Shown one piece after another: positions 1 through 64,000 of a stretch of 64,000 nt of DNA; within the stretch, counting starts at the first letter, position 1; the number at the start of each line of letters is the position of its first letter. The notes beneath the pieces are model-generated. The model did no database searches, was not told where the DNA came from, and saw only the letters and a list, made by a program, of their open reading frames with translations. Location: positions 1 to 64,000 of the IMG/VR virus record IMGVR_UViG_3300010938_000951. The stretch is one strand, 5' to 3'. The translations under genes and the position numbers were made by a program.

Positions 1-465
1 ATGCTAAGAAAAATCTGTAATTGGTTGGCTAAACATTTACCATCATTTACCATTCCAACGCCTGATGGCGAACCATATCTCACTAGATATTATTTATTTG
101 GTGCGGATCGTAAATGGGGAAATATTTTCTTGCATCACTTTCATTCTTCCGACAAAGATATGGCTCCAAGTGGTACGTATTATTTACACAATCACCCTTG
201 GCCATGGTCTTTCTCCATTATCCTCGTAGGTGGATATGTTGAAGAAAGGCGCCGAGCTGATGATTCTATTGAAGAAAGAACTTACCTTCCCGGTTCAATT
301 AATACGATGACAGATAAAGATTTTCATCGTGTTGAATTAATTGGTAAAGATGGTTGGAGTCTCTTTTTTACTGGCTGGCGCTCTGATAAACGTAGCTGGG
401 GATTCTGGGATAGAATCACCAAAGAATATCTTGACTTTAAAAATTTCGCAAAAGCGATTGAATGA
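1..465 (+). CDS. cupin-like phage protein (HxHPW motif)
   Basis: LHHFH...HNHPW...GGYVE...FHRV...WGF; paralog of 5304..5792. Confidence 0.6.
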   Translation: MLRKICNWLAKHLPSFTIPTPDGEPYLTRYYLFGADRKWGNIFLHHFHSSDKDMAPSGTYYLHNHPWPWSFSIILVGGYVEERRRADDSIEERTYLPGSINTMTDKDFHRVELIGKDGWSLFFTGWRSDKRSWGFWDRITKEYLDFKNFAKAIE

Positions 466-478
466 GGAAGGAAAGTCA

Positions 479-1360
479 ATGTCAAAAGAAAAGAAATCAA
501 GTGCTGGGCTATGGACATTATTTGCTAAGCTTGGTAGCAAAATGTTTAGCATCGGCGCTAAACTTTTAAAGGGACTTAAGTTTACTAAAGTTGGTTTAGC
601 GGGGCTATCTCTTGCTGGGTATGCTGCCGTTTATACTTGGAAGTTCGCACTGTTATTAATGATTGCAGTTGGCTTTCATGAGAGTGGCCACGTATGGGCC
701 ATGAAGAAGATGGGAATCAAAACCAAAGGATTCTACTTCTTACCTTTTATTGGCGGTGCAGCTATCGCTGAAGAAGAGTACAAAACGTACGGAGAAAATG
801 CATACATTGCTATCATGGGTCCAGTCTGGGGCGCTTTACTAGCGGGGCTTTGTGCTGTGGCTTATTATGTTACAGGGATCCCACTATTGGCAGCGGCTGC
901 CGCATGGATGGCAACGTTGAATATTTTCAACCTACTACCCATCTCTCCACTAGATGGCGGACAGTTAATGCGATCAATTGCTTTCTCAATTCATAAAAAC
1001 CTAGGAGTTATCTTCTTGGCTTTATCTATGATTTTGGGCGTGGTAATTATGATCAAATTAAAAGTTGGATTATTTGCCCTAATTCTTATCGTTGGTGGTT
1101 TAGAATTATTCTTAGAATTACGCAAACGTTTCCTTCTTGCCAAAGTAAAATCTGGAGATTTGCCGACTTGGAAACTCCCAGAATCAATGTTTGATGATTC
1201 GCAGCCAGACGGTCTCAAAAAATATCCTGATTCGATGAATGGAAAACAATTAGCTCTCACAGCAGTATCTTACGTGGGTACCATTGCTGTACTAATTAGT
1301 ATCTTATTCTTGATGGCACATGCTCCGGGAGCTGATCTAGCAAAACAGTTCCTCGAATGA
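479..1360 (+). CDS. site-2 protease family (M50) membrane metalloprotease
   Basis: HESGH zinc motif, NLLPISPLDGG motif, several TM helices; ATG at 479 after GAGGA. Confidence 0.9.
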   Translation: MSKEKKSSAGLWTLFAKLGSKMFSIGAKLLKGLKFTKVGLAGLSLAGYAAVYTWKFALLLMIAVGFHESGHVWAMKKMGIKTKGFYFLPFIGGAAIAEEEYKTYGENAYIAIMGPVWGALLAGLCAVAYYVTGIPLLAAAAAWMATLNIFNLLPISPLDGGQLMRSIAFSIHKNLGVIFLALSMILGVVIMIKLKVGLFALILIVGGLELFLELRKRFLLAKVKSGDLPTWKLPESMFDDSQPDGLKKYPDSMNGKQLALTAVSYVGTIAVLISILFLMAHAPGADLAKQFLE

Positions 1361-1573
1361 TCGATCATTTATTACGATCATTATCAAGGGTATGCTACGA
1401 TCAACTTACTATACACCCCCTATAGATCCCCCATCGCGATGTCGAGATCAAGTTCAAAAAGATTTTGAATAGCTTTGGCGCCATGTTTTCTTATAAATTA
1501 GCTAAGGTTAGTATTGACCTCCGACATGGTTATGGTTCTATGGGATTAGAATAAATTGAAAGAACAATATACA

Positions 1574-1762
1574 ATGAGCAACCTTTCACTTAAGCCTTGT
1601 CCTATCTGTAAAAAGATGATGTGGGTCATTGGTACCGATGCTAAAGGTAAAAAGATTACCTCTTGCGGCCATAAGTTTAGATTTAAAAAGACCAAGTCTC
1701 AAAAGGACATGGATCGGAAGTATGTCCGTACTCCTGATGGCGGATTAGAATTGGTAAAATAA
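1574..1762 (+). CDS. small zinc-ribbon protein
   Basis: CPIC...CGH. Confidence 0.55.
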   Translation: MSNLSLKPCPICKKMMWVIGTDAKGKKITSCGHKFRFKKTKSQKDMDRKYVRTPDGGLELVK

Positions 1763-2211
1763 TGAGCAAAGAATTTCATAGAAATGATAAAGCTGACCGT
1801 TCTGCTTGGGCTCCTGGCCCCTGGGATGAGGAACCAGACTTCTATGAATGGACTACATCTGTAGGATATGAAGCTTATATGTTTCGTCTAGACAGTGGTG
1901 CATGGGCTGCATCTATTACCGCTCCACACCCTCAAGGTATGATGCTATTAGCATTCTCACATCATATGCGCGATACTTATCCCAATGCTCATCAAGCAGG
2001 AATGATTTCCAAAACAGACATTGAAGGGATTGGTGAATTCTGTTTGAGTATGGAACACTATGCTAGTCCCGGTCCTGCATATGGTGGTCGTACTTGGAAT
2101 CGTGGCCCCTATAAGACATTATCTGAAGTAATTCAAATCTGTGAAGATGTTGCTTCTAATATTTATGAGACACATAAGAGCGGTACTTATATAAATTATT
2201 TTAAGATGTAG
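1762..2211 (+). CDS. hypothetical protein
   Basis: ORF coupled to upstream stop (TAATG). Confidence 0.6.
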   Translation: MSKEFHRNDKADRSAWAPGPWDEEPDFYEWTTSVGYEAYMFRLDSGAWAASITAPHPQGMMLLAFSHHMRDTYPNAHQAGMISKTDIEGIGEFCLSMEHYASPGPAYGGRTWNRGPYKTLSEVIQICEDVASNIYETHKSGTYINYFKM

Positions 2212-2226
2212 GCACATATCCTACAC

Positions 2227-2254
2227 TTGACCGCGAAAAATTCGTGATTACATT
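2227..2254 (+). promoter_or_regulatory. sigma70-like promoter
   Basis: TTGACC-N16-TACATT. Confidence 0.6.
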
Positions 2255-2275
2255 TTTAACAAATTGGTGATTCAA

Positions 2276-2647
2276 ATGACTGATCGAGATGATTTCAGAG
2301 GCGGAATGCCTGCTCCACGAAAGACTCAAGCATACTCTTTTGTTGAGCCACAGAGAGTAGTGAACGTAGGAGAGCGCTCAGTGGAACCAACTATTCCAAT
2401 GGAAGCTATGGAAATTCTCTCTGTCAAAGATGTTGTTCATCGTTTGATTGAGCGCAATCTTCAAGCATGGAAAGCTTTGCCAGAACGCATCCGAGATAAG
2501 ATGCTGGAAAGTCCACAAGATTTTCAGCTTATTATGAATAAGCTTGCCAAAGAAGGCGATTTTGATTACAATATTCTATACAATGGTACTGTGTGGCGCT
2601 ATCACAATACTGCCCTTGTATGGATGATTTCTGATATCATACGATGA
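2276..2647 (+). CDS. hypothetical protein
   Basis: ORF downstream of promoter. Confidence 0.6.
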   Translation: MTDRDDFRGGMPAPRKTQAYSFVEPQRVVNVGERSVEPTIPMEAMEILSVKDVVHRLIERNLQAWKALPERIRDKMLESPQDFQLIMNKLAKEGDFDYNILYNGTVWRYHNTALVWMISDIIR

Positions 2648-3147
2648 AAATAGTATTTCTTGACATAGACGGTGTGTTCAATTCGGCCAACTACAACAAC
2701 TCAGAGAGATATCTCTTAGAAACTGCGGGTATGTCAGACGCCGAGATTATGTTGATTGCGCACCACACTCATCTCGACCCTCTATCAATTCAAATATTCA
2801 ATGATTTGATTAAGCGATCTGGAGCTGTAGTTGTTTTATCTTCTACATGGCGAGCCCGTTATTCTCCCGAAGAGATGACCAAGATGCTACAGGATCGAGG
2901 TGCCGAGTTTGAGATTAAGGAATCCACACCAATTCTTTTTGGTAAGATGTCCTCTCGTATCCCAAGAGGAAAAGAGATTGCTGCCTATTTAAAAGGATTA
3001 CAAGAGCAACCAGAGTCATTTGTTATTCTTGATGATCATGATGATATGTTACATCTTAAGCCGTTTCTTATTCAAACATCTGTAAAAACGGGTATTACTA
3101 TTCAAGATGTTGAAAAGGCTCTCAAAATTCTAAACGGAGACAAGTAA
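2644..3147 (+). CDS. HAD-family phosphatase (Swiss-army-knife RNA-repair-like HAD)
   Basis: FLDIDGV motif I, VVLSSTWR, RGKEI, FVILDD. Confidence 0.8.
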   Translation: MKIVFLDIDGVFNSANYNNSERYLLETAGMSDAEIMLIAHHTHLDPLSIQIFNDLIKRSGAVVVLSSTWRARYSPEEMTKMLQDRGAEFEIKESTPILFGKMSSRIPRGKEIAAYLKGLQEQPESFVILDDHDDMLHLKPFLIQTSVKTGITIQDVEKALKILNGDK

Positions 3148-3148
3148 G

Positions 3149-3646
3149 ATGCATTGGTGTATGGATGAAACACTTGCGTTATTGGCTATGATTCCTGTCA
3201 TTGGCTATTTCTTTCGCAAGCTTCATGTCTGGTGGCATGAGAAAATTTCTCATACTTGTCATGAAAAACATTGTGATGAAACTCATGCAGAGCATCCTGA
3301 GTTTCAATTTTCACCCAACTCTCCTTATCATCCCGATAATTGGCATAAGCCTGTGATTGTATCTGATCAAGACATGGAATATTTGCGAAGAGCACCAGCG
3401 CCATTGAAGATAACAATACCTGTTACTATTTGGGATTCTATTGAACAAGAAGATGTTGCTGAACGTTTTGGCAATGACTTAGTTATCTTTTTGTACGCAG
3501 AGCTAGAAGATGCCGGACTTACTAATATTAGTAAGGAAGAAGTGCATTGGTATATCAATGACAAAGCAGAACTTCAAGTAGAAGTTCGTGACAAAATATT
3601 TCTTCATGATTATCAAACTTGCGAATATGGATGGAGAATGGCATGA
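3149..3646 (+). CDS. hypothetical protein with N-terminal hydrophobic helix
   Basis: ORF in operon. Confidence 0.55.
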   Translation: MHWCMDETLALLAMIPVIGYFFRKLHVWWHEKISHTCHEKHCDETHAEHPEFQFSPNSPYHPDNWHKPVIVSDQDMEYLRRAPAPLKITIPVTIWDSIEQEDVAERFGNDLVIFLYAELEDAGLTNISKEEVHWYINDKAELQVEVRDKIFLHDYQTCEYGWRMA

Positions 3647-3870
3647 AAAGATACAAAGCCATCATGCATTTCAATAAGCCCGGCTCTGCACAGGGTAAAC
3701 CCTGGACAGTGCATTGGCGCGGAACATGTTATCAAGTCGAAGAAATTAGGTGTATGGTTCCTATGGTTTCTGAATGGAAACCAAATAAAAAAAGTAATCC
3801 ACGCGCCTTCTTTACCGCACAAGTAGCAACGCTATCAATTACACAAAATGGTATAGCAATATTACAATGA
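3643..3870 (+). CDS. hypothetical protein
   Basis: ATGA overlap with upstream gene. Confidence 0.55.
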   Translation: MKRYKAIMHFNKPGSAQGKPWTVHWRGTCYQVEEIRCMVPMVSEWKPNKKSNPRAFFTAQVATLSITQNGIAILQ

Positions 3871-4058
3871 ACGACGCAAATTCTAAATTAGAAAATTATT
3901 CCCACAGAGAGATTATGGTTGCCCTTGCAAAGCTTCAGGAAAAATTTCCTGCGGTTTATCGTTGGTTTCTCATCTGGGAACTGGAGAAGATGTATGGTGC
4001 CAGAGGAAGTGATTCAGGATTGGATCAAGAACAAGAAGCGAATCCAGGATCGCCTTAA
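3867..4058 (+). CDS. hypothetical protein
   Basis: ATGA overlap. Confidence 0.45.
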   Translation: MNDANSKLENYSHREIMVALAKLQEKFPAVYRWFLIWELEKMYGARGSDSGLDQEQEANPGSP

Positions 4059-4135
4059 CCGTATTAAAAAGCGCTTGAAAAAACTTCAGAAGCAAGAAAA
4101 ACATTTTGAGATGCGACTAAGGATGATTCAAAAAC

Positions 4136-4603
4136 ATGAAAAAGAAAGTGCTATCAAAGAAGAAATCAGAACCAATTCGACACGAAATCCGGACGGACTA
4201 TCTGGGTAAAGTGTATGGTAAGGAGTTTCTTAAGCTGGTCCCCAAAGCAGCCAAGAAGCTCCGAGCTATTAAGCGTAAGCATCCATTTGATGCTATCGCG
4301 TTTACAGGATCTAGTGGGGCGGCATTAGCGTATCCACTATCTTATCTTTTAAAGATGCCACTTATCCATGTGCGAAAGGGTAGTAGTCACTATAGCGGCA
4401 AAATTGAAGGAACTATTTCTTCTAAAAAATATATCATCATCGATGATTTTATTGATACTGGTAAAACCTTACTTAAGGTCATGAAAACTATTGATGAGGC
4501 CCTTGAGAAGAAAGCTAAGCCGGTTGCTATTTGTCTCTATAGTTCTGGTCGTGAAAGTGATTTTTCTTTCAATAAGAAAAAGATTCCAGTATTTACGGTG
4601 TAA
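4136..4603 (+). CDS. type I phosphoribosyltransferase
   Basis: IIIDDFIDTGKT PRPP-binding motif; IHVRK. Confidence 0.85.
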   Translation: MKKKVLSKKKSEPIRHEIRTDYLGKVYGKEFLKLVPKAAKKLRAIKRKHPFDAIAFTGSSGAALAYPLSYLLKMPLIHVRKGSSHYSGKIEGTISSKKYIIIDDFIDTGKTLLKVMKTIDEALEKKAKPVAICLYSSGRESDFSFNKKKIPVFTV

Positions 4604-4612
4604 ATTAATACA

Positions 4613-4969
4613 ATGAAACCTTATATGCACGCTAAAAATAGTGCCAAAAAGCATGGTGGTAAGCCGGAAGATTACCAAAAAATTCATGACTTCATTGACT
4701 CTACTAAGGCCGCTATGCCAGATATGAGACATCGAGCAATCTTACATAGTGCATTTGGTATTTTTATGGTAGAGCAAGTGTTTGGAACTACCATCACCAA
4801 CTCAGAGGGCAAGAAGGTTTGCACTCGCGACCTAGCCGAGGATCATGTCATTGAAGACCTGGGATTCATTCCTACTATGGAGCACTGGTTAAAAAATATG
4901 ACTATGCAGGATTGGATGTTTGGTGGCCGTCGCAAAGAAGTCAAAGATAAGTTTATTAAAATTGACTGA
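4613..4969 (+). CDS. conserved phage protein (DUF6915-like)
   Basis: HAKNSAKKHGG.PEDY..IHDFID, HRAILH, EDHVIED. Confidence 0.55.
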   Translation: MKPYMHAKNSAKKHGGKPEDYQKIHDFIDSTKAAMPDMRHRAILHSAFGIFMVEQVFGTTITNSEGKKVCTRDLAEDHVIEDLGFIPTMEHWLKNMTMQDWMFGGRRKEVKDKFIKID

Positions 4970-4977
4970 GAAGTAAA

Positions 4978-5301
4978 ATGTCAAAAGGTATATGGGAAAT
5001 ATTAGTACCAACTGTGCGTCGATTGGAGCCAGGAAAGTACTATACTACCCGATATCATCGTGTTTGGGATAGCAAAGTTCGGGCTATTACTGGAGGATTA
5101 ACGGTAATGGCCCCCGCTCGTGGACAATGGATTAACCCTACTACAGGCGAGCTATTTCAAGAAAGAATGATTCCTGTTAGGATTGTAGCTACTCGTGAAG
5201 AAATTGAACAAGTAGTTGATCTAACACTTAAATATTATGACCAACTTGCTGTTCTTTGTTACAAGATTAGTGATGAAGTCATTTTGAAATATAAGGATTG
5301 A
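4978..5301 (+). CDS. hypothetical protein
   Basis: ORF in operon. Confidence 0.6.
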   Translation: MSKGIWEILVPTVRRLEPGKYYTTRYHRVWDSKVRAITGGLTVMAPARGQWINPTTGELFQERMIPVRIVATREEIEQVVDLTLKYYDQLAVLCYKISDEVILKYKD

Positions 5302-5303
5302 AA

Positions 5304-5792
5304 ATGAGTTGGTTTCCTATTGGTGCTATTTTATATATGCGCGAGGTTATCCGTAGCCTCTTCTTAGTAAAAGAGATTGTTTCCAAAGAAGGTCAAGTGC
5401 ATTTTAGACGATGGCGCCTATTAGCTACTCCTTGGTTTAACATCTACATTCACAACATTCTAAGGTCTGACGAGGAGGCTCACCCTCATGATCATCCTTG
5501 GAATTTCCTTTCTTTTATTCTGAAAGGTGGATACACAGAAGCATGGCTTCCGTTTTATGAAGATGTGGCTTTTAGGAATGGTGCCTCTCTTCTTAATTCT
5601 AAGAGGCGACCAGGCACTTTCGTGTATCACGATGCAAAAGATTTTCATAAGCTTACACTATTAAAAGGTAGTGCTTGGACTTTGGTGTTCACATTTGGCA
5701 AACGACGCCCCACTTGGGGGTTCCAGACTGAACAAGGCTGGATTGAACACAAGGCATACCGAGAATTAAAACATGAGGGAAAGTTACGATGA
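5304..5792 (+). CDS. cupin-like phage protein (HDHPW motif)
   Basis: HPHDHPWNF..GGYTE..FHKL..WGF; paralog of 1..465. Confidence 0.6.
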   Translation: MSWFPIGAILYMREVIRSLFLVKEIVSKEGQVHFRRWRLLATPWFNIYIHNILRSDEEAHPHDHPWNFLSFILKGGYTEAWLPFYEDVAFRNGASLLNSKRRPGTFVYHDAKDFHKLTLLKGSAWTLVFTFGKRRPTWGFQTEQGWIEHKAYRELKHEGKLR

Positions 5793-6274
5793 AGTTTAAA
5801 GAAGGTGATAGGGTTGGGGCTGGTGTAGATGAAGAGGGTGGGTTTACTAAGAAACTTCGCTATGATGGCGAATTTTGTGATGGTCCAGTCTTCGGCAAAG
5901 TAACGGATGTTATTTCTGCTACTAAGGTAAAAGTCTTATGGGACGATAATTACCTTAATGATCATAGCGATTCATTTAGTAAGAAAACTGGTAAATTGCT
6001 AAAGTCTATCCCAGTTCCGCGAGAGATGGATGTAAAGTTTCTATTGCCCGAAGAGGAATGCAAAAAGAAATTTTCTGAGCTAGAAAAAGAATATGAAGAT
6101 ATTGCAGTCCAAGTTCGCGCCAAGCTAAAGGAAGCTGGATCTTTGATTAAAGAAGCCAATAAGCTTGCTAAAAAAGCTGGGGCTGATTCTTTAGCTGATA
6201 TGTATGATGCAATTGACCCGCTTGAGTCGGCTATGGATGCTTGTGGTTGGCGCAGTTCTTCTTGGAGTTGTTAA
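5789..6274 (+). CDS. hypothetical protein
   Basis: C-terminus GWRSSSWSC resembles that of 16820..17155. Confidence 0.6.
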   Translation: MKFKEGDRVGAGVDEEGGFTKKLRYDGEFCDGPVFGKVTDVISATKVKVLWDDNYLNDHSDSFSKKTGKLLKSIPVPREMDVKFLLPEEECKKKFSELEKEYEDIAVQVRAKLKEAGSLIKEANKLAKKAGADSLADMYDAIDPLESAMDACGWRSSSWSC

Positions 6275-6275
6275 G

Positions 6276-6698
6276 ATGGATACCGTATATGTTTTAATGG
6301 AAGAGGGATGGGAATATAATGATGAGATTTATTTCCGTTCAGAGGGCGGAAGTGGATCGCCTCATTCTTTCTTTACTGATAAAGAAAAAGCCCAAGCGGA
6401 ATGTGATAAGCGCAATCTAGATTCCTTTAGAAAACTGTGGGAGTCTGGAGAGATTCGTGAGTATTGTTATGGGTTTGATGATCTTATCCCATACAACAGT
6501 CGGAAAGATAGAGCAAAACGCAAAGCGTTAGACAAGATTTGTGAGAAGATTTTCGGCAAGGATTTCGGGGAAATTTCCGAAGATTTTTACAACGATGAAG
6601 ATGTAAAAATCGAATCAAGATCCGATGAAGATTGGAAAGAACTCATGTCTTATTTAAAGCTTAATTTCTGGGAAGTAGTTCCGGTAGAAAAGGGATGA
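6276..6698 (+). CDS. hypothetical protein
   Basis: ATG just after upstream stop. Confidence 0.6.
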   Translation: MDTVYVLMEEGWEYNDEIYFRSEGGSGSPHSFFTDKEKAQAECDKRNLDSFRKLWESGEIREYCYGFDDLIPYNSRKDRAKRKALDKICEKIFGKDFGEISEDFYNDEDVKIESRSDEDWKELMSYLKLNFWEVVPVEKG

Positions 6699-6701
6699 TC
6701 A

Positions 6702-7130
6702 ATGGCTAAGTTATTTGATGAGCTAACTGCGCTCAAAGAAGCATACGATACTAAGCTTGAAGAAGAAGGAGAAGATGCTGTAAAAGAACTTTTTAAAGAG
6801 TTCTTTGAGGCTCACCCTAAAGCTGCTGCCGTGTCTTGGCGCCAATATACTCCATACTTCAATGATGGTGATCCTTGTTATTTCAGAGTAGGTGAGATGT
6901 CCCTTCATCTTCATGAAGAAGATGACGAGGAAGAAGACTATGATCCTGATGGTGGGTATGATTCTTACAGTCTTTCTCATTCAGAAGATCCTGAATTAAA
7001 AAAGATGAGCGAGGATTTTGATAAGTTAACAGATATTCCTGAAGAAGTTTTGGAGTATGTGTTTGGTGACCACGTTACCATTACAGCCACTTCTGAAGGA
7101 TTTGAAATTACCGAATACGATCACGATTAA
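6702..7130 (+). CDS. conserved acidic phage protein
   Basis: WRQYTPYFNDGDPC and YDHD end motifs. Confidence 0.6.
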   Translation: MAKLFDELTALKEAYDTKLEEEGEDAVKELFKEFFEAHPKAAAVSWRQYTPYFNDGDPCYFRVGEMSLHLHEEDDEEEDYDPDGGYDSYSLSHSEDPELKKMSEDFDKLTDIPEEVLEYVFGDHVTITATSEGFEITEYDHD

Positions 7131-7140
7131 GGACTAACAA

Positions 7141-8295
7141 ATGTTACAATTGCAAATTGCCGATCCCAACGTCAGCACAGGAAGTGTTGCTGTCTCATGG
7201 TGTTTAGACCATGAAGTGCTTAAAGAATTAGCTAACCAAGGTCTCCACGATCCTCAAATTGTGATTGTTGTAGCTCCCACGGAGAAATACCACATTTCAA
7301 AAGAATCTCGTAGGGTTGTTCCTCTAAAAGATTTGATGACTTACATTGAGTGCAGGTCGGCTGGCCCTAATAAAATTTATGCTCTTATCTCATTTAGAGA
7401 GCCGAAAGATGCTAGAGAACATTATCTTTCCAAAGAAGATGGTGCTTACCGGAATAATGTTTTAGATTACGACGGTGAATCCTATAGTTCTCGTTTAATT
7501 GGTCAGGAGGACCCAGACGACATTGAAGCGGGAAATTATAAATATCTTTCTGAGCCCCTTGCAATTAATGTGCCAAAGGGAGTCTTTGCTCCCGAGCCTC
7601 CTAAATGGGAAAAAGCTTGGGTCAATTTGTTTTTCCGAAGTAAAACAGTTGATCAATGTGATTACCGTAGGCGTCGATTGTTTGCCTATTCAATTCAGCT
7701 TTTAATTGTTGGATTCAATTTATTAGTTCGTTCTCTTATATTGCTTCTTGGTTTGCTAACAGGAGCCCGTGATCTCTCATTAAAGTATCTTAATCCTATC
7801 ACGTATAGGTGGAAAGATACTTTTGAAATTTGGGAGAGTGGTAGTGTGTTTATTAAACATCAACCAGAAGATGATAATGCGGGCGAAGAACTTGCATATA
7901 TACCTCCCGGCTATCTACTCCGCAGCTTTTGGCTTGCCCCTCTTATGCCATTGTTTTCAATTCCGGTTGGATTATTAGTGTGGTTTCACCACCCCTACTG
8001 GGCTCTTAGTATTCTTTTAATTGTATTCCTTGCATTACCAGTGTTGTTGGTGACTATATCGTATCTAGCTACTAATGGTAATGGTGGCAGGTTATTTAGA
8101 AAGACATGGAAGTATGTGACTAATTTGTTTACCACTGATGAGTTGTGGTATCTTCAACAAGAAGATATGCAACTTATCACTTGCAATAGTGATAAATCAC
8201 CTACAACTTATAAAAGTCTACCAGCTCGTAAGAAGACAGTTCGTTTACGATTCCAAAACCTAAAAACCAAAGTATGTAAGCCGTTTTCAGTTTGA
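7141..8295 (+). CDS. membrane protein
   Basis: 384 aa with several hydrophobic segments. Confidence 0.65.
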   Translation: MLQLQIADPNVSTGSVAVSWCLDHEVLKELANQGLHDPQIVIVVAPTEKYHISKESRRVVPLKDLMTYIECRSAGPNKIYALISFREPKDAREHYLSKEDGAYRNNVLDYDGESYSSRLIGQEDPDDIEAGNYKYLSEPLAINVPKGVFAPEPPKWEKAWVNLFFRSKTVDQCDYRRRRLFAYSIQLLIVGFNLLVRSLILLLGLLTGARDLSLKYLNPITYRWKDTFEIWESGSVFIKHQPEDDNAGEELAYIPPGYLLRSFWLAPLMPLFSIPVGLLVWFHHPYWALSILLIVFLALPVLLVTISYLATNGNGGRLFRKTWKYVTNLFTTDELWYLQQEDMQLITCNSDKSPTTYKSLPARKKTVRLRFQNLKTKVCKPFSV

Positions 8296-8353
8296 AAGCG
8301 GCCTCCCATTCACGGCGTAAAAGTATACGCATAATAGGTGATATATTAAAGAC

Positions 8354-8437
8354 TTGGGATAGGCTATTCAGAAAACTAGGGTATTTCCCCTCCTTTCTGC
8401 CCGACGTTTCAAATTGATTAGAATAGCCCTATCCCAA
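8354..8437 (+). ncRNA. putative hairpin RNA directly upstream of tRNA-Leu
   Basis: TTGGGATAGGCTATTC pairs with GAATAGCCCTATCCCAA (one bulged C); pyrimidine-rich interior. Confidence 0.45.
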
Positions 8438-8440
8438 CCT

Positions 8441-8523
8441 GCCGAGATGGTGGAATGGCAGACACAGGGCACTCAAAACGCCCCGCGAACAGCGTGAGGG
8501 TTCAAGTCCCTCTCTCGGCACCA
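8441..8523 (+). tRNA. tRNA-Leu(CAA)
   Basis: GCCGAGA/TCTCGGC acceptor, loop CTCAAAA, long variable arm, encoded CCA. Confidence 0.9.
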
Positions 8524-8531
8524 TGATTTAT

Positions 8532-8822
8532 ATGAAAGTTTATTTATTAACAATATTTTTGTGTGCCTGCGCTACAGGGGTTTCCGATCCAATTGATGAT
8601 CCTGTAGTAGAAATTCCTGAGAATAAATCTGCTCCTAAACCAGCACCAACAACACCTTCTGCTTCTTCTTGTGAGGTAGATAGTTATTGGTCGGGTAATT
8701 GTTTTATTAAAAAGACTTATTGTTCTAATCAATTAGAACGAATTGATGTAATGTGTGATAGGGGCAGAAAGCTGTTTCCCTGGGAATATATTCCTGATCC
8801 TCCATTTGATGGTACAAAATAA
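8532..8822 (+). CDS. putative lipoprotein
   Basis: hydrophobic N-terminus with LCAC lipobox-like site, Pro-rich linker. Confidence 0.55.
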   Translation: MKVYLLTIFLCACATGVSDPIDDPVVEIPENKSAPKPAPTTPSASSCEVDSYWSGNCFIKKTYCSNQLERIDVMCDRGRKLFPWEYIPDPPFDGTK

Positions 8823-10441
8823 TGTCCTCAGAAGAAAACCTAATTCAAGTTCGCAAGGATAAGCATCAAGAAATTAATAGCGGCACTTATCCATTAGCCA
8901 GCGATCCGGCAACATTGCCATTTATCACTCATACTAATATTGAGCATGTTCGTCGTATGATTGATCTATTGCGAAATAATGGCAAGTTAGTTACTTCTGT
9001 ATCACCATCTGAATTGGGGGATACTGATAAGTACATCATCAGAGGCCGCATTGCGGCTTTGCGTAAGTCAGGAGCAATTACGTTCATTCGAGTGACTGAT
9101 GCTTCAGGGTCTATACAAGTTATTGTAAGTAAGTCGGCTTTTGATAGCTATGAAAAGCTCAAGCTGCTTGATCTAGGAGACATTGTAGAAATTGGTGGTC
9201 GCGCCTGCCAATCTAAGACTGGCGAAGATTCTTTGCTAGCTTTTACTGTGCGCGTTCTAACCAAGGCACATCGTCCACCACCTGAAAAGTTTGCAGGCAT
9301 TGCAGATCAAGAGCTTAAGTATCGTAAGAGATATCTTGATTTAATGTCTTCAGAAGAGAGTCGCGCTAGGTTTACTGTCCGCGCCTATGCTCTTCGAGCC
9401 ATTCGTGAATTTATGGAGTCTCATACTTTCCTAGAAGTAGAAACTCCTACGCTTGGCGCGATTGCAAGTGGTGCCAACGCTAAGCCATTCATTACGCATC
9501 ACAATGCTTTGGATATGGATATGCGATTGAGAATTGCTCCCGAGCTTTATCTCAAGAGGTTGCTTGTTGGTGGTCTTGATAGAGTGTACGAGATTGGTCG
9601 CAACTATCGTAATGAAGGTATTGATACACGCCACAATCCAGAATTCACTATGATGGAGAGTTATCAAGCATACGGAAATTTCCAACAGCTTGTTAATTTT
9701 GCAAAGCAACTACTACAACATGTAGTATCTTATCTATCTAATAATCTTCCTCCAAGTGCTGCTCCCTTCTATAAGCGGTGGTTGGATGAGGCCCCATATG
9801 AATTTTATCATTGCGTAGATATCAGTATGGAGCAGGCTGCTCTTAACGCTTTAGAGAAGATGGATATGAGAGCAGATGAAGAGTTTGCAATCATTGAATT
9901 CAATCATCTAAATGATGAGGCTCCACCAGAAGCAGTCAAGCGTCGTACAAGCGGAATCAATTGGGTTGCCTTTCACCATTTACTAGGTGAGTGTCAATCC
10001 CGTGGTGAAAGGGTTGCTCTTTGTTTTGAAACGTTTGCCGAACCATTCTTAGTAGATGATTATCGTAATGAATCTGGAAATAAGTCGGTTCCGGTATTCA
10101 TTACTGACTACCCAAAGGATATCTCTCCTTTGGCTAGGGCAAAAGATTCTGATCCATCGATTTGTGATCGATTTGAATTGTTTGTAGATGGTCGAGAATT
10201 GGCAAATGCATTTCAGGAACTAAACGATCCGGAAGAACAAGCTCTTCGTTTTCAGGAACAGTTGGATGCTAACAATAAGGATCCAATGGATTTTGATGCC
10301 GATTATGTAGAGGCATTGGAACATGGTATGCCACCTGCTATTGGATTTGGGATTGGCATTGATAGATTAGTGATGTTACTTACTAATACCACATCTATCA
10401 AGGATGTAATCCTATTTCCAACCTTACGACCGGAGAAGTAA
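8822..10441 (+). CDS. lysS: lysine--tRNA ligase (class II)
   Basis: OB anticodon domain, YRKRYLDL, LRIAPELYLKRL, RNEGID..HNPEFT, ELANAFQELNDP, GMPPAIGFGIGIDRL. Confidence 0.97.
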   Translation: MSSEENLIQVRKDKHQEINSGTYPLASDPATLPFITHTNIEHVRRMIDLLRNNGKLVTSVSPSELGDTDKYIIRGRIAALRKSGAITFIRVTDASGSIQVIVSKSAFDSYEKLKLLDLGDIVEIGGRACQSKTGEDSLLAFTVRVLTKAHRPPPEKFAGIADQELKYRKRYLDLMSSEESRARFTVRAYALRAIREFMESHTFLEVETPTLGAIASGANAKPFITHHNALDMDMRLRIAPELYLKRLLVGGLDRVYEIGRNYRNEGIDTRHNPEFTMMESYQAYGNFQQLVNFAKQLLQHVVSYLSNNLPPSAAPFYKRWLDEAPYEFYHCVDISMEQAALNALEKMDMRADEEFAIIEFNHLNDEAPPEAVKRRTSGINWVAFHHLLGECQSRGERVALCFETFAEPFLVDDYRNESGNKSVPVFITDYPKDISPLARAKDSDPSICDRFELFVDGRELANAFQELNDPEEQALRFQEQLDANNKDPMDFDADYVEALEHGMPPAIGFGIGIDRLVMLLTNTTSIKDVILFPTLRPEK

Positions 10442-11476
10442 ATGTCTGATATTCTTCTTGCCAAACCAAAGCTGCCACCTGATTGGATCGACGTTTCCGT
10501 AGGTGAACCACATCTTGTTAAAGATAATCTAATTAAAGTCTTTCAATTAGAAGAAGAACTTAAGATTGGTCATCTTAAAGTAGATGATTTAGTTTACCCC
10601 GCTCCAACAGGGTATCAGCCTTTAGTCAGGCATTTAGAAGAAAAACATGGGGCTCCAGTTATCATTACTAATGGTGCCAAACAAGCGTTAGGTGCCTGCT
10701 TTTATGCCCTACGAAAATTGGGCAAAGAGTATGTGGCTATGAGGAATCCACATTGGTGTTTAATTCCACCTCTAGCTAGAATGCATGACCTGGAGCCCAC
10801 CTTTTCCGATCCTGATGTAGAATCGGGAGACCCGTATCTTTTATTGGCGCCTAATAATCCAGATGGATTTTGTCAATCACCAGAAGAATTAAAAGAATTA
10901 TCTGCCGAATATAAAGAAGCTGGTGTGCCTTTTATTCATGATGCGGCATATTACACCCACATTTATCTACCAGAAACACATACGCTACCTAAGATTGGTG
11001 ATGTTCAGATTTACTCTATCAGTAAAATGCTCGGGTTATCTGGTCTTAGAATAGGATACGCCGTTTGCCACAATCCTGAATATTATAAATTGATTCAGGA
11101 ATATATGGAAGCTATGACGGTAGGAGTTTCCATCTCCTCTCAGACGTGGCTTTATGATTTGTTAGACCGTCGTATGCGTAGCTTTCCAACATTAGTTCAA
11201 CAGTTCGAAGGAACCACTTCGTTGCAGTTAGAGGCTAATAAAAAACTCTGTCTTCAGATAGATCCAGAAGTTTTAGAGGTACCTGCCACTTCTGTTCAAG
11301 TACCTGGCATGTTTGGTTGGTTCAAGACAGGGCCAAAATTTAGCGTTGAAAAATCGAAAATTAATTTTATTGACGGGGCCTTGTTTGGCATGCCGGGCAT
11401 GATTAGAATGAATTTGGCATTTGACCACGCCCGAATGCAAGAAGTGGTCAATCGATTAAACTCTTGTAAAGAGTAA
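10442..11476 (+). CDS. PLP-dependent aminotransferase class I/II
   Basis: TNGAKQAL, PNNPDG, HDAAY, SISKMLGLSGLRIGY. Confidence 0.9.
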   Translation: MSDILLAKPKLPPDWIDVSVGEPHLVKDNLIKVFQLEEELKIGHLKVDDLVYPAPTGYQPLVRHLEEKHGAPVIITNGAKQALGACFYALRKLGKEYVAMRNPHWCLIPPLARMHDLEPTFSDPDVESGDPYLLLAPNNPDGFCQSPEELKELSAEYKEAGVPFIHDAAYYTHIYLPETHTLPKIGDVQIYSISKMLGLSGLRIGYAVCHNPEYYKLIQEYMEAMTVGVSISSQTWLYDLLDRRMRSFPTLVQQFEGTTSLQLEANKKLCLQIDPEVLEVPATSVQVPGMFGWFKTGPKFSVEKSKINFIDGALFGMPGMIRMNLAFDHARMQEVVNRLNSCKE

Positions 11477-11484
11477 GAAGTAAT

Positions 11485-11856
11485 ATGTATATTTACTATG
11501 TTTGGGTTACAGCTTTATTGCCTTCATACCAAGATGGATTAATTGCAGGATTAGTTCAACGTGGTTATATGGTAGGACCAGCAGCTAAAGACGGCAAAGT
11601 TTCAATGGCTGTTGAGGGTTGTCCGGCTGTATTGATTGCCCTTTCTGTTTACAAACAGGAAGAAGAAGTAGACGTTAAAAAAATCTACGAAGATGTTTTG
11701 GCGGTTCTTACAGAGATTCCCGCCAGATATTATTCTGTGGTGATTTCACTTTCTCACGAAGCAACATGGGTTGGTGCTAATTTTACCTTACCAGCTAAGA
11801 GTAAAAAAGAACCCCCACCTGTTCCTCCTGCCGGCAAAAAGACTAATATGAATTAA
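11485..11856 (+). CDS. hypothetical protein
   Basis: ORF in operon. Confidence 0.6.
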   Translation: MYIYYVWVTALLPSYQDGLIAGLVQRGYMVGPAAKDGKVSMAVEGCPAVLIALSVYKQEEEVDVKKIYEDVLAVLTEIPARYYSVVISLSHEATWVGANFTLPAKSKKEPPPVPPAGKKTNMN

Positions 11857-11872
11857 ATGGCATTAACACAAT

Positions 11873-12088
11873 ATGCCAAAAGTCCCGTACGAGCGTATTG
11901 CTCCAGAAGCTAATAAGCTTTTTGAAAAAATGACTACAGCACCAGACCTAAAAACTGTTAGGTTCTGGTATGAAGCTTATGTCTCTTTACTAGAAGCAGC
12001 CGGCTGGGATCCAGTTTCTTTTGATAAAGAGACTCAAAAGAGAGTTGATGAAGGCTGGGAAGATACTAAGCCTGTTATTTGGAATTAA
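11873..12088 (+). CDS. hypothetical protein
   Basis: ORF in operon. Confidence 0.55.
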   Translation: MPKVPYERIAPEANKLFEKMTTAPDLKTVRFWYEAYVSLLEAAGWDPVSFDKETQKRVDEGWEDTKPVIWN

Positions 12089-12090
12089 AA

Positions 12091-12750
12091 ATGTTTAATA
12101 AGAAAGTTGCTTGTGGAGAGTTTGTAAAGAGACAAACTCCGGAATCAGGATATTCTCATTTTGATGGAACCTGGGAACAGTTAGAAGAGTTAGTTACCAA
12201 GCAAATGGAAAGCGATCCTACTAGAGTTCGTCCGGGATACAAAGATGGTGTGGTTCTAGTAGATTTAGTATCTTATGGTTTTAAATCTGCTATTGTGAAA
12301 TTAACTGAGGAAACAAAGTTAACTGCCAATTATGCGCCTCGAAGACTAGGAGAAGATCCTTTTATTCGAGTGTCAGCAAAAGCTAAAAAACAACCAGCCA
12401 AATATGCATCTGTCGTGTTATATCGACACGACGTTCTTGCAGAGAACAACGAACGTGAAACAGATGCTGAGTGGGAAATTGTAGCAATTAAAGCTAGAGT
12501 TACAGAGGAAGAAGAGCCAATGGATCCATATACAATGGCTCGCAATTTTCTTCACCTTAAAGGTGGAACTAAAGGTGATTTTACGGCTGAGCAATTTGCT
12601 CAGTCAATTTTGTATTGGAATAACCATTGTATGACTACTGGTAAGCCAAAATGGTATAAAAAGATCGCAGCGTGGTTTCGACAACTACGCCATGATATTA
12701 TTGAGGGCGGTCTGAGATTGTGGAACAACATACCTTATTTGAAAGATTGA
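12091..12750 (+). CDS. DUF3228-like protein
   Basis: VVLYRHDVLAE, WEIVAIKA, EEPMDPYTMARN...GG. Confidence 0.65.
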   Translation: MFNKKVACGEFVKRQTPESGYSHFDGTWEQLEELVTKQMESDPTRVRPGYKDGVVLVDLVSYGFKSAIVKLTEETKLTANYAPRRLGEDPFIRVSAKAKKQPAKYASVVLYRHDVLAENNERETDAEWEIVAIKARVTEEEEPMDPYTMARNFLHLKGGTKGDFTAEQFAQSILYWNNHCMTTGKPKWYKKIAAWFRQLRHDIIEGGLRLWNNIPYLKD

Positions 12751-12770
12751 TATCTAAAGTAGAGGAAATA

Positions 12771-14348
12771 ATGAGAAAAGCAGTTGCGAAAAAGGTTGAT
12801 ACGAAGGCTGATGCGAAGATTGCATTTAATACGGCAGTTCTAAAAGAGGTGGTCAAGGGCTATGAAAAAGATTTGCCCCTGTCTCTTGGAAAAGATCGAG
12901 TAACAGAAATCGTGCTCACCGATGAAAACAAGGATCTCTTGGAATTCCTTCAGGATAACATTCCACTTACTGCTGCGCAAAGCGTAATGCTTTCTAAGTG
13001 GTTGTATGGAGATAAACCAACCAACCTATCTGAAGTGTCAGCCAGTTCGGTTAATGAATTCTTCAGGAAGATTGCGCATCTTACCACTTCACCTGATCCG
13101 CTAATCGAGGTTAAGATTGCCAACAAATGGTATCCTGTAAAAGCTAGCGTATCTAAGTTCAAGACTTTTATGGGAGATCATATTATTGATTTCCATTTCT
13201 ATGCTAAGTTGGGCGACCTTCAGTTTCAGAAGAGATTCTACATTGGATCATGGGACTTCACTGATAACGATGATAGGCCATGGAAGCGAACCTTTGATGA
13301 GGTTCTTGCTAAGAAGAATATCCGTGCAGCCTCTCCAGAGTCTATTGAAAGGGCTAAGAAGCTGAATGCGCAAATCATTGCTTTCAGCAATGAAACCAAC
13401 AAGCAATATGATGCTTGGGGTGTTGGCCTTGTTAACGGCTGGTGGGGATTTGAGGAAGTCAACGTTGGTTGGAAAGATTCTCCAACACCAGTTATCGTTG
13501 AGCCGGATTTGGAAAACGAAGATGCTCATGATGACAGGCACCAAGGTAACGAGTGGCATTTGCCATTTGTCCGCGTCTTCTCTTTGAAACATAAGGGATA
13601 TATTTATGTGGATGTTGAGTCCATGAAGGAACATGTTTATCATCGAGATGGTCGAAATAAGATTGTTCTTCCGAAGAAAATGTTTACTGCATTGGATAGT
13701 ATTTTCAATGCTCAAAGGGAAAACATTTTCGGCGACTTGTTCCATGGCCGCCATGGTGGTATCGTAGTTATGGCTAACGGACCATCTGGTGTGGGTAAGA
13801 CTTTGACTGCTGAAGTTTTTGCTGAGTTTCAGGAACGCCCACTCTACTCTATTGAGATGAGTGAGATTGGTACCTCCGTAACTTCTGTTGAGGAAAATTT
13901 GCAGAAAATCTTTGCTCGTGCAAAGAAATGGAATGCAGTTCTTCTCTTTGACGAAGCAGATATCTTCTTGTCAGAGCGTGAAGCGTCCGACCTCGAACGT
14001 TCTGCAATCGTTGGTATCTTCTTGCGTTTGCTAGATTATTACGAGGGTACCTTCTTCCTTACTACCAATCGTGGTGAGGGAATTGATAAAGCGTTCAAGT
14101 CTCGTGTTACACTATACTTGAATTATCCAGAACTTTCTGCGGATACCCGTAAGAAGATTTGGCAGACAATGCTACAGGCAGCTAATGCCAATGTAACAGT
14201 TGATACTGTGACTTGGGATGACATTGCTGCTAAGCCGCTCAATGGTCGCCAGATTCGTAACCAAGTTCGTTTGCTCAAACTAATGTATCCAGATGGCAAC
14301 ATGGCCACCTCGAACATTGTTGAGAGTATGGAATTCACGGCAATCTAA
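12771..14348 (+). CDS. AAA+ ATPase
   Basis: Walker A GPSGVGKT, Walker B LLFDEAD, FLTTNR, LNGRQIRN. Confidence 0.9.
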   Translation: MRKAVAKKVDTKADAKIAFNTAVLKEVVKGYEKDLPLSLGKDRVTEIVLTDENKDLLEFLQDNIPLTAAQSVMLSKWLYGDKPTNLSEVSASSVNEFFRKIAHLTTSPDPLIEVKIANKWYPVKASVSKFKTFMGDHIIDFHFYAKLGDLQFQKRFYIGSWDFTDNDDRPWKRTFDEVLAKKNIRAASPESIERAKKLNAQIIAFSNETNKQYDAWGVGLVNGWWGFEEVNVGWKDSPTPVIVEPDLENEDAHDDRHQGNEWHLPFVRVFSLKHKGYIYVDVESMKEHVYHRDGRNKIVLPKKMFTALDSIFNAQRENIFGDLFHGRHGGIVVMANGPSGVGKTLTAEVFAEFQERPLYSIEMSEIGTSVTSVEENLQKIFARAKKWNAVLLFDEADIFLSEREASDLERSAIVGIFLRLLDYYEGTFFLTTNRGEGIDKAFKSRVTLYLNYPELSADTRKKIWQTMLQAANANVTVDTVTWDDIAAKPLNGRQIRNQVRLLKLMYPDGNMATSNIVESMEFTAI

Positions 14349-14695
14349 TGAAAGAGCGTACAGAAAGAAATCGCCATCCAGGGTGGGCGGTTCGATTTGT
14401 AGATGGTAGTTGGCTAGCATACGCTCATGGATGGCATCTATTTGAAGATGCCTTTTATGCTAGAATCTTTTCCTCTGCCCAAGAAGCTGAGGATGCCGTT
14501 AAAGATGCGGCAGATGACTTTACCAAGCTGGACGAGTATGATATCGTTCCAGCTTGGGAGCCAGTCTGTGAGCAACTACGTCATGACGTAGCGCAGCTAG
14601 AACATGCCAACAAGTTTAGCCCGAATGATATATTTGAGATAACAATGGATTTAGAAGCCATTCTTGCAAGATTAAAGGAAAGAAATGATCATTGA
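14348..14695 (+). CDS. hypothetical protein
   Basis: TAATG coupling. Confidence 0.6.
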   Translation: MKERTERNRHPGWAVRFVDGSWLAYAHGWHLFEDAFYARIFSSAQEAEDAVKDAADDFTKLDEYDIVPAWEPVCEQLRHDVAQLEHANKFSPNDIFEITMDLEAILARLKERNDH

Positions 14696-15527
14696 CTGTC
14701 ATGTCCATTTGGGACGCAACGATCATATTAAGGCTAATGTAAGTGAATTACTTACATCTATGGATGGAGCAAAGATTGACAAAGCCATGGTGTTTGCTGG
14801 CGATCTGAATGCTTATCCAACTTATGAGATGCTAAAAGAAATTGAGCCATACCGTGACAGATTGTATGGAGTGGCTGCTTGGAATTTTGGGCATGTCGTT
14901 AATATCACTTCACCAGAATATGGGGCGTGGGCTCTTGGTACACCTCAACGAGATATTTACCGCAAGTTATACCATGCAGGATTAATTTCTGCCGTTAAAT
15001 TCTATACAGGCTATGATCATTACATGCCTAATGGAGAACAAGTTAGGTACGCCTTAGATGAATTAAACAAAGTAAAATGCCCAGTTATCTTTCATATGGG
15101 AGATTGTTTAAATTCTGTGCATCGTGCCAAACTTAAGTATGCGCACCCTTTACACATCGATGATATTGCGGTAGATTATCCCGATATTAATTTCATCATT
15201 GCCCATATGGGATATCCATGGGTCCGTGATACAGCCGAAGTTTGCTATAAGAACAAAAATGTTTTTACCGATATTTCTGGTTTTGTTTATGGAGAATTCA
15301 ATAAGGATGATGTAGGAAAATTTGGTAAGACACTACAGGAGTTTTTAGATATTGCTGACAGTAGTAAACTATTGTTTGGTACGGATTGGCCAATTTCCAA
15401 TCAACGTTCATATCTAGAAACACTAGACTACCTTGCAAATGTTGCTCCGTCCTTAAAAATGAGAGAAATTCTTTCACCTCAATATATGACCAAGAATACT
15501 CAACAAGCATTCAAACTCAATGTCTAA
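14685..15527 (+). CDS. amidohydrolase family (TIM-barrel metal hydrolase)
   Basis: IIDCHVH, FHMG, IAHMGYPW, LFGTDWP. Confidence 0.9.
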   Translation: MIIDCHVHLGRNDHIKANVSELLTSMDGAKIDKAMVFAGDLNAYPTYEMLKEIEPYRDRLYGVAAWNFGHVVNITSPEYGAWALGTPQRDIYRKLYHAGLISAVKFYTGYDHYMPNGEQVRYALDELNKVKCPVIFHMGDCLNSVHRAKLKYAHPLHIDDIAVDYPDINFIIAHMGYPWVRDTAEVCYKNKNVFTDISGFVYGEFNKDDVGKFGKTLQEFLDIADSSKLLFGTDWPISNQRSYLETLDYLANVAPSLKMREILSPQYMTKNTQQAFKLNV

Positions 15528-16134
15528 GCTAAAGATTAGAACCCAAGGAGATATGGCTGCTGGTTCCATCAAGCATCGTATTGCTATGGAAGATCCGGAA
15601 GCTAACTATCGAGATTGGAATAAAAACGTAGCAGATTCTTTAAAGGGAAAGTCTGATGAAGAAATCCGACAAATCCTTCGGGCTACTGCTAATCCTTTCT
15701 CAGTGTGTTTTGAACACTGGCTGGGTGATTTTAATATGGCTACTGGTATTAGAAATGCTAATGGTTTCAATGCTAAAGAAATTTTTTACATTGGAGATAA
15801 GAAGTGGGATCGGCGTGGAGCAGTAGGCGTTCATAATTATACAGAAGTTCAATGGATTCCTACTGTTAGCGATCTGGCTTCTCTACAAAACAAATATACT
15901 TTTGTAGGCATTGATAACGTTCCGGGTTCGGTACCTATGGCTGATTATGAGTGGCCAGAGAATACTCTAATGATTTTCGGAGAAGAGGGGCCGGGACTGA
16001 CGCCAGCTATGCAGTCCTTCTGCAAAGATATTGTTCACATAGAAATGTTTGGTAGTGTTCGATCTTTTAATTGTGGATCGGCCTCGGCTATTGCTATGTA
16101 TGACTTTGTTACAAAGTATAGGGCAAAACTATGA
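15520..16134 (+). CDS. TrmH/SpoU family RNA 2'-O-methyltransferase
   Basis: NMATGIRNA, IFGEEGPG, IEMFGSVRSFNCGSA (SPOUT motifs). Confidence 0.85.
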   Translation: MSKLKIRTQGDMAAGSIKHRIAMEDPEANYRDWNKNVADSLKGKSDEEIRQILRATANPFSVCFEHWLGDFNMATGIRNANGFNAKEIFYIGDKKWDRRGAVGVHNYTEVQWIPTVSDLASLQNKYTFVGIDNVPGSVPMADYEWPENTLMIFGEEGPGLTPAMQSFCKDIVHIEMFGSVRSFNCGSASAIAMYDFVTKYRAKL

Positions 16135-16463
16135 TTTTCTGGATTTTGTTAGCTATAAGTGTCTGGATTATGGGGGCTGTAGTTTTTGGCGCTTTGGATG
16201 GTTGGTTTGAATATGGAATGACAGAGGGTGAATTGTTTTGGTCATCAGTGTTTTGGCCTATAATTGTTCCTCTGGTTCTTCCATTTCTATTGTATGAGTT
16301 TTTGCATGCAAAATTGAAGGAAGCTAAGAAGAAAAAGAAAATTAGAATTGCTAACGAAGAGAAAATTAGAATTGCAGCAGAAAAAGAATTAGAAAAAATT
16401 GAAGAGGAAATTGAAGCTTCTCTTCAAGAAGAAGCCAAAAAACCCAGGCGCCTTAAACGTTAG
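16131..16463 (+). CDS. small membrane protein
   Basis: two TM helices plus charged tail. Confidence 0.6.
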   Translation: MIFWILLAISVWIMGAVVFGALDGWFEYGMTEGELFWSSVFWPIIVPLVLPFLLYEFLHAKLKEAKKKKKIRIANEEKIRIAAEKELEKIEEEIEASLQEEAKKPRRLKR

Positions 16464-16489
16464 ATGCGTTTTCTAAAAATTAGCGGGGG

Positions 16490-16517
16490 TTGACCGCGCT
16501 AAATCTATGATTATATT
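16490..16517 (+). promoter_or_regulatory. sigma70-like promoter
   Basis: TTGACC-N16-TATATT. Confidence 0.6.
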
Positions 16518-16527
16518 TTGGCATAAC

Positions 16528-16790
16528 TGGAGAGACGCGCAGGATAGCTTCCTGCTATTGAGATGGAAACTCAAGAATACTGGAGTCGCTACCAGAAAGC
16601 CACCCCTGCTTGGGATAAAAGTTCGCTGAAAGGACAGCGATGTTTTAACTATGTTATTATGAAAGTTACAGAGTAAGAATCTATAATATAAGTAATAGCT
16701 CTTTTAGTTAAGATAGAAACGGACCACCCAGATAACAACACAGATGATTGACTTAGTTCTCATCGCAGAAACGGGTTAAGCCGTCTCCTT
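16528..16790 (+). ncRNA. unknown ~260-nt structured RNA
   Basis: ORF-free gap right after promoter; ends pair (GGAGA...TCTCC); several internal hairpins. Confidence 0.55.
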
Positions 16791-16819
16791 TTATTCTGAA
16801 TTTAAATTGAGAAAGAATC

Positions 16820-17155
16820 ATGAGCGAATTGGATAAAGATTTCGATAGCCTAGTTGCGCAAATTAATACCAAATTAGCAGAGGCCGCAGATGCGATGAAA
16901 GAGGTTAATAGGTTACGAGTAAAAGCCGGACTTAACTCTCTTATCTTTTCACAATGGGAAAGAGAGTATATTTATGAAAAAGTCTCTCGTGAAGTAAATG
17001 AATCTGAAGATTCACTTCATCCCGATCTTGATGAAGATGAAATCATTGATATGAAAATGGATGAGATTGCTGCTAGATATGATCGTATTCAAACTGATGC
17101 GCTAGAGCAAGAACTTAATCAGGCTGGGTGGTCTACGTCTAGCTCTTACTGCTGA
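16820..17155 (+). CDS. hypothetical protein
   Basis: similar to C-terminal half of 5789..6274. Confidence 0.6.
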   Translation: MSELDKDFDSLVAQINTKLAEAADAMKEVNRLRVKAGLNSLIFSQWEREYIYEKVSREVNESEDSLHPDLDEDEIIDMKMDEIAARYDRIQTDALEQELNQAGWSTSSSYC

Positions 17156-17161
17156 GGTAAT

Positions 17162-17590
17162 ATGAAAGAAGCTGGAGTAATGCTTATCATTAAAGATGGC
17201 CTGATCTTATCAGTATCTCGCAGATATGATAAGAATATCTTTGGTTTGCCTGGAGGTAAGTTCAACCCCGAACCACCTGATAATGACCGAAATACTAAAG
17301 ATACTGCCATTAGAGAGACTGCAGAAGAAACGTCGGTAAAGGTTCATGATGCTACTTTCATTTATGAGAGAGTAGAACTTGGCGGCGGCCCTAACCCTGT
17401 CGATTATTATAGTCGATGTTACTATGCAACTTCTTGGGAAGGCGTTCCGCAGAACTCGGAAGAAGGGGAAGTAAAATGGCTAACTGCCGAAGAACTTACT
17501 TCTACTAAAGCTGCCTTTGGTGATTATAATCGAAAAACTTTGGACATCTTCAAAAAGATGTATCCTGATGTCTATATTAAAGGAGAATAA
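17162..17590 (+). CDS. NUDIX hydrolase
   Basis: LPGGK...TAIRETAEET Nudix box. Confidence 0.85.
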   Translation: MKEAGVMLIIKDGLILSVSRRYDKNIFGLPGGKFNPEPPDNDRNTKDTAIRETAEETSVKVHDATFIYERVELGGGPNPVDYYSRCYYATSWEGVPQNSEEGEVKWLTAEELTSTKAAFGDYNRKTLDIFKKMYPDVYIKGE

Positions 17591-17592
17591 AA

Positions 17593-17895
17593 ATGCCTGG
17601 TCCTAAGCAGAATAATCGTCGTGTTTACCCTGATGCTACTCGTCAACCACGCCATTTGGATTCGCTCCGAAAGCGTGAAGCTAAAGAGCGCCAAGAGGCA
17701 TATGCAAAACTCTCTTTAGAAGAGAAGCTTGCCCGCCTTCCGGCCGCACCCGCCGCAGCTAAACAGCGCGCCAAGTTAACGGCCCTTCTGGAAAAGAAGA
17801 ATCAAAAAGTTGAGAACGAAAAACTTGTTGCCGAACAAACTGCGGCAACTGAACAAATCAAACAAACTAAGAAGTCTAAGAAAGGACAAAGCTGA
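17593..17895 (+). CDS. basic hypothetical protein
   Basis: AAGGAG RBS. Confidence 0.6.
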   Translation: MPGPKQNNRRVYPDATRQPRHLDSLRKREAKERQEAYAKLSLEEKLARLPAAPAAAKQRAKLTALLEKKNQKVENEKLVAEQTAATEQIKQTKKSKKGQS

Positions 17896-17896
17896 G

Positions 17897-18589
17897 ATGA
17901 AATTTTATAGTGTTATGATGGCCGTGATGCTTGGTGTTACTGGTGTCACTGTTTCTGGTTGTGATCTTGCTGACAAGGGTGTTGCCAAATACGACACTTT
18001 AGTTGATAAAGATGAAGCCTGTTCTAGGGCTTGGGCCGATTATGAGTCTAACCTAACTCGTCGTGCACAGATGGTCCCGCAGCTAGTTGCGATTGTAAAA
18101 GCGCAATCTGCCAATGAGTCTACCACCTTGCTTGCCATTGCTCAGGCACAAGCCAATGCAACTCGCCCAGAAATTAAGCTTGACCCAAAGCAGGGTGATT
18201 TGGAAGACCCGCAGAAGTTTGCAGCTTATCAGAAAGCCCAAGCTTCTCTTGGCACTCAGTTGAGCCGACTCTTGGTGCAAGCTCCTGCACAGTATCCAAC
18301 TCTTGGTGCCAATGCAGCATTCCATGATCTTCAAGTTCAAATTGAAGGTACTGAGAACCGACTGCTTCGTGCCCGTGAGCAATACAACAAGGCAGTTGAA
18401 GCCTTTAATAAGGAACTACGCCATGTGAGTGGTAAAGTTATCAATCCGGTAACTGGCCATGAATTTAAGCCCAAGGCTTATTTCCAGGCGGATGAGTCTG
18501 ATAAGGCCGCTCCAAAACTTGACTTCGGTGCACCTCCTGTTCAGACGGCGGTAACACCAGCTCCTGTTGCACCAACTCCTAGTAAGTAA
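17897..18589 (+). CDS. lemA: LemA family protein (lipoprotein-like N-terminus)
   Basis: RRAQMVPQLV, YPTL.AN..F.DLQ.QIEGTENR...AR..YN.AV. Confidence 0.9.
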   Translation: MKFYSVMMAVMLGVTGVTVSGCDLADKGVAKYDTLVDKDEACSRAWADYESNLTRRAQMVPQLVAIVKAQSANESTTLLAIAQAQANATRPEIKLDPKQGDLEDPQKFAAYQKAQASLGTQLSRLLVQAPAQYPTLGANAAFHDLQVQIEGTENRLLRAREQYNKAVEAFNKELRHVSGKVINPVTGHEFKPKAYFQADESDKAAPKLDFGAPPVQTAVTPAPVAPTPSK

Positions 18590-18599
18590 TTGAGCGCGA

Positions 18600-18845
18600 A
18601 TGAATGGTCCTAAAAATAAAAGTCTTCGCAAGACTGTGCGCCAAATTGAAGATGAGTTTGGCGTAGACAAAGATATCGAAGATATTGTAGATAATATCCT
18701 TAGTATTTTTGATGATGAGGAAGAAGATGAAGAAGAATCATTTGGTGGTTCTATCTTTGATTCTGATGATAGCGATGACGACTCTGACTCTGGAGATTTT
18801 GGAGATGGAGATTTTGGGGGAGGCGGCTCCTCCGATGATTGGTGA
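18600..18845 (+). CDS. acidic mini-protein with GDFGGGGSSDDW tail
   Basis: tail shared with three downstream genes. Confidence 0.6.
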   Translation: MNGPKNKSLRKTVRQIEDEFGVDKDIEDIVDNILSIFDDEEEDEEESFGGSIFDSDDSDDDSDSGDFGDGDFGGGGSSDDW

Positions 18846-18850
18846 GTCAA

Positions 18851-18958
18851 ATGACATTGCTAATTATTATTGTTGTGGTAATTTTACTTCTCCTATTGCT
18901 TGGTTCTAAGTTTGGTGGAGGAGATTTCGGAGGCGGTGGTTCGTCTTCTGATTGGTAA
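18851..18958 (+). CDS. 35-aa membrane peptide MTLLIIIVVVILLLLLLGSKFGGGDFGGGGSSSDW
   Basis: translated by hand; TM helix plus the same tail. Confidence 0.65.
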   Translation: MTLLIIIVVVILLLLLLGSKFGGGDFGGGGSSSDW

Positions 18959-18977
18959 TTTTATATAAGAGGATAAT

Positions 18978-19208
18978 ATGACAACTTTATTGTTTGTGTT
19001 AGTGCTAGTATTATTTGTATTAGCGGTTGTGTGGGTACTTGTCAAGCTACTTGGTAGTGGTAGTGGCTCTGGTTGGGGTGGCGGAAGCTCCTCCGGTGGA
19101 AGTTGGGGAGGCGGCAGTTCCTCTGGCGGTTCGTCTAGTTCTTCTTCGGATAGTGGAAGTTTTGGCGGCGGTGATTCCGGTGGTGGAGGCTCCAGTTCTA
19201 GCTGGTGA
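18978..19208 (+). CDS. membrane peptide with Gly/Ser tail ending GGGGSSSSW
   Basis: GAGG RBS, TM helix, same tail. Confidence 0.65.
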   Translation: MTTLLFVLVLVLFVLAVVWVLVKLLGSGSGSGWGGGSSSGGSWGGGSSSGGSSSSSSDSGSFGGGDSGGGGSSSSW

Positions 19209-19217
19209 TTCTGAGCA

Positions 19218-20402
19218 ATGAAGAAAATTGTCGCTATGTTAGTTGCTTTGGTAGCAACCTTGTTCACAGTGAATGCTTTAGCATTTACACCGCCTCCATC
19301 TCCTGCACCTGCAAGTTGGATCTCAGATAGTTCTCACGTACTTTCTGATGATGCTCACGCTCGATTAGATGCTAAATTAAGGCAGATTAATCAGAGTAGT
19401 GCTAATGAAATTGCAGCATTGATTATCCCATCTTTAGATGGTGAGGATATTGCCACTGTTGGAGACCTTACTGCTAAGGCATGGGGCGTTGGCAAGAAAG
19501 ACTTAGACAATGGAGTTCTAGTTGTTCTTGCTATGAAGGATCGTAAGTCACGCATCTCTACTGGTAAAGGTGTAGAGGGTGATCTTCCTGACCTAAAAGC
19601 CAATGATATTTTGGTAGCTGCCCGCCCTTATCTTCGTAAGGGTGATGTAGAAGGGGCACTTGGTTTTATCTTTGATAGTACCAGCAAAGCTATCGCCAAT
19701 CACAAAGCAGAGGTTGCAGCCGGAAAGTCTTCTGGTAGCTCAAGCCGTCCAGCATGTGATGTTTCAGGTGGTGTTGGAGCTGGTGATGGCACTGGTTGGG
19801 TACTAGTTTTAGTTGCTGGTGGTGCTATTGCTTTAGTTTGGTACCTTGCCGCTCAAGCAAAGCGTAGGCGCCAAGCTGAAGAAGCAGAACGTCAAGCTGC
19901 CAAACAAAGGTTAGAAGCTCGTAAACGACTGATTGAAGAGCGAGAAGCGGCCAGAAAACGAGATGAAGAACGACAGCGTAGAGAATCTCTAACTAAGAAA
20001 ACTCCAGTAGTAGATGTTCCAACTGTTCCTCGTCCAACTGTCCCGCGCCCCACACGTAAACCTGTAGAGCCTACTTCCCCAGTAGTGCCAGTAGGCGCAT
20101 CTGCTATTTCAGCCGCCGCATCTTTAGCCGCCGCTGAAGAGCAAACTCGTAGACAAAGAGCAGAAGCGGATCGTCGTAAGCGTGAACAAGAAGAAGAATC
20201 TCGACGAGCCCGAGAAAGAGCAGAAGAAGATCGTAGACGCCGAGAAAGAGACGAAGAAGACCGTCGTAGACGAGACTCTGAAAGCTCCTATAGTTCTAGC
20301 TCAAGTTCTAGTTGGTCTTCTGGTGGCTGGGATTCCGGCGGATCCTCTGGCGGATTCGGAGGCGGAGACTCAGGTGGTGGTGGATCATCTTCTGATTGGT
20401 GA
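19218..20402 (+). CDS. TPM domain protein (YgcG-like)
   Basis: signal peptide, WGVGKKDLDNGVL, STGKGVEGDLPD, TM helix, GGGDSGGGGSSSDW tail; beside lemA. Confidence 0.85.
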   Translation: MKKIVAMLVALVATLFTVNALAFTPPPSPAPASWISDSSHVLSDDAHARLDAKLRQINQSSANEIAALIIPSLDGEDIATVGDLTAKAWGVGKKDLDNGVLVVLAMKDRKSRISTGKGVEGDLPDLKANDILVAARPYLRKGDVEGALGFIFDSTSKAIANHKAEVAAGKSSGSSSRPACDVSGGVGAGDGTGWVLVLVAGGAIALVWYLAAQAKRRRQAEEAERQAAKQRLEARKRLIEEREAARKRDEERQRRESLTKKTPVVDVPTVPRPTVPRPTRKPVEPTSPVVPVGASAISAAASLAAAEEQTRRQRAEADRRKREQEEESRRARERAEEDRRRRERDEEDRRRRDSESSYSSSSSSSWSSGGWDSGGSSGGFGGGDSGGGGSSSDW

Positions 20403-20447
20403 TTTACGCTAGGTAAGTGCGATGCCATTAAATTCGCGCGTCCAACG

Positions 20448-20475
20448 GAGCCTAATCTTGACTGGTTAGGCTCTG
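20448..20475 (+). terminator. hairpin, putative terminator
   Basis: GAGCCTAATC/GGTTAGGCTC inverted repeat after operon. Confidence 0.45.
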
Positions 20476-20510
20476 TCCATACTCTACATCGACTTTTGAA
20501 AGTTTAATAA

Positions 20511-21050
20511 ATGACTACATTACCCGAAACTGTTTTTGTAAAAGACTCTCATTGTTCATATTGTGGTACTAAATTTACCGAACAAAAAGAATGGCCACGA
20601 AAATGTTTTCGTTGTTGGAATGAGAGTTATAAGAACCCAATTCCTATTGTTGTAATGTTAGTTAGAGTTTTCAAGCGAGGGGTTGGTGCCCAATGTGGTT
20701 GGCTTATTCAACAGCGTAATATCCCGCCTGAGAAAGATGGTTGGGCGTTTCCTAGTGGGTATGTAGATTTCGGAGAGACGTGGCAACAAGCTGCTGCTAG
20801 AGAACTTCAAGAAGAAGTTGGTTTAGTTACTGAGCCACAGGATTTTGAAATAATTCGTATTATAAACTCCACTCAGGGGAATATGCTTTTATTCTGTGCC
20901 CATAAGCGCGGGGTTTATGAAGATGAGATTAAGTTTTCTCCTAATGAAGAGGTTAGTGCTGTTCAGTTCCCAGTTCTTCCAGAACATTTGGAATTATGCT
21001 TTCCATCGCATAATGAAGTTTGGCGAGATTATTACTACGATATCGATTGA
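20511..21050 (+). CDS. NUDIX hydrolase with N-terminal zinc ribbon
   Basis: CSYCG...CFRC; PSGYVDFGETWQQAAARELQEEVG. Confidence 0.9.
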   Translation: MTTLPETVFVKDSHCSYCGTKFTEQKEWPRKCFRCWNESYKNPIPIVVMLVRVFKRGVGAQCGWLIQQRNIPPEKDGWAFPSGYVDFGETWQQAAARELQEEVGLVTEPQDFEIIRIINSTQGNMLLFCAHKRGVYEDEIKFSPNEEVSAVQFPVLPEHLELCFPSHNEVWRDYYYDID

Positions 21051-21102
21051 AACGGGGCCGTCCTGGCTCCAGGCGACTGTATAAATAAGGATTGAGAAGC
21101 CC

Positions 21103-21498
21103 ATGCCACCTCGCCCTGTACCCGACCCCTTCTATCTAATAAAAGACATGCCTCCCATTCACATCACACTTAACCAGTGTGAACGACAGTTTATATTTAC
21201 GCTTGTCAAGCCGAGGGCCGGCGCCCTACCAGGGCCAGTTTTCGAGGTTCATATGCTACATTATCATCATTGCCCTACATGTTATGAGCATTGGAAATGT
21301 GAATTAGATTGTACTATTGAGCCCGATTTAGAAGATAATGGCAAAGAATTCGGCGCACATTGTACTTGTCCAGAATGTGATAAGATGATTGATCATGAAC
21401 TTATTTTCTATTCTAATGATAATAAGAAGTACAATACCAAGGAATTCTGGGACGTATATAATGGATTTGTAAAGGTAAGAAAAAATGTCTTGGTCTGA
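21103..21498 (+). CDS. Cys-rich hypothetical protein (start uncertain)
   Basis: CPTC, CTCPEC. Confidence 0.5.
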   Translation: MPPRPVPDPFYLIKDMPPIHITLNQCERQFIFTLVKPRAGALPGPVFEVHMLHYHHCPTCYEHWKCELDCTIEPDLEDNGKEFGAHCTCPECDKMIDHELIFYSNDNKKYNTKEFWDVYNGFVKVRKNVLV

Positions 21499-22609
21499 TA
21501 AGCTCAAAGAAGCTGGTGTTAATATCCACATAATTGCGACTGGTGGAGGAGCTGGTGTGCAGAAATTACTTTGGCAAGTTCCCGGTAGTTCTGCCTATTT
21601 ATCAGGCTCTAGTTTTCCTTACGCTGCTGAAGAGCAAGAAGAACTTTTAGGGTTCATGCCAGAACATTTCTGTAGTGAGGAAGCTTCTGTTGACTTAGCT
21701 ATGGCAGCTTATATGAAGGCTTATAAGTTTGGTGGTAAAAAACCTGTCGGTGTTGGTTTAACTGCCTCAGTAGCATCTGAAAAAATTCACCGTGGTGACC
21801 ATCGCATTTTTGCAACTATCATCACTGAAGATAAAGTGCGAACCGCTCACTTCGTTTTAGAGAAAGGTGCGGGAGAAGCAGCACGTCATTATGATGGAGA
21901 GATGTGCGATGATTTGGCCTGGTTCCTTTTGATTGATTCATTGGCTGTTAGTGAAACAGAATTCACCCACCCAGATCATCCTTATAGCTATAAGGATAAT
22001 ACAGCTTTGGCTAAAGAGCGTTTCTTTTTGAGGCCATTCTTTGCGGCCAATGGTAAACGTTTAGAGACTATACCTACCAACAGGCACTTAGCGATTATGC
22101 CGGGAGCTTACAATCCCCCTCATGAGGGTCATTTTGGTACAGCTCAGAGCGTTATGGATGAGTATGGTCGTACTGTTGTATTTGAAGTTACTGCTGAACC
22201 ACCTCATAAAGAGGCTCTCACGGTTCAACAATTGCTACAACGAGCCAAATTACTTCAGGGCCATGACCGATTTTTTACTCGTAAAGAGCCGATGTATTTG
22301 GATAAAGCTAGACGGTTCCCTGGAGTTCCTCTAGTTTTAGGGGCTGATGCTATGGTGCGCATGCTTGACCCTAAGTGGGGCATTAAGTCAGTTGATCTTT
22401 TCAAAGGATTTATTGATTTGAATACTAAATTGCTAGTAGCTGGTCGTGTGGTGGGCGATAAATTTATGACTTGTGAAGATATTCAAGATAGCTTATTACC
22501 TCGTAATGGTGGTGATAGGGGCGTCTGGATTTTAGCCAGTAATGTTTTACTTCCTTTAGAAGGAAGGTGGGACGTTTCTTCTACTGAACTAAGAAACAAA
22601 GTGGTATAA
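21485..22609 (+). CDS. CinA-like domain fused to HxGH nucleotidyltransferase (NMNAT-like)
   Basis: TGGGAG...PGSSAY N-domain; PGAYNPPHEGH, LGADA, VSSTELR. Confidence 0.75.
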   Translation: MSWSDKLKEAGVNIHIIATGGGAGVQKLLWQVPGSSAYLSGSSFPYAAEEQEELLGFMPEHFCSEEASVDLAMAAYMKAYKFGGKKPVGVGLTASVASEKIHRGDHRIFATIITEDKVRTAHFVLEKGAGEAARHYDGEMCDDLAWFLLIDSLAVSETEFTHPDHPYSYKDNTALAKERFFLRPFFAANGKRLETIPTNRHLAIMPGAYNPPHEGHFGTAQSVMDEYGRTVVFEVTAEPPHKEALTVQQLLQRAKLLQGHDRFFTRKEPMYLDKARRFPGVPLVLGADAMVRMLDPKWGIKSVDLFKGFIDLNTKLLVAGRVVGDKFMTCEDIQDSLLPRNGGDRGVWILASNVLLPLEGRWDVSSTELRNKVV

Positions 22610-22616
22610 AGTAAAT

Positions 22617-22734
22617 GGAGCGGTGGCGGAATGGCGTACGCGGGTGCGAGAGGGAAGTGCATTTCCCTCAAACACCTATTCCAAACTGATGCTACCAGTA
22701 GGAATTGCACGTTCAACTCGTGCCCGCTCCACCA
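22617..22734 (+). ncRNA. tRNA-like RNA with enlarged anticodon and variable arms
   Basis: GGAGCGG/CCGCTCC-ACCA acceptor, D arm, T arm GCACG-TTCAACT-CGTGC; 118 nt. Confidence 0.8.
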
Positions 22735-22746
22735 AAAGGTATTGAA

Positions 22747-23130
22747 ATGTACAGTGTAATTCGTCGTTCACACGAGCGCTACGGCTCCGTTATCCACATA
22801 GAACGAGCAGAGAATGGGAGGCTGACTACGCCATTTCAAGCAGTTAACGCCGCTATGAAAGAACGGCGCTTATGGATGGAAGCCGGTACTAAAAAAGTTA
22901 GAATTCTGGTAGATGATAAGGTAATGAGTCCCAAGCAAGCTGATCACTGGGCTCGTGAAGAGTATAGCTCTTTACCCAAATGTGAAGGTTGTGCTAAAAT
23001 TCTTGATGGGAATATTCATACCCACCAACTTTCTGGTACTAAATTTTTCTGTTCAGCTCTCTGTGCTGACAGAGATTATCTAGAAGAAATAGAGAAACAA
23101 AAAGATGAAGAAGAAATCGACTACCTCTGA
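22747..23130 (+). CDS. hypothetical protein with C-terminal zinc finger
   Basis: CEGC...FFCSALC. Confidence 0.6.
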   Translation: MYSVIRRSHERYGSVIHIERAENGRLTTPFQAVNAAMKERRLWMEAGTKKVRILVDDKVMSPKQADHWAREEYSSLPKCEGCAKILDGNIHTHQLSGTKFFCSALCADRDYLEEIEKQKDEEEIDYL

Positions 23131-23419
23131 TCTTCCTACAGTAGGAATGGGGGCCACTATTCATGTGGGTTCAGATTCTTATCCAGCAACTGTGATTCAA
23201 GTTACCAGAAATGGAAAGAGGGTTGTGATTCAAGAGGATATTGCAATTCGTATTGATAATAATGGGATGTCTGAATCTCAAGAATATACATACGAACCTA
23301 ATCCTCAAGGTACAATTCATATTGTTACTTTACGTAAAGATGGTCGATATCGTGAGAGCGGTACTACTACGCCAGTTTCCATTGGTTTTCGTAGGAAATA
23401 CTACGATTTTTCGTTCTAA
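23105..23419 (+). CDS. conserved phage protein
   Basis: PTVGMGAT..GSDSYP...YYDFSF. Confidence 0.6.
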   Translation: MKKKSTTSDLPTVGMGATIHVGSDSYPATVIQVTRNGKRVVIQEDIAIRIDNNGMSESQEYTYEPNPQGTIHIVTLRKDGRYRESGTTTPVSIGFRRKYYDFSF

Positions 23420-23440
23420 ACAAATGGGTGGAGATATATA

Positions 23441-23689
23441 ATGATTGTGTATAAAAACTATCAAGTCTTTACGATTCTGGGTGAAGAAGTAAATATCATT
23501 TCAGATGAAACAGAACATGGTAGGAACACAGTTGTAGAGATTAATAAAATCTTCCATCATATGGGTGATGAGTTTCCTGGTGTTGCCGCAGCAATCTATG
23601 CCTGGCAAGAAGTTAATGGTCGCGACCTAACGAACGAGGAGCTTCATCAAATTCTAGAAGATAATAAATTACTCTCTAAAGCTATCTAA
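23441..23689 (+). CDS. hypothetical protein
   Basis: GGAG RBS. Confidence 0.6.
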   Translation: MIVYKNYQVFTILGEEVNIISDETEHGRNTVVEINKIFHHMGDEFPGVAAAIYAWQEVNGRDLTNEELHQILEDNKLLSKAI

Positions 23690-23706
23690 ACGTTTAGGAG
23701 AATAAG

Positions 23707-23940
23707 ATGCCAGCTAAGAAAGCAACAGCTAAAAAGGCCGTTAAAAAGCCAGCAAAGAAGCCAGTTAAGAAAATGGCAACTAAGAAGCCAGCAAAGGCAG
23801 CTAAGAAGCCAGCAAAGAAAGTAACAGCCCGCAAACCAAAGAAGGTTGCAGAGCCGGCCACAGATGTGGTTGTATCTCCGGTTGTGGATCCATCAGGTGT
23901 TGTCACCGTGGCGCCCGTAGCTAGTGATATGTTGAATTAA
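23707..23940 (+). CDS. histone H1-like Lys/Ala/Pro-rich protein
   Basis: KKPAKK repeats; AGGAG RBS. Confidence 0.7.
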   Translation: MPAKKATAKKAVKKPAKKPVKKMATKKPAKAAKKPAKKVTARKPKKVAEPATDVVVSPVVDPSGVVTVAPVASDMLN

Positions 23941-23965
23941 TTTCAAAACTTAAATGTATTAATTT

Positions 23966-23998
23966 AATGCCTGGGTAATTACTCGGGCATTTTCTTTT
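23966..23998 (+). terminator. intrinsic terminator
   Basis: AATGCCTGGGT/ACTCGGGCATT plus T run. Confidence 0.7.
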
Positions 23999-24008
23999 GG
24001 AAGATATT

Positions 24009-24623
24009 ATGTTTGTACTATCATTGTGCAGGCATTTCTGCCCAGATAAGATTCCTTATCAACCTGATATTAGACTCGGTGAAGGTGCTGATGGAGAAGT
24101 ATTTTCCATCATTAATGATGATGCTAAAGTTATTAAGCTTGGCATTAAATATGAACACCATGATGAAGATGTAGATAAAGAATATCATCGTATTCAGGAT
24201 GGTCTCCAGTACTTTATCGATAAGCAACCAAGCGTGTATGCGCGCGTGTATGAACAAGGTTACTTGGGAACTTTTTCGAGAAAGATTGGTTCGTTCCGTG
24301 GTGGAGAACAGAAATTTATTATCTATTACTACACGATGGAAAAACTAGAAAAAATTACAGAGGACGAGAAGAAAGTATTTCATAGTATTATTTCACACGA
24401 AGATCGCGGAATTGAAAAGAATTTTTCTCCAAGCAAAGTTCGCGAAATGTTGCAGGGTATGAGCCGAGGGCTTGACTTTGATTTAGAAAAGGTTATGTTT
24501 TTCTGCGAAAATATCAAATCGGCATCTGTCTCGCACCTCGACATACACGTCCGAAACATTATGAAAAATGGTTCGGGTGATTTTAAATTGATCGATTTAG
24601 ATCGTATTAAATTGGAGAAATAA
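24009..24623 (+). CDS. protein kinase-like fold protein
   Basis: LGEGADGEV, VIK, HLDIHVRNIM, KLIDLD. Confidence 0.75.
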   Translation: MFVLSLCRHFCPDKIPYQPDIRLGEGADGEVFSIINDDAKVIKLGIKYEHHDEDVDKEYHRIQDGLQYFIDKQPSVYARVYEQGYLGTFSRKIGSFRGGEQKFIIYYYTMEKLEKITEDEKKVFHSIISHEDRGIEKNFSPSKVREMLQGMSRGLDFDLEKVMFFCENIKSASVSHLDIHVRNIMKNGSGDFKLIDLDRIKLEK

Positions 24624-24625
24624 TT

Positions 24626-24913
24626 ATGGCTAAGAATAAAGTTGATTTAACCGTTCTGAAAAGACTGGTTGCAGAATTGGAATCTACATTAAGTACCGCA
24701 GAAGGAATTCAAACTGATGTAGCTGCTGATAAAGTAGAGTTTGTTGTAGAAGCTAACAAAGCTACTGGTTTAGCGGCTGGTATTATGATGGAGGCTGGAC
24801 TGTTAATGGGTGATATTCAGAACCTACTTCAAGGTGCGAGTGCCCCATCAGTCAAGTCAGATTTTCTAGAAAAACTACTCGGTGGTTTGAAGGGGCCAGG
24901 CTCGTCTAATTAA
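24626..24913 (+). CDS. hypothetical protein
   Basis: GGAG RBS. Confidence 0.6.
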   Translation: MAKNKVDLTVLKRLVAELESTLSTAEGIQTDVAADKVEFVVEANKATGLAAGIMMEAGLLMGDIQNLLQGASAPSVKSDFLEKLLGGLKGPGSSN

Positions 24914-24999
24914 AAGAAATTAGACGCCCTTGCCACGTCAAAAATTCGTGTTTAATTTATAAAAGATTCCCGCTAAGAGGAAAATTAGGAGATTATAAA

Positions 25000-25290
25000 A
25001 TGTCTAATACTGTTCGTAATGAAATGAGCCGTCTTGCTCAACAGATTGAAAATCTTGCTCGTCAAGTGCAAGATAAGATTGCATCTGGCACAGACTATAA
25101 CGGTCTAATCACAACTGCCAATGAACTTGTTCGTAATAGCAGCGTGTTTGTTTTCACCTTTGGTGAAATGGCTGCTCTTGAAGAGACTGTTAAAAAGGTG
25201 AAGACTACTGTTGTTAGTAATCCTAACAACACTAAACCTCGTAACTATCACAACGTCCGTGACTCCTTGGGACGTTTCAGCCGAGTGTAA
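25000..25290 (+). CDS. hypothetical protein
   Basis: AGGAG RBS; ends RDSLGRF. Confidence 0.6.
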   Translation: MSNTVRNEMSRLAQQIENLARQVQDKIASGTDYNGLITTANELVRNSSVFVFTFGEMAALEETVKKVKTTVVSNPNNTKPRNYHNVRDSLGRFSRV

Positions 25291-25535
25291 TGCAAAACGA
25301 TAAGTTAACCGAAGCGTTAGCTGTGATTCCTGTCATCATAATGATGACTCTTATTGACGTTCTTATCGCCTCGATTGTATCCATTACATTCTTTTTACAT
25401 CTTGTGTTAGTGATGGAGATATCAAAAGGCGTTTCTTTGGGGATGGCTATTCTTGTGGCCATAGCTGTACTGGCGTATATTCGCTTTCAGCCAAACATGA
25501 GAAAATATATAGACACGAGGAGTCGTAAAGTATGA
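25290..25535 (+). CDS. small membrane protein
   Basis: hydrophobic; coupled start and stop. Confidence 0.5.
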   Translation: MQNDKLTEALAVIPVIIMMTLIDVLIASIVSITFFLHLVLVMEISKGVSLGMAILVAIAVLAYIRFQPNMRKYIDTRSRKV

Positions 25536-25966
25536 GTGTACCATTACATATTCAATCTTACTTAGATAGTAAAATCTCTATTTTTCAAGTTGTGGACGAA
25601 GTTCTTGATGCTTGGAATGGAGAAGGTTGCCTTCAGTTCCCAACCCTAATGGGAACTGTAAATGCCAAGATGGGCTGGACAGACAAAGAAGGTGAGAAAC
25701 TTTCTAGAGCTAATGAGCCTATCATCCGTGACTACGTTCGTAACCATCCTAACTGGTATGTTACGCGCGGTGCTCATGGTGGTATTATGAGGGCATCTGA
25801 TAAACAAAAGAAAGAAGAAGCAAAAGCGGCAAAAGAAAAAGCTAAAGCTGAATTGGCTGCCGCTATTGAGGCAGAAGTGGCCCGTAAGAAGGCTGAAGCT
25901 GCCGCTTCTCAGACAACTGCATCACCTGCAATTGTTACAGACAATACCAATATTGATTCCGAATAA
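25532..25966 (+). CDS. hypothetical protein (YVTRGxxGGI family)
   Basis: motif shared with 60542..60874. Confidence 0.6.
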   Translation: MSVPLHIQSYLDSKISIFQVVDEVLDAWNGEGCLQFPTLMGTVNAKMGWTDKEGEKLSRANEPIIRDYVRNHPNWYVTRGAHGGIMRASDKQKKEEAKAAKEKAKAELAAAIEAEVARKKAEAAASQTTASPAIVTDNTNIDSE

Positions 25967-25974
25967 TTCGGACA

Positions 25975-26006
25975 AAAGGTGGACCGGGTAATACTTGTCT
26001 ACCTTT
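25975..26006 (+). terminator. hairpin, putative terminator
   Basis: AAAGGTGGAC/GTCTACCTTT. Confidence 0.5.
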
Positions 26007-26023
26007 CCACAGTTAGGTAACTT

Positions 26024-26218
26024 ATGGCTACAGATTTATCACGTGAGGCTTTAGAAGCCTGGAAAGAATTTAAAAAGTTCTTAACAGTCAAAAATATTAT
26101 TGTAACAATAATTGTAGTTCTGGCACTTATAGTAGTGTGCTCTCCAAAATCATCGAACCCTCATGACGACTGTAGTGAAGATCATTGTCCAATGAGGTTG
26201 CATGATAATATCCGTTGA
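26024..26218 (+). CDS. small membrane protein
   Basis: single TM helix. Confidence 0.5.
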   Translation: MATDLSREALEAWKEFKKFLTVKNIIVTIIVVLALIVVCSPKSSNPHDDCSEDHCPMRLHDNIR

Positions 26219-26489
26219 TTATGATAATACTTATACTGCTGCCCCTCAATTATGGGACGCATTTATTACTATGGCCCTTGCTGCCGGTCATACAGTAATC
26301 TGTACTACTGCTCGCCCTGAAACTATGGGACAAGTAGTATTGGATTCTATTGGCAAGTTAGTGCCAGTTATATTTGCGGGTGGGGAGTGGAAAAGAGAAA
26401 TAACACTCAAACGCGGCTATAAAGTAGATGTTTGGATTGATGATATGCCTGAGTATATTGGACCTCAAACTATCATAGGTCATCGTTAA
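26202..26489 (+). CDS. small HAD-family protein
   Basis: SVDYDNT, CTTAR, WIDDMP. Confidence 0.75.
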   Translation: MIISVDYDNTYTAAPQLWDAFITMALAAGHTVICTTARPETMGQVVLDSIGKLVPVIFAGGEWKREITLKRGYKVDVWIDDMPEYIGPQTIIGHR

Positions 26490-27403
26490 TGGATAAAGTT
26501 CTTCTTATTGACGCGCACAATGCTATGTGGCGCGCTAGTATTGGCTTTGGCCCTAAGAAAGAACCCGCCCCCATAGCTTCAAGTCCTCAATCGGATACTG
26601 AAGATGGCTGGGAAATGGTGCCAGGTGATCCGGCCCCACCTATGCCAGAAAAGAAAAATACAGAAGAGTTTGTTCTCATTTTTAATTTCTTCCGTAATCT
26701 TCGACCAATCATTGAGTTATTCTCCCCTGACAAATGTTTTTTTGTTTTGGAGGGTCACCCTCAATTTAGATATGATTTGTTTGCCGATTACAAAGCAAAT
26801 CGTATTATTAAGCAGGCTAGCTCTAAAGAAAAATTGGATTCTTTTCTAAAGAATAAAGATGAGATTGTTAGAATCCTTCAATACTTTCCTGTTACCGTAG
26901 CACGAGCTGCTAACTATGAAGCAGACGATGTTATCGCCACTCTTTGCGATAATATGCGAGATGAGGAATTAACAATTCTGAGTAATGACTCAGATTATAT
27001 TCAACTCTTACAGCGCGGTTATCCTAATTGTAAGGTTTATAATCCTATCAAAAAAGTTTTTATGGAAGCCCCGCCTTATCCATATGTGGCATGGAAGTGT
27101 TTAAATGGCGATAAATCAGATAATATTCCAGCGCTTTTGAAACCAAAGAAAGCTTTAGATACTGTAAACAATCCTGAACTCTTTAAAAAGTTTATGGAAG
27201 TAGAAGAAAATCGTGCCAATTTTAATGTCAATCGTCAATTAATTGAATTTCGTTCAGTTCCTATGGAAGAAATTACTATCTATGAAGGAATTCGTAACTT
27301 CGATATAGTTAAACAAGAATTTGCTAGAATGGATTTTCAATCCATAATTAATGATAAATCCTGGGATAAATATACAAAAACATTTGACTGTTTGAGGTAC
27401 TGA
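26489..27403 (+). CDS. 5'-3' exonuclease / flap endonuclease (T4 RNase H-like)
   Basis: LLIDAHN, YKANR, EADDVIATL, SNDSDYIQL, GDKSDNIP. Confidence 0.9.
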   Translation: MDKVLLIDAHNAMWRASIGFGPKKEPAPIASSPQSDTEDGWEMVPGDPAPPMPEKKNTEEFVLIFNFFRNLRPIIELFSPDKCFFVLEGHPQFRYDLFADYKANRIIKQASSKEKLDSFLKNKDEIVRILQYFPVTVARAANYEADDVIATLCDNMRDEELTILSNDSDYIQLLQRGYPNCKVYNPIKKVFMEAPPYPYVAWKCLNGDKSDNIPALLKPKKALDTVNNPELFKKFMEVEENRANFNVNRQLIEFRSVPMEEITIYEGIRNFDIVKQEFARMDFQSIINDKSWDKYTKTFDCLRY

Positions 27404-27404
27404 A

Positions 27405-28286
27405 ATGGATCATAAAGCATTTAAGTCAGATATGACTTACGCTCTAAAGAAGATGACTAAAGAAGGTAAGACTATTACTTTTGAAGTCCTTTCAGATAAT
27501 CTCCAATTGGTTGATGGCAAGCTTACTTTACCTAGTGACAAGGTAGACGTATTAGAGGCTTTTGCTTTAGTCAAAGGATATCAATTGAGTCCAGTCAAAG
27601 AAGTATCAGATTGGGCCGCATCTGATGGTGCTAAATTTCATTTAGAATGGTATCATCACGAGGCATTTGGTATTCCTGTTGCAGACATTATTTCTGAGCA
27701 AGGGCAAATTGCCAAGTCCGATCTCTATGATTTTATGGATGGCCTAGAAAATGTGGCCGGCAACGACAAGACTGAGTTCTACAAGGTGGGAGCTTATCTT
27801 CGTGAGAAGTTTACTCCGATTGGTGTACGAACAGAAACTTTACAGAAAACTAAGTATCAAGACACAAAGGCGGTAGAAACTGTGCGCAAATTTATTGTTC
27901 ACAACAGAGTTATTCCTGGCGGATGTGCCGGCTCTAGCTGTACCAAGCCAGGGGTAAAGGGCCTTCCTTCCATTGTGGAAGTGGAATGTGAAGTGTTTAC
28001 TCCGCTCCTGTCGCCACCTGGTGAATTTGCAGCGCGCATTCTTAAGCCAGAATGGTTATGGGAACCGACTCGAACCCTACAGAATGGGGTTTTAGTTGAT
28101 GTAGATATGCCACCCGTCTATTGTAGCCATGCGGTATATGAAACTGTTGAAGCAGCAAGAGATGTTGCCCATCGACAAATTCGCAGTGGCCTGGAGTTTG
28201 AAGTTCGTAAGGGAAGGATTTCTTCTTTCACGGAAGAAGAATTCAAGTCCCGATGTGATCAAGTTCAAGAAGTTCATCTATCATGA
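27405..28286 (+). CDS. hypothetical protein
   Basis: 293-aa ORF in operon. Confidence 0.65.
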   Translation: MDHKAFKSDMTYALKKMTKEGKTITFEVLSDNLQLVDGKLTLPSDKVDVLEAFALVKGYQLSPVKEVSDWAASDGAKFHLEWYHHEAFGIPVADIISEQGQIAKSDLYDFMDGLENVAGNDKTEFYKVGAYLREKFTPIGVRTETLQKTKYQDTKAVETVRKFIVHNRVIPGGCAGSSCTKPGVKGLPSIVEVECEVFTPLLSPPGEFAARILKPEWLWEPTRTLQNGVLVDVDMPPVYCSHAVYETVEAARDVAHRQIRSGLEFEVRKGRISSFTEEEFKSRCDQVQEVHLS

Positions 28287-28864
28287 GAATCTTTATTGTT
28301 GGTTTACCAAAGAGTGGTCGAACGACCGTATCTAAAGCTGTAGCTGAAGCTCACAACTTTGAATACATTGACGCGATGTCATGGGTTCGATCCACCTTTC
28401 GTGAGCGCAAAGAGGACGAGCACCCCCAACAATATGAAGATGAGTATCATCACTATCTTACAAAAAGAATGATGGTGAATCCTTGGTTTATTAGTGATCA
28501 TGTCTATGAAATGATGAAGGTTAGTGGAAAGGATGAAGCTACCTTTATTATTGATGGGATTGCTTCTCCAAAGGATTTTACCACTTTGTTTGATTATCGG
28601 CAAGATATTGTAGTATTTCTTAATAGAACAGATCATGACCCAGAGTCGAGAGATCACGAATCAATTGGTGTTTCAGTTATTCGAGACTATTGTTTCTGGA
28701 TGTCGGCAGCCGGCGTATTAACTAGAGATCGATGGTTAGAATATAACTTTAAAATTCCCGGAGAAGACTCTGATCATATTAAGCCAATGGGTGCACAGAA
28801 TAGCGTATTCATTTGTCGTTCAATTAAGAAAGTAATTTCTCACTTATCAGATAGATTCAAATGA
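28283..28864 (+). CDS. P-loop nucleotide kinase-like protein
   Basis: GLPKSGRTT, FIIDG. Confidence 0.7.
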   Translation: MRIFIVGLPKSGRTTVSKAVAEAHNFEYIDAMSWVRSTFRERKEDEHPQQYEDEYHHYLTKRMMVNPWFISDHVYEMMKVSGKDEATFIIDGIASPKDFTTLFDYRQDIVVFLNRTDHDPESRDHESIGVSVIRDYCFWMSAAGVLTRDRWLEYNFKIPGEDSDHIKPMGAQNSVFICRSIKKVISHLSDRFK

Positions 28865-29817
28865 GTATTACCTTCATTGATTTGTTTGCTGGTGTTGGAG
28901 GATTCAGGGTTGCCCTTGAACAATTAGGGGCAACCTGTGTTTTTTCCTCTGAAATAGACAAGTATGCTTTACAAGTCTATAAAGCAAACTTTAATGAAGA
29001 TGCCTCTGGGGATATCACTAAAATAAAAGAAGAGGATATACCGGCGCATGATGTATTGTGCGCCGGATTTCCTTGCCAAGCTTTTTCTGATTTTGGCAAT
29101 CGAAAAGGGTTTGGCGATCCTAGAGGTACGCTTTTCTTTGAGATTGTTAGGGTTGCCAAGCATCATAAGCCCAAAATTGTACTACTAGAAAATGTGCAAG
29201 GATTAACTTGGCATGACGGTGGTAAAACGTTTAGAACCATTCTTGATAGTCTAGAACAAATAGGATACAAAGTATATTGGAAAGTTTTAGACGCTATCAT
29301 GTTTGATGTGCCACAGCAAAGGAAAAGAATTTTTATTGTTGGTGTACGCAATGACATCGATAAGGAATTCGTCTTTCCAGATGGCAAGTTAACTACTAGA
29401 ACAATGAAAGATATTATTGAAAGTAATGTCGATGCTAATCATTTTCTCGCAGAAGAACGATATGAAAAGGTTTTAAAACAAAAGGCTAATGGAAAATGTC
29501 AGTATAGTCATTTCGTTATTGGGCCTAATGATTATGCACACACTTTACTTACATCTAAATATGAGCACAATTTAGTTGTTGATCATACATCTCCAACGGG
29601 CAAATTCCATAATGTTAAAGCTAAAACGGCGAAAGCTGCTCGAATCAATAAGCAACATGTTCGCCGTTTAACTCCAAAGGAATATAGTAGGCTACAAGGA
29701 TTTCCAGATACGTTCCAAGTGCCAGTATCTAATAAGCAGGCTTATAGATTATTTGGTAATGCAGTAGCTGTTCCAGTAGTAGCCGCAGTATTTGAAGAGA
29801 TTAAAAAAGTATTATGA
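28861..29817 (+). CDS. DNA (cytosine-5)-methyltransferase
   Basis: DLFAGVGG, GFPCQAFS, LENV, QQRKRIF, RLQGFP, FGNAV. Confidence 0.95.
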   Translation: MSITFIDLFAGVGGFRVALEQLGATCVFSSEIDKYALQVYKANFNEDASGDITKIKEEDIPAHDVLCAGFPCQAFSDFGNRKGFGDPRGTLFFEIVRVAKHHKPKIVLLENVQGLTWHDGGKTFRTILDSLEQIGYKVYWKVLDAIMFDVPQQRKRIFIVGVRNDIDKEFVFPDGKLTTRTMKDIIESNVDANHFLAEERYEKVLKQKANGKCQYSHFVIGPNDYAHTLLTSKYEHNLVVDHTSPTGKFHNVKAKTAKAARINKQHVRRLTPKEYSRLQGFPDTFQVPVSNKQAYRLFGNAVAVPVVAAVFEEIKKVL

Positions 29818-39583: not shown

Positions 39584-40356
39584 TGGAAAAATGGCACGAC
39601 CCATCTCTTCCATTAGGTAAGAGATGTATAGAATTTGCAAAAAATGAAATGGCTAATGGCGTAGCTGAGGATAAACCTAATTCATTTACCTCACCCCGCA
39701 TTAGAGAGTATTTTAGCATCTGTACTCGATTAATTAATGGCAAAGAAACTCCAATTGGAAAGACTTTTAAAGCTGGAAATTGGTGTTCAGCGGGCGTGTC
39801 TTTTACTTTACATAACTGTTATTTAGAACAAGATGGTTCCCTTCCGCACGGCTACAGATTGGGCGTAATCGAAGTTATGTCTGACATGCAAAAGAAGGGA
39901 ACCTACCGTTCTATTGATCAAGTAAGGAAAGGTCTCTACAAGATTAAAGTAGGCGATCCGGTCTTTTTTGATCGTAGTAATCCAAACAATCCTGCCTCTT
40001 CTTGGTGGCGTCATATTGGATTTGTTTATTCTGTTGAGGCTAATGGTAAATTTATTTGTATTAGCGGTAATAACGGTGGTAGGTGGAGGCTAAGTAATCA
40101 TGATATCAATCAAAAATCTTTACTAGGTTTTGGTGACTATCCTGATGTTAGTGTGGTACAAACAGTTCCAGATGTTGTTGTCGTTAATACTACAGTAGTG
40201 ACAACGCCACCTGCCCCTCCAGAACCTTCTGTTAATATAGATGATTTAGATGACCAGTCATTAACCCCGCCACCACATGATACTGGCAAGGGACTAGGTG
40301 TTAAGAATCCTTTGGTTGCCATTATTGATTTTATCCTTAGTCTATTTAAGAGGTAA
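39583..40356 (+). CDS. CHAP/NlpC-like peptidoglycan hydrolase candidate
   Basis: WCSAGV, GDPVFF, HIGFV, ISGN. Confidence 0.65.
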   Translation: MEKWHDPSLPLGKRCIEFAKNEMANGVAEDKPNSFTSPRIREYFSICTRLINGKETPIGKTFKAGNWCSAGVSFTLHNCYLEQDGSLPHGYRLGVIEVMSDMQKKGTYRSIDQVRKGLYKIKVGDPVFFDRSNPNNPASSWWRHIGFVYSVEANGKFICISGNNGGRWRLSNHDINQKSLLGFGDYPDVSVVQTVPDVVVVNTTVVTTPPAPPEPSVNIDDLDDQSLTPPPHDTGKGLGVKNPLVAIIDFILSLFKR

Positions 40357-40359
40357 ATA

Positions 40360-40566
40360 ATGTGTGCGGTATCTGTGATTTATGATATGTTTGGCAAGCA
40401 GCCTGATGATTGGTATACACTAGACCGCATTGATTTGTTTAAACGCATGGTGGCTGACGCTAAAGTTTTTGATGAAGAATCTGGTCAGCCCGATTGTGAA
40501 GATCCTGAAAAAGCAAAAATTACTGAACGTATAGAAAATCTAGAAAAAGAATTAGAGCAAAAATAA
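40360..40566 (+). CDS. small conserved phage protein
   Basis: MCAVSVIYD...QPDCEDPEK. Confidence 0.55.
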   Translation: MCAVSVIYDMFGKQPDDWYTLDRIDLFKRMVADAKVFDEESGQPDCEDPEKAKITERIENLEKELEQK

Positions 40567-41087
40567 TGTGCAAAGCTATTTACGCTGGTACGTTTGATCC
40601 TATCACTTTCGGTCATATGGATATTATTAAACGTACTATGCAGTTCGCTAGAGAATTAGTGATTGTAGTTGGAATTAATTCAAATAAACAAACTCTTTTT
40701 ACAGAAGAAGAACGAATTAATTTGATTAATAAATCATTTGATTCTGAAATAGATTTTCTAACGGGCACCAATATTAAAGTAGTTTCTTATCAAGGGTTGA
40801 TGGTAAGCTATGCTAAAGAAATTGGTGCATCTATAATGGTTAGAGGTATTAGATCAGTTTCTGATTTTGAATATGAAATCAACTTAGCTAATGTTAATAA
40901 AACCTTAGCACCAGATATAGAGACTGTCTTTTTACCAACTCGTCCTGAACTAGCTGTTGTTTCTTCTTCGATGGTTAAGGAGATTGCTAAGTTTAATAGA
41001 GATATTAAACAGTATGTTCCAGGCTGTGTAGCAGAAGCAATAGTTTCTAAATTTGGTTTTGTCAAGTTTGGGGAGCCGCAAAAATAA
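40566..41087 (+). CDS. coaD: phosphopantetheine adenylyltransferase
   Basis: YAGTFDPITFGHMDII, RGIRSVSDFEYE, VSSSMVKEIA. Confidence 0.95.
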   Translation: MCKAIYAGTFDPITFGHMDIIKRTMQFARELVIVVGINSNKQTLFTEEERINLINKSFDSEIDFLTGTNIKVVSYQGLMVSYAKEIGASIMVRGIRSVSDFEYEINLANVNKTLAPDIETVFLPTRPELAVVSSSMVKEIAKFNRDIKQYVPGCVAEAIVSKFGFVKFGEPQK

Positions 41088-41100
41088 AAATTAGGGCCAC

Positions 41101-41128
41101 TTGACGGTTCAATTTTTTGGTATACAAT
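41101..41128 (+). promoter_or_regulatory. sigma70-like promoter of the tRNA / Y-like RNA array
   Basis: TTGACG-N16-TACAAT. Confidence 0.7.
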
Positions 41129-41202
41129 GTTCGTTATCCAAATCGCGAAATCGAAAAATCTGGGCATAGCCTGATATAGATGATACGATTCCGCATTTTC
41201 AT

Positions 41203-41285
41203 GGGGGAGTAGCTCAGAGAAAGAGCGCAAGGAGTCCGTAAGGAAAACCTTGAGGTCCCAGGTTTAATTCCTGGCTCCCCCACCA
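41203..41285 (+). ncRNA. tRNA-like RNA with anticodon loop replaced by a GNRA hairpin
   Basis: GGGGGAG/CTCCCCC-ACCA; CAAGG[AG-TCC-GTAA-GGA-AAA]CCTTG. Confidence 0.75.
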
Positions 41286-41326
41286 AGCCATATATTAGTA
41301 GCGTCCTAGGTACTAATAGGCTATAT

Positions 41327-41403
41327 GGGACAGTAGCTCAGTGTTAGAGCACCGGCCTTTAACTGCCGGGGGTCGCTGGTTCAACTCCATGCCTGTCCCA
41401 CCA
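41327..41403 (+). tRNA. atypical tRNA with 8-nt anticodon loop CTTTAACT (identity undetermined)
   Basis: GGGACAG/CTGTCCC-ACCA; bulged T stem. Confidence 0.65.
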
Positions 41404-41463
41404 AACCGAATGCAAGTAGGATTACATCGGATTAAAAATAATCTTACTAACCTTTCGTCGGTT
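41404..41463 (+). ncRNA. Y-like scaffold RNA 1 (no cargo)
   Basis: AACCGA/TCGGTT and AGTAGGATTA/TAATCTTACT stems; CCGAATG and GGATTACAT motifs. Confidence 0.7.
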
Positions 41464-41465
41464 AT

Positions 41466-41552
41466 CCTGTCTGATTCGATGCCTGGGAGCATCTACCGGC
41501 TGTAACCCGGTCGCCAATGTGCTAAGTGGTTCGACTCCACCAGGCAGGACCA
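41466..41552 (+). tRNA. tRNA with Tyr anticodon (GTA), 8/4 allo-tRNA-like fold
   Basis: CCTGTCTG/CAGGCAGG-ACCA, 4-bp T stem, loop CTGTAAC. Confidence 0.75.
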
Positions 41553-41652
41553 AAACTAAACTGTAATAGGAGCTTCGGCTCTAATATTTGTGACGCACAA
41601 GAGTTAAGCAAGTATTTACAGTCTGTTCAATGACAACTGAATATCTGTTTAT

Positions 41653-41729
41653 CGGGGATTAGCTCAATCTGGTAGAGCGCTAGTTTTGGGTACTAGATGT
41701 TGCACGTTCAAATCGTGTATCCCCGACCA
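41653..41729 (+). tRNA. tRNA-Pro(TGG)
   Basis: cloverleaf, loop TTTGGGT, CCA. Confidence 0.9.
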
Positions 41730-41870
41730 TAGAAGATGGTCCTAATCACAGCCCCACAAGGGCCGCGAGTGGAAAACAATAGCATCATACTAGTTCTGAG
41801 TAAGCGGTATTGGTATCTGGCTTACGCTTTCCTTTTCCACAAGTAGGTTGACCTTTTACCAAATCTTCTA
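41730..41870 (+). ncRNA. unknown rod-like RNA between tRNAs
   Basis: nested TAGAAGAT/ATCTTCTA, GTGGAAAA/TTTTCCAC, GTAAGC/GCTTAC. Confidence 0.55.
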
Positions 41871-41875
41871 GTAAT

Positions 41876-41951
41876 GGCCCTGTCGTCTAATGGATAGGAT
41901 AAGAGACTTTCACCCTCTTGATGTTGGGTTCGATTCCCACCAGGGTCGCCA
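41876..41951 (+). tRNA. tRNA-Glu(TTC)
   Basis: cloverleaf, loop CTTTCAC, GCCA. Confidence 0.88.
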
Positions 41952-42059
41952 TGACGAATGCCCGAAAGGGTTTACATTGTATGCGAAACAATCCGATGGA
42001 GTTCGATTCTCCTTTAAGGCTGGTGCCAGGTAAAACAACTCTTTCATTATTAGTCGTCA
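41952..42059 (+). ncRNA. Y-like scaffold RNA 2 (anticodon arm GCG plus T arm)
   Basis: TGACGA/TCGTCA, GAAAGGGTT/AACTCTTTC; ATTGT-ATGCGAA-ACAAT; GGAG-TTCGATT-CTCC. Confidence 0.75.
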
Positions 42060-42061
42060 AT

Positions 42062-42138
42062 CAGAGCGTGGTGTTTAATGGCTAGCATCCGTGGTCTGGA
42101 ACCATGTGGAGTCAGTTCGAATCTGACCGCTCTGACCA
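42062..42138 (+). tRNA. tRNA-Pro(TGG), C33 variant
   Basis: CAGAGCG/CGCTCTG-ACCA, loop TCTGGAA. Confidence 0.8.
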
Positions 42139-42185
42139 ATGCCAGTATAACTCAAATATAATTTGGTAGATTAGTTTGGGCTGGT

Positions 42186-42321
42186 ACATACCGAATGAGC
42201 TTAAGAGCTACTTAGTCCTAAGGTAGGCAGTCCGCTTACCTGACAATGAATGTAGCTACCTTAAAACAACCGTTATAGTTAGGCTCTAAAGGAATTGTGA
42301 CAAACATTTTTGTCGGTATGT
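42186..42321 (+). ncRNA. Y-like scaffold RNA 3 (divergent)
   Basis: ACATACCGA/TCGGTATGT with CCGAATG and TTTGTCGG; lacks GGATTACAT. Confidence 0.55.
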
Positions 42322-42326
42322 TTTAT

Positions 42327-42403
42327 CAGGGAATGATGTTTAATGGCTAGCATCCTACCTTCGGAGAGTAGAAGTCCCGGTTCGAATCCGGGTTCCCTGA
42401 CCA
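42327..42403 (+). tRNA. tRNA-Pro(CGG)
   Basis: CAGGGAA/TTCCCTG-ACCA, loop TTCGGAG. Confidence 0.85.
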
Positions 42404-42536
42404 TCAGCAAATGCCTGTAGGGATTACATTGCATTTGGAGCACGAGGAGAAGGTCCGATTCCTTCCGGCCCGACCATATCGGGACGAGGTGTTATGGCAG
42501 CACGCGTAAAAATAGTCTCTCAATTCTTGTTGCTGA
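42404..42536 (+). ncRNA. Y-like scaffold RNA 4 (circularly permuted Pro-type tRNA)
   Basis: TCAGCAA/TTGCTGA scaffold; order anticodon, T arm, CGGCCCG-ACCA, CGGGACG, D arm. Confidence 0.8.
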
Positions 42537-42815
42537 ATATCTTCGCATTAGTGTAATAGCTAGTGCGAGGACCATGAGGTCACTCAACTGAAACCTCATC
42601 CATCTAAACGGTCGTCCATTATCGGTTAGAGGAAAATGTAAAGTGGACGTAGCCACAAGGTTCCCAGCGATCGAATGGCTACATTATATTGTTTGAAACT
42701 ATCACTGGGGGCGTAATCGGTTGCGCTTGATATTCCGATGACTAATGGGAGTGAAGATAGTTCCATTGCAGCCCGCAGCTATCACGATATAGTAACTCAG
42801 CGGGATGCGTTTTAT

Positions 42816-42889
42816 TCCGAGGTCGTTCAAAGGCAGGACGGGTCGCTGTTAACGACTCTATGTTGGTTCGATTCCAGCCCTCGGAGCCA
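42816..42889 (+). tRNA. tRNA-Asn(GTT)
   Basis: cloverleaf, loop CTGTTAA. Confidence 0.92.
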
Positions 42890-42892
42890 TAT

Positions 42893-42979
42893 TCTGCGGT
42901 AGCCTAATGGTAAGGCAGGCGGCTGTTAACCGCCCGGTGGTAAAACACTTTCTAGGTTCGAGTCCTAGCTGCAGAGCCA
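42893..42979 (+). tRNA. tRNA-Asn(GTT) with long variable arm
   Basis: loop CTGTTAA; extra arm GGTG-GTAAAA-CACT. Confidence 0.85.
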
Positions 42980-42987
42980 AATAATAC

Positions 42988-43342
42988 GGGGACTGATTAG
43001 ACTGGAATGATCCGTATTAGGTGTTGCGTTTGGTCAGTTCTGCGCAACGACAGGAGTTGTCACCGGAACTTTAACCCGGCCAATCTTCTGAGATGAATGC
43101 GGTAAGGACTACATTACTAATAGCGATCCGCAAGGACAACCCACTCCTTTACAGTACACAAGAGCGGTAGAAAATGCAAACTGAGTACCTGACAAACTTG
43201 ATAACCAGTAAAGCTTCAAGTGTAGGCGGTGAACTACTAAAATTTGCTGCGGACCTTATCGATATCCATAACAGGACTCTTTAAGCAAACCCGCTGTCTT
43301 TACTACCTCTTGTATTGAAATACAAGTTCTTGTCATCAATCT
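42988..43342 (+). ncRNA. unknown ~350-nt structured RNA
   Basis: no ORF; long-range pairings GACAGGAGTTGT/ACAAGTTCTTGTC and ACAAGAG(C)GGTAG/CTACCTCTTGT. Confidence 0.5.
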
Positions 43343-43344
43343 AT

Positions 43345-43419
43345 TCCGCTCTAGTGTAATTAGCACGACGATCCTTTTTCGGGTCGGGGGTCATGGTTCG
43401 AGTCCATGGGGCGGAGCCA
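43345..43419 (+). tRNA. atypical tRNA (T-rich anticodon loop, identity undetermined)
   Basis: TCCGCTC/GGGCGGA-GCCA; arm CGATC-CTTTTTCG-GGTCG. Confidence 0.65.
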
Positions 43420-43500
43420 AAGCGAGCCATAGAGGAACTTCCTTCTACTCATTTATTAACTGAAAACAGTTCTTCTGCTTTCTCGCTAACTTTTACTACT

Positions 43501-43674
43501 ATGGAAAAAATTGCAACATATAATTTGTCTGAATGTATTCATGCCCGCAATGGTTTAAATGAGCCTTTATGTGGGTTTGATCCTAAACAGGCAAAATTAA
43601 CAGACAACATAGAAGAAGTTGACTGTCCTAGTTGCAAGAAATATAAACAATTTCATCGTTCACAACCAATTTAA
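43501..43674 (+). CDS. small Cys/His protein
   Basis: CIH..LCG..VDCPSC. Confidence 0.5.
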   Translation: MEKIATYNLSECIHARNGLNEPLCGFDPKQAKLTDNIEEVDCPSCKKYKQFHRSQPI

Positions 43675-43689
43675 TACCATGAGAAAATT

Positions 43690-44118
43690 ATGTTTACATC
43701 TACCGGAATCTTGCATTATGATCCCGGCTTGGGATCTAAACAATATGACCCTTGGTGGGCTCTTCTAATCTGTGACGATGAAGTGTCTAGGTATTATGCC
43801 TGGTTATTAAAGAGAAATGGAGTAGAAGTTTATCCCAATGATAAAGGATTGTGGGGCACACACGTTTCAGTTTTGAAAGGTCAAATCCCAGAAAATACGA
43901 CTAATTGGGGGAAATACGAAGGCTACGAAGTAGAATTCCATTACAATCATCTTGTCCGTTATGATAACGGTAAACATGCTTGGGTGGATGTATATTCCGA
44001 AGATTTATCGTATATACGTCAAGAATTAGGATTCGAGGCAAAGCCCTGGTATCACTTGACAATAGGAAGATTAGTTAGGCCATATGCAGTAGACTTTACA
44101 AAGTATGGCATAACATGA
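43690..44118 (+). CDS. 2H phosphoesterase-like protein
   Basis: two HxS/T motifs: THVSV and YHLTI. Confidence 0.65.
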   Translation: MFTSTGILHYDPGLGSKQYDPWWALLICDDEVSRYYAWLLKRNGVEVYPNDKGLWGTHVSVLKGQIPENTTNWGKYEGYEVEFHYNHLVRYDNGKHAWVDVYSEDLSYIRQELGFEAKPWYHLTIGRLVRPYAVDFTKYGIT

Positions 44119-44132
44119 TATAACTGCTATAC

Positions 44133-44207
44133 GGTCCCGTCGTTCAATGGTTAGGACAGCACCTTGTCACGGTGCATACGAGGGTTCGATTCCCTTCGGG
44201 ACCGCCA
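44133..44207 (+). tRNA. tRNA-Asp(GTC)
   Basis: cloverleaf, loop TTGTCAC. Confidence 0.92.
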
Positions 44208-44216
44208 GCATATAAT

Positions 44217-44291
44217 GCCTCCGTACGCATCTGGTGAAGCGGGGTGATTGTCAATCATCTGAGGGCGGTTCGATTCCGCTCGGGGGCGCCA
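44217..44291 (+). tRNA. tRNA-Asp(GTC)
   Basis: cloverleaf, loop TTGTCAA. Confidence 0.85.
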
Positions 44292-44362
44292 AGCCAAATG
44301 CCTTGATAGGATTACATTGAACTGTTAATTCAAACCTATATCTTATCTAATTTTTGTTGGCT
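44292..44362 (+). ncRNA. Y-like scaffold RNA 5 (isolated Asn anticodon stem-loop)
   Basis: AGCCAA/TTGGCT, GATAGGAT/ATCTTATC; cargo TTGAA-CTGTTAA-TTCAA. Confidence 0.8.
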
Positions 44363-44366
44363 ACAT

Positions 44367-44445
44367 CGGACAAAAGGTAAGCTGGTGGCATCCGGAAGTC
44401 TTATAAACTTCTCATAGGAGGGTTCGATTCCCTCTTGTCCGACCA
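44367..44445 (+). tRNA. tRNA-Ile(TAT)
   Basis: CGGACAA/TTGTCCG-ACCA, GAAGT-CTTATAA-ACTTC. Confidence 0.8.
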
Positions 44446-44448
44446 TAT

Positions 44449-44525
44449 GGCACGGTAGTCCAAAGGCAGGAGACACCTGACTTAAAATCAGTTCAGTGTG
44501 GGTTCGAATCCCACCCGTGCTACCA
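44449..44525 (+). tRNA. tRNA-Leu(TAA), short variable loop
   Basis: loop CTTAAAA, CCA. Confidence 0.85.
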
Positions 44526-44557
44526 AATGATAATCTTGCGCAAGATTATCAGATAAA

Positions 44558-44702
44558 GACAGAATGCCCCGAAGGAATACATAGAACAGCAATTGAATGA
44601 AAATCAATAGATTGTAGGTGCGAATCCTACCTCTCCCACCAATAATAAGATATATGGGAGGGAAGCTAAATAAAACAAACTTCTTTCAAATCTTTGTCTG
44701 TC
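44558..44702 (+). ncRNA. Y-like scaffold RNA 6 (circularly permuted tRNA-Phe)
   Basis: GACAGA/TCTGTC; ATTGA-ATGAAAA-TCAAT, T arm, CTCTCCC-ACCA, linker, GGGAGGG. Confidence 0.8.
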
Positions 44703-44705
44703 AAT

Positions 44706-44781
44706 GGAGCTTGAGCAAGTGTGGTCATTGCATCGGTCTGAAAAGCCGACAAATCCGGTTCGATCCCGGAAGGCTCCACCA
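44706..44781 (+). tRNA. tRNA-Phe(GAA)
   Basis: loop CTGAAAA, CCA. Confidence 0.85.
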
Positions 44782-44790
44782 ACTACCAAT

Positions 44791-44865
44791 GGTCCTGTAG
44801 CTCAGTGGTAGAGCGCTTGCCTGAAGAGCAGGGCGTCGGGGGTTCAATTCCCTCCGGGACCACCA
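44791..44865 (+). tRNA. tRNA-Phe(GAA)
   Basis: loop CTGAAGA, CCA. Confidence 0.92.
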
Positions 44866-45219
44866 ATGAGAATTGTTCAGAAGCCTTGGGGCCATGAAGA
44901 AATCTGGGCCGAAACTGACAGTTATGTTGGTAAAATCCTAGTAATTAATCCTGGTCACAAACTTTCTCGACAATATCATAATTTCAAAGAAGAAACTTTT
45001 AGAGTACTAGAAGGTATTCTTTATCTTGAAATTGGCAATCCTGGTGATATAGATTTTGCTACTTATACTTTATATGAAGGAAATTCTTTTCATTGCCCGC
45101 CAAAAACAATTCATAGAATGATTTGTTCTACTGGCAATATTCAGGCAGTTAAAGTACTAGAAGTATCGACCAATCATTTGGATGATGTAGTAAGACTAGA
45201 AGATGACTATAAAAGATAA
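44866..45219 (+). CDS. cupin (mannose-6-phosphate isomerase C-terminal-like)
   Basis: KPWGHE, LSRQYH..KEET, IHR, DDVVRLEDDY. Confidence 0.85.
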   Translation: MRIVQKPWGHEEIWAETDSYVGKILVINPGHKLSRQYHNFKEETFRVLEGILYLEIGNPGDIDFATYTLYEGNSFHCPPKTIHRMICSTGNIQAVKVLEVSTNHLDDVVRLEDDYKR

Positions 45220-45394
45220 AATAGTAGAGTTAGAAATTGAAAGACTTTCTTTATTAGAAGTAGTAAGGCAATTTACAATACATGATTGCGATGCAAGAAT
45301 GTGGTGTGAACTAAATGAATTCTTAATAAAGATTGAAGAAAGAGCAGAAGAAATAAATCGTGCCATAGCTCAGTTGGTTAGAGCGCATGTCTGA
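45203..45394 (+). CDS. hypothetical protein overlapping tRNA-Ile
   Basis: short ORF. Confidence 0.4.
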   Translation: MTIKDKIVELEIERLSLLEVVRQFTIHDCDARMWCELNEFLIKIEERAEEINRAIAQLVRAHV

Positions 45395-45435
45395 TACACA
45401 TGAGGTCGCAGGTTCGACTCCCGCTGGCACGACCA
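45359..45435 (+). tRNA. tRNA-Ile(GAT)
   Basis: loop CTGATAC, CCA. Confidence 0.92.
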
Positions 45436-45444
45436 AGATAACAT

Positions 45445-45519
45445 GGGATGTTAGTTCAACGGTGAGAACGGAAGTCCGATAAACTTCAGACAATGGTTCA
45501 ACTCCATTACATCCTACCA
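45445..45519 (+). tRNA. tRNA-Ile(GAT), C33 variant
   Basis: GAAGT-CCGATAA-ACTTC, CCA. Confidence 0.8.
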
Positions 45520-45520
45520 C

Positions 45521-45660
45521 TGAAACAAATGCTCGCAGAGGATTACATCGCATATCCAGCGGGTTACGTGAGTGCGAATCTCACTCTCAGCTCATTATGC
45601 TGAGATCGTCTAGCAGTCTAGGACACCTAAAAAATAGTCTTCTCAATTCTTGTTGTTTCA
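45521..45660 (+). ncRNA. Y-like scaffold RNA 7 (circularly permuted Gly-type tRNA)
   Basis: TGAAACAA/TTGTTTCA; CGC-ATATCCA-GCG, T arm, TCTCAGC/GCTGAGA, D arm. Confidence 0.8.
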
Positions 45661-45667
45661 CAATTAT

Positions 45668-45863
45668 GCCTCCTATCATGGCTGGAAACTGATAGCGATA
45701 CCACCAGGCGGTCCCAGAGGGATGCAGCAGGGGAAGTACAAGAGTATCAAACAGAAGGGACGCCTTCTAGCCTGCTCACATGGTTGGAAACTGTGACGCG
45801 GTCTTGGTCGCGATAGACCAAGTAGTAAAACCGCAAGCCTGCCCACATGGTCGGAAACTGTGG
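45668..45863 (+). repeat. three copies of a hairpin with conserved core CATGGYYGGAAACTG
   Basis: copies at 45668, 45770 and 45837 with co-varying stems. Confidence 0.75.
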
Positions 45864-45866
45864 AAA

Positions 45867-45943
45867 GAATCGTCTAGCTCAATGGTAGAGCTACGTCACT
45901 AGTGACGACGTGGATCTGGGTTCGAATCCCAGGATGATTCCCA
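45867..45943 (+). tRNA. His-like tRNA (G-1:C73) with 9-nt anticodon loop
   Basis: GAATCGTC/GATGATTC-CCA; ACGTC-ACTAGTGAC-GACGT. Confidence 0.7.
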
Positions 45944-45945
45944 GC

Positions 45946-46097
45946 GAAGCAAATGCCCCGAAGGTTTACATTTGAGAAACTGTATTATCGCAAGATAGTC
46001 GTGGGTTCGAATCCCACATCACCGCAAGGTGATTGGCTGAGTGGTCTAAAGCGACAGTGCCGCAAGGCATGCTAACTTTCAAATTTTTTGTTGCTTC
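45946..46097 (+). ncRNA. Y-like scaffold RNA 8 (YrlA-like, permuted class II tRNA)
   Basis: GAAGCAA/TTGCTTC; variable arm, GTGGG-TTCGAAT-CCCAC, acceptor ATCACC-GCAA-GGTGAT, D arm. Confidence 0.85.
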
Positions 46098-46098
46098 A

Positions 46099-46228
46099 TC
46101 TCCCGCTAGTTTAAAACGAAACACCTGTTATAGAGGACGTATACTTCAATCTATGAGGGGTTAGTAGTCCAGAAGAATACCTTCCAGTGAGGAAGGAGAT
46201 GCGAGTGCAAGTCTCGCAAGGGAGACCA
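46099..46228 (+). ncRNA. tRNA-like RNA with ~55-nt insert between D and anticodon arms
   Basis: TCTCCC/GGGAGA-CCA, CCTTC-CAGTGAG-GAAGG, GCGAG-TGCAAGT-CTCGC. Confidence 0.65.
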
Positions 46229-46232
46229 ATTT

Positions 46233-46559
46233 ATGGAAAAGAAAATTCCAACTATGAAGGATCTCAAAGAAGGTCCGCCATTACTCTGTCCAATTTGTGA
46301 CAGACCAAATTATTTTCCATCCGACCATCATATGGTACCAAAGTCTAGGGGCGGTAAAACTACCGAAACTATTTGTGAAGATTGCCATAAAGCAATTCAT
46401 GCGCATTTCACCAATAAAGAATTAGAAGAAACGTATCATACGCCAGAAGCTTTGCTATCTCATGAGGGGTTTGCAAAACAGATTAAATTCCTTTCTAAAC
46501 AGGATCCTGGTGGCCGAACCAAAACGAAAAAGAATAAAGATCGTTTGAGGCGAGAATGA
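46233..46559 (+). CDS. small HNH nuclease-like protein
   Basis: CPIC..HHMVPKSRGG..CEDCHKAIH. Confidence 0.8.
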   Translation: MEKKIPTMKDLKEGPPLLCPICDRPNYFPSDHHMVPKSRGGKTTETICEDCHKAIHAHFTNKELEETYHTPEALLSHEGFAKQIKFLSKQDPGGRTKTKKNKDRLRRE

Positions 46560-46825
46560 GTAGGATTATTGAATTAGTAAAAGCTGGCGCCAAGATTCAA
46601 CAAGAAATTGTTGATGAATTAGTAGTTGATGTCTTAAAAGACGTCGAATTACATCACGAAGAACTTGACATAGCTTTGTCGTTAGATTTTGATAAAATAA
46701 AAGATCCAAATGATAAAGATTTAGCCATTTATCTGGCATTGGATGCTATACGTGATGCGAGAGAAACATTATCTATAATGAAGAAGTTATTAAGAGCCAG
46801 CGAGCTTTTAGATCGTATCGGGTGA
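46556..46825 (+). CDS. hypothetical protein
   Basis: ATGA overlap. Confidence 0.55.
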   Translation: MSRIIELVKAGAKIQQEIVDELVVDVLKDVELHHEELDIALSLDFDKIKDPNDKDLAIYLALDAIRDARETLSIMKKLLRASELLDRIG

Positions 46826-46828
46826 TTT

Positions 46829-47020
46829 ATGGAAGAGAAGAAAGATTTTTGTGAAAAGTGTCAAAAAGAAGTTTGGTCGCTGTATTTACATAAACACTGT
46901 CCTGAATGTGACTCAGATCCAAGCCAGCATGAGCTAAGAAATTATGACATGATGTGGCACGAAGGAGACATTCATTGTGGTAAGTGCGGAACATTTGTTA
47001 GATATTATGACGCCGGCTAA
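46829..47020 (+). CDS. small zinc-finger protein
   Basis: three CxxC pairs. Confidence 0.55.
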   Translation: MEEKKDFCEKCQKEVWSLYLHKHCPECDSDPSQHELRNYDMMWHEGDIHCGKCGTFVRYYDAG

Positions 47021-47086
47021 TCGTTCGATATATCTATTACAACCTGCGTGAGCCCTAGTGGCCACGGTCGAATTAAAGGTGGTAAT

Positions 47087-47674
47087 ATGAATAAAATTCA
47101 AAGATTGCAAATGAGGGGCGTGAGGCTCACGTCCGAGGCAGACTGGGAGAAAGTTATAATTTCCCCTGAAGAGGTAGAAGAAGGCATTAGGCTCGGTACG
47201 CTGCAAGAGATGGAGTCCGCAAAACTGGGATTAAAAGATCGATCATTCTCCGGAGATGAAGGAGATTCGTTAGCAAGGTCAATCGCAGCCAAACAGTTCG
47301 AATTTGCAATTAGACGATGGGGTGGTGGTACTGCTCGCATTGTGCAAATTAATGAGTTCCATGACTTCCCGGACGTTGGGAAAGTGAATGCTCGATATAC
47401 ATTCAACACTGGTTACGGGATGATTATTACCAACCGTGATCAGGGTAAAGTACCAATGATCTTGGGAACGGGTAAATGTCCTGAGTTTTATTTAATGGGA
47501 TGGTTTATTCCAGATTATGCAAAACAAATTATTTTTAAAGTCCACCAAAAACGCAATGAAGATTGTGAAACCGATTTTGGTTTCTTGCAGGAAATGAAAG
47601 ACCACGAATGTTGTCAGCTTAATATGCAAATGCTTTTTCCTATGTGGTCTTTCAATAAAGAACTACTAAAATGA
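47087..47674 (+). CDS. hypothetical protein
   Basis: AAGGTGG RBS before ATG. Confidence 0.65.
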   Translation: MNKIQRLQMRGVRLTSEADWEKVIISPEEVEEGIRLGTLQEMESAKLGLKDRSFSGDEGDSLARSIAAKQFEFAIRRWGGGTARIVQINEFHDFPDVGKVNARYTFNTGYGMIITNRDQGKVPMILGTGKCPEFYLMGWFIPDYAKQIIFKVHQKRNEDCETDFGFLQEMKDHECCQLNMQMLFPMWSFNKELLK

Positions 47675-47796
47675 TATAAGTTTAGGAAGCAAAACAAAGT
47701 ACCTGCTGTTCAAGGGAAAGTTTTGATGAGGAGAGCCGGAACAGGGCAATCCTAAGTTAGGGGTGGACTCAACATCCAACCGCCGCTTCCGCTTAT

Positions 47797-47873
47797 GGGC
47801 TCTTAGTGTTAACGGTAGCACACCTGACTCTTAATCAGGCAAGTCCTCGGTTCGAATCCGGGAGAGCCCACCA
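47797..47873 (+). tRNA. tRNA-Lys(CTT)
   Basis: loop CTCTTAA, CCA. Confidence 0.9.
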
Positions 47874-48104
47874 GATGTATCACAAATGGGAATTCGGGAA
47901 AGGTCCCGCATATAGAATTGGTTTTCAATTCCTACATGTATGGTGGTCATTTACTTCCAAATGTTTTGGAATTAATTTAGGCTCGCGTTATAGAATTTTT
48001 ATTCAGCGCCTTGCTTTTCCAAACTCAAAACCTTATGTTAGGTTTGAGTTTCATCTTCCCAATAAGAAGATGCCAAATCATCCGAAGTGTTACAGTTTTG
48101 AAAT

Positions 48105-48182
48105 GGGTTCGTAGTATAATTGGATTATTACCTCTCCCTCTTAAGGAGCACGATGCGGGTTCGAGTCCCGCTGAACCCACCA
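48105..48182 (+). tRNA. tRNA-Lys(CTT)
   Basis: loop CTCTTAA, CCA. Confidence 0.82.
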
Positions 48183-48195
48183 ATACGAGGTAAGT

Positions 48196-48396
48196 ATGAC
48201 TCGCAATGAAATCAAAGATTTGATCATGGTAATTCTTGGTCAAGCCGATTATGATCTGATGAAAGCATATGATCCAGAAACGGCTGAAGAACCCGAGTAT
48301 GCCGAATCAGAAATGGAAAGATTAATCGATACAGTAGTGGAACATCTCAAAAAGTTAGAAAAGAAAAAGACTAAGAAGGTAAAGAAAAAGAAGTAA
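48196..48396 (+). CDS. hypothetical protein
   Basis: GAGGT RBS. Confidence 0.55.
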   Translation: MTRNEIKDLIMVILGQADYDLMKAYDPETAEEPEYAESEMERLIDTVVEHLKKLEKKKTKKVKKKK

Positions 48397-48397
48397 T

Positions 48398-48471
48398 GGG
48401 TTTATAATTCAATGGCAGAATAGCGGTCTTTTAAACCGTCCATCAGGGTTCGATTCCCTGTGAACCTACCA
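48398..48471 (+). tRNA. tRNA-Lys(TTT)
   Basis: loop CTTTTAA, CCA. Confidence 0.9.
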
Positions 48472-48493
48472 CATGCATGATATATTAAAAGTC

Positions 48494-48949
48494 ATGCCAG
48501 ATCAAAGTTTCAAAGTTTGTAGTATTTGTGGTGAAGATAAGCATATTCACTTGTTTAATAATAGGGCTCGTAGTCCTGATGGTAAACAAGTATTTTGTCG
48601 TCAATGCGGCAAAGAAAAATCTAGAAAATATTATCGCGACAATCAATCACATCATAAAAGTGTAGTCTATTCTAGAAAGATAGATCATATACAAAAATCA
48701 AAAGAGTTTGTTCTTTCATTTTTAAAGGAACATTCTTGTATAGATTGCGGAGAACGAGATCCTGTTGTTCTGGATTTTGATCATGTTAGAGGCGAGAAAT
48801 ATCGCAATATTTCTCAGATGGTACATAGAGGAAATTCTTTAGAGAAGATTAAATTAGAAATAGAGAAATGTGAAGTACGATGTGCTAATTGTCATCGCAG
48901 AAAAACTGCAAAGGAATTAGAGTATTTTACATATATTATGGGGTCATAG
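48494..48949 (+). CDS. HNH endonuclease
   Basis: CSIC/CRQC N-terminal finger; CIDCG..LDFDH..CANCHR. Confidence 0.85.
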   Translation: MPDQSFKVCSICGEDKHIHLFNNRARSPDGKQVFCRQCGKEKSRKYYRDNQSHHKSVVYSRKIDHIQKSKEFVLSFLKEHSCIDCGERDPVVLDFDHVRGEKYRNISQMVHRGNSLEKIKLEIEKCEVRCANCHRRKTAKELEYFTYIMGS

Positions 48950-49015
48950 TGTTAGTGGTAGCATAGTGGACTTTTAATCCATCGGTCTCGGTTCGATTCC
49001 AGAGTGGCCCTACCA
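48940..49015 (+). tRNA. tRNA-Lys(TTT)
   Basis: loop CTTTTAA, CCA. Confidence 0.85.
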
Positions 49016-49036
49016 AGCATAATTAGTAATAGTAAT

Positions 49037-50056
49037 ATGAGAATTATAATGAACCTCATTTTACTTATTGTCTTAATAATATTTATTCCATTTCATGAAT
49101 TAGCTTGTATTAATTCAAATATATCTCCAACAATACAGCAACCTATTCCTTCTAGAATAGAAAAATCTAAAGTGGTTCTAATTACTTTGGATGGTGTAAG
49201 ATGGCAAGAGATTTTCAACGGAACTGATCCTCTTCTCTATCATGGAAAAAAGATATCAGCCCGCGACTTACTTCCCAATATTTATTATCAGTTTGTTGAT
49301 AGGGGCATGGTGGTTGGTAAGGATTCAACATTTGTAGCTACTGGTCCGAACCATATTTCTTTGCCGGGGTATCTTGAAATTATGAGAGGGCATCCATCTT
49401 CTGATTGTCAAGATAATGATTGTGAGCCCCGTCTGCAAGAAAATACTATCGCTGACTTATTTGACAAGTCAGCAATTTTTGCTTCTTGGGATACTATTAG
49501 AAAAACAGTTGGTAAAAATACAGATAAGTTTGTAGTTAACTGTGGCCGTAATTTTCGTTCTACTGGCTGGAAACAAGCCGAACTAGATGATAATCAAACT
49601 TTTCCAGAAGTATGGGGAGATCCAATTTATAGACCAGACGATCTCACAGAGAAAGCTGCTATAGATTATTTACAGTATTATAGCCCAGATTTCTTTTGGG
49701 TTTCTCTGGGGGATACTGATGAGTGGGCTCATTATGGAGACTATGATAAATATTTAGAATCTTTACAACAGGCTGATAAGTTTATAGGTATGGTTGTGGA
49801 GATGGTGAAATCTGGCGAAGATGGTCAAGATTTTACATTTATAGTTACAGCAGATCATGGTCGTGGATTACAATGGCAATCACATGGCTGGGATAGAGAA
49901 TCCGCCAGAGATTGGGTGATGATGGCGGGAAGAAAGATACCGGCACAAGGTTTCGTATCTTATCCTACCAAAAAATCTCTCTCAAATATTTTTCCTACCG
50001 TTAAGCATTTAGTAACTGGAGTTCATACTAAGAATTCTTTATTATCTAAGGATTGA
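49037..50056 (+). CDS. alkaline phosphatase superfamily protein
   Basis: ITLDGVRWQE, SLPGY, DTDEWAH, TADHGRG. Confidence 0.85.
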   Translation: MRIIMNLILLIVLIIFIPFHELACINSNISPTIQQPIPSRIEKSKVVLITLDGVRWQEIFNGTDPLLYHGKKISARDLLPNIYYQFVDRGMVVGKDSTFVATGPNHISLPGYLEIMRGHPSSDCQDNDCEPRLQENTIADLFDKSAIFASWDTIRKTVGKNTDKFVVNCGRNFRSTGWKQAELDDNQTFPEVWGDPIYRPDDLTEKAAIDYLQYYSPDFFWVSLGDTDEWAHYGDYDKYLESLQQADKFIGMVVEMVKSGEDGQDFTFIVTADHGRGLQWQSHGWDRESARDWVMMAGRKIPAQGFVSYPTKKSLSNIFPTVKHLVTGVHTKNSLLSKD

Positions 50057-50057
50057 G

Positions 50058-50606
50058 ATGAAGACTACTATTATCAATTTGTATGGTGGACCTGGTGCAG
50101 GAAAATCCACCTCAGCCTCATATTTGTATTATCTGTTAAAATGTCAACAAGAAAACGTTGAATTAGTTCGTGAATACGTTAAGAATTGGGCATGGGAAAA
50201 CCGACCATTCGGAGTGTATGATGAACTATATTTTCTAGGTAAACAAGTAAGACATGAAAGTATGCTTTTTGGTAAAGTCAAATACATTGTTACTGATGCT
50301 CCGGTGTATATGACAGCCTACTATGCTGATCTTTATTGTAGCAAAGTATTTGCCCAAGGAATTGAGAAAGCTGCTACTGCCTTTTATCAACAAGCTAAAG
50401 ATGATGGACATAATCATGTTCATGTTTATTTAAAACGCTTGCGTCCTTATCAAGCCGAAGGGCGCTATCAATCTGAGCAGGAAGCCTTGTCAGTTGATGA
50501 CGGTGTGCTTAAGATGTTGGCAAGACTGGATGTTCCAGTTATTCATGCCGCTCCTGATGAAGAAGATTTAAAAAGAGTTTTAGAGGATATTCGCAAAGGA
50601 CAATAA
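50058..50606 (+). CDS. NadR-like P-loop kinase/ATPase
   Basis: INLYGGPGAGKST, VREY, IVTD, GRYQ. Confidence 0.8.
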   Translation: MKTTIINLYGGPGAGKSTSASYLYYLLKCQQENVELVREYVKNWAWENRPFGVYDELYFLGKQVRHESMLFGKVKYIVTDAPVYMTAYYADLYCSKVFAQGIEKAATAFYQQAKDDGHNHVHVYLKRLRPYQAEGRYQSEQEALSVDDGVLKMLARLDVPVIHAAPDEEDLKRVLEDIRKGQ

Positions 50607-50607
50607 T

Positions 50608-51021
50608 ATGGTTGAAACTTTCAAAGACCTTGTCGGTGAGGATGTAAAAACTCCTGAAGACATTGATGCTAAACTTAAAGAAAAGCTTGGCATTGGACTT
50701 CAAGAAATGTCATATGCGCTTTGCGATTCATTAAGGCAAAGAGCCGAAGAGGTAGCAGAAGATTGCTATAGTGTTGCTCCTTATGGAGACTATAGTAAAA
50801 TGATTGAAGATCCAGAAGGGGTAGCGAAATTTTTCAGAGATGAAGCTTCAAAGCCCGAGCATTGGAAATTAGAATATCTAGAAGTTCGAAAGAAAGGCGA
50901 TCAGCTCATCGAATTTGTTTTTACTAACTCAGCAGTAGATGATGGCGACATTCTCAAAGGTTTTGTTTTCGTAGGGTTTAGTGGAACCATACGACATGCT
51001 TTTTGTCAGGTTCACACATGA
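50608..51021 (+). CDS. hypothetical protein
   Basis: AAGGA RBS. Confidence 0.6.
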   Translation: MVETFKDLVGEDVKTPEDIDAKLKEKLGIGLQEMSYALCDSLRQRAEEVAEDCYSVAPYGDYSKMIEDPEGVAKFFRDEASKPEHWKLEYLEVRKKGDQLIEFVFTNSAVDDGDILKGFVFVGFSGTIRHAFCQVHT

Positions 51022-51030
51022 AAAAAATCA

Positions 51031-51246
51031 TTGACCATTGAAGAGAGGGTGGATATCCTACTTCGTGAAGGAGTAGATAAACCCAAGAAGTGGGCGGCTG
51101 TTCATGGATATGATGAACCTACTTGGGGAACAAACGATTCTCATGGTTGGGCCAAAGAATATAAAAAGCTTCGTGAACATCATCTTGAAGAAACTAAATT
51201 TCTTTTTGAGGTGATTGGGGAATTAGTAAAGAGAATTAACAAATGA
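51031..51246 (+). CDS. hypothetical protein
   Basis: short ORF with TTG start. Confidence 0.45.
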   Translation: MTIEERVDILLREGVDKPKKWAAVHGYDEPTWGTNDSHGWAKEYKKLREHHLEETKFLFEVIGELVKRINK

Positions 51247-51473
51247 AAAAGATTCTTTTATTATGTTTAGTTTTGTTTGCTTGTGATGAAGAGACTCGTA
51301 AGCAATGGAATCCAACTCCACAAGAGAGTGCGCAAGGAATTCGTTATGTTAAAGATAATCGCACTGGATTATGCTTTGTTTACAATAACATAGGCATGTC
51401 TGCTCAAGGTGGTGGAGGCGATGTATATACTAATGTACCTTGTACTCCAGAAGTAGAGAAGCTAATAAAGTGA
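51243..51473 (+). CDS. small lipoprotein
   Basis: MKKILLLCLVLFAC lipobox. Confidence 0.65.
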   Translation: MKKILLLCLVLFACDEETRKQWNPTPQESAQGIRYVKDNRTGLCFVYNNIGMSAQGGGGDVYTNVPCTPEVEKLIK

Positions 51474-51521
51474 TATATAATAAGTAAGTTGTAAGTCCAA
51501 CTTTTTAAATGGAGAAACAAT

Positions 51522-51623
51522 ATGCTTTCTACTTTGACTTTTGTTATGGTAGCTTGTTTATTCGCAAACCTCGCCTATGAAAAGGGCGGAAAGCTTGTCG
51601 AATTAGTTAAGAGCAAGTTCTAA
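51522..51623 (+). CDS. 33-aa membrane peptide
   Basis: GGAG RBS, hydrophobic, followed by hairpin. Confidence 0.5.
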   Translation: MLSTLTFVMVACLFANLAYEKGGKLVELVKSKF

Positions 51624-51685
51624 TACCTTAATAGAAGGTGGACTTGATTGGGCGCCTTCTATCTAATTAAAAAAATTTGACAGGC

Positions 51686-51713
51686 TTGACGTCTGGTAAT
51701 AAAGTGTTATAAT
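51686..51713 (+). promoter_or_regulatory. sigma70-like promoter
   Basis: TTGACG-N16-TATAAT, 12 nt before tRNA-Ala. Confidence 0.75.
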
Positions 51714-51725
51714 AGTAAGCGTTAT

Positions 51726-51801
51726 GGGGCTGTAGCTCAGTTGGGAGAGCGTCTCGTTTGCACCGAGAAGGTCAGGGGTTTGAATCCCCTCAGCTCCACC
51801 A
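51726..51801 (+). tRNA. tRNA-Ala(TGC)
   Basis: G3:U70, loop TTTGCAC. Confidence 0.93.
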
Positions 51802-51939
51802 TAACTCACTGGCCGGATACGAAACACAATTCGCGAATGTTTCATTATGTTATCCGGTGTCAGATTGAGTAAAAGTTTGGCGATGTACAACTCGCTACAA
51901 GTCCTGGACATGACTTGGATACGGAAACTGTCCGGTAAT

Positions 51940-52015
51940 GGGGCCTTAGCTCAATTGGGAGAGCGTCACGCTGGCAGTGTGAAGGTCGCGGGTTCGACCC
52001 CCGCAGGCTCCACCA
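51940..52015 (+). tRNA. tRNA-Ala(GGC)
   Basis: G3:U70, loop CTGGCAG. Confidence 0.93.
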
Positions 52016-52018
52016 TAT

Positions 52019-52117
52019 ATCCCGCAATTCGATATAATCTCTGCTGGCTGTCTTATCGCGGCTGAACATAGGTTGGCACGGACAGAGAACAAGGTGCAAT
52101 TCCTTGGCGGGATACCA
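52019..52117 (+). ncRNA. tRNA-like RNA (acceptor, T arm and CCA; non-canonical core)
   Basis: ATCCCGC/GCGGGAT-ACCA; CAAGG-TGCAATT-CCTTG; CTCTG/CAGAG encloses ~40 nt. Confidence 0.65.
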
Positions 52118-52122
52118 AATTA

Positions 52123-52323
52123 ATGAGTAAGATTGATTGGTCAAAACACGAGATAGACATGTGGGGCTACTATTGTGAGTCCTGGTGTAAAGCTTGTGAA
52201 AAAGATCGTCGTGTTTGTGAGAAGTGCGGCCTAAACTATGGGGCTGGCCAATGGCACAGTATAGAGCAATGTGCTAAGGTTATTGCCGATGAAAAGGCAA
52301 AACAACTCTCTTTTCCATTCTAA
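52123..52323 (+). CDS. small Cys-rich protein
   Basis: CxxC motifs. Confidence 0.5.
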   Translation: MSKIDWSKHEIDMWGYYCESWCKACEKDRRVCEKCGLNYGAGQWHSIEQCAKVIADEKAKQLSFPF

Positions 52324-52505
52324 TTTTCGAATTGTTGATATAAACTACGCAACTGATTGTATAGACTTATCCGCATGGATCGCTAGTTAAACTGGCGTTA
52401 CAATTCACCTCTTGGAGAAGGGAGGGCTCATCATGAGCGGTAAAAGTAGTAAAGGCATTAGAGACTAATAAGAAAGAAACGTTTTCCCAACGTTTATCAA
52501 TCCAG

Positions 52506-52859
52506 ATGGCCAAGGTCATTAGAACTTGGGCATTCATCATAGGCCAACTAGTTTTTGTGGTTGGCTGGTTTAGTGGACATCACTTCTTCCCACAGCATTT
52601 ACCTTTCGAGGTATTACAAATCTTACTTCTCACTGAAGGTTGCTGTATTGGATCAGTTTTCTTGATGAATCAGCATCGCGAGCAATCATTGGATCGTCGC
52701 ATTGCAATAAATGATTACATTGTTAATTGTCAGATGAGAAATGATGTGAAAGAATTACTCAAAGACGCCGAAAAGAAAAATAATTTTTGGTGTGTAGGTT
52801 GCGGGGAACCGCGATATAAATGTGCTTGCGAAGAGCAAACGCAACTTCGTCAAAGCTAA
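52506..52859 (+). CDS. membrane protein (DUF1003-like)
   Basis: TWAFII..TM..PF..L...LMNQ.R. Confidence 0.5.
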   Translation: MAKVIRTWAFIIGQLVFVVGWFSGHHFFPQHLPFEVLQILLLTEGCCIGSVFLMNQHREQSLDRRIAINDYIVNCQMRNDVKELLKDAEKKNNFWCVGCGEPRYKCACEEQTQLRQS

Positions 52860-52895
52860 AGTTTCTATGAATATTCAAGTATCATAGATACTCAT

Positions 52896-52969
52896 TCAGG
52901 GATCGTCTAATGGTAGGACCGCGGCCTTTGACTCCGCAGATACAGGTTCGAATCCTGAGCCCTGAGCCA
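52896..52969 (+). tRNA. tRNA-Gln(TTG)
   Basis: loop CTTTGAC, GCCA. Confidence 0.85.
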
Positions 52970-52985
52970 GGTCAGTTAAGTATAC

Positions 52986-53059
52986 TGGAGCATCGTCTAA
53001 CGGCAGGACAACGGACTCTGACCCCGTTTATCTAGGTTCGAATCCTAGTGCTCCAGCCA
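52986..53059 (+). tRNA. tRNA-Gln(CTG)
   Basis: loop CTCTGAC, GCCA. Confidence 0.9.
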
Positions 53060-53063
53060 GTAT

Positions 53064-53137
53064 TCTCCGATCGTCTAATGGTAGGACGGGTCGCTCTGAA
53101 CGATCAAATCGAGGTTCGAATCCTCAGCGGAGAACCA
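53064..53137 (+). tRNA. tRNA-Gln(CTG)
   Basis: loop CTCTGAA, ACCA. Confidence 0.82.
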
Positions 53138-53297
53138 GCAACAAATGCCAGCTAGGATTACATAGCTCGCAACTATTTTCCCCGCCAGCCCGAGAGGGCA
53201 AATAAACTTTTATTTTTTATGTTACTAACACGGGGAAATGTTCAAGTCGGTCTGAAAAACCGATAAGGAACTCTTCTTGGCACCTTTAGTTGTTGCT
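53137..53297 (+). ncRNA. Y-like scaffold RNA 9 (two anticodon-like stem-loops)
   Basis: AGCAACAA/TTGTTGCT, GGATTACAT; ATAG-CTCGCAA-CTAT and TCGGT-CTGAAAA-ACCGA. Confidence 0.7.
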
Positions 53298-53303
53298 AAA
53301 TAT

Positions 53304-53404
53304 AGCAGATTGGAGCAGCGGTAGCTCGCCAGGTTCACAATGGGGCTGATGCCCTATAAGGATACCCTGGAGGTCGTGTGGTTCGATTCCCTCATCTGCA
53401 ACCA
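53304..53404 (+). tRNA. initiator-type tRNA-Met with 25-nt insert in the anticodon
   Basis: 1:72 mismatch, TGGAGCAG..GGTAGCTCG D arm; CCAGG-TTCA[25 nt]TAC-CCTGG. Confidence 0.8.
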
Positions 53405-53412
53405 AAACAATC

Positions 53413-53808
53413 ATGAACCCTAAAGAAGTTGGCGAGAAAACAGAAGCCGCCATCCTAAATCATTTCATCCAAAAAGGCGTTTCAGTATCATTGCCGTGGG
53501 GTAATAACCAGCGCTATGATATGATTATTGATGTAGATGGTAAACTTCTTAAAGCACAATGTAAAACTGGCACCTACAAAAAGGGTGTCATTTCTTTTTC
53601 TACTAGCAGCAAAGCTGGCGGAAAAGAACGTAAAGATTATAAGGGTCAAATTGATTGTTTCTTAGTTTATTGTGAACAGCTAAACAAATACTATAAAGTA
53701 GACATTGAGGGTTTACATAATGTAAATGCTATGTCTCTTAGAGTTGATCCTCTTAAAAAGTTTGGTCCCAAGTCTGCCATTAGGTGGGCAAAAGACTATG
53801 AAGTATAA
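53413..53808 (+). CDS. PD-(D/E)XK homing endonuclease, I-Ssp6803I-like
   Basis: GEKTE..G..VSLPWG...RYDMIIDVDGKLLKAQCKT. Confidence 0.85.
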   Translation: MNPKEVGEKTEAAILNHFIQKGVSVSLPWGNNQRYDMIIDVDGKLLKAQCKTGTYKKGVISFSTSSKAGGKERKDYKGQIDCFLVYCEQLNKYYKVDIEGLHNVNAMSLRVDPLKKFGPKSAIRWAKDYEV

Positions 53809-53826
53809 CAGATATTAAGTTGTCAT

Positions 53827-54207
53827 ATGGATCCCGTACTGAAAGCACTTTTAAATTCTATGAAGTGCCCTGTATGTGGCGGTCAGATTGATGGTGTAAC
53901 AAAATTCCATTGTGCATTTAGCAAACAGCACTATAGTGTTGTAATTGATAATGACAATTTCCCCATCCGCATTACTCATGAATACGTAAGAGTAAATGAT
54001 GGACATAAACAGTATTATATTATTCAATCTGAGAATAGAACAGAGATTAATATTTTACAATTGAATGGCGACTATGAAGTAATTCCGCCAGACAAAACAC
54101 AGCCGGCTCCTAAGCCATTTGTTTACGATAAAAGACTTTTTGTTTTCTCGAAAACCAATCGAGAAAAACTAATTAACAAGGTCAAAACCATTTTGGTTTT
54201 CTCCTAA
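53827..54207 (+). CDS. hypothetical protein
   Basis: CPVC N-terminus. Confidence 0.6.
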   Translation: MDPVLKALLNSMKCPVCGGQIDGVTKFHCAFSKQHYSVVIDNDNFPIRITHEYVRVNDGHKQYYIIQSENRTEINILQLNGDYEVIPPDKTQPAPKPFVYDKRLFVFSKTNREKLINKVKTILVFS

Positions 54208-54228
54208 TTTGTCTCTTCGGAGAATGCA

Positions 54229-55155
54229 ATGTCTAAGAAAAATCTTTCCCGCACCGTTATTGAGGGCGGACGTTATACTGGCAACAAATGGGATCGTCGT
54301 AATTCCCATGCCGAAAGTCGCGCTGAAGAACGCAATTACATGCAAGAAGTGCGCCTTGATCCTGACAACTATGATGAGTATGACATCGAGCCCCTTCAAC
54401 ATGTTTACAAGGGCTTTAAAGATAAACTGAGTCCAATGTATCGATGGCTTAATAGTCAAGTTGGTCGTCCTTGGGATGAAGTTTATGCAGACGTCAGAAA
54501 ATCTTTTGACACTCGTACTACTGCTGGTCGTCATATTGTTTTTGATCATTTACTAAGTTCAGTAGAAATTACACCTCGACCACCATACCGTTGGTCTAGT
54601 GTACCAGATGATCCTACTGCGTCCTATTTTGAACATGATTTCTATGTAGATGATGATGGTATCCTACGCAAGAAACGCTATCTTGGTAGGCGTCGTTATC
54701 GAGAAAAAGTTCCTGCTTTTGATACTAATCGTATTTCCAATTGGTTAAACGGCCGTATTGTTGGTAAAGTGGGCAACAAGCTTTTCTGGTTTGTCCCCAC
54801 CACTAAGTCTAAGAAGAGGGGTGGATATAGCCACATTTGGGCTACTGAATGGCATCGTGGTAGCTATTATGCTGACCCCGGCCCGCAATTCCTTTATCTA
54901 ACTTATGAGCCAATTTATAAGAAAGATTCTATGGGGCGGGCAGTTATTGGTGAGGATGGCAGGATGATTATTGTAGATCATCAAGCAAAATGGATTCGAG
55001 CTAGTGTGCCAAGCCTGCGCCAGGATCGTAAGTTGAATGATAAAGATTTACAATTCTGGAATTCTCTTCCAGAATATTATCAAACTAAGATTCTTCAGAA
55101 ATCGCCCGGTTATCCAAAGCCCGCAAAAACTAATCTATATGGATATTACTACTAA
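54229..55155 (+). CDS. basic hypothetical protein
   Basis: GGAG RBS; RWL.SQVGRPWDEVY motif. Confidence 0.65.
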   Translation: MSKKNLSRTVIEGGRYTGNKWDRRNSHAESRAEERNYMQEVRLDPDNYDEYDIEPLQHVYKGFKDKLSPMYRWLNSQVGRPWDEVYADVRKSFDTRTTAGRHIVFDHLLSSVEITPRPPYRWSSVPDDPTASYFEHDFYVDDDGILRKKRYLGRRRYREKVPAFDTNRISNWLNGRIVGKVGNKLFWFVPTTKSKKRGGYSHIWATEWHRGSYYADPGPQFLYLTYEPIYKKDSMGRAVIGEDGRMIIVDHQAKWIRASVPSLRQDRKLNDKDLQFWNSLPEYYQTKILQKSPGYPKPAKTNLYGYYY

Positions 55156-55170
55156 TTTCACATTTCCTAT

Positions 55171-55692
55171 GTGAAGGTACATGGTCCATATAAAAGAAAA
55201 GATGGTCGTCAAATTGTTATCGTCGTTGAAGATGACGGTACAAGGCGAACTATTTCCTATCCTAAATGGTTATTAGAATTACAATTAGGTCGCAAGTTAG
55301 ATCCAGATTTGGAAACTGTAGACCATATTGATAGTAATTTTGATAATAACGATTTAGATAATCTTAGAATAATGCCACGTAAGGATCATTCTACTGAAGA
55401 TACTAGACGTGTAAAATTAGTTCAATTTACCTGTCCTTGGTGTAAAAAAGATTTCGAACGTAGTCCACGTCTAGTAAGAGATAAGGCTCGTAAAAATAAG
55501 GCCGGACCTTTTTGTTCTAGAAATTGTGCCGGTAAGTATAGTCGAAAATTGCAACTTAAATTAATTGATAAATTTGATACGCAGCCAGTTATTGATTCAG
55601 AATATTACAAGAAAAAGTATGTAAAAGCTTTTTCTTCAATTATCGATAGTGATGCGTTAATTGATTTTATTTGTGACGTGTGGGAAGAATAA
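55171..55692 (+). CDS. HNH endonuclease
   Basis: VDHIDSNFDNNDLDNL..H; CPWC..FCSRNC. Confidence 0.85.
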   Translation: MKVHGPYKRKDGRQIVIVVEDDGTRRTISYPKWLLELQLGRKLDPDLETVDHIDSNFDNNDLDNLRIMPRKDHSTEDTRRVKLVQFTCPWCKKDFERSPRLVRDKARKNKAGPFCSRNCAGKYSRKLQLKLIDKFDTQPVIDSEYYKKKYVKAFSSIIDSDALIDFICDVWEE

Positions 55693-55781
55693 TTTCTTAT
55701 ATTTGACTTTTGATGCAAGGCGACATATTATAGGCGTTGGTTTATACGCGATAGTATAGCCGTTACATAAAGAGGAAAATA

Positions 55782-56819
55782 ATGAAGAAAGTCTTAAAGC
55801 TATTTAGCGTCGCACTGGCGAGCATTGGTTTATTAGCACTACCTTCTATAGCTCAAGCCCAAGAGGTAACTTTGAGAGCGGAACCTGGCGTAGCCATTCC
55901 GCTCACTGATCCTCAGGCTCAACGCTTTGGAGTAGGTGGGGCTGTTGCGGTAAAGCCAGAGGTCACCCTATTCCACTATTTAGGAGTTGGTCCAAGTTTA
56001 CAGTGGATTGGTCTTCCATCCAATGTTTCTGGTGTTGATGCTGGTACTGCTACTCGATTGGGTGCTTTTGCACGTGTTAAGCGTCCACATGATGAAACCA
56101 ATACTGGTCGTGGTTTCTCCGCAGCATCCCCTTGGGTTGATGCTGATTTAGGTTATGTTCGTACTGATGGTCTTGATCGTTTAGGCGCCTCTGTTGCTGC
56201 CGGTGTTCAGGTTCCTACTAGTGACTCACGTTGGTTATGGGTTGGCCCATTTGCTCGCTATGATCTTGTTAATCAAGAAGATGGTAAACGCTTGGTTAAC
56301 ACCAACAGTGCTAAAACTTTGATTCTTGGTTTGAGCTTTGAAATTGGGGCGCCTGCTAAAAAGAAAGTAGAGCCACCACCTCCTGCGCCTAAGCCAGTCC
56401 CGCCTCCAGTTGTGGAAGAGCCAAAGAAGCCCGAACCACCTCCAGTTGTTGAGGAAACTGTTGTTAAGTTCAAGCCACGCATCCAGTTTGCTTGGGATTC
56501 TGCAGTGCTTGATGAGGCACAACAAACTGTGTTAAAAGATGTTGTCAAATCACTTTTGGCCGATAAATCTTACAATGTTAAGATTGAAGGTCATGCTTCT
56601 TCTGAAGGTCAGGTTGAGCACAATAACAAATTGTCTCAGCGTAGAGCTGATTCGGTGCGCAATTTCCTCATTGCCAATGGTGTTGATGGAAGCCGCTTGA
56701 CTGCTACTGGGTTTGGTTCCAGAGTACCAGTCGCCGATAACAAAACTGAGGCTGGACGTATCCAGAACCGCAGAGTCGAATTCGACGTATCATTTGTAGT
56801 GGTGAAAGAGAGTAAGTAA
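55782..56819 (+). CDS. OmpA family outer-membrane protein
   Basis: signal peptide, beta-barrel-like region, Pro linker, IEGHAS..N.KLSQRRA..GFG..P....NRRVEF. Confidence 0.92.
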   Translation: MKKVLKLFSVALASIGLLALPSIAQAQEVTLRAEPGVAIPLTDPQAQRFGVGGAVAVKPEVTLFHYLGVGPSLQWIGLPSNVSGVDAGTATRLGAFARVKRPHDETNTGRGFSAASPWVDADLGYVRTDGLDRLGASVAAGVQVPTSDSRWLWVGPFARYDLVNQEDGKRLVNTNSAKTLILGLSFEIGAPAKKKVEPPPPAPKPVPPPVVEEPKKPEPPPVVEETVVKFKPRIQFAWDSAVLDEAQQTVLKDVVKSLLADKSYNVKIEGHASSEGQVEHNNKLSQRRADSVRNFLIANGVDGSRLTATGFGSRVPVADNKTEAGRIQNRRVEFDVSFVVVKESK

Positions 56820-56821
56820 AA

Positions 56822-57718
56822 ATGAAGAAACTAGTTTGTATTTGCTCGCTGTTATTGGCAGCGATTGCAGTAGGATGTGGTTCTCAAGTAGTTGAGTTCC
56901 AAGAAGCAGTTGGTAACAGCGATGCTGGTAGTCCTCCAACTCTCCTTGAGCCACCTCCTGCAGAAGGGTGTGTCGATCAGAATTGTCCACTTGGACAAGC
57001 CTGTCGAGATGGAGTTTGTACTGTAGTCGATCCTTGTGAAGGTGTAATCTGTCCACCTGGTGAAGTTTGCCAGAATGGTGGTTGTGCCGTTGTTGATCCA
57101 TGTGCCGGTGTTATCTGTCCAGAAGGATCGTCTTGCAAAGATGGGGCCTGTGTTCCAAATGATCCTTGTGCTGGTGTTACCTGTCCAGAAGGAGCTACCT
57201 GCCAAAATGGAACTTGTGTAACTCCAGACCCATGTGCTGGTGTGGTATGTGAGGCAGGTACTTGCGTCAATGGTCAGTGTGTCATTTCTGACCCTTGTGC
57301 GGGGGTAGTTTGTGATGGCGGAACTTGTGTCAATGGTCTGTGCGTACCAAATGACCCTTGTGCCGGTGTCACCTGTCCAGAAAATTCTACTTGCCAAAAT
57401 GGCACTTGTGTTCCAAATGATCCCTGTGCTGGCGTAACTTGTCCTCCAGGATCTGAGTGTCGTGGCGGTACTTGTGTAGTAACTGATCCATGTGCTGGTG
57501 TAGTCTGTCCAGAAAGCAGAGTTTGCCGAGATGGCGTCTGTGTCTGTGATGGAGATCATGATGATGATAAGGTTTGCCGTCCAGGTAAAACTTTGATTTG
57601 TCACCGCGCTGGTCCACATGGCAAGAAAGTGCAGCTCTGTGTTGGTAATGCAGCAGTCCCGGCTCACCTCAAGCATGGTGATAAGGTTGGGGATTGCGAT
57701 CAGTGTAATTGCCACTGA
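56822..57718 (+). CDS. Cys-rich tandem-repeat lipoprotein
   Basis: AVGC lipobox; about 10 repeats of DPCAGVxCPxGxxCxxGxCV. Confidence 0.85.
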   Translation: MKKLVCICSLLLAAIAVGCGSQVVEFQEAVGNSDAGSPPTLLEPPPAEGCVDQNCPLGQACRDGVCTVVDPCEGVICPPGEVCQNGGCAVVDPCAGVICPEGSSCKDGACVPNDPCAGVTCPEGATCQNGTCVTPDPCAGVVCEAGTCVNGQCVISDPCAGVVCDGGTCVNGLCVPNDPCAGVTCPENSTCQNGTCVPNDPCAGVTCPPGSECRGGTCVVTDPCAGVVCPESRVCRDGVCVCDGDHDDDKVCRPGKTLICHRAGPHGKKVQLCVGNAAVPAHLKHGDKVGDCDQCNCH

Positions 57719-57741
57719 CTAATTCAGTAGGTAATTGATTC

Positions 57742-57782
57742 AAATGACCTACACCGTAAAAAGTGTAGGTCATTCTATTTTT
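57742..57782 (+). terminator. intrinsic terminator
   Basis: AATGACCTACAC/GTGTAGGTCATT plus T run. Confidence 0.8.
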
Positions 57783-57797
57783 ACAGATTAGGGCGCC

Positions 57798-57825
57798 TTG
57801 ACGCGCTATTTATTAAGAATACATT
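57798..57825 (+). promoter_or_regulatory. sigma70-like promoter
   Basis: TTGACG-N16-TACATT. Confidence 0.65.
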
Positions 57826-57830
57826 GATGG

Positions 57831-58169
57831 GTGAAAGTTATGAGCTTACCTTGGTCACGAGATATGCAATTAGATCCTGGCACATTTGGAGGGTCTCCAG
57901 CATGTCATGTATTAGTTGATATGATGAACAAAAATGTGATTCCTGTTCAGGAAAAACATCGAGTTCTATCATTCATTAGCGGTACTATTTTGCATTTCAA
58001 GGCCATCTCTGCCATCAAAGAAAGAGGTATAAGGGCACGGGTTATGGTGCTTTTGAAAAATGATCTGTTTTCCAGAATAGATCAAATGCCATATCCAGCT
58101 CATTTCAACTCTTATCTGAAGAACGTAGTAAATCACCACTTCAGGCGATACTTAAAAGAAGTAGTCTAG
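57831..58169 (+). CDS. hypothetical protein
   Basis: ORF whose end overlaps RNase P helix P1. Confidence 0.5.
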   Translation: MKVMSLPWSRDMQLDPGTFGGSPACHVLVDMMNKNVIPVQEKHRVLSFISGTILHFKAISAIKERGIRARVMVLLKNDLFSRIDQMPYPAHFNSYLKNVVNHHFRRYLKEVV

Positions 58170-58488
58170 ACAATCGCTCTGCAAGGAGAGGAAAGTCGGA
58201 GCTACATAGGACAGTCTGCTGGCTAACGGCCAGGCGTAGTAATACGACGGAAAGTGCAACAGAAAATAAACCGCCCGCAAGGGTAAGGGTGAAATGGTGA
58301 GGTAAGAGCTTACCGCATGTTTGGCGACAAATATGGCAAGGCAAACCCCAGATGTAGCAAGCTAAACAGAGAGTGACTTGTCCGGTCAATACTCTCGGGT
58401 TAGTGCTGGAGCCGTCAAGTAATTGTCGGCCAAGATTAATGATTGTCTCGATTTATAGACAGAACTCCGCTTATAGGGCTACTTCTTT
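58155..58488 (+). ncRNA. rnpB: RNase P RNA (bacterial type A)
   Basis: P1 AAGAAGTAGTC/GGCTACTTCTT; GAGGAAAGTCGGAGC, GGAAAGTGCAACAGAAA, GGGTGAAA..GGTAAGAGC, GGCAAACCCC, ACAGAACTCCGCTTA with compensatory P4. Confidence 0.95.
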
Positions 58489-58510
58489 TAAGTTCTTTTA
58501 AGGAATTATT

Positions 58511-59029
58511 ATGCAGAAAAAGAAAGTTATTGCCATAGCTCCCAAAGTGGTATCACAATGGGAAGCCGCCCGCCATGAATATAAAAAACTAGAAGATCAA
58601 ATTTTAGATCGTATTGATTATATTCTCAATACTTGGTTTTCTATTTATGGAGCTAAGTTAGAATATTGGTATTTTGATGGGGCGGCTGAAGGTGAGGTGG
58701 GCGATCTTCATCGATTTATGAATACAGATTCTATCTGGAGTTTTTACGTTGAAACTAAAAATTACCCAGATAATGATATGGTATTTATCGATAAAGACGG
58801 CGATGAATATAGTTGGCAATCAGAAATTCCCACTCGTTGGCTTTATGATGATTCCTTTGAGGAAGAAATTATAAAAGGTAAAGCCGAATATGAGAGACGA
58901 GAAGAGGAGCGTCTTGCAAAGAAAAAGCAAAAGACGGCTAATAAAAAAGCTCAAGACGAAAAACTCGTAGAAGAAGCTAAGAAAAAACTTTCAAAAGAAG
59001 AGTTAGCAGCTCTTCGTAGAACATTATAA
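58511..59029 (+). CDS. hypothetical protein
   Basis: AAGGA RBS. Confidence 0.65.
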   Translation: MQKKKVIAIAPKVVSQWEAARHEYKKLEDQILDRIDYILNTWFSIYGAKLEYWYFDGAAEGEVGDLHRFMNTDSIWSFYVETKNYPDNDMVFIDKDGDEYSWQSEIPTRWLYDDSFEEEIIKGKAEYERREEERLAKKKQKTANKKAQDEKLVEEAKKKLSKEELAALRRTL

Positions 59030-59040
59030 AAGGAAAAACA

Positions 59041-59733
59041 ATGGCAGATAAAGTTACCACCGTTAGCGCAAAAGGTTGCGTTGTAACAGATTTTGATACG
59101 GCTACATTTGCACTCTCATTTAATGAGTTTGCTCCTAAAGCCAAAGACGCAAAGCTGAAGCTAAAGAAAGGTGCAGCTAAGATTACAGCGGCCCTTGATG
59201 ATCTCAAGAAACGTGGGTTGGAGTTTTTAACCAACAACTATCGCACTAATATTACAGTGCAACCAAATTATGTTTATGACCGTTCGTCCGGCCAAAACAG
59301 AATGGAAGGACAGAAGGCAACTTACTCTGTAACGTTCCAAACTCCTACACTAGAAATGGTTAGTGAAGCATACGATCTACTTTCTGAATTGGAAGTGAAT
59401 GAACTTTCAATTAATTCTCCTGCTTATTCTGTCAGGTCCGAAGCGCAATTTAAGCAACAAGCATTGGAAGATGCTTGGAAGGTAGCTCAAGTTTTGTTTG
59501 CTAATCAGTGCAAGGTTCTTGGGTTTGATGAAACTAAATTCTCTGTTGATAGCTGGCAGGTTAATTATAGTGGCCATGACCATGGTGGATTTGCTAAGGG
59601 TCGTAGCTATTCAAACTCTGTGCTAGCGGCATCAGCTTCGGCTGATTATGGTGATGAAGCCATTGAACTAAATGCTGGCCGTGCTATCATTGAAGTAGTT
59701 CTGACTGTCGATTACGTTCGTACCGGATCATGA
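59041..59733 (+). CDS. SIMPL (DUF541) domain protein
   Basis: VTTVSAKG...D.A, ITVQPNY.Y, QQALEDA pattern. Confidence 0.7.
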   Translation: MADKVTTVSAKGCVVTDFDTATFALSFNEFAPKAKDAKLKLKKGAAKITAALDDLKKRGLEFLTNNYRTNITVQPNYVYDRSSGQNRMEGQKATYSVTFQTPTLEMVSEAYDLLSELEVNELSINSPAYSVRSEAQFKQQALEDAWKVAQVLFANQCKVLGFDETKFSVDSWQVNYSGHDHGGFAKGRSYSNSVLAASASADYGDEAIELNAGRAIIEVVLTVDYVRTGS

Positions 59734-60401
59734 AAATTAAGCTAGCCTATCCTAAAATTCCTGATACTTTAGACTGTCCACTCAAGCAATGTATTGCTTT
59801 TGAAAAATTGGATGGAACTAATTTGCATTGGGTTTGGAATAGGGAAAAAGGCTGGCATGCTTTTGGTACTCGCCGAGATAGATTTAATCTAGATGAACAA
59901 GGAATTGCTTCTTTCAACCAAGCACATCCCGGACTGGAGGAAGCAATTTCCTTGTTTAGAAAATCGTATGAGCATCTCGCTGAGTATCCACTTAAACATA
60001 AATATGGTCCAATATCAGAATCCACGGGTGACGTAATTCTATTTACAGAGTTCCTTGGAGATAAATCTTTTGCTGGTTCTCACCAAAAAGGCGACCCCAA
60101 AAGATTAGTATTATTTGATGTAATGACTGATAAAGGAATAACTCCACCAGATCAGTTTGTGATTGATTTTGGACAGTTTGATGATATTCCGGGATATTAT
60201 ATTCCACAAATTGTTTTTAGTGGAAAGTTTTCAGGACAATTATTTGTAGATGTTAGGAAAAACAAGTTCAAAGTAAACGAGGGCGTGGTTGTCAAAGGTA
60301 TGTTTGCCGGGCAAGTTTACATGGCCAAGATTAAGACGACTGACTATTTAGAGCGCCTAAAGAAAGAATTTAAAAACGATTGGAAAAATTATTGGGAATG
60401 A
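59730..60401 (+). CDS. RNA ligase (Rnl2-like adenylyltransferase domain)
   Basis: YPKI, EKLDGTN, TEFLG, LFDV, EGVVVK, AKIKT. Confidence 0.85.
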   Translation: MKIKLAYPKIPDTLDCPLKQCIAFEKLDGTNLHWVWNREKGWHAFGTRRDRFNLDEQGIASFNQAHPGLEEAISLFRKSYEHLAEYPLKHKYGPISESTGDVILFTEFLGDKSFAGSHQKGDPKRLVLFDVMTDKGITPPDQFVIDFGQFDDIPGYYIPQIVFSGKFSGQLFVDVRKNKFKVNEGVVVKGMFAGQVYMAKIKTTDYLERLKKEFKNDWKNYWE

Positions 60402-60469
60402 GCCCGGTTGGACGTAAAAGAATTGTATAATTTAATCTCGATATTCAAATTGTTTTTCTTTTGATTTCG

Positions 60470-60497
60470 TTGACACTATTGGAATCGTGTATATAGT
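60470..60497 (+). promoter_or_regulatory. sigma70-like promoter
   Basis: TTGACA-N16-TATAGT. Confidence 0.6.
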
Positions 60498-60541
60498 TAT
60501 GAATATACACGAGGTATGTCCTCAAATTGTGGAGAATTACA

Positions 60542-60874
60542 ATGAGTTCAAAAGACGTCGAGCGTATGACCGCTTTTTCTAAGGAAGTTTATGAGGCCGC
60601 CGAGCATGCTATCGAAGCAATGCAGGATGGCGAACGCATTCAGATTAAAGAGCTTGCTAAGGTAGTTGGGTTAGCTTTAGCCAAGGATCCAAAGGATGTT
60701 CTTGGGTTTGTTAATCACTATGCACATGATAACAGCCTATCCTATGTAACACGTGGAAAGAACGGTGGCATTATCAAGGGCACCAAGCCAGCTAAGGTTG
60801 TTAAAGCTAGCAAGCGCCAAAAGAAAGTTGATACAGTTACTGTAACTGATTCAGTCGTCGATCCAGCTAACTAA
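60542..60874 (+). CDS. hypothetical protein (YVTRGxxGGI family)
   Basis: motif shared with 25532..25966. Confidence 0.6.
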   Translation: MSSKDVERMTAFSKEVYEAAEHAIEAMQDGERIQIKELAKVVGLALAKDPKDVLGFVNHYAHDNSLSYVTRGKNGGIIKGTKPAKVVKASKRQKKVDTVTVTDSVVDPAN

Positions 60875-61206
60875 TGAGTAAAGAGCGAGGTGTTCTTGCT
60901 CAAATACTTAAGAGTTGGGCGCAAGAGCATGATACCAACTTTCAGATTGCATCCGCTACTCCTGGCGATCAGGGCGTAGATGAGACAAGTGCATTCTTTT
61001 CTTGGCTTATCAAGAACACCGAAGCTAACATTGATCTAACGTCTTTGCTAGATAGGCTGGAACTTTATTATCTTAATTTGAAAAAGAAAACATACCCAGA
61101 TGGTATGTTTTGTCGTAAGTGCCAATCATTTTACAAATATGCTGAGCCCAATCAGTCCGATGGTACGTTATTATGTTGGTCATGTCGAACTAATCCATTT
61201 AGATAA
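60874..61206 (+). CDS. hypothetical protein with zinc ribbon
   Basis: CRKC...CWSC. Confidence 0.6.
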   Translation: MSKERGVLAQILKSWAQEHDTNFQIASATPGDQGVDETSAFFSWLIKNTEANIDLTSLLDRLELYYLNLKKKTYPDGMFCRKCQSFYKYAEPNQSDGTLLCWSCRTNPFR

Positions 61207-61215
61207 GAGGAAGAT

Positions 61216-62568
61216 ATGTTGAACTTGAAGAACTTTGTAATCATTGGAGGTGGCACGGTTTCTCATGTTCGTAATCATCTGGCATTGTGCGCTCCAGCAT
61301 ATGGGACCACTGCTAGAAAATTGAATCGTTTGTTTCGTGATAAATTAAATATTGTCGGAGCCGAAGCTCAAATGCGAGAGTATGGTTACTGGCCTTCTGA
61401 TCAATCAGAAGATGTTGTGATGTATCTAACCAAAATGGCAGGATCAGACAACCTTGCACGAGAATCCAATCTAGAAACCAACGCAGATATTTCTAAATTG
61501 GTTGATGAGTTGATCGCAGATCCAAATACTAAGGCTATTATTTTTAATCCAGCTTTGGTAGATTTTGAAGGATCTATTACAACTTCAGGTATAGTTGGCT
61601 ACGAATGGTCCGATGATATTACTACTAAGAGTGGTAAATACGAAGAGCGCCTAAAGACTTCTGAGGGTGAGAAGTCAATGTTATTGTGGCCTTCCGAAAA
61701 AATTATTAGTAAAATTCGTAAAGAACGTAAGGATATTTTCTTAGTTGCGTTTAAGACAACTTGTGGAGCAACTGAAGACGAGCAGTTTTTAACCGGCCTG
61801 CACTTACTCAAGACTAACTCCTGTAACCTAGTTTTGGCTAACGATACCAAGACTAGAGTAAACATGATTATCACTCCGGAACAAGCTCGTCATTGTGTTA
61901 CTACTAATCGAGACATAGCTTTGGATATGTTAGCAGAGATGACTATCTCTCGCTCTAGAGGAACTTTTACCCGCTCTAAAGTAGTGACTGGTAGAGGCGT
62001 TCCCTGGGGCCATGATATGGTTCCAGCCTCTTTACGAAGAGTAGTGAATCATTGTATTCAAGCTGGAGCATACAAGCCATTCCAAGGTTCAACGGTTGGT
62101 CATTTCGCTGTCAAGGTTGATGACAATAGGTTCCTTACTTCTATGCGTAAGACTAATTTCAATCAGCTAGAAGAGTTAGCGCTGGTTCATGCTAATGGCG
62201 ACAATGAGGTTTGGAGTCAGGGAGGGAAGCCCTCTGTAGGAGGACAATCACAACGTATCGTCTTTCGAGAGCATCCTGGCATGGATTGTATTGTTCATTT
62301 CCATTGTCCCCCTAAACCAGGAGCGAAGCTTTCTATCAGAGACCAGGCACCCTACGAATGTGGTAGCCATGAGTGTGGCAAAAATACAAGCAATGGTCTT
62401 CGAGAAGAAGCAGAAGGTATCAAATGTGTCTATTTAGACAATCATGGCCCCAACATTGTCTTCAATCGAAACATCGACCCCGAAAGAGTAATTAAGTTTA
62501 TCGAAGAGAATTTCGACCTAACTAAGTCCACTGACGGAGTAGATAGGACAAAAATAACGGTAGTCTAA
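61216..62568 (+). CDS. CoaB/DFP-like domain fused to class II aldolase-like domain
   Basis: IIGGGT, PALVDF, FLVAFKTT, LVLAND; C-terminal GHFAV..IVHFH..NHG. Confidence 0.7.
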   Translation: MLNLKNFVIIGGGTVSHVRNHLALCAPAYGTTARKLNRLFRDKLNIVGAEAQMREYGYWPSDQSEDVVMYLTKMAGSDNLARESNLETNADISKLVDELIADPNTKAIIFNPALVDFEGSITTSGIVGYEWSDDITTKSGKYEERLKTSEGEKSMLLWPSEKIISKIRKERKDIFLVAFKTTCGATEDEQFLTGLHLLKTNSCNLVLANDTKTRVNMIITPEQARHCVTTNRDIALDMLAEMTISRSRGTFTRSKVVTGRGVPWGHDMVPASLRRVVNHCIQAGAYKPFQGSTVGHFAVKVDDNRFLTSMRKTNFNQLEELALVHANGDNEVWSQGGKPSVGGQSQRIVFREHPGMDCIVHFHCPPKPGAKLSIRDQAPYECGSHECGKNTSNGLREEAEGIKCVYLDNHGPNIVFNRNIDPERVIKFIEENFDLTKSTDGVDRTKITVV

Positions 62569-62891
62569 TGTTTGTTCACTATAAAGGCAAGGTAGTCAAC
62601 GCAGACTCTATTGAGTGGATAGACTACTCCAATTTTGCCAAATTGGGATACATTAGGGTCTATTGTGAAGGCCAAGTGGGCCAAGTTGTAGAAGGTCCTG
62701 AAGCTTTCAATATACTAATGCGGCTGTGCCCAGAAGCATTAGAGGGCGAAAATGTCAAATATAAACGCGGGGCTTGGGCTGTTCATAATTTAATTGGGCA
62801 CCCCTTGATGCAGATTTTATCATGGTTAGGTTTCACGAGGTTGGGGTTAAAAATTCATGATGCAACCGTCCCCAATCCTATTACTAAGTAG
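62568..62891 (+). CDS. hypothetical protein
   Basis: WAVHNLIGHPL motif. Confidence 0.6.
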   Translation: MFVHYKGKVVNADSIEWIDYSNFAKLGYIRVYCEGQVGQVVEGPEAFNILMRLCPEALEGENVKYKRGAWAVHNLIGHPLMQILSWLGFTRLGLKIHDATVPNPITK

Positions 62892-62904
62892 ATAAGTAAA
62901 GTAA

Positions 62905-63444
62905 ATGGGAACTAAACTAGAGATTGAACGTAAATTCTTGGTCAAATTTCCGACAGACTGGTCAGCACTCGCTGAGCTTTTTGACGGTATAGTAGATGTT
63001 AAACGCATCTCGCAAACATATTTAAAGCCGGAGCCAGGGGAGCAAGCTGGTCGTGTTAGGAAAACGGTGGAGGGATTAACTGGTGAAACTGAAACTGTAT
63101 ACCACCACAATCAAAAGAAACCAACGGGCGATACTGGAGTGCATGAGGAAACCGAATCTGAAATTAGTGAGAAGGAGTATAACAGCGCACTCAAGAGAGC
63201 AAACCCTGATAAATGCGCTGTTGAAAAAACCAGATTCGTCTTCAAATGGCACGATCAAATTTTTGAGCTTGACTTATTCAAAGGGCATCTCAAGGGGCTG
63301 GCTATATTGGAGATTGAGCTAAACGATAAAGATGATACCGTTGAATTACCTCCCTTCTTAAAAGTTATTAAAGAAGTAACTAAGGATAAAAAATATACAA
63401 ATTTTAGTTTAGCCGATAAAAAACTAAAAGAAAGATGCAAGTGA
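62905..63444 (+). CDS. CYTH domain protein
   Basis: EIERKFLV, QTYL, RVRK, KTR, ELDLF, LEIEL, EVT. Confidence 0.9.
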   Translation: MGTKLEIERKFLVKFPTDWSALAELFDGIVDVKRISQTYLKPEPGEQAGRVRKTVEGLTGETETVYHHNQKKPTGDTGVHEETESEISEKEYNSALKRANPDKCAVEKTRFVFKWHDQIFELDLFKGHLKGLAILEIELNDKDDTVELPPFLKVIKEVTKDKKYTNFSLADKKLKERCK

Positions 63445-63447
63445 CAC

Positions 63448-63672
63448 ATGGATAAACTAAAAGATATCTCGGCAAAAATCACCGAAGCTTTGGACAAAAT
63501 TCTCCCAGACGAAATGCGTTGTGCATTTGTTTTAATTGATTTAAAGGAGAAAGAAGTTTCAACTGTATCTAATATGTCTGATGAGAGCACCATTAGTCTT
63601 TTAGAGCAAGCAGCCGCCGCCATGAAAAATCCAGAAGAAACAGATAATTCAGACGAATTCAAAATTAATTAA
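63448..63672 (+). CDS. hypothetical protein
   Basis: short ORF. Confidence 0.55.
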   Translation: MDKLKDISAKITEALDKILPDEMRCAFVLIDLKEKEVSTVSNMSDESTISLLEQAAAAMKNPEETDNSDEFKIN

Positions 63673-63712
63673 ACATACGAATAATCGGGTATATATGATA
63701 CGCCGATATTAA

Positions 63713-63788
63713 GTCGCAGTACCCAATCGGATAAGGGAGCTGTCTGCAAAACAGCCATTAGCAAGTTCGACTCTTGCCTGCGACTCCA
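63713..63788 (+). tRNA. tRNA-Cys(GCA)
   Basis: loop CTGCAAA, U73-CCA. Confidence 0.9.
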
Positions 63789-63798
63789 CACCTAATAC

Positions 63799-63888
63799 GG
63801 AAGGGTGCGTGAGTGGCTGAAACGGCTACCCTGGAAAGGTAGTGATCTCGCAAGGGGTCCGAGGGTTCGAATCCCTCCTCTTCCGCCA
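63799..63888 (+). tRNA. tRNA-Ser(GGA)
   Basis: loop CTGGAAA, long variable arm, GCCA. Confidence 0.93.
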
Positions 63889-63898
63889 AATATAATAT

Positions 63899-63988
63899 GG
63901 AAACTTGGCCGAGCGGTTTAAGGCGCTAGTCTTGAAAACTAGAGATCCTGAAAGGGGTCCGGGGGTTCGAATCCCTCAGTTTCCGCCA
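63899..63988 (+). tRNA. tRNA-Ser(TGA)
   Basis: loop CTTGAAA, long variable arm, GCCA. Confidence 0.95.
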
Positions 63989-64000
63989 AAGGGTAATAAT

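What the first reader, a model, noticed from the sequence alone, without database searches (positions are those of the whole stretch)
44292..44362. Y-like scaffold displaying only a perfect Asn anticodon stem-loop
Seen: the whole cargo is TTGAA-CTGTTAA-TTCAA, a 5-bp stem with the same 7-nt loop as the two tRNA-Asn genes at 42816 and 42893. It cannot be charged, so it is the cleanest candidate anticodon decoy. Established: colicin E5-type nucleases and the queuosine enzyme Tgt recognise GUN anticodon loops in small hairpins.
Basis: partly seen in the sequence, partly recalled or inferred. Interest (0 to 1): 0.8.

Follow-up and report, generated by a model that had tools for sequence, protein, structure and literature searches.

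The report
Minimal phage Y RNA showing anticodon-like loop
This 71-base stretch is a stripped-down Y RNA (the small-RNA partner of the Ro60/Rsr protein) inside a giant phage's tRNA gene array; its only appendage is a small hairpin whose loop copies the tRNA-Asn anticodon loop, and relatives conserve that loop, so the published idea that Y RNAs compete with tRNA-cutting enzymes can now be tested.

Summary
Positions 44317-44333 form TTGAA-CTGTTAA-TTCAA, with the same 7-nt loop as both tRNA-Asn genes. The "Y-like scaffold" reading is also correct. The element (44292-44362) has the YrlA architecture: helix P1, an AUGC/…UUUG internal loop, helix P2, then UUAC. It lies 9.2 kb downstream of a phage Ro60/Rsr gene on the same strand, and it is one of nine such elements among the tRNA genes. 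Both scaffold helices covary strongly across related phages and bacteria.

Most minimal relatives have no cargo. A subfamily of 12-14 elements keeps a short apical hairpin with loop consensus C-Y-K-U-U-A-A, usually followed by U.
- One orthologue has the identical loop on a different, compensated stem.
- Two orthologues read CCGUUAA and one reads CCUUUAC.
- Two orthologous elements are empty, and two related phages have no element at that site.

The loop is therefore under selection, but the conserved part is N-U-U-A-A(U), shared by Asn and Lys. It is not the U-G-U needed by colicin E5 or Tgt.

Best reading: an Rsr-bound minimal Y RNA, released by tRNA processing, that presents an Asn/Lys-type anticodon-arm mimic. 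A decoy role is plausible but untested. Verdict: a new variant of a known kind.

The parts
44292..44362 (+). Whole minimal Y-RNA-like (Yrl) element, 71 nt: P1, internal loop, P2, UUACAU, apical hairpin P3
   Evidence: Covariance models of the family: R1 64.5 bits, E 1e-14; R2 75.2 bits. MFE fold equals centroid fold.
44292..44297 (+). P1 5' strand AGCCAA. With the next bases it reads GCCAAAUG, one base (G to A, compensated in P1) off the YrlA motif GNCGAAN0-1G
   Evidence: Sequence. P1 pairs covary: 5 of 6 pairs change on both sides, 97% paired. Motif from PMC4201824.
44298..44304 (+). 5' side of the internal loop, AUGCCUU; the AUGC is invariant in the family
   Evidence: Invariant columns in A1 and A3. 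The Rfam YrlA consensus has the same AUGC after its first helix.
44305..44312 (+). P2 5' strand GATAGGAT
   Evidence: Pairs with 44340-44347. In P2, 8 of 9 pairs change on both sides across 25 distinct sequences. Orthologue L003 shows a compensatory G.U to U-A change.
44312..44317 (+). UUACAU; contains the YUAY that follows the scaffold helix in YrlA
   Evidence: Nearly invariant in A1 and A3. YUAY described in PMC4201824.
44317..44333 (+). P3 apical hairpin TTGAA-CTGTTAA-TTCAA. Loop is 44322-44328, numbered as anticodon-loop positions 32-38, with GUU at 34-36. U36-A37-A38-U39 is 44326-44329
   Evidence: In P3, 3 of 4 modelled pairs change on both sides in 12 hairpin-bearing relatives. The loop is identical in L185, L158 and L169.
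44340..44347 (+). P2 3' strand ATCTTATC
44348..44356 (+). 3' side of the internal loop, UAAUUUUUG. The family consensus is AAUUYUUG, and the Rfam YrlA consensus has aAaAcUuG at the same place
44357..44362 (+). P1 3' strand TTGGCT
44217..44291 (+). tRNA-Asp(GTC) ending in CCA directly before the element; its 3' processing would set the element's 5' end (inferred)
   Evidence: ARAGORN and Rfam.
44367..44445 (+). tRNA-Ile(TAT) starting 4 nt after the element; RNase P cleavage at its 5' end would release the element's 3' end (inferred)
   Evidence: ARAGORN.
33424..35115 (+). Phage Ro60/Rsr orthologue (TROVE plus Ro60-type vWA domains), the presumed protein partner
   Evidence: Pfam vWA_Ro60 9e-15 and TROVE 4e-10. 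NCBIfam Rsr 64.6 bits, far below its curated 900-bit cutoff. Near-full-length matches to Ro60 structures 9KOP and 2NVO.
41404..41463 (+). Sibling A: empty scaffold with no cargo
41952..42059 (+). Sibling B: first hairpin TTGT-ATGCGAA-ACAA, then a T arm and a D-arm remnant
42404..42536 (+). Sibling C: small hairpin, T arm, closed acceptor hairpin whose loop begins CCA, D-like arm
43092..43337 (+). Sibling D: scaffold with a roughly 200-nt cargo conserved in L003, L005 and L008
44558..44702 (+). Sibling F: Phe-type anticodon arm ATTGA-ATGAAAA-TCAAT, T arm, acceptor 3' strand plus CCA, loop, acceptor 5' strand
   Evidence: Weak Rfam tRNA hit at 44571-44638. The L005 orthologue has a compensated stem.
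45521..45660 (+). Sibling G: hairpin plus a full T / closed-acceptor / D tRNA-like domain
45946..46097 (+). Sibling H: classical YrlA-like T / acceptor / D domain
   Evidence: Rfam YrlA positions 26-82, 26.3 bits, E 5.6e-4 on this stretch.
53137..53297 (+). Sibling I: cargo includes TCGGT-CTGAAAA-ACCGA, nearly identical to the anticodon arm of tRNA-Phe 44706
42816..42979 (+). The two tRNA-Asn(GTT) genes, both with loop CTGTTAA
41101..41128 (+). Promoter-like site (TTGACG, 16 nt, TACAAT) just upstream of the first tRNA of the array; a candidate array promoter
   Evidence: Consensus scan only.
58158..58489 (+). Phage-encoded RNase P RNA (class A), the likely processing enzyme for the array
   Evidence: Rfam 279.9 bits.

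Best explanation
Positions 44292-44362 encode a roughly 71-nt minimal Y RNA (Yrl) of the YrlA scaffold type. From 5' to 3' it has closing helix P1 carrying a near-copy of the Ro60/Rsr-recognition motif, the conserved AUGC/...UUUG internal loop, helix P2 and UUAC. Where YrlA has its T / acceptor / D tRNA-like domain, this element has a single 5-bp hairpin with an anticodon-type 7-nt loop. It is one of nine Yrl genes interleaved with tRNA genes downstream of the phage's own rsr gene. Inferred steps: it is co-transcribed with the array, cut out by the enzymes that mature the flanking tRNA-Asp and tRNA-Ile (the phage encodes its own RNase P RNA), and bound by phage Rsr through the P1/internal-loop region. 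Shown: the apical hairpin is under purifying selection, with loop consensus C-Y-K-U-U-A-A followed by U and a covarying stem. Inferred: the hairpin is the effector module of the RNP. It presents an uncharged mimic of the anticodon arm of NUU tRNAs (Asn/Lys) to a protein that reads that arm, most plausibly as a competitor of a Lys/Asn-directed anticodon nuclease, in a phage that also carries tRNA-repair genes.
For: Scaffold. The 5' motif occurs 10 times in the window against 1.4 expected. Covariance model R1 finds 35 elements in the window and related phage loci; 91% of cells are paired, 13 of 15 pairs change on both sides, and 0 of 500 shuffles reach this. The Rfam YrlA consensus shows the same helix / AUGC / helix / YUA ... 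cUuG / helix layout. Siblings H and G contain YrlA-like T / acceptor / D domains. An Rsr gene lies at 33424-35115 on the same strand. In other genomes the same minimal elements sit directly after rsr or between rsr and rtcB (L158, L177, L166, L180), next to sub-threshold but significant YrlA hits. [quoted passage not shown] Loop. It is identical to both tRNA-Asn loops, and only 2 of 286 background hairpins match any anticodon loop, both in Yrl elements. Orthologue L185 has stem AUUUA/UAAAU with an unchanged loop; L187 and an X11 contig have UUGA-CCGUUAA-UCAA. CUGUUAA recurs in L158 and L169, CUUUUAA in L169 and L142. P3 covaries. Context. The window encodes an RNA ligase, a SAK-type HAD domain, LysRS and RNase P RNA. 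The rsr-yrl-rtcBA operon is induced by anticodon-loop-cleaved tRNAs, and YrlA has been proposed as a competitive inhibitor of the nuclease (PMC7790460). PARIS AriB targets Lys(UUU), Thr(UGU) and Asn(GUU), which share U36-A-A-U39 (PMC12409363). That UAAU is present in the target and in most hairpin-bearing relatives.
Against: There are no expression, processing or binding data; the only read data are DNA contigs. The target does not reach any Rfam threshold. Its motif is GCCAAAUG rather than GNCGAAUG. It lies 9.2 kb from rsr, whereas published YrlA genes lie within 4 kb. U33, almost universal in tRNAs, is C in L187, X11, L003, L188 and L005, and some relatives have 6-nt loops (L144, a second X11 contig). 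Most minimal family members are empty, and the orthologous position is empty (L008, L138) or lacks an element (L005, L007), so the hairpin is dispensable. The bias to U-rich loops fits the already known 'pyrimidine-rich loop' class of Y RNAs without any anticodon logic. The P3 covariation counts come from an alignment fitted to the model.
Confidence: 0.6

Rival explanations
1. [quoted passage not shown] The likeness to an anticodon loop is incidental to a U-rich, U-turn-type loop.
For: Chen et al. report that each studied bacterium has such a Y RNA beside the tRNA-like one (PMC4201824). The loop consensus C-Y-K-U-U-A-A is U-rich, and U33 is often C. 6-nt variants CUUUUA and AUUUUA occur. Empty scaffolds are the commonest form. 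Phage Ro60 with Yrl RNAs and host PNPase form complexes (PMC12135203).
Against: Seven or eight relatives have the exact C-U-NNN-A-A anticodon format with different triplets: GUU, UUU, GUA, CGA. Larger siblings carry true anticodon arms at the same position; F is Phe-type, and I nearly copies the arm of tRNA-Phe. B-type orthologues swap between anticodon-format loops on similar stems.
Confidence: 0.3
2. One reading: a decoy specifically for GUN-reading enzymes (colicin-E5-type tRNases) or a substrate or sponge for the queuosine enzyme Tgt.
For: The target has U33-G34-U35 in a 7-nt hairpin loop, which is the stated minimal determinant for Tgt (PMC10103133) and the shared UQU of colicin E5 substrates (PMC1635277). 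UGU is also present in L185, L158, L169 and L177.
Against: UGU is lost in the orthologues L187 and X11 (CGU), L003 (CUU) and the second X11 contig, and in L169a, L142, L188 and L005. Position 34 is one of the two variable loop positions, while U35, U36 and A37 are invariant. No tgt or queuosine gene was seen among the roughly 55 window ORFs scanned.
Confidence: 0.1
3. It is a decaying remnant. A tRNA-like Yrl lost its T, acceptor and D arms, the leftover anticodon-type hairpin has no function of its own, and it is on the way to the empty state.
For: There is a graded series in the family from full tRNA-like cargo (G, H) to partial (B, F), hairpin only (E) and empty (A). Orthologous positions are empty or lack an element.
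Against: L185 changed about 9 of the 15 apical positions around the loop, including a compensated stem, but 0 of the 7 loop positions. L187 and X11 show a paired deletion that keeps the stem. The same loop is kept on unrelated scaffolds in rsr-adjacent loci of other phyla.
Confidence: 0.07
4. It is not a trans-acting RNA but a cis punctuation or processing element of the tRNA array, for example an RNase entry site or a spacer that helps folding of neighbouring pre-tRNAs.
For: It is wedged between two tRNA genes with 0 and 4 nt of spacer, and family members are scattered through arrays.
Against: The same elements occur directly after rsr and before rtcB without flanking tRNAs, and as tandem runs after rsr in Undibacterium isolates. 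The scaffold is the YrlA scaffold. Many tRNA junctions in the array lack it.
Confidence: 0.05

Closest known systems
YrlA (Y RNA-like A; Rfam RF02553; Chen et al. 2014, PMC4201824)
   Same: Same scaffold order and letters: first helix containing the (G)NC(G/A)AA motif, AUGC, second helix, YUAY, and on the 3' side an A-rich ...CUUG segment before the closing strand. Encoded on the same strand as a Ro60/Rsr gene. Siblings G and H have the T arm, closed acceptor stem and D arm.
   Different: The target has no tRNA-like domain at all and does not reach the Rfam score. It lies 9.2 kb rather than under 4 kb from rsr. It is embedded in a tRNA array and is one of nine copies. It displays an anticodon-type loop, which YrlA lacks because in YrlA the scaffold takes the place of the anticodon stem.
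[quoted passage not shown]
   Same: A rod-like hairpin with an Rsr-type motif near the 5' end and a small U/C-rich apical loop. It coexists with tRNA-like Y RNAs next to rsr.
   Different: Sequence homology could not be tested because no YrlB or Yrn2 sequence was available. The loop here has exact anticodon-loop format and is identical to the tRNA-Asn loop. The element is phage-borne and lies inside a tRNA array.
Yrl1/Yrl2 of Thermus phage phiLo, bound by phage Ro60 (PMC12135203)
   Same: Phage-encoded Ro60 plus phage-encoded stem / bulge / stem RNAs carrying a CGAA-type motif. The phiLo Ro60 structure (9KOP) is the best PDB match to the window's Rsr.
   Different: phiLo has two Yrl RNAs upstream of Ro60 and not in a tRNA array. 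No anticodon-type hairpin is reported for them. The proteins are distant (match E-value 1.4e-15).
Phage tRNAs that rescue from or resist anticodon nucleases (T5 tRNA-Lys, Thr and Asn against PARIS AriB, PMC11464382 and PMC12409363; phage tRNAs with anticodon-loop mutations, PMC10264068)
   Same: Sits in a large phage tRNA array with duplicated isoacceptors. It shares the U36-A-A-U39 segment common to the AriB targets Lys(UUU) and Asn(GUU). Those authors raise the possibility that viral tRNAs also act as nuclease inhibitors.
   Different: It is not a tRNA: it cannot be charged or used in translation, so it could act only by binding. It is mounted on an Rsr-binding scaffold. No nuclease was identified here.
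Anticodon stem-loop minihelices used as minimal substrates of Tgt and colicin E5 (PMC10103133, PMC1635277)
   Same: A 5-bp stem and a 7-nt loop with U33-G34-U35.
   Different: This one is natural, is embedded in a larger RNA, and its UGU is not conserved in orthologues.

Membership tests
YrlA / bacterial Y RNA (Chen 2014; Rfam RF02553) | GNCGAAN0-1G motif near the 5' end | tested here: inconclusive
   The target reads GCCAAAUG, with A in place of G at the fourth position and a compensating U in the P1 3' strand. Sibling B has the exact GACGAAUG. At that pair the family splits G-C 13 to A-U 12.
YrlA / bacterial Y RNA (Chen 2014; Rfam RF02553) | Helix / internal loop / helix scaffold formed by the 5' and 3' ends, with AUGC on the 5' side and ...CUUG on the 3' side, followed by YUAY | tested here: met
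   Fold, covariation and letter-by-letter comparison with the Rfam consensus line. UUAC lies at 44312-44315.
YrlA / bacterial Y RNA (Chen 2014; Rfam RF02553) | tRNA-like domain: T arm, closed acceptor stem, D arm | tested here: not met
   Nothing but one hairpin lies between the P2 strands, and there is no tRNA or YrlA hit on the target. Siblings G and H do have the domain.
YrlA / bacterial Y RNA (Chen 2014; Rfam RF02553) | Score at or above the Rfam gathering threshold (69 bits) | tested here: not met
   No YrlA match covers the target even at E up to 5. The best sibling scores 26.3 bits.
YrlA / bacterial Y RNA (Chen 2014; Rfam RF02553) | Encoded near a Ro60/Rsr gene on the same strand | tested here: met
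   Rsr is at 33424-35115 on the + strand and the target lies 9.2 kb downstream. This exceeds the 4 kb of the published set, but relatives sit directly after rsr.
YrlA / bacterial Y RNA (Chen 2014; Rfam RF02553) | Physically bound by Rsr and stabilised by it | not testable with these tools
   Needs co-immunoprecipitation or EMSA.
YrlB/Yrn2-type Y RNA (long hairpin, small pyrimidine-rich loop) | Rod-like hairpin ending in a small pyrimidine-rich loop | tested here: met
   Three stacked helices and a 7-nt loop CUGUUAA with 4 pyrimidines; the subfamily consensus is C-Y-K-U-U-A-A.
YrlB/Yrn2-type Y RNA (long hairpin, small pyrimidine-rich loop) | Sequence homology to a characterised YrlB or Yrn2 | not tested
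tRNA / anticodon arm | 5-bp stem and 7-nt loop with Y32, U33, triplet, R37 | tested here: met
   TTGAA-CTGTTAA-TTCAA, with a loop identical to both tRNA-Asn genes.
tRNA / anticodon arm | Acceptor stem with CCA, T arm and D arm (a chargeable tRNA) | tested here: not met
   ARAGORN and Rfam find no tRNA at 44292-44362.
tRNA / anticodon arm | U33 conserved in homologues | tested here: not met
   C33 in L187, X11, L003, L188 and L005:15327. U33 in the window, L185, L158, L169 (two elements), L142, L177 and L181.
Decoy of GUN-specific enzymes (colicin E5 type, Tgt) | U33-G34-U35 kept in orthologues | tested here: not met
   UGU is present in 2 of 6 hairpin-bearing orthologues (window, L185). The others read CGU, CGU, CUU and UUU.
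Decoy or competitor of Lys/Asn-directed anticodon nucleases (e.g. PARIS AriB, PrrC) | Carries the sequence shared by the nuclease's tRNA targets (AriB: U36-A-A-U39) | tested here: met
   UAAU lies at 44326-44329. It is also present in L185, L187, L169 (two elements), L142 and X11, but absent in L158, L003, L188 and L005 (motif from PMC12409363). Only the motif was tested.
Decoy or competitor of Lys/Asn-directed anticodon nucleases (e.g. PARIS AriB, PrrC) | Binds or inhibits the nuclease and protects tRNA or infection | not testable with these tools
   Needs cleavage and competition assays. The host and its defence systems are unknown.

The most novel reading that the evidence does not exclude
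Rsr-Yrl particles act as a platform that displays exchangeable anticodon-arm mimics. Minimal Yrl RNAs such as this one present an uncharged Asn/Lys-type (elsewhere Tyr-, Ser- or Phe-type) anticodon arm that competes for, or senses, anticodon-directed defence nucleases of the PARIS-AriB or PrrC kind. This would give jumbo phages, and bacterial rsr-rtcB operons, an RNA-based counter-measure that works alongside spare tRNAs and RNA ligases. The rapid swapping of loop triplets on near-identical scaffolds would then reflect an arms race.
Probability: 0.2. Interest if true: 0.85.

Novelty: new variant of a known kind. Interest (0 to 1): 0.6.

Why it matters
What bacterial and phage Y RNAs do is still largely unknown. 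The published suggestion that a Y RNA could compete with an anticodon nuclease has had no natural RNA that obviously fits it. This work defines a conserved subfamily of minimal Y RNAs whose only appendage is an anticodon-type hairpin with a selected N-U-U-A-A(U) core. The same core is shared by the tRNAs cut by known anti-phage nucleases. The subfamily occurs in jumbo-phage tRNA arrays that also encode Rsr, LysRS, an RNA ligase and RNase P RNA, and in rsr-rtcB loci. That turns a vague hypothesis into simple bench experiments with a 71-nt RNA. The work also shows that phage "tRNA arrays" hide many unannotated Y RNA genes, nine in this window. One in the cultured Myxococcus phage Mx1 is annotated as a protein gene.

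Tried and rejected
1. Rfam at gathering thresholds and at E up to 5 gave nothing on the target; only weak YrlA hits fell on siblings.
2. Megablast of the array against GenBank phages found no match.
3. A loose 15-base motif scan of IMG/VR returned mostly chance hits. The Chitinophagaceae hit I read (L165) lay inside a gene, and none of the other non-family hits of the genome scan reached the model's threshold.
4. Early in the work the only homologues were L003 (loop CCTTTAC) and L008 (no hairpin). I took the loop for unconstrained drift, and dropped that view after finding L185, L187, L158 and L169.
5. A pseudoknot between the U-rich loop and the downstream A-rich linker is possible in L142 and the window, but it is not consistent across orthologues.
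6. An origin by direct copying of a tRNA-Asn arm is not supported. The stems of the window's tRNA-Asn genes differ from TTGAA/TTCAA, unlike element I, which nearly copies a tRNA-Phe arm.
7. The hairpin-anchored and scaffold-anchored patterns found only two and three contigs in IMG/VR, and a pattern for the GGGCGA group found nothing new.
8. An Rsr protein alignment built from locus coordinates failed because of frame problems and in-frame stops, so no alignment-based locus scan was run.
9. Several encoding-contig look-ups returned no DNA or did not reach the target's position.
10. The scripting machine was lost. Later tallies were made by eye from tool output, and no composition-matched enrichment test of loops across the whole family could be run.
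11. The read data were DNA contigs only, so nothing can be said about expression.
Full report
**1.

- A 6-bp closing helix, AGCCAA/TTGGCT.
- An 8-bp second helix, GATAGGAT/ATCTTATC.
- One hairpin between them, TTGAA-CTGTTAA-TTCAA, at 44317-44333.

RNAfold returns this three-helix rod as both the minimum-energy and the centroid structure (z = -2.4). ARAGORN finds tRNA-Asn(GTT) at 42816 and 42893, and both have the loop CTGTTAA. No tRNA or other Rfam family matches the element, and it has no acceptor end, so it cannot be charged.

The loop match is unlikely to be chance. The window contains 286 hairpins with a 5-bp stem and 7-nt loop outside tRNA genes. Only two have a loop identical to any of the window's 28 anticodon loops, and both lie in members of the element family described next.

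**2. It belongs to a repeated, structured family**

The 5' motif AATGC-N-(G)ATTACAT occurs ten times in the window against 1.4 expected, and nine of the ten are family elements on the + strand in the tRNA array. Each of these nine is closed by a helix between the bases just before AATGC and a stretch 60-250 nt downstream.

The members in the window are:

| Element | Coordinates |
|---|---|
| A | 41404-41463 |
| B | 41952-42059 |
| C | 42404-42536 |
| D | 43092-43337 |
| E (target) | 44292-44362 |
| F | 44558-44702 |
| G | 45521-45660 |
| H | 45946-46097 |
| I | 53137-53297 |

A covariance model built from 12 minimal members (R1) finds 35 elements in the window and eight related phage loci, including ones with more than 100 nt of cargo. 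On the resulting alignment 91% of cells pair. Thirteen of 15 pairs change on both sides, no shuffle out of 500 reaches this, and slid registers collapse. P1 and P2 are therefore real RNA helices. All copies have the orientation of the tRNA genes.

**3. The scaffold is the YrlA (bacterial Y RNA) scaffold, and the protein partner is encoded upstream**

- ORF 33424-35115 has TROVE and Ro60-type vWA domains. It aligns almost end to end with solved Ro60 structures, best with the Thermus phage phiLo protein.
- Chen et al. (PMC4201824) define YrlA by a 5' GNCGAAN0-1G motif thought to contact Rsr, a YUAY after the scaffold, and then V, T, acceptor and D arms.
- The Rfam YrlA consensus printed reads: helix cggCga/ucGccg, AUGCu, helix uggGgaa/uucCcca, CUA ... 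aAaAcUuG.
- The family here has the same order and the same unpaired letters: P1 ending in CGA or CAA, AUGC, P2, UUAC, and AAUUYUUG before the P1 3' strand.
- Sibling B carries the exact GACGAAUG. The target has GCCAAAUG, with the G-to-A change compensated in P1; that pair is G-C in 13 and A-U in 12 distinct members.
- Sibling H matches Rfam YrlA positions 26-82, the T arm, closed acceptor and D arm. G has the same parts.

The "Y-like scaffold" reading is therefore correct. The target is such a scaffold with the tRNA-like domain missing.

**4. Context**

The window is the first 64 kb of a 267-kb IMG/VR contig. Rsr relatives at 71-91% identity sit on contigs up to 511 kb, so this is a clade of jumbo phages from soil and groundwater.

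The array holds 31 tRNA genes with many duplicated isoacceptors. The target starts directly after the CCA of tRNA-Asp and ends 4 nt before tRNA-Ile(UAU). A promoter-like site lies just upstream of the array. The phage has its own RNase P RNA. Release of the element by tRNA processing is thus the obvious route, but it is inferred, not shown.

The window also encodes several RNA-related enzymes:
- LysRS;
- an RNA ligase and a "Swiss-army-knife" RNA-repair HAD domain;
- a SpoU methylase.

Elsewhere the same minimal elements lie directly after rsr:
- in L158, right after rsr;
- in L177, between rsr and rtcB;
- in L166, just upstream of rtcB;
- in Undibacterium isolates, as five minimal elements plus one tRNA-like element after rsr.

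The L166, L177 and L180 loci also contain significant, though sub-threshold, Rfam YrlA hits. The cultured Myxococcus phage Mx1 (Rsr 52% identical) has one element between tRNA-Ile and tRNA-Asp, annotated as a hypothetical protein.

**5. The apical hairpin in relatives**

About 30 distinct minimal elements were seen, and most are empty: the apex is just UACAU plus an A-rich stretch. A subfamily keeps a short hairpin.

Elements at the orthologous site, between tRNA-Asp and tRNA-Ile(UAU):

| Source | Hairpin |
|---|---|
| Window | UUGAA-CUGUUAA-UUCAA |
| L185 (Rsr 88% identical) | AUUUA-CUGUUAA-UAAAU; same P1 and P2, about 9 of 15 neighbouring apical positions changed, 0 of 7 loop positions changed |
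| L187 (85%) and a contig in run X11 | UUGA-CCGUUAA-UCAA; one base pair removed by a paired deletion |
| L003 (86%) | UUGAA-CCUUUAC-UUCAA |
| Second X11 contig | UUUC-CUUUUA-GAAA |
| L008 and L138 | Empty scaffolds |
| L005 and L007 | No element at the site |

Elements at other sites or in other genomes:

| Source | Hairpin |
|---|---|
| L158 (next to rsr) | CUGUUAA on a CCACC/GGUAG stem |
| L169 | UCA-CUGUUAA-UGA and UCAA-CUUUUAA-UUGA |
| L142 | UAGA-CUUUUAA-UCUA |
| L177 | UUGU-CUGUAAA-ACAA |
| L181 | UUUA-CUCGAAA-UAAA |
| L188 | loop CCUUUAA |
| L005 | UUUA-CCUUUAU-UAAA |

A second model that includes P3 (R2) scores these 12-14 elements well above the empty ones. On its alignment, which is fitted to the model and so leans towards it, 3 of the 4 P3 pairs change on both sides.

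In the six hairpin-bearing orthologues C32, U35, U36 and A37 never change, and most other subfamily members keep them too. Position 39 is U in most. Positions 33 (U or C) and 34 (G or U) vary.

In larger siblings the same position holds an anticodon-format hairpin:
- F is Phe-type, with a compensated stem in L005.
- I nearly copies the anticodon arm of tRNA-Phe 44706.
- B-type orthologues show AUGCGAA, CUGUUAA, CUUGAAC and UUGGAAU on similar stems.

**6. What this means**

Shown:
- the element is a YrlA-scaffold RNA gene;
- the hairpin is a conserved, structurally maintained module;
- its loop is under purifying selection at the positions shared by Asn and Lys anticodon loops.

Inferred: it is excised from the array transcript, bound by phage Rsr, and its hairpin is the effector module.

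The published background fits a tRNA-damage setting.
- The Salmonella rsr-yrlBA-rtcBA operon is switched on by tRNA halves cut in the anticodon loop. Its authors proposed that YrlA might be a competitive inhibitor of the nuclease (PMC7790460).
- Anti-phage nucleases cut tRNA-Lys, tRNA-Tyr and tRNA-Asn, and phage tRNAs counter them (PMC11464382, PMC11555353, PMC10264068).
- PARIS AriB targets Lys(UUU), Thr(UGU) and Asn(GUU), which share U36-A-A-U39 (PMC12409363). The target has UAAU at 44326-44329, as do most hairpin-bearing relatives.

I therefore favour this reading: an Rsr-bound minimal Y RNA that presents an Asn/Lys-type anticodon-arm mimic. The mimic most plausibly acts as a competitor for a protein that reads that arm. 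I give the overall reading a confidence of 0.6, and the specific nuclease-decoy mechanism about 0.2.

**7. Rivals**

1. [quoted passage not shown] The frequent C33, the 6-nt variants and the many empty scaffolds favour this. The exact anticodon format with several different triplets, and the true anticodon arms in siblings, argue against it (0.3).
2. UGU is the documented determinant, but it is kept in only two of six hairpin-bearing orthologues, and G34 is one of the variable positions (0.1).
3. A decaying remnant. This is contradicted by the unchanged loop on a rebuilt stem in L185 and by the paired deletion in L187 (0.07).
4. A cis processing spacer. This is contradicted by copies next to rsr and rtcB that lack flanking tRNAs (0.05).

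**8. Comparison with what is known, and novelty**

The element works like, and is homologous to, bacterial and phage Y RNAs. It meets the scaffold, YUAY and rsr-linkage criteria of YrlA. It fails the tRNA-like-domain criterion and the Rfam-score criterion, so I do not file it as YrlA proper. I file it as a minimal Yrl, closest in form to YrlB/Yrn2.

The new points are:
- nine Y RNA genes interleaved in a phage tRNA array, seen in a whole clade of jumbo phages and in Mx1;
- a conserved subfamily whose sole appendage is an anticodon-format hairpin with a selected N-U-U-A-A(U) core, shared between phage arrays and rsr-rtcB loci;
- rapid exchange of the loop triplet on near-identical scaffolds (L166, L169, L177, L181).

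This makes it a new variant of a known kind.

**9. Limits**

- There is no RNA-level evidence; the runs laid were DNA contigs.
- The host is unknown.
- Some loci come from metagenome bins and may be viral rather than bacterial.
- The hairpin-bearing sample is small (12-14 elements) and partly related by descent.
- The P3 counts rest on a model-fitted alignment.
- The scripting machine was lost, so later tallies were read by eye from tool output.

Noticed in passing
window 58158-58489 (+): A full-length class A RNase P RNA (279.9 bits) is encoded by the phage itself, a few kb beyond the main tRNA array.
   Followed up: no
window 41327-41403 and 43345-43419; L007:18377-18455; L008:16250-16325; rsr genes of L005 and L007: Some tRNA genes have 8-nt anticodon loops, which ARAGORN reports as 4-base anticodons (ttaa, tttt, taat, ggaa). 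The Rsr reading frames of L005 and L007 each contain one in-frame stop. Stop-codon recoding or suppressor/frameshift tRNAs in this phage clade are possible.
   Followed up: no
window 8822-10441 (+): Phage-encoded lysyl-tRNA synthetase (NCBIfam lysS_bact 495 bits, above cutoff), together with four tRNA-Lys genes. Its anticodon-binding domain is a conceivable reader of the NUU-type loop.
   Followed up: partly
window 59730-60401, 2644-3147, 43690-44118, 15520-16134: An RNA-repair and RNA-modification toolkit: an RNA ligase, a SAK-type HAD domain, a sub-threshold 2H phosphoesterase-like ORF right upstream of the target, and a SpoU-family methylase.
   Followed up: partly
window 53137-53297 (element I), hairpin at 53247-53263: The Yrl cargo contains TCGGT-CTGAAAA-ACCGA, nearly identical to the anticodon arm of tRNA-Phe at 44706-44781. 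This looks like a recent copy of a tRNA anticodon arm into a Y RNA.
   Followed up: partly
window 43092-43337 (element D); L003:19279-19504; L005:18359-18579; L008:19465-19658: A Yrl scaffold carries a roughly 200-nt cargo that is conserved between phages and is not tRNA-like. Its function is unknown.
   Followed up: no
window 41203-41282 and 53304-53401: Rfam tRNA hits of 80 and 98 nt that ARAGORN missed. They are probably tRNA genes with an insertion or intron in or near the anticodon loop.
   Followed up: no
window 42537-42815, 45661-45867, 46098-46232, 47675-47796: Intergenic stretches inside the array with no ORF, tRNA or Yrl assignment. Some share short motifs and may be further non-coding RNAs.
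   Followed up: no
window tRNA array (e.g. 42816/42893 Asn, 47797/48105 Lys-CUU, 48398/48940 Lys-UUU): Isoacceptors come in pairs with the same anticodon loop but quite different anticodon stems. For example, position 39 is U in one tRNA-Lys copy and A or G in the other. This recalls phage tRNA variants that resist stem- or loop-directed nucleases.
   Followed up: no
L006:14629-15113; L180:640-1225 (also L157, L179, L182): Tandem runs of minimal empty Yrl genes. One jumbo phage has four copies (three identical, one near-identical) at 142-nt spacing. In four Undibacterium isolate genomes rsr is followed by five or more minimal elements; in L180, the one read, five minimal elements are followed by one tRNA-like element.
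   Followed up: partly
L184:8554-8655 (Myxococcus phage Mx1, record 45522-45623): A Yrl element between tRNA-Ile and tRNA-Asp overlaps the annotated hypothetical protein WNM70101.1. That CDS is probably a mis-call.
   Followed up: partly
window 35152-36828 (+): A 558-aa ORF directly after rsr has no Pfam or NCBIfam match. It is absent at that position in close relatives (L185, L187), so it looks like a lineage-specific insertion.
   Followed up: no

What the first reader, a model, noticed from the sequence alone, without database searches (positions are those of the whole stretch)
44558..44702. Permuted tRNA-Phe opened in the D-loop, directly upstream of two normal tRNA-Phe genes
Seen: AGC-A, ATTGA-ATGAAAA-TCAAT, T arm GTAGG-TGCGAAT-CCTAC, CTCTCCC-ACCA, a 14-nt AT-rich linker, then GGGAGGG-AA-GCT. 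The scaffold enters at the D-loop, a different breakpoint from the Pro and Gly elements. Inference: the scaffold repeatedly captures pieces of tandem tRNA genes (3' part of one, spacer, 5' part of the next). Cutting the linker alone would expose a chargeable CCA end tethered to Ro60.
Basis: partly seen in the sequence, partly recalled or inferred. Interest (0 to 1): 0.75.

Follow-up and report, generated by a model that had tools for sequence, protein, structure and literature searches.

The report
Phage Y RNA carrying permuted tRNA
This 145-base stretch is one of about nine small Ro60-type "Y RNA" genes scattered among the tRNA genes of a giant phage; unusually, its tip is a rearranged, nearly complete tRNA with a Phe anticodon and a built-in CCA end, a new layout for a known kind of tRNA-mimicking RNA.

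Summary
A structural descriptor for a D-opened permuted tRNA hits the 267-kb genome once, at 44588-44667, and hits none of 40 shuffled genomes.

The "scaffold" is the Ro60-binding module of YrlA-class Y RNAs. It has a 6-bp terminal stem, 5' AUGC.. and 3' ..CUUUG single strands, and a second 7-bp helix, as in the Rfam YrlA consensus. A Ro60 gene (TROVE plus vWA_Ro60) lies 9.4 kb upstream on the same strand. In distant relatives the same scaffold sits within about 0.05-1.5 kb of Ro60.

The tip of the element is a circularly permuted tRNA-like four-way junction with canonical tRNA spacing:
- a 7-bp acceptor stem with an encoded ACCA;
- a 14-nt linker that resembles a tRNA 5' leader;
- a T arm and an anticodon arm (GAA);
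- a 3-bp helix in place of the D arm, which leads into the Ro60 stem.

Orthologues in three other contigs keep all helices, with 4 compensatory pairs. One orthologue has GAU instead of GAA, and some relatives lack the element.

Most likely it is a Y RNA released by tRNA-processing enzymes and probably nicked by RNase P at the linker, as shown for M. smegmatis YrlA. Aminoacylation and capture from the neighbouring tRNA-Phe genes are not supported. I rate it a new variant of a known kind.

The parts
44558..44563 (+). Terminal stem S1, 5' strand (GACAGA). It pairs with 44697-44702.
   Evidence: MFE fold. Six pairs are kept in the orthologues. S1 covaries across 34 minimal scaffolds.
44564..44570 (+). 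5' single-stranded AUGCCCC. It corresponds to the conserved 'AUGCu' of the Rfam YrlA consensus, the putative Ro60 contact strand.
   Evidence: YrlA consensus shown. AATGC is invariant in 34 minimal scaffolds.
44571..44577 (+). Helix S2, 5' strand (GAAGGAA). It pairs with 44681-44687.
   Evidence: Across 113 unique scaffolds the own-partner helix averages 7.5 bp, against 5.5 bp for swapped partners.
44578..44587 (+). 5' junction strand UACAUAGAAC. It contains the family's conserved UACAU.
44588..44590 (+). AGC, the 3' strand of a 3-bp D-stem equivalent (tRNA positions 23-25). It pairs with GCU at 44665-44667.
44592..44608 (+). Anticodon-arm equivalent: a 5-bp stem and the 7-nt loop AUGAAAA, with GAA at 44599-44601.
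   Evidence: One pair shows G-C to A-U compensation. Orthologue loops read CUGAAAA and CUGAUAA.
44609..44613 (+). 5-nt variable-loop equivalent (AGAUU).
   Evidence: Read. The spacing is that of a class I tRNA.
44614..44630 (+). T-arm equivalent: GUAGG-UGCGAAU-CCUAC.
   Evidence: One pair is compensated in L005.
44631..44641 (+). Acceptor 3' strand CUCUCCC, then discriminator A and the encoded CCA.
   Evidence: ACCA is kept in all four orthologues.
44642..44655 (+). 14-nt AU-rich linker that closes the acceptor stem. It resembles the 5' leaders of the phage's tRNAs and ends UAU before G+1.
44656..44667 (+). Acceptor 5' strand GGGAGGG, then AA (positions 8-9), then GCU (D-stem 5' strand).
   Evidence: In run X27, G1-C72 becomes A1-U72.
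44668..44680 (+). 3' junction strand (13 nt, A-rich).
44681..44687 (+). Helix S2, 3' strand (UUCUUUC).
44688..44696 (+). 3' single-stranded AAAUCUUUG. It corresponds to 'aAaAcUuG' of the Rfam YrlA consensus.
   Evidence: One search compared.
44697..44702 (+). Terminal stem S1, 3' strand (UCUGUC). Only 3 nt (AAU) separate it from the next tRNA.
33529..35115 (+). Ro60 homologue gene, the presumed protein partner.
   Evidence: Pfam vWA_Ro60 scores 55.4 bits and TROVE 39.7 bits, both above their cut-offs.
44449..44525 (+). Upstream tRNA-Leu(UAA). Its 3' processing would define the 5' side of the precursor.
44706..44865 (+). Two tRNA-Phe(GAA) genes. RNase P cleavage at 44706 would free the 3' end of the element.
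   Evidence: 47.5 and 67.5 bits.
58158..58489 (+). Phage-encoded RNase P RNA (class A), a candidate processing enzyme for the array and for the linker.
   Evidence: 279.9 bits, full length.
41404..41463 (+). Sister Y RNA scaffold E1, minimal, with no tRNA-like insert.
41952..42059 (+). Sister scaffold E2. It has an ASL-like hairpin (AUGCGAA), a T arm and a closed acceptor-like stem. The scaffold again sits in the D position.
42405..42535 (+). Sister scaffold E3. It has a T arm, an acceptor stem with ACCA-UAU, and a D arm.
43092..43343 (+). Sister scaffold E4, which carries a long insert.
   Evidence: Read by eye. The script did not confirm it.
44292..44362 (+). Sister scaffold E5, capped only by an ASL-like hairpin (CUGUUAA).
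45523..45658 (+). Sister scaffold E7. It has the same UGCGAAU T loop, and its acceptor stem is closed by UCAUUAU.
45947..46096 (+). Sister scaffold E8, with the canonical YrlA tRNA-like domain.
   Evidence: Rfam YrlA local match, 26.3 bits, E 6e-4 in the 171-nt search.
53139..53295 (+). Sister scaffold E9. It carries a copy of the anticodon arm of tRNA-Phe 44706-44781.

Best explanation
Window 44558-44702 is a gene for a YrlA-class Y RNA, the small RNA partner of the ring protein Ro60. It belongs to a jumbo phage. It is one of nine such genes in the window, and at least eleven in the 267-kb record, interleaved with tRNA genes.

Shown by sequence and comparison:
- Its two ends form the Ro60-binding module. 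This is a 6-bp stem, conserved single strands 5' AUGC.. and 3' ..CUUUG, and a 7-bp second helix.
- Its tip is a four-way junction that is a circular permutation of a tRNA. The junction has a 7-bp acceptor stem whose 3' strand runs into an encoded ACCA. It is closed by a 14-nt linker that looks like a tRNA 5' leader.
- It also has a T arm, a 5-nt variable loop and an anticodon arm with GAA. A 3-bp 'D stem' opens into the Ro60 module instead of a D loop.

Inferred:
- The RNA is cut out of the tRNA polycistron by the tRNA-processing enzymes. RNase P acting at the next tRNA, 3 nt downstream, makes its 3' end.
- RNase P, host or the phage's own, also cuts between U44655 and G44656. The linker is then trimmed back to CCA. 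The result is a nicked two-piece RNA held together by 23 base pairs. This is what was shown experimentally for M. smegmatis YrlA.
- Bound to Ro60, the tRNA-shaped tip then serves as a tether or decoy for a tRNA-recognising factor. That factor could be a processing or modifying enzyme, a synthetase, or a host anticodon nuclease.
- It is not a decoding tRNA.
For: Scaffold equals the YrlA module. The Rfam YrlA consensus is a 6-bp stem, AUGCu, a 7-bp helix, then the 7-bp helix's partner, aAaAcUuG and the 6-bp stem's partner. The element has GACAGA, AUGCCCC, GAAGGAA, then UUCUUUC, AAAUCUUUG and UCUGUC.

Ro60 link:
- A Ro60 gene lies 9.4 kb upstream on the same strand.
- In relatives with 43-55% Ro60 identity the same scaffold lies about 0.05-1.5 kb from the Ro60 ORF. 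Examples are L133, L135, L144, L161, L121 and L138.
- None of 63 loci of unrelated phages that share only the neighbouring cupin gene has the scaffold. All four close relatives do.

Structure is real:
- The MFE fold gives all six helices, z = -3.19.
- Of the cells in four orthologues, 99.2% pair. Four pairs have compensatory changes, in the anticodon stem, the T stem and two in the acceptor stem. Pairing drops to 39-51% when partners are slid by 1-3 columns.
- RNAalifold finds the anticodon arm, T arm, acceptor stem and terminal stem on its own.
- A further G1-C72 to A1-U72 change is seen in contigs of runs X27 and X25.
- The descriptor is unique in the genome and absent from 40 shuffles.

tRNA-likeness. 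The de-permuted RNA, with a D loop borrowed from the neighbouring tRNA-Phe, is called tRNA-Phe(gaa) over its full length. This happens at 90% of ARAGORN's threshold. None of 300 shuffles is called.

Processing:
- All 65 tRNAs of the genome encode CCA, and nearly all have AU at -2/-1.
- The linkers of this and sister elements end ..UAU before G+1.
- RNase P RNA is encoded at 58158-58489.
- Two CCA-adding/poly(A)-polymerase family ORFs are present.
- M. smegmatis YrlA is cut by RNase P in the acceptor loop and carries CCA in vivo (PMC4201824, read).
Against: - No expression or end-mapping data exist. The only RNA-library evidence is an 890-nt contig from a relative in a soil metatranscriptome, and that could come from contaminating DNA.
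- Ro60 binding is not shown. The complex predictor gave no verdict for protein-RNA pairs.
- Rfam YrlA does not reach its gathering score anywhere in the window. The best score is 26.3 bits against 69, and there is no hit on this element.
- The 'D stem' is only 3 bp and is followed by a 10 x 13 nt internal loop, so the junction may be floppy.
- The element is dispensable. It is absent from the syntenic Leu-Phe junction in L013/L090 and in a contig of X45. It is truncated by an HNH gene in L005.
- The anticodon is GAU in L088, so a Phe-specific role is not conserved.
Confidence: 0.72

Rival explanations
1. A decaying by-product of recombination inside the tRNA array. On this view a Y RNA scaffold fused to tRNA fragments, is transcribed only passively, and has no function of its own.
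For: There is presence/absence polymorphism among close relatives, and the L005 copy is truncated by an HNH gene. The anticodon drifts from GAA to GAU. The T loop and position 8 are non-canonical. Acceptor stems of sister elements turn over fast between phages whose Ro60 proteins are 87% identical. Compare 45523 in the window with L003 21446.
Against: Five compensatory pair changes occur across lineages, and no helix is broken. ACCA and the leader-like end of the linker are kept in all four copies. The permuted module even survives in L005, where the scaffold's 3' half is gone.
Confidence: 0.12
2. A structured spacer of the tRNA polycistron, unrelated to Ro60. It would serve as a processing or insulating stem that guides RNase P, RNase E or RNase III, and would only resemble YrlA.
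For: Every copy is wedged within 0-12 nt of flanking tRNA genes. No copy reaches the Rfam YrlA threshold. Ro60 binding is untested.
Against: The single-stranded letters match the YrlA consensus (AUGC....CUUG). The scaffold co-occurs with Ro60 genes and lies directly beside Ro60 in distant relatives. It is absent from phages that have tRNA arrays and the cupin gene.
Confidence: 0.08
3. A true permuted tRNA-Phe gene of the Cyanidioschyzon type. Its transcript would be circularised or religated and then opened to give a working, chargeable tRNA. The phage encodes several RNA ligases.
For: The 3' half lies upstream of the 5' half with a linker, CCA is encoded, and A73 and GAA are present. The genome has 3-4 RNA-ligase family ORFs.
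Against: There is no sequence that could become a D loop with G18/G19. The ends form a YrlA stem, not a bulge-helix-bulge. The T loop has G55. The phage already has two ordinary tRNA-Phe genes 3 nt downstream. One orthologue reads GAU. Rfam tRNA scores below threshold.
Confidence: 0.03

Closest known systems
YrlA Y RNAs (Rfam RF02553; Chen et al. 2014, PMC4201824), especially M. smegmatis YrlA
   Same: - Both are encoded on the Ro60 strand.
- The termini form the Ro60-binding stem with AUGC../..CUUG single strands.
- The tip is a tRNA-like four-way junction with a T arm and a closed acceptor stem.
- In M. smegmatis the 7-bp acceptor stem is cut by RNase P and ends in CCA.
   Different: - In YrlA the Ro60 stem takes the anticodon-arm position and a D arm is present. 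Here it takes the D-arm position and a full anticodon arm is present.
- Here CCA is encoded rather than added.
- The acceptor loop is an 18-nt ACCA plus a leader-like linker.
- The gene lies 9.4 kb from Ro60 inside a tRNA array, not within 4 kb of Ro60.
- The Rfam gathering score is not reached.
D. radiodurans Yrn1 (as modelled in PMC4201824)
   Same: It is a Y RNA whose tRNA-like part has a different permutation from YrlA. It includes an 'anticodon arm' with a 5-bp stem.
   Different: Yrn1 has a 6-nt loop and no acceptor stem with CCA. Its Ro60 stem takes the acceptor position.
Two-piece (circularly permuted) tmRNA genes of alpha-proteobacteria and cyanobacteria (from my own knowledge; Keiler, Shapiro and Williams 2000)
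   Same: The gene order is T arm, acceptor 3' strand, CCA, an intervening segment, then the acceptor 5' strand. The intervening segment is excised to leave a nicked tRNA-like domain.
   Different: This element has no tag reading frame and no pseudoknots, and it does have an anticodon arm. ARAGORN calls no tmRNA here.
Permuted tRNA genes of Cyanidioschyzon merolae and other algae (from my own knowledge; Soma et al. 2007)
   Same: The 3' half of the tRNA is encoded upstream of the 5' half and joined to it by a short linker.
   Different: Those genes mature through a bulge-helix-bulge, circularisation and RNase P/Z cleavage into complete tRNAs. This element has no D loop, and its ends are a Ro60-binding stem.
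Phage Y RNA-like RNAs (mycobacteriophages, CcrColossus, phage G; Thermus phage phiLo Yrl1/2, PMC12135203)
   Same: They are phage-encoded Ro60 with one or two Y RNA-like genes and a CGAA-type motif.
   Different: Those are one or two RNAs directly beside Ro60. Here nine to eleven are dispersed through a tRNA array, with varied tRNA-derived tips.

Membership tests
YrlA-class Y RNA | Encoded near a Ro60 (TROVE) gene on the same strand. | tested here: met
   Ro60 lies at 33529-35115 on the + strand. The element lies 9.4 kb downstream on the + strand. This is farther than the 4 kb criterion used by Chen et al. 2014.
YrlA-class Y RNA | 5' and 3' ends pair into the Ro60-binding module: a terminal stem, conserved AUGC.. 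and ..CUUG strands, and a second helix. | tested here: met
   Consensus compared. S2 covaries across 113 scaffolds. S1 and part of S2 are found by RNAalifold on 34 minimal copies.
YrlA-class Y RNA | Reaches the Rfam RF02553 gathering score (69 bits). | tested here: not met
   No YrlA match covers 44558-44702. The best match in the window is 26.3 bits, at 45996-46053.
YrlA-class Y RNA | tRNA-like domain made of a T arm, a closed acceptor stem and a D arm, with the Ro60 stem in the anticodon position. | tested here: not met
   The T arm and closed acceptor stem are present. The D arm is replaced by the Ro60 stem, and an anticodon arm is present. The parts are the same but the permutation differs.
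YrlA-class Y RNA | Bound by Ro60. | not testable with these tools
   Complex prediction returned no verdict for a protein-RNA pair.
tRNA (RF00005) | Passes tRNA gene finders as a contiguous cloverleaf. | tested here: not met
   ARAGORN makes no call in 44526-44705. Rfam tRNA scores 23.6 bits, below 29, over 44571-44638 only.
tRNA (RF00005) | All four arms with canonical spacing once de-permuted. | tested here: inconclusive
   The spacings 2/1/5/0 are canonical. With a borrowed D loop, ARAGORN calls tRNA-Phe only at 90% of its threshold; the L088 copy is called at 95% and the L005 copy at 85%. None of 300 shuffles is called. The locus has no D loop of its own.
Permuted tRNA gene (C. merolae type) | 3' half upstream of the 5' half, joined by a linker. 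| tested here: met
Permuted tRNA gene (C. merolae type) | Precursor ends form a bulge-helix-bulge so that a complete tRNA results. | tested here: not met
   The ends form S1, a 7x9-nt internal loop and S2. No D-loop sequence is present.
Two-piece (permuted) tmRNA | Tag-peptide reading frame and pseudoknots beside the permuted tRNA-like domain. | tested here: not met
   ARAGORN, which detects permuted tmRNA, finds none. At 145 nt the element has no room for them.

The most novel reading that the evidence does not exclude
The phage carries a modular set of Ro60-tethered tRNA and anticodon-stem-loop mimics. Their loops read GAA twice in the window (this element and E9), plus GCG (E2) and GUU (E5), and GAU and others in relatives. 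Each would be matched to a particular tRNA identity.

This member, after an RNase P nick, would be a Ro60-bound, CCA-ended and possibly aminoacylated tRNA-Phe look-alike. The set would work in one of two ways. It could act as decoys that draw host anticodon nucleases or other tRNA-targeting defences onto a Ro60/exonuclease particle. Alternatively it could recruit synthetases or repair enzymes for quality control of the phage's own tRNAs.
Probability: 0.15. Interest if true: 0.85.

Novelty: new variant of a known kind. Interest (0 to 1): 0.62.

Why it matters
Y RNAs are known to mimic tRNA, but what the mimicry is for remains open. This phage clade offers a natural series of Ro60 scaffolds: bare, capped by an anticodon stem-loop only, carrying the canonical YrlA domain, or, as here, carrying an almost whole tRNA. 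In this element the tRNA is permuted so that the anticodon arm and a CCA end are displayed while the D arm is given up to the Ro60 stem.

Three consequences follow:
- The tRNA-like tip is exchangeable and evolves by the same duplication and permutation route as tRNA genes.
- The RNase P/CCA maturation seen once, in M. smegmatis, may be hard-wired in a whole clade. Here the CCA and the leader-like linker are encoded.
- The design yields concrete testable substrates for asking which tRNA-binding factor Ro60 particles recruit during infection.

The clade also shows that Y RNA genes can sit many kilobases from Ro60 inside tRNA arrays. Standard searches miss them there, or discard them as 'tandem tRNA' artefacts.

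Tried and rejected
- Megablast of 40-50 kb of the window against GenBank phages found no match.
- An exact pattern for the anticodon-to-T-arm region found only the two known relatives in IMG/VR.
- A looser structural pattern returned ten unrelated coding sequences.
- A pattern scan of the JGI metagenome contigs found nothing.
- Ro60 plus RNA complex prediction gave no verdict and is not used as evidence.
- ARAGORN at default thresholds on the de-permuted RNA found nothing. It was called only at a lowered threshold.
- A search for a donor tRNA among 424 tRNAs found nothing beyond generic T-arm similarity. Derivation from the adjacent tRNA-Phe genes is therefore rejected.
- A small CC..GG hairpin in the 5' strand was considered. 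It is rejected in favour of the longer S2 helix, which covaries.
- A promoter inside the linker was considered. The sigma-70 scan shows none there, and promoter-like sites in the array are no more frequent than chance.
- The nearest cultured phage by Ro60 is Myxococcus phage Mx1, at 52% identity. No scaffold or YrlA match was found within 9 kb of its Ro60, so no laboratory model was identified.
- RtcB is absent from the genome record, which is 62% complete.
- RNA-library runs hold mostly the conserved flanking tRNAs. Only one relative's contig spans the element.
Full report
OBSERVATION.
- AGC (44588-44590) and A;
- ATTGA-ATGAAAA-TCAAT (44592-44608);
- AGATT;
- GTAGG-TGCGAAT-CCTAC (44614-44630);
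- CTCTCCC-ACCA (44631-44641);
- a 14-nt linker ATAATAAGATATAT (44642-44655);
- GGGAGGG-AA-GCT (44656-44667).

The outer coordinates of the finding, 44558 and 44702, are the two ends of a 6-bp terminal stem (GACAGA/TCTGTC). Two tRNA-Phe(GAA) genes follow 3 nt later, at 44706-44781 and 44791-44865.

Unconstrained folding of 44526-44705 gives all six helices as the minimum-energy structure. These are the terminal stem, a second 7-bp helix, the 3-bp AGC/GCU helix, the anticodon-like arm, the T-like arm and the 7-bp acceptor stem. The z-score is -3.19, and none of 200 shuffles folds as well.

I wrote a sequence-blind structural descriptor of a tRNA opened in the D loop. It matches the 266,899-base genome on both strands exactly once, at 44588-44667. 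It matches none of 40 locally shuffled genomes.

WHAT THE SCAFFOLD IS. The same frame recurs nine times in the window, at 41404, 41952, 42405, 43092, 44292, 44558, 45523, 45947 and 53139. All copies lie between tRNA genes. At least two more lie beside tRNA-Gly genes at 79.7-80.0 kb of the same record.

The frame consists of:
- a 6-bp terminal stem that differs in sequence from copy to copy;
- an invariant AAUGC;
- a helix of the type AAGGNNU/ANNCUU, which also covaries;
- UACAU;
- on the 3' side, ..UCAAUUCUUG before the terminal stem.

The Rfam YrlA consensus, displayed by a weak hit, has the same plan and the same single-stranded letters. It reads 6-bp stem, AUGCu, 7-bp helix, CUA, then the 7-bp helix's partner, aAaAcUuG and the 6-bp stem's partner. 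For this element the corresponding strings are GACAGA, AUGCCCC, GAAGGAA, UAC.., then UUCUUUC, AAAUCUUUG and UCUGUC.

One sister copy (45947-46096) also carries the canonical YrlA tRNA-like domain of T arm, closed acceptor stem and D arm. It gives a local Rfam YrlA match of 26.3 bits, E = 6e-4 in the 171-nt search.

Across 113 distinct scaffolds from this phage and its relatives, the longest helix between a copy's own 5' and 3' parts averages 7.5 bp. Swapped partners average 5.5 bp. RNAalifold on 34 minimal copies of 56-71 nt recovers the terminal stem and part of the second helix with many compensatory changes. One caveat applies: pairing of the terminal stem was one of my detection criteria.

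RO60 LINK. ORF 33424-35115 (likely start 33529) matches Pfam vWA_Ro60 at 55.4 bits and TROVE at 39.7 bits, both above their cut-offs. It is on the same strand, 9.4 kb upstream.

Searching with Ro60 brought in 7 viral and 80 metagenomic loci. My script found 137 complete scaffolds in 46 of them plus the window. At least one script hit is false: 47378-47586 lies inside an ORF.

In the distant relatives (Ro60 identity 43-55%) the scaffolds lie about 0.05-1.5 kb from the Ro60 ORF. Examples:
- L133 at 11564, with Ro60 ending at 11491;
- L135 at 11615, with Ro60 ending at 11563;
- L144 at 11605, with Ro60 ending at 11572;
- L161 at 11608, with Ro60 ending at 11572;
- L121 and L138.

This is the arrangement Chen et al. 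2014 used to define YrlA (PMC4201824). By contrast, 63 loci of unrelated phages that share only the neighbouring cupin gene have no scaffold. The four close relatives in that search all do.

I therefore take the scaffold to be the Ro60-binding module of a YrlA-class Y RNA. Actual binding is not shown, because the complex predictor gives no verdict for protein-RNA pairs.

THE tRNA-LIKE TIP. Going round the four-way junction, the order is acceptor, 3-bp helix, 5-bp/7-nt hairpin, T arm, acceptor. The connectors are 2 nt (AA), 1 nt (A), 5 nt (AGAUU) and 0 nt. These are exactly positions 8-9, 26 and 44-48 and the direct T-to-acceptor stack of a class I tRNA.

The hairpin occupies the anticodon position, with U33, G34, A35, A36, A37 and A38.

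Several departures from a real tRNA are clear:
- there is no D loop;
- the T loop is UGCGAAU, with G at position 55;
- position 8 is A;
- the D stem has 3 bp and is followed by a 10 x 13 nt internal loop.

Rfam's tRNA model scores only 23.6 bits (gathering score 29) on 44571-44638, and ARAGORN calls nothing there. I de-permuted the RNA in silico and gave it the D loop of the neighbouring tRNA-Phe. ARAGORN then calls tRNA-Phe(gaa) over the full length, but only when its threshold is lowered to 90%. The L088 orthologue is called tRNA-Ile(gat) at 95% and the L005 orthologue at 85%. None of 300 shuffles is called at these settings. It is a close tRNA mimic, not a tRNA.

ORTHOLOGUES.
- The same element sits at the same place, between tRNA-Leu(UAA) and tRNA-Phe, in IMG/VR contig 3300043177_000122. 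There it is L003 20373-20517, with one difference.
- It also sits there in metagenome contig JACCDR012422029.1, as L088 18919-19062.
- A third copy, in L005, keeps the 5' scaffold and the whole permuted module. An HNH endonuclease ORF stands where the 3' scaffold should be.

On the four-sequence alignment, 99.2% of cells pair, and four pairs change on both sides. These are one pair in the anticodon stem, one in the T stem and two in the acceptor stem. A G-U to A-U change is also seen. Sliding the partners by 1-3 columns drops pairing to 39-51%. RNAalifold predicts the three arms and the terminal stem by itself.

Contigs of public runs add more:
- X18 holds a near-identical copy.
- X27, a soil metatranscriptome, holds an 890-nt contig at depth 47.7, and X25 has similar contigs. 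Here the 5' scaffold is a different version of the same motif. G1-C72 has become A1-U72 (44656 G>A with 44637 C>T), and position 8 is U.
- X45 holds a relative in which the whole element is replaced by a 20-nt AU-rich spacer, as in L013/L090.

So the structure is under selection where the element is present, but the element is accessory.

The anticodon loop is AUGAAAA or CUGAAAA in three lineages and CUGAUAA (GAU) in L088. U33, G34, A35, A37 and A38 are conserved, but Phe identity is not.

CCA, LINKER AND PROCESSING. All 65 tRNA genes of this genome encode CCA. Nearly all are preceded by AU, usually as UAU, AAU or CAU. In relatives, the spacers before tRNA 5' ends read ..AAAGAUAUA..AU|G.

The linker here (AUAAUAAGAUAUAU|G) and those of the orthologues (AUAAAAAGACAUAU|G and UAAAAAGAUUUAU|G) have the same character. 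Many sister elements in this clade close their acceptor stem with ACCA plus a linker ending UAU. These include 42405 in the window, L088 16532, L097 19349, L005 16209, L108 and L121. More distant relatives use short loops such as GAAA, UAC or UUU.

A 7-bp acceptor stem stacked on a T arm, U at -1, G+1-C72 and a 3' ACCA are the classical determinants of bacterial RNase P (established knowledge). Chen et al. showed that M. smegmatis YrlA, the one YrlA with a 7-bp acceptor stem, is cut there by RNase P. They saw this in vitro and in vivo, and the cut RNA then carries CCA.

The phage itself encodes a full-length class A RNase P RNA at 58158-58489 and two CCA-adding/poly(A)-polymerase family ORFs. 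The Y RNAs are packed 0-12 nt from the flanking tRNAs. The tRNA 3'-end machinery upstream and RNase P downstream would therefore also release the Y RNA ends.

I infer, but have not shown, that the mature form is nicked at 44655/44656 and trimmed to ..ACCA. It would be held together by the 7+3+7+6 base pairs that join the two pieces.

ORIGIN. This fits the CCA-leader junction. It also fits the remark of Chen et al. that tandem tRNAs score as false YrlA hits. I saw the same on the tandem tRNA-Asn pair.

Two points count against capture from neighbours. The acceptor strands pair perfectly, which needs both parts to come from one tRNA, that is, a tandem duplicate followed by truncation. And no donor is detectable: the best local alignment of the 54-nt 3' part to any of 424 tRNAs is 24, which is generic T-arm similarity. 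The module is also unlike the two tRNA-Phe genes next to it.

By contrast, sister element 53139-53295 carries a hairpin that is 16/17 identical to the anticodon arm of tRNA-Phe 44706-44781. Exchange between tRNA genes and scaffolds therefore does happen in this genome.

FUNCTION. What the tip is for is inference. Anticodon-stem-loop-like hairpins (5 bp, 7-nt loop, U33, purine 37) occur in 24 of 113 scaffolds, against 6 expected from shuffles with a maximum of 12. In the window the loops read GAA twice (this element and E9), GCG (E2) and GUU (E5).

The phage is rich in tRNA and RNA-repair functions:
- 65 tRNAs;
- a class II aminoacyl-tRNA synthetase at 8822-10441;
- RNase P RNA;
- RNA ligases;
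- CCA-adding family enzymes.

RtcB was not found in the record, which is 62% complete.

The most economical reading follows the established Y RNA model, in which the RNA acts as a tether and gate for Ro60 (PMC4201824, PMC12135203). The tRNA-shaped tip would bring a tRNA-recognising factor to Ro60, or would soak one up. A decoy role against host anticodon nucleases is attractive but untested. Aminoacylation is unlikely. The D loop, which carries synthetase identity elements in bacterial tRNA-Phe (my own knowledge), is missing, and the anticodon is not conserved.

COMPARISON AND NOVELTY. The element works like, and by its scaffold belongs with, YrlA-class Y RNAs. It fails two formal tests for that family: the Rfam gathering score and the canonical arm order.

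The published tRNA-like Y RNA layouts put the Ro60 stem in the anticodon position (YrlA) or the acceptor position (Yrn1). This one puts it in the D position and so displays both an anticodon arm and an encoded CCA end. Sister element 41952-42059 and its L008 orthologue share this D-position layout with a GCG loop.

I found no paper describing Y RNA genes dispersed through phage tRNA arrays, or this permutation (searches; papers read). The library is not complete, though. I rate it a new variant of a known kind.

Noticed in passing
window 58158-58489: A full-length bacterial class A RNase P RNA (279.9 bits) is encoded inside the phage record, a few kb from the tRNA/Y RNA array.
   Followed up: partly
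window 53139-53295 (hairpin at 53247-53263): This sister Y RNA scaffold carries the hairpin TCGGT-CTGAAAA-ACCGA. It is 16/17 identical to the anticodon arm of the phage's own tRNA-Phe at 44706-44781. It is a second GAA loop displayed on a Ro60 scaffold.
   Followed up: partly
window 44292-44362: This scaffold's tip is only an anticodon-stem-loop look-alike (TTGAA-CTGTTAA-TTCAA, GUU). Such hairpins are about four times enriched in the scaffold family over shuffles (24 of 113 against 6).
   Followed up: partly
window 41327-41403 and 43345-43419: ARAGORN calls two tRNAs with 8-nt anticodon loops (ttaa and tttt). They could be frameshift-type or otherwise unusual decoders.
   Followed up: no
window 41203-41282 and 53304-53401: Rfam calls tRNAs of 80 and 98 nt (52.4 and 39.8 bits) that ARAGORN does not call. 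They seem to carry insertions around the anticodon or variable region.
   Followed up: no
window 44528-44551: A perfect 10-bp hairpin (GATAATCTTG/CAAGATTATC) lies between tRNA-Leu and the element. It is absent in L088, where the element starts directly after the tRNA's CCA.
   Followed up: no
window 45667-45862: Three copies of a 27-nt motif (..GCCTGCYCACATGGTYGGAAACTGTG) lie in the spacer between scaffold 45523-45658 and tRNA-Thr. Its function is unknown, and the region's fold is not better than shuffles (z = -1.05).
   Followed up: partly
L005 about 20055-20284: An HNH endonuclease ORF occupies the place of the 3' half of the orthologous scaffold. The permuted tRNA-like module upstream remains intact, with compensatory changes.
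   Followed up: partly
genome record G000:C1 79688-79814 and 79893-80022 (outside the window): Two further Y RNA-type scaffolds are wedged between tRNA-Gly genes. The record therefore holds at least eleven.
   Followed up: partly
genome record G000:C1 176544-176617 and 176628-176700 (outside the window): Two tRNAs with anticodon CTA, which would read amber codons. All 65 tRNAs in the record encode CCA, and nearly all have AT at -2/-1.
   Followed up: no
window 8822-10441; 59730-60401: A class II (Asp/Lys/Asn-type) aminoacyl-tRNA synthetase gene and an RNA-ligase family gene lie in the window. The record also has two PolyA_pol/CCA-adding family ORFs and no RtcB.
   Followed up: partly
window 45523-45658 versus L003 21446-21580: These orthologous scaffolds have identical T arms but completely different acceptor stems (TCTCAGC/GCTGAGA closed by TCATTAT versus ATTCGGC/GCCGAAT closed by ACCATAT). 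The Ro60 proteins of the two phages are 87% identical. This suggests cassette-like replacement.
   Followed up: no

Follow-up and report, generated by a model that had tools for sequence, protein, structure and literature searches.

YrlA (Rfam RF02553), a Y RNA of bacteria and mycobacteriophages, carries its T arm 5' of its D arm and has a closed acceptor stem (PMC4201824; bioRxiv 10.1101/312249), and its 5'-proximal CGAA motif, 'GNCGAAN0-1G', the proposed Ro60 contact, lies in the stem formed by the 5' and 3' ends (PMC4201824). The structure of S. Typhimurium YrlA is available as 6CU1 (bioRxiv 10.1101/312249); the elbow nucleotides conserved in YrlA are U54-A58, U55, C56, G18 and G19, with a UA linker ahead of the D stem. 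RNase P cuts M. smegmatis YrlA, whose acceptor stem measures 7 bp, and CCA is added to it; Y RNAs adjoin tRNAs in some bacteria, and phages encode Ro60 together with Y-like RNAs (PMC4201824; bioRxiv 10.1101/312249; PMC12135203). In the Thermus phage phiLo, the resulting RNP binds the host PNPase (PMC12135203).

The DNA analysed here, the window, comprises positions 1 to 64,000 of the IMG/VR virus record IMGVR_UViG_3300010938_000951. The element under study occupies positions 45521-45660 on the + strand, which also carries the other scaffold copies, the Rsr gene and the RNase P RNA discussed below. A preliminary description read it as the second of two permuted tRNA genes, a Gly type following a Pro type at 42404 (the '42404 element'). 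The present analysis indicates, with a probability of about 0.8, that 45521-45660 is instead a gene for a YrlA-type Y RNA-like non-coding RNA. Given that the tRNA array contains at least eight genes of this kind, it is a new variant of an RNA family that is itself already known and not a rearranged decoding tRNA.

With YrlA, these elements share a closing stem with a motif akin to CGAA/AAUGC, the YUAY motif, the order of T arm, acceptor stem and D arm, and linkage to Ro60/Rsr. Nevertheless, there are several differences. One or two YrlA genes lie beside rsr, whereas here 8-10 paralogues lie in a tRNA array 6-20 kb away; Salmonella YrlA has no CCA end, whereas most tRNA-like copies here encode N73-CCA inside the acceptor loop; and YrlA 'lacks the anticodon loop', whereas here a hairpin the size of an anticodon arm sits at the junction. 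Also unlike YrlA, position 55 is G or C, the D loop of the 45521 copy lacks GG, and some minimal copies consist of the stem only. The phiLo RNAs Yrl1 and Yrl2 with phiRo60 are likewise Y-like RNAs with a phage-encoded Ro60, a 5'-3' stem and a CGAA-type motif (PMC12135203; 9KOP, 9L5Y), but the two RNAs lie directly upstream of the gene, outside any tRNA-array context, and are described with no tRNA-like module (PMC12135203). Yrn1 of D. radiodurans, an Rsr-bound Y RNA compared here by description, may be depicted as having a T arm plus an 'anticodon arm' with a 5-bp stem and a 6-nt loop, but its arm order differs and its authors hold its origin to be independent (PMC4201824).

Structure of the element

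The closing stem of 45521-45660 consists, in order, of helix A, a CAAAUGC//UUCUUGU internal loop, helix B and UUAC, and supports a tRNA-like module that runs from the T arm through a closed 7-bp acceptor stem to the D arm. All the strings described earlier, TTACAT through TAAAAAA, are present in place. The outer ends of the 8-bp closing helix TGAAACAA/TTGTTTCA fall exactly at 45521 and 45660, with the helix A 5' strand TGAAACAA (45521-45528) beginning 1 nt past the CCA of a tRNA-Ile (45445-45519) and pairing with TTGTTTCA (45653-45660). The CAAAUGC motif (45526-45532) appears to take the place of 'GNCGAAN0-1G'/CGAA in YrlA; it lines up with CgaAUGC of the Rfam YrlA consensus, and its AAUGC does not vary in any scaffold copy. 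In the 45521 copy the 5' motif is ACAAAUG, as against GNCGAANG, with G changed to A and its partner C to U, and the GNCGAAN0-1G motif is found exactly elsewhere, as GACGAAUG at 41952 and as GCCGAAUG in the IMG/VR locus L080 and in Myxococcus phage Mx1. The helix B 5' strand GAGGATTA (45538-45545) pairs with TAGTCTTC (45635-45642), and the 3' side of the internal loop, TCAATTCTTG (45643-45652), holds a conserved YUUGU equivalent to cUuGu of the YrlA consensus. UUAC at 45543-45546 corresponds to YrlA YUAY, and every copy shows UUAC, CUAC or AUAC.

Inside the closing stem, the hairpin CGC-ATATCCA-GCG (45549-45561), previously taken for an anticodon arm, has a stem that U45548.G45562 could lengthen. 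It is followed by GG (45562-45563), able to pair with CC (45626-45627); these 2 bp are what is left of the 'anticodon-stem' helix that closes the tRNA-like junction in YrlA. The T arm GTGAG-TGCGAAT-CTCAC (45568-45584) leads into the closed 7-bp acceptor-like stem TCTCAGC/GCTGAGA (45585-45605), made up of TCTCAGC with T at N73 (45585-45592), a CATTAT loop and GCTGAGA (45599-45605), and after a UC linker comes the D arm GTCT-AGCAGTCTA-GGAC (45608-45624), followed by A-CC and TAAAAAA. The exon-like part ends in U before AAAAA, which was the reason that an intron reading was considered. In the T loop UGCGAAU, U54, C56 and A58 are present and G replaces U55. Given this G55 and the lack of GG in the D loop (AGCAGUCUA), the canonical elbow contacts conserved in YrlA may not form in the 45521 copy; by contrast, the 42404 copy has the T loop UCCGAUU and a D loop with GG. 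When 45521-45660 is folded alone, the MFE structure recovers all helices (-37.2 kcal/mol, z = -2.25).

Scaffold copies and covariation

An initial IMG/VR scan for AATGC-N4-8-GGATTACAT returned 118 loci, nearly all of them chance matches; only L032, L080 and L085 were real, and the others were reused as a negative control. The covariance model R1, run with filters off, left copies with long inserts unscored, which was solved by R2, a model of the scaffold rebuilt from 29 aligned hits. Within the window R2 gives 8 matches at E <= 6e-7, all inside 12 kb, and 843 kb of unrelated viral DNA in which the 5' motif occurs by chance yields none. The 45521 copy scores 52 bits with R2 (E = 2.8e-10) and 27 bits with R1 (E = 3e-4), with orthologues in L123, L190 and L196-L199. 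The element is therefore real, as had been claimed, but rather than the second of a pair it is one of at least eight scaffold copies in the tRNA array of the window, and the jumbo-phage genome of ~267 kb in which it lies has 8-10 paralogues.

The copies share one closing stem and differ in what it carries. The copy at 41404-41463 is minimal, with the closing stem only (R1 75 bits, R2 62 bits), and that at 44292-44362 adds a 5-bp/7-nt hairpin with the loop CTGTTAA (R1 62 bits, R2 65 bits). At 41952-42059 a 5-bp/7-nt hairpin (loop ATGCGAA) is joined to a T-arm-like hairpin without acceptor or D arm (R2 57.5 bits), and the hairpin stems covary in its relatives. The copy at 44558-44702 has the hairpin ATTGA-ATGAAAA-TCAAT, a T arm (TGCGAAT) and an acceptor stem with A-CCA, without a D arm (R2 41 bits, E = 1.4e-7). 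A tRNA-like module is present in the 42404 element (42404-42536, R2 47 bits), with A73-CCA-UAU in the acceptor loop. The copy nearest to canonical YrlA, at 45946-46097 (R2 42 bits), comprises a 5-bp helix, a V hairpin, a T arm, an acceptor stem closed by a GNRA loop and a D arm, and that at 53137-53297 has the same closing stem with another apical module (R2 38.5 bits, E = 6e-7). A probable further copy with an insert of ~200 nt lies at 43091-43338 (R2 18.5 bits, E = 0.056), where GATGAATGC..GGACTACAT..TTCTTGTCATC can be recognised by eye. The tRNA-like part is joined to the stem in various ways: in 41952, 44558 and L195 an intact 5-bp/7-nt hairpin lies directly 5' of the V loop and T arm, and the Mx1 and 45946 copies have a helix of 4-5 bp at the junction without a hairpin, the 4-bp Mx1 equivalent of GG..CC being CUCG/CGAG.

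Covariation supports the scaffold throughout. Across 27 distinct copies helix A is 98.8% paired, with both-side changes at 6/6 modelled pairs, and helix B has both-side changes at 6/10 modelled pairs, a conserved G.U in 22/27 copies and one invariant G-C; between the 45521 and 42404 copies, helix B differs by the compensatory change GA/TC to AG/CT. Together helices A and B are 89.4% paired compared with 67.8% in shuffles, and the scaffold covariation score is 0.63 compared with 0.21, with 0/500 shuffles reaching the observed value in either case. For the module, RNAalifold on 7 sequences identified compensatory changes at 7/7 pairs of the acceptor stem, 5 pairs in the T stem, 3/5 of them with compensatory changes, and a predicted D stem of 4 bp with some covariation. 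The 5' scaffold AAATGC..GGATTACAT is common to the 45521 and 42404 elements, and the 3' scaffold TCAATTCTTGTTG, already noticed as shared, has exact matches at 42520 and 45643. The + strand of the window contains GGATTACAT 5 times, each time a few nucleotides past a tRNA, against an expectation of 0.72 on both strands. The shuffles and the acceptor-stem compensations thus uphold the earlier view of the two elements as conserved homologues shaped by structural selection rather than as decayed tRNAs.

Orthologues and the junction hairpin

The orthologues of the 45521 copy retain the junction, the T and D arms and the covarying acceptor stem. The GG..CC pair is present in all of them, and the 42404 group keeps CG..CG. 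Among the acceptor stems are ATTCGGC, CTTCGGC and CCTCGGC, and in 3/5 orthologous contigs outside the window A- or T-CCA-TAT comes next; where these have CCA, the 45521 copy has CAU. The CGC/GCG hairpin stem is kept in 6 orthologous contigs, but its loop differs in sequence and length, being ATATCCA, AATCCA (6 nt, three orthologues) or CTACTAA, and the hairpin is missing at this site in four relatives of the 42404 copy (TCAAAAA, TCATTAGGAGAA, TCATTATAAGAA). Alignment of homologues hence confirms a conserved junction, but the shifted loops thought to be selected are not conserved. Similarly, a 'Gly body' holds for G1-C72 and C2-G71 in all 45521 orthologues but not for N73, which is U or A, and a 'Pro body' is not kept, given that the acceptor stems of the 42404 relatives all differ. 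When rejoined, the 42404 copy resembles the tRNA-Pro genes of the window most closely, but by a slight margin only (48-49/71 identities compared with 49 for an Asp tRNA), and the window holds no tRNA-Gly for comparison with the 45521 copy.

The recurrence of 7-nt, anticodon-like loops, such as CUACGAA (L080), CUGUUAA (44292) and AUGAAAA (44558), raises the possibility that the elements are free-standing tRNA decoys for host defence nucleases or toxins that target tRNAs, in which the stem serves stability or processing only and Rsr plays no part. Hairpins with 7-nt loops occupy the junction site in 11/31 distinct copies, compared with ~10% in shuffles, and the large tRNA array adjoins RNA-repair-type genes including an RNA ligase at 59730-60401. 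However, this scenario is unlikely for two reasons: first, the stem is YrlA/YrlB-like and travels with rsr. Second, the loops are not conserved among orthologues and the minimal copies have no tRNA part. Since a decoy could itself act as an Rsr RNP, the decoy role is also compatible with the Y RNA reading.

Genomic context

A Ro60/Rsr orthologue is encoded at 33424-35115 (Pfam vWA_Ro60 9e-15, TROVE 4e-10); along nearly its entire length it matches phiLo Ro60 9KOP (1.4e-15) as well as D. radiodurans Rsr 2NVO (2.8e-13), and it is the presumed protein partner of the element RNAs. The 45521 element lies on the same strand as rsr and 10.4 kb downstream of it, compared with less than 4 kb for typical bacterial YrlA, and rsr and the elements occur together in all close relatives. 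In L032, which was found by the DNA motif only, an Rsr homologue is preceded by three copies at distances of 110-440 nt, with no tRNA within 11 kb, and this is the canonical position of a Y RNA. A bacterial type-A RNase P RNA at 58158-58489 (Rfam RF00010, 279.9 bits, E = 2.3e-90) is a candidate enzyme for opening the acceptor loop and for cuts at downstream tRNAs.

Within the array, scaffold copies usually begin 0-2 nt after the CCA of a tRNA, and the 3' ends of four copies lie 2-6 nt ahead of the next tRNA. The acceptor loop of most tRNA-like copies spells N73-CCA-(N)UAU, and the same CCA-UAU junction joins adjacent tRNA genes within this array. Copies wedged against tRNA ends, with an acceptor loop that matches a tRNA-tRNA junction, are what would be expected of a spacer or processing cassette of the tRNA operon, or of a junction remnant, that only guides cuts by RNase P, E or Z nearby. 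This is very unlikely, given that the L032 scaffold stands directly upstream of rsr without a nearby tRNA and that the conservation of AAUGC, UUACAU and the YUUGU internal loop exceeds the needs of a spacer helix.

Relation to YrlA and distribution

No match to Rfam YrlA (RF02553) was found for 45521-45660 at E <= 10, and no copy reaches the gathering score of 69 bits. The same model spans 42404-42539 end to end at 17.2 bits, covering the stem, YUAY, T arm, closed acceptor, D arm and stem, and scores 26.3 bits (E = 0.0027) on the core of the 45946 copy (45996-46053), 28 bits on a minimal copy of L121 and 24 bits on the L122 copy; YrlB scores 27 bits on a minimal copy of L192. For comparison, even the Y RNA that adjoins the Ro gene in Gordonia phage Trax obtains only 44 bits with Rfam YrlA. 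Myxococcus phage Mx1 encodes an Rsr that is 52% identical, and a single interval between two of its tRNAs, at record positions ~45170-45293, is matched by R2 at 38 bits (E = 8.5e-7) and likewise by Rfam YrlA at 32 bits (E = 0.0017). In the Mx1 record the element appears to have been misread in annotation, where such elements pass for broken or permuted tRNAs or small ORFs. Given that R2 does not detect the actinophage YrlA of Trax and that Streptomyces phage Tribute yields no match with either R2 or Rfam YrlA, the connection with canonical YrlA is drawn from the Rfam alignments, Mx1, L032 and the linkage to rsr. BLAST of the region, near and distant, against 50,697 GenBank phages gave no match. 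Relatives of the element occur in metatranscriptome contigs from rhizosphere and sludge, which show presence only, and a search for RNA runs containing the window itself returned none.

In summary, 45521-45660 is a real structured element, and its conserved covarying structure, the homology of its copies, its position in a tRNA array, its co-occurrence with rsr and its likeness to YrlA/YrlB all point to a Y RNA-like gene.

Permuted tRNA and other alternatives

In a true circularly permuted tRNA gene, as in Cyanidioschyzon merolae, the flanks would circularise the precursor and the acceptor loop would reopen to give a functional tRNA. Like the permuted pre-tRNAs of this alga and of some archaea, the element has the 3' part first, a loop-closed acceptor stem and ends that pair; its acceptor stem has 7 bp and is followed by N73 and, in orthologues, by CCA, and its rejoined halves give an ARAGORN cloverleaf at a relaxed threshold. 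The observation that TCC and TGG lie one position late is also literally true, the ARAGORN frame after rejoining at 28|29 reading AUC in the 45521 copy and UUG in the 42404 copy. However, the flanks of those pre-tRNAs form a bulge-helix-bulge, two 3-nt bulges 4 bp apart, that is cut and ligated to yield a canonical tRNA, and here this motif is replaced by the 8-bp helix B, the asymmetric loops ACAU/UAAAAAA, a second internal loop and helix A, that is, by a Ro-type stem with variable, non-canonical loops above it. Helix, internal loops and second helix are conserved as a unit even in the tRNA-less copies 41404 and 44292, and as the flanks are the closing stem of a YrlA-type Y RNA and not a leader and a trailer, a permutation mechanism behind the common 28/29 break is not supported. 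Nor does the arm order require one, given that a T arm before the D arm is normal in YrlA and that the paralogues attach the tRNA-like part differently. A decoding function is further opposed by the T loop without U55 and the D loop without GG, by the 6-nt loops and by the absence of the hairpin from the 42404 relatives; when rejoined, the orthologues have 6-nt loops or go uncalled by ARAGORN, and so there is no conserved 7-nt anticodon loop. The genome, moreover, is that of a bacterial-type phage with a bacterial RNase P RNA, and no splicing endonuclease was seen among the ORFs scanned. Taken together, these points make a permuted tRNA gene extremely improbable.

Apart from YrlA, YrlB and tRNA-clan models, no RNA family scores on the elements. 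A two-piece (permuted) tmRNA was rejected, since tmRNA_permuted gives only 10.8 bits on the 42404 copy and nothing on the 45521 copy, and 140 nt is too short for a tag ORF; a self-cleaving ribozyme trailing a tRNA (HDV-like theta, hammerhead or twister) was rejected for want of any ribozyme covariance-model match at E <= 10 in 45500-46250 and 42380-43000; and a permuted group I intron or self-splicing/self-cleaving flanks were rejected given flanks of ~60 nt, no Rfam hit and a rod conserved by mutual pairing.

Proposed mechanism and significance

For Rsr binding, processing, effector and biological role of the element RNA, the following is proposed from its structure and setting. The Y RNA would be transcribed together with the tRNAs, and the machinery that trims the CCA end of the upstream tRNA would also free its 5' end, with RNase P freeing the 3' end of copies that abut a downstream tRNA. 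The closing stem, with helix A, the CAAAUGC//YUUGU loop and helix B with its conserved G.U, would form the docking site for the ring of the phage Ro60/Rsr, and the apical tRNA mimic (T arm, 7-bp acceptor, D arm and anticodon-position hairpin) would act as the effector part, linking Rsr to a partner that binds tRNA. This partner is PNPase in known systems, and a RYPER-like RNA-degradation or RNA-repair particle may form with it. Given the 7-bp stem and a loop that resembles a tRNA-tRNA junction (N73, mostly CCA, and a spacer ending in UAU), the acceptor loop is probably opened by RNase P, which would leave an RNA in two pieces and free a 3' end, an outcome reported for M. smegmatis YrlA.

These steps can be joined into a tentative and, as a whole, rather doubtful reading, in which the phage makes modular Ro-tethering RNAs from its own tRNA-tRNA junctions that are opened by RNase P, imitate tRNAs and act in decoy or repair RNPs. 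The battery of 8-10 such RNAs would have originated from the 3' two-thirds of one tRNA, CCA, a UAU spacer and the 5' third of the next. RNase P, possibly that of the phage itself, would open the N73-CCA-UAU loops and so expose a real CCA end, and each hairpin of anticodon-arm size would mimic a particular tRNA. In this scheme the Rsr RNPs would decoy host defence nucleases or toxins that target tRNAs, or steer Rsr, an exonuclease and an RNA ligase to damaged tRNAs during infection. If this is true, the junction-derived battery would be a present-day example of how Y RNAs could have arisen under the dimeric-tRNA origin model.

Conservation of Y RNAs and Ro60 extends from bacteria to humans. Here, a single phage genome combines a constant Ro-type stem with a series of modules, from the stem only through a hairpin with a T arm to a complete tRNA mimic in which CCA is encoded or not, and the whole series lies within a tRNA operon of a phage that also has its own Rsr, RNase P RNA and RNA ligase. 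A cultured relative, Mx1, appears to hold the same kind of element, and the series offers a panel, for comparison and for experiment, with which to ask what is recruited by the tRNA mimic.

Results

The element at 45521-45660 (+) is best read as a Y RNA of the YrlA type that has diverged below the Rfam threshold. Each sequence string of the preliminary description was found there, and an 8-bp helix, TGAAACAA/TTGTTTCA, reaches outward exactly to its limits, 45521 and 45660. The motif GGATTACAT occurs five times on the + strand of the window, every time a few nt 3' of a tRNA, and comparison of the sites by reading gave a shared scaffold: helix A, (A/G)AAUGC, helix B ending UUAC-AU, a variable insert of 5 to ~200 nt, helix B', a pyrimidine-rich stretch ending UUGU, and helix A', with the sequence of helix A different yet compensated in each copy. 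Two covariance models of this scaffold were made, R1 from seven minimal copies and R2 from 29 aligned hits. R2 identified eight copies in the window with E <= 6e-7 (at 41404, 41952, 42405, 44292, 44558, 45523, 45947 and 53139), the one at 45523 being the present element (52 bits, E = 2.8e-10), and had no match in 843 kb of decoy loci with a chance 5' motif. A ninth copy at 43091 is probable and a tenth at 42188-42320, recognised by eye, is possible. In a set of 27 distinct copies, pairing reaches 98.8% in helix A, whose six pairs all vary on both sides; for the entire scaffold it is 89.4%, compared with 67.8% in shuffles, with a covariation score of 0.63 against 0.21 (0/500 shuffles as high), and the pairing signal collapses when the 3' partner is slid out of register. 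On a related contig, four tandem stem-only copies with a 142-nt period and the same sequence before each (L193:14629-15113) show that the minimal element was amplified there recently.

The insert of the element is tRNA-like. RNAalifold on seven such copies (this element, its orthologue in L123, the sister copy at 42404-42536 and four relatives of the latter) recovered the T stem, the 7-bp acceptor stem and the D stem, with compensatory changes at 3/5 pairs of the T stem and 7/7 of the acceptor stem. Four more orthologues of the element (L196-L199) came from metagenomes scanned with GGATTACAT and the T arm as anchors. The six contigs share an unchanged CGC/GCG stem, GG..CC, V loop (UUAC), T arm and D arm, and the rewritten acceptor stem (TCTCAGC, ATTCGGC, CTTCGGC or CCTCGGC) is completely compensated, with G1-C72 and C2-G71 retained and U or A at N73. 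The least conserved part is the hairpin loop (ATATCCA, CTACTAA or the 6-nt AATCCA), and in the 42404 group the hairpin is missing in 4/4 relatives (TCAAAAA, TCATTAGGAGAA, TCATTATAAGAA), the window copy, TGC-ATTTGGA-GCA, being a few substitutions away from TCATTAGGAGAA. The arrangement had been read as a permuted Gly-type tRNA, broken between positions 28 and 29, with a one-nucleotide-shifted anticodon loop under selection. While the observation itself is confirmed, this interpretation is supported only in part: the junction is conserved, being the RNA's own architecture, but the variable loops and the absence of the hairpin in the 42404 relatives speak against selection of shifted anticodons. 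Elsewhere (41952, 44558, L195:17602 and L080) an intact 4-5-bp hairpin with a 7-nt loop, its first pairs often drawn from the AU of UUACAU, lies directly 5' of a 4-5-nt V loop and T arm; Myxococcus phage Mx1 and the 45946 copy have a 4-5-bp helix without the hairpin. Hairpins with 7-nt loops occupy the junction site in 11 of 31 distinct copies compared with ~10% in shuffles, many copies being mutual orthologues and not independent. Several of the loops resemble genuine anticodon loops (CUACGAA, CUGUUAA, AUGAAAA); in a speculative reading of low probability, these hairpins would imitate particular tRNAs.

Of the tRNA-like copies read through, eleven had a 7-bp acceptor stem, and in nine of these A-CCA comes straight after the 3' strand of the acceptor; L197 and L199, two more orthologues of the element, carry U-CCA. 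At this place the element itself has U-CAU-UAU, and L196 and L198 have U-CUUAU. At any loop length, from 3 to ~90 nt, the acceptor loop ends (U)AU before acceptor position +1. The CCA-UAU junction is also present between neighbouring tRNA genes of the array (42889/42893 and 44445/44449). Adjacent, dissimilar isoacceptor tRNAs form four pairs (Asn/Asn 42816-42979, Asp/Asp 44133-44291, Phe/Phe 44706-44865, Ile/Ile 45359-45519) with spacers of 3-10 nt ending UAU, AAU or CAU.

Apart from weak tRNA-clan matches (for example tmRNA_permuted, 10.8 bits), only Y RNA-like Rfam families match the scaffold elements. YrlA aligns end to end with the 42404 copy at 17 bits, in the order stem, CgaAUGC, helix, CUAc, T arm, closed acceptor stem, D arm, helix, cUuGu, stem, and with the T/acceptor/D core of the 45946 copy at 26 bits (E = 0.0027). 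Stem-only copies are matched as well, one in L121 by YrlA (28 bits) and one in L192 by YrlB (27 bits), and YrlA gives 24 bits for a copy in L122. Every one of these matches is below the gathering score; the YrlA-like RNA of Gordonia phage Trax, just upstream of and directly beside its Ro-like gene, also reaches only 44 bits.

A Ro60/Rsr orthologue is encoded at 33424-35115 (Pfam TROVE 4e-10, vWA_Ro60 9e-15), with nearly full-length matches to phiLo Ro60 (9KOP), D. radiodurans Rsr (2NVO) and Ro60 (9NEN). The scaffold is tied to Rsr by three observations. First, rsr and scaffold elements occur together in all close relatives (L189-L195). Second, on L032, a 178-kb contig reached via the DNA motif alone, three copies precede an Rsr homologue (49.7% identity) by 110-440 nt, the textbook place for a bacterial Y RNA, without any tRNA in the surrounding 11 kb. 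Third, in Mx1, the cultured phage with the best-matching Rsr (52%), R2 (38 bits, E = 8.5e-7) and YrlA (32 bits, E = 0.0017) fall on the same interval, wedged between two tRNAs. Mx1 has a second R2 match (L187:8554-8655, OR576727 ~45522-45623; 36 bits, E = 2.8e-6) overlapping the 'hypothetical protein' WNM70101.1 (L187:8556-8678), which is probably a misread RNA gene, and a tmRNA at L187:9678-10055. The cultured actinophages Tribute (Streptomyces phage, L200) and Trax (L201) carry the Ro-like gene within or beside a tRNA cluster, and linkage of Ro to tRNA clusters seems general in phages.

Discussion

In published YrlA RNAs the T stem-loop precedes the D stem-loop, a loop closes the acceptor stem and a stem to the Ro-binding site replaces the anticodon stem; some YrlA genes adjoin tRNAs, an origin from dimeric tRNA transcripts has been proposed, and YrlA has been explicitly compared with circularly permuted pre-tRNAs (PMC4201824; bioRxiv 10.1101/312249). 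This topology is exactly that of the tRNA-like copies, most of which differ from canonical YrlA in encoding CCA. The CCA-UAU of the Y-like acceptor loops matches the junction between neighbouring tRNA genes of the array, in agreement with the dimeric-tRNA model. Phages that encode Ro60 along with Y-like RNAs are already known, among them one whose RNP includes host PNPase (PMC12135203). New here are the many copies spread through a tRNA array, a CCA written into the gene, a hairpin where the anticodon arm would be, and forms reduced to the stem.

Scaffold copies in the array usually begin 0-2 nt after a CCA and four stop 2-6 nt before the next tRNA; in public RNA libraries the matches were contigs of relatives only. 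It is suggested that the Y-like RNA would be co-transcribed with the tRNAs and freed by tRNA-end processing, that its constant stem may dock the phage Rsr, and that the apical module, which varies between copies and here mimics a tRNA, could tether a partner. A decoy role is a less likely alternative, and would be compatible with binding to Rsr. The element is unlikely to be a true permuted tRNA gene: it lacks a BHB motif, U55 and GG, its flanks are conserved independently, its loops vary or have 6 nt, and it lies in a bacterial context. That the scaffold is purely a processing spacer is contradicted by L032.

The source genome, a 266.9-kb IMG/VR contig (IMGVR_UViG_3300010938_000951) of which the window is the first 64 kb, is that of a jumbo phage with no close relative among GenBank phages. 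In the window all long ORFs are on the + strand, GC is ~0.40, and ARAGORN finds 31 tRNA genes, the majority at 41.2-53.4 kb. Two tRNA-like genes that it calls (41327-41403 and 43345-43419, +) have 8-nt anticodon loops with the four-base 'anticodons' ttaa and tttt; a tRNA at 53304-53401 (+), directly 3' of the 53137 Y-like copy, scores 39.8 bits over 98 nt with the Rfam tRNA model, has a ~25-nt insert next to its anticodon and was missed by ARAGORN. The ~200-nt spacer 3' of the element (45661-45867, +), 85% identical to L123, folds three hairpins with the loop CAUGGNUGGAAACUG, one stem changing from CCAC/GUGG to CUAC/GUAG; it has no Rfam match and an MFE z-score of only -1.1, and may be another ncRNA. 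A complete bacterial type-A RNase P RNA (58158-58489, +; Rfam 279.9 bits, E = 2.3e-90), unusual for a phage, sits within the tRNA region and bears on processing of the array. Immediately 3' of rsr, a 558-aa ORF without Pfam match (35152-36828, +) is a candidate Rsr RNP partner. A class II (Asp/Lys/Asn-type) aminoacyl-tRNA synthetase (8822-10441), a microbial PARG (36920-37780), an RNA ligase (59730-60401) and a C5 DNA methyltransferase (28861-29817), accompanied by NUDIX and cytidylyltransferase-like genes, suggest roles in translation, RNA repair and NAD/ADP-ribose countermeasures. The genes near the element include a weak 2H-phosphoesterase match, and this, with the ligase, synthetase and PARG, is consistent with a role in RNA repair or RNA turnover during infection.
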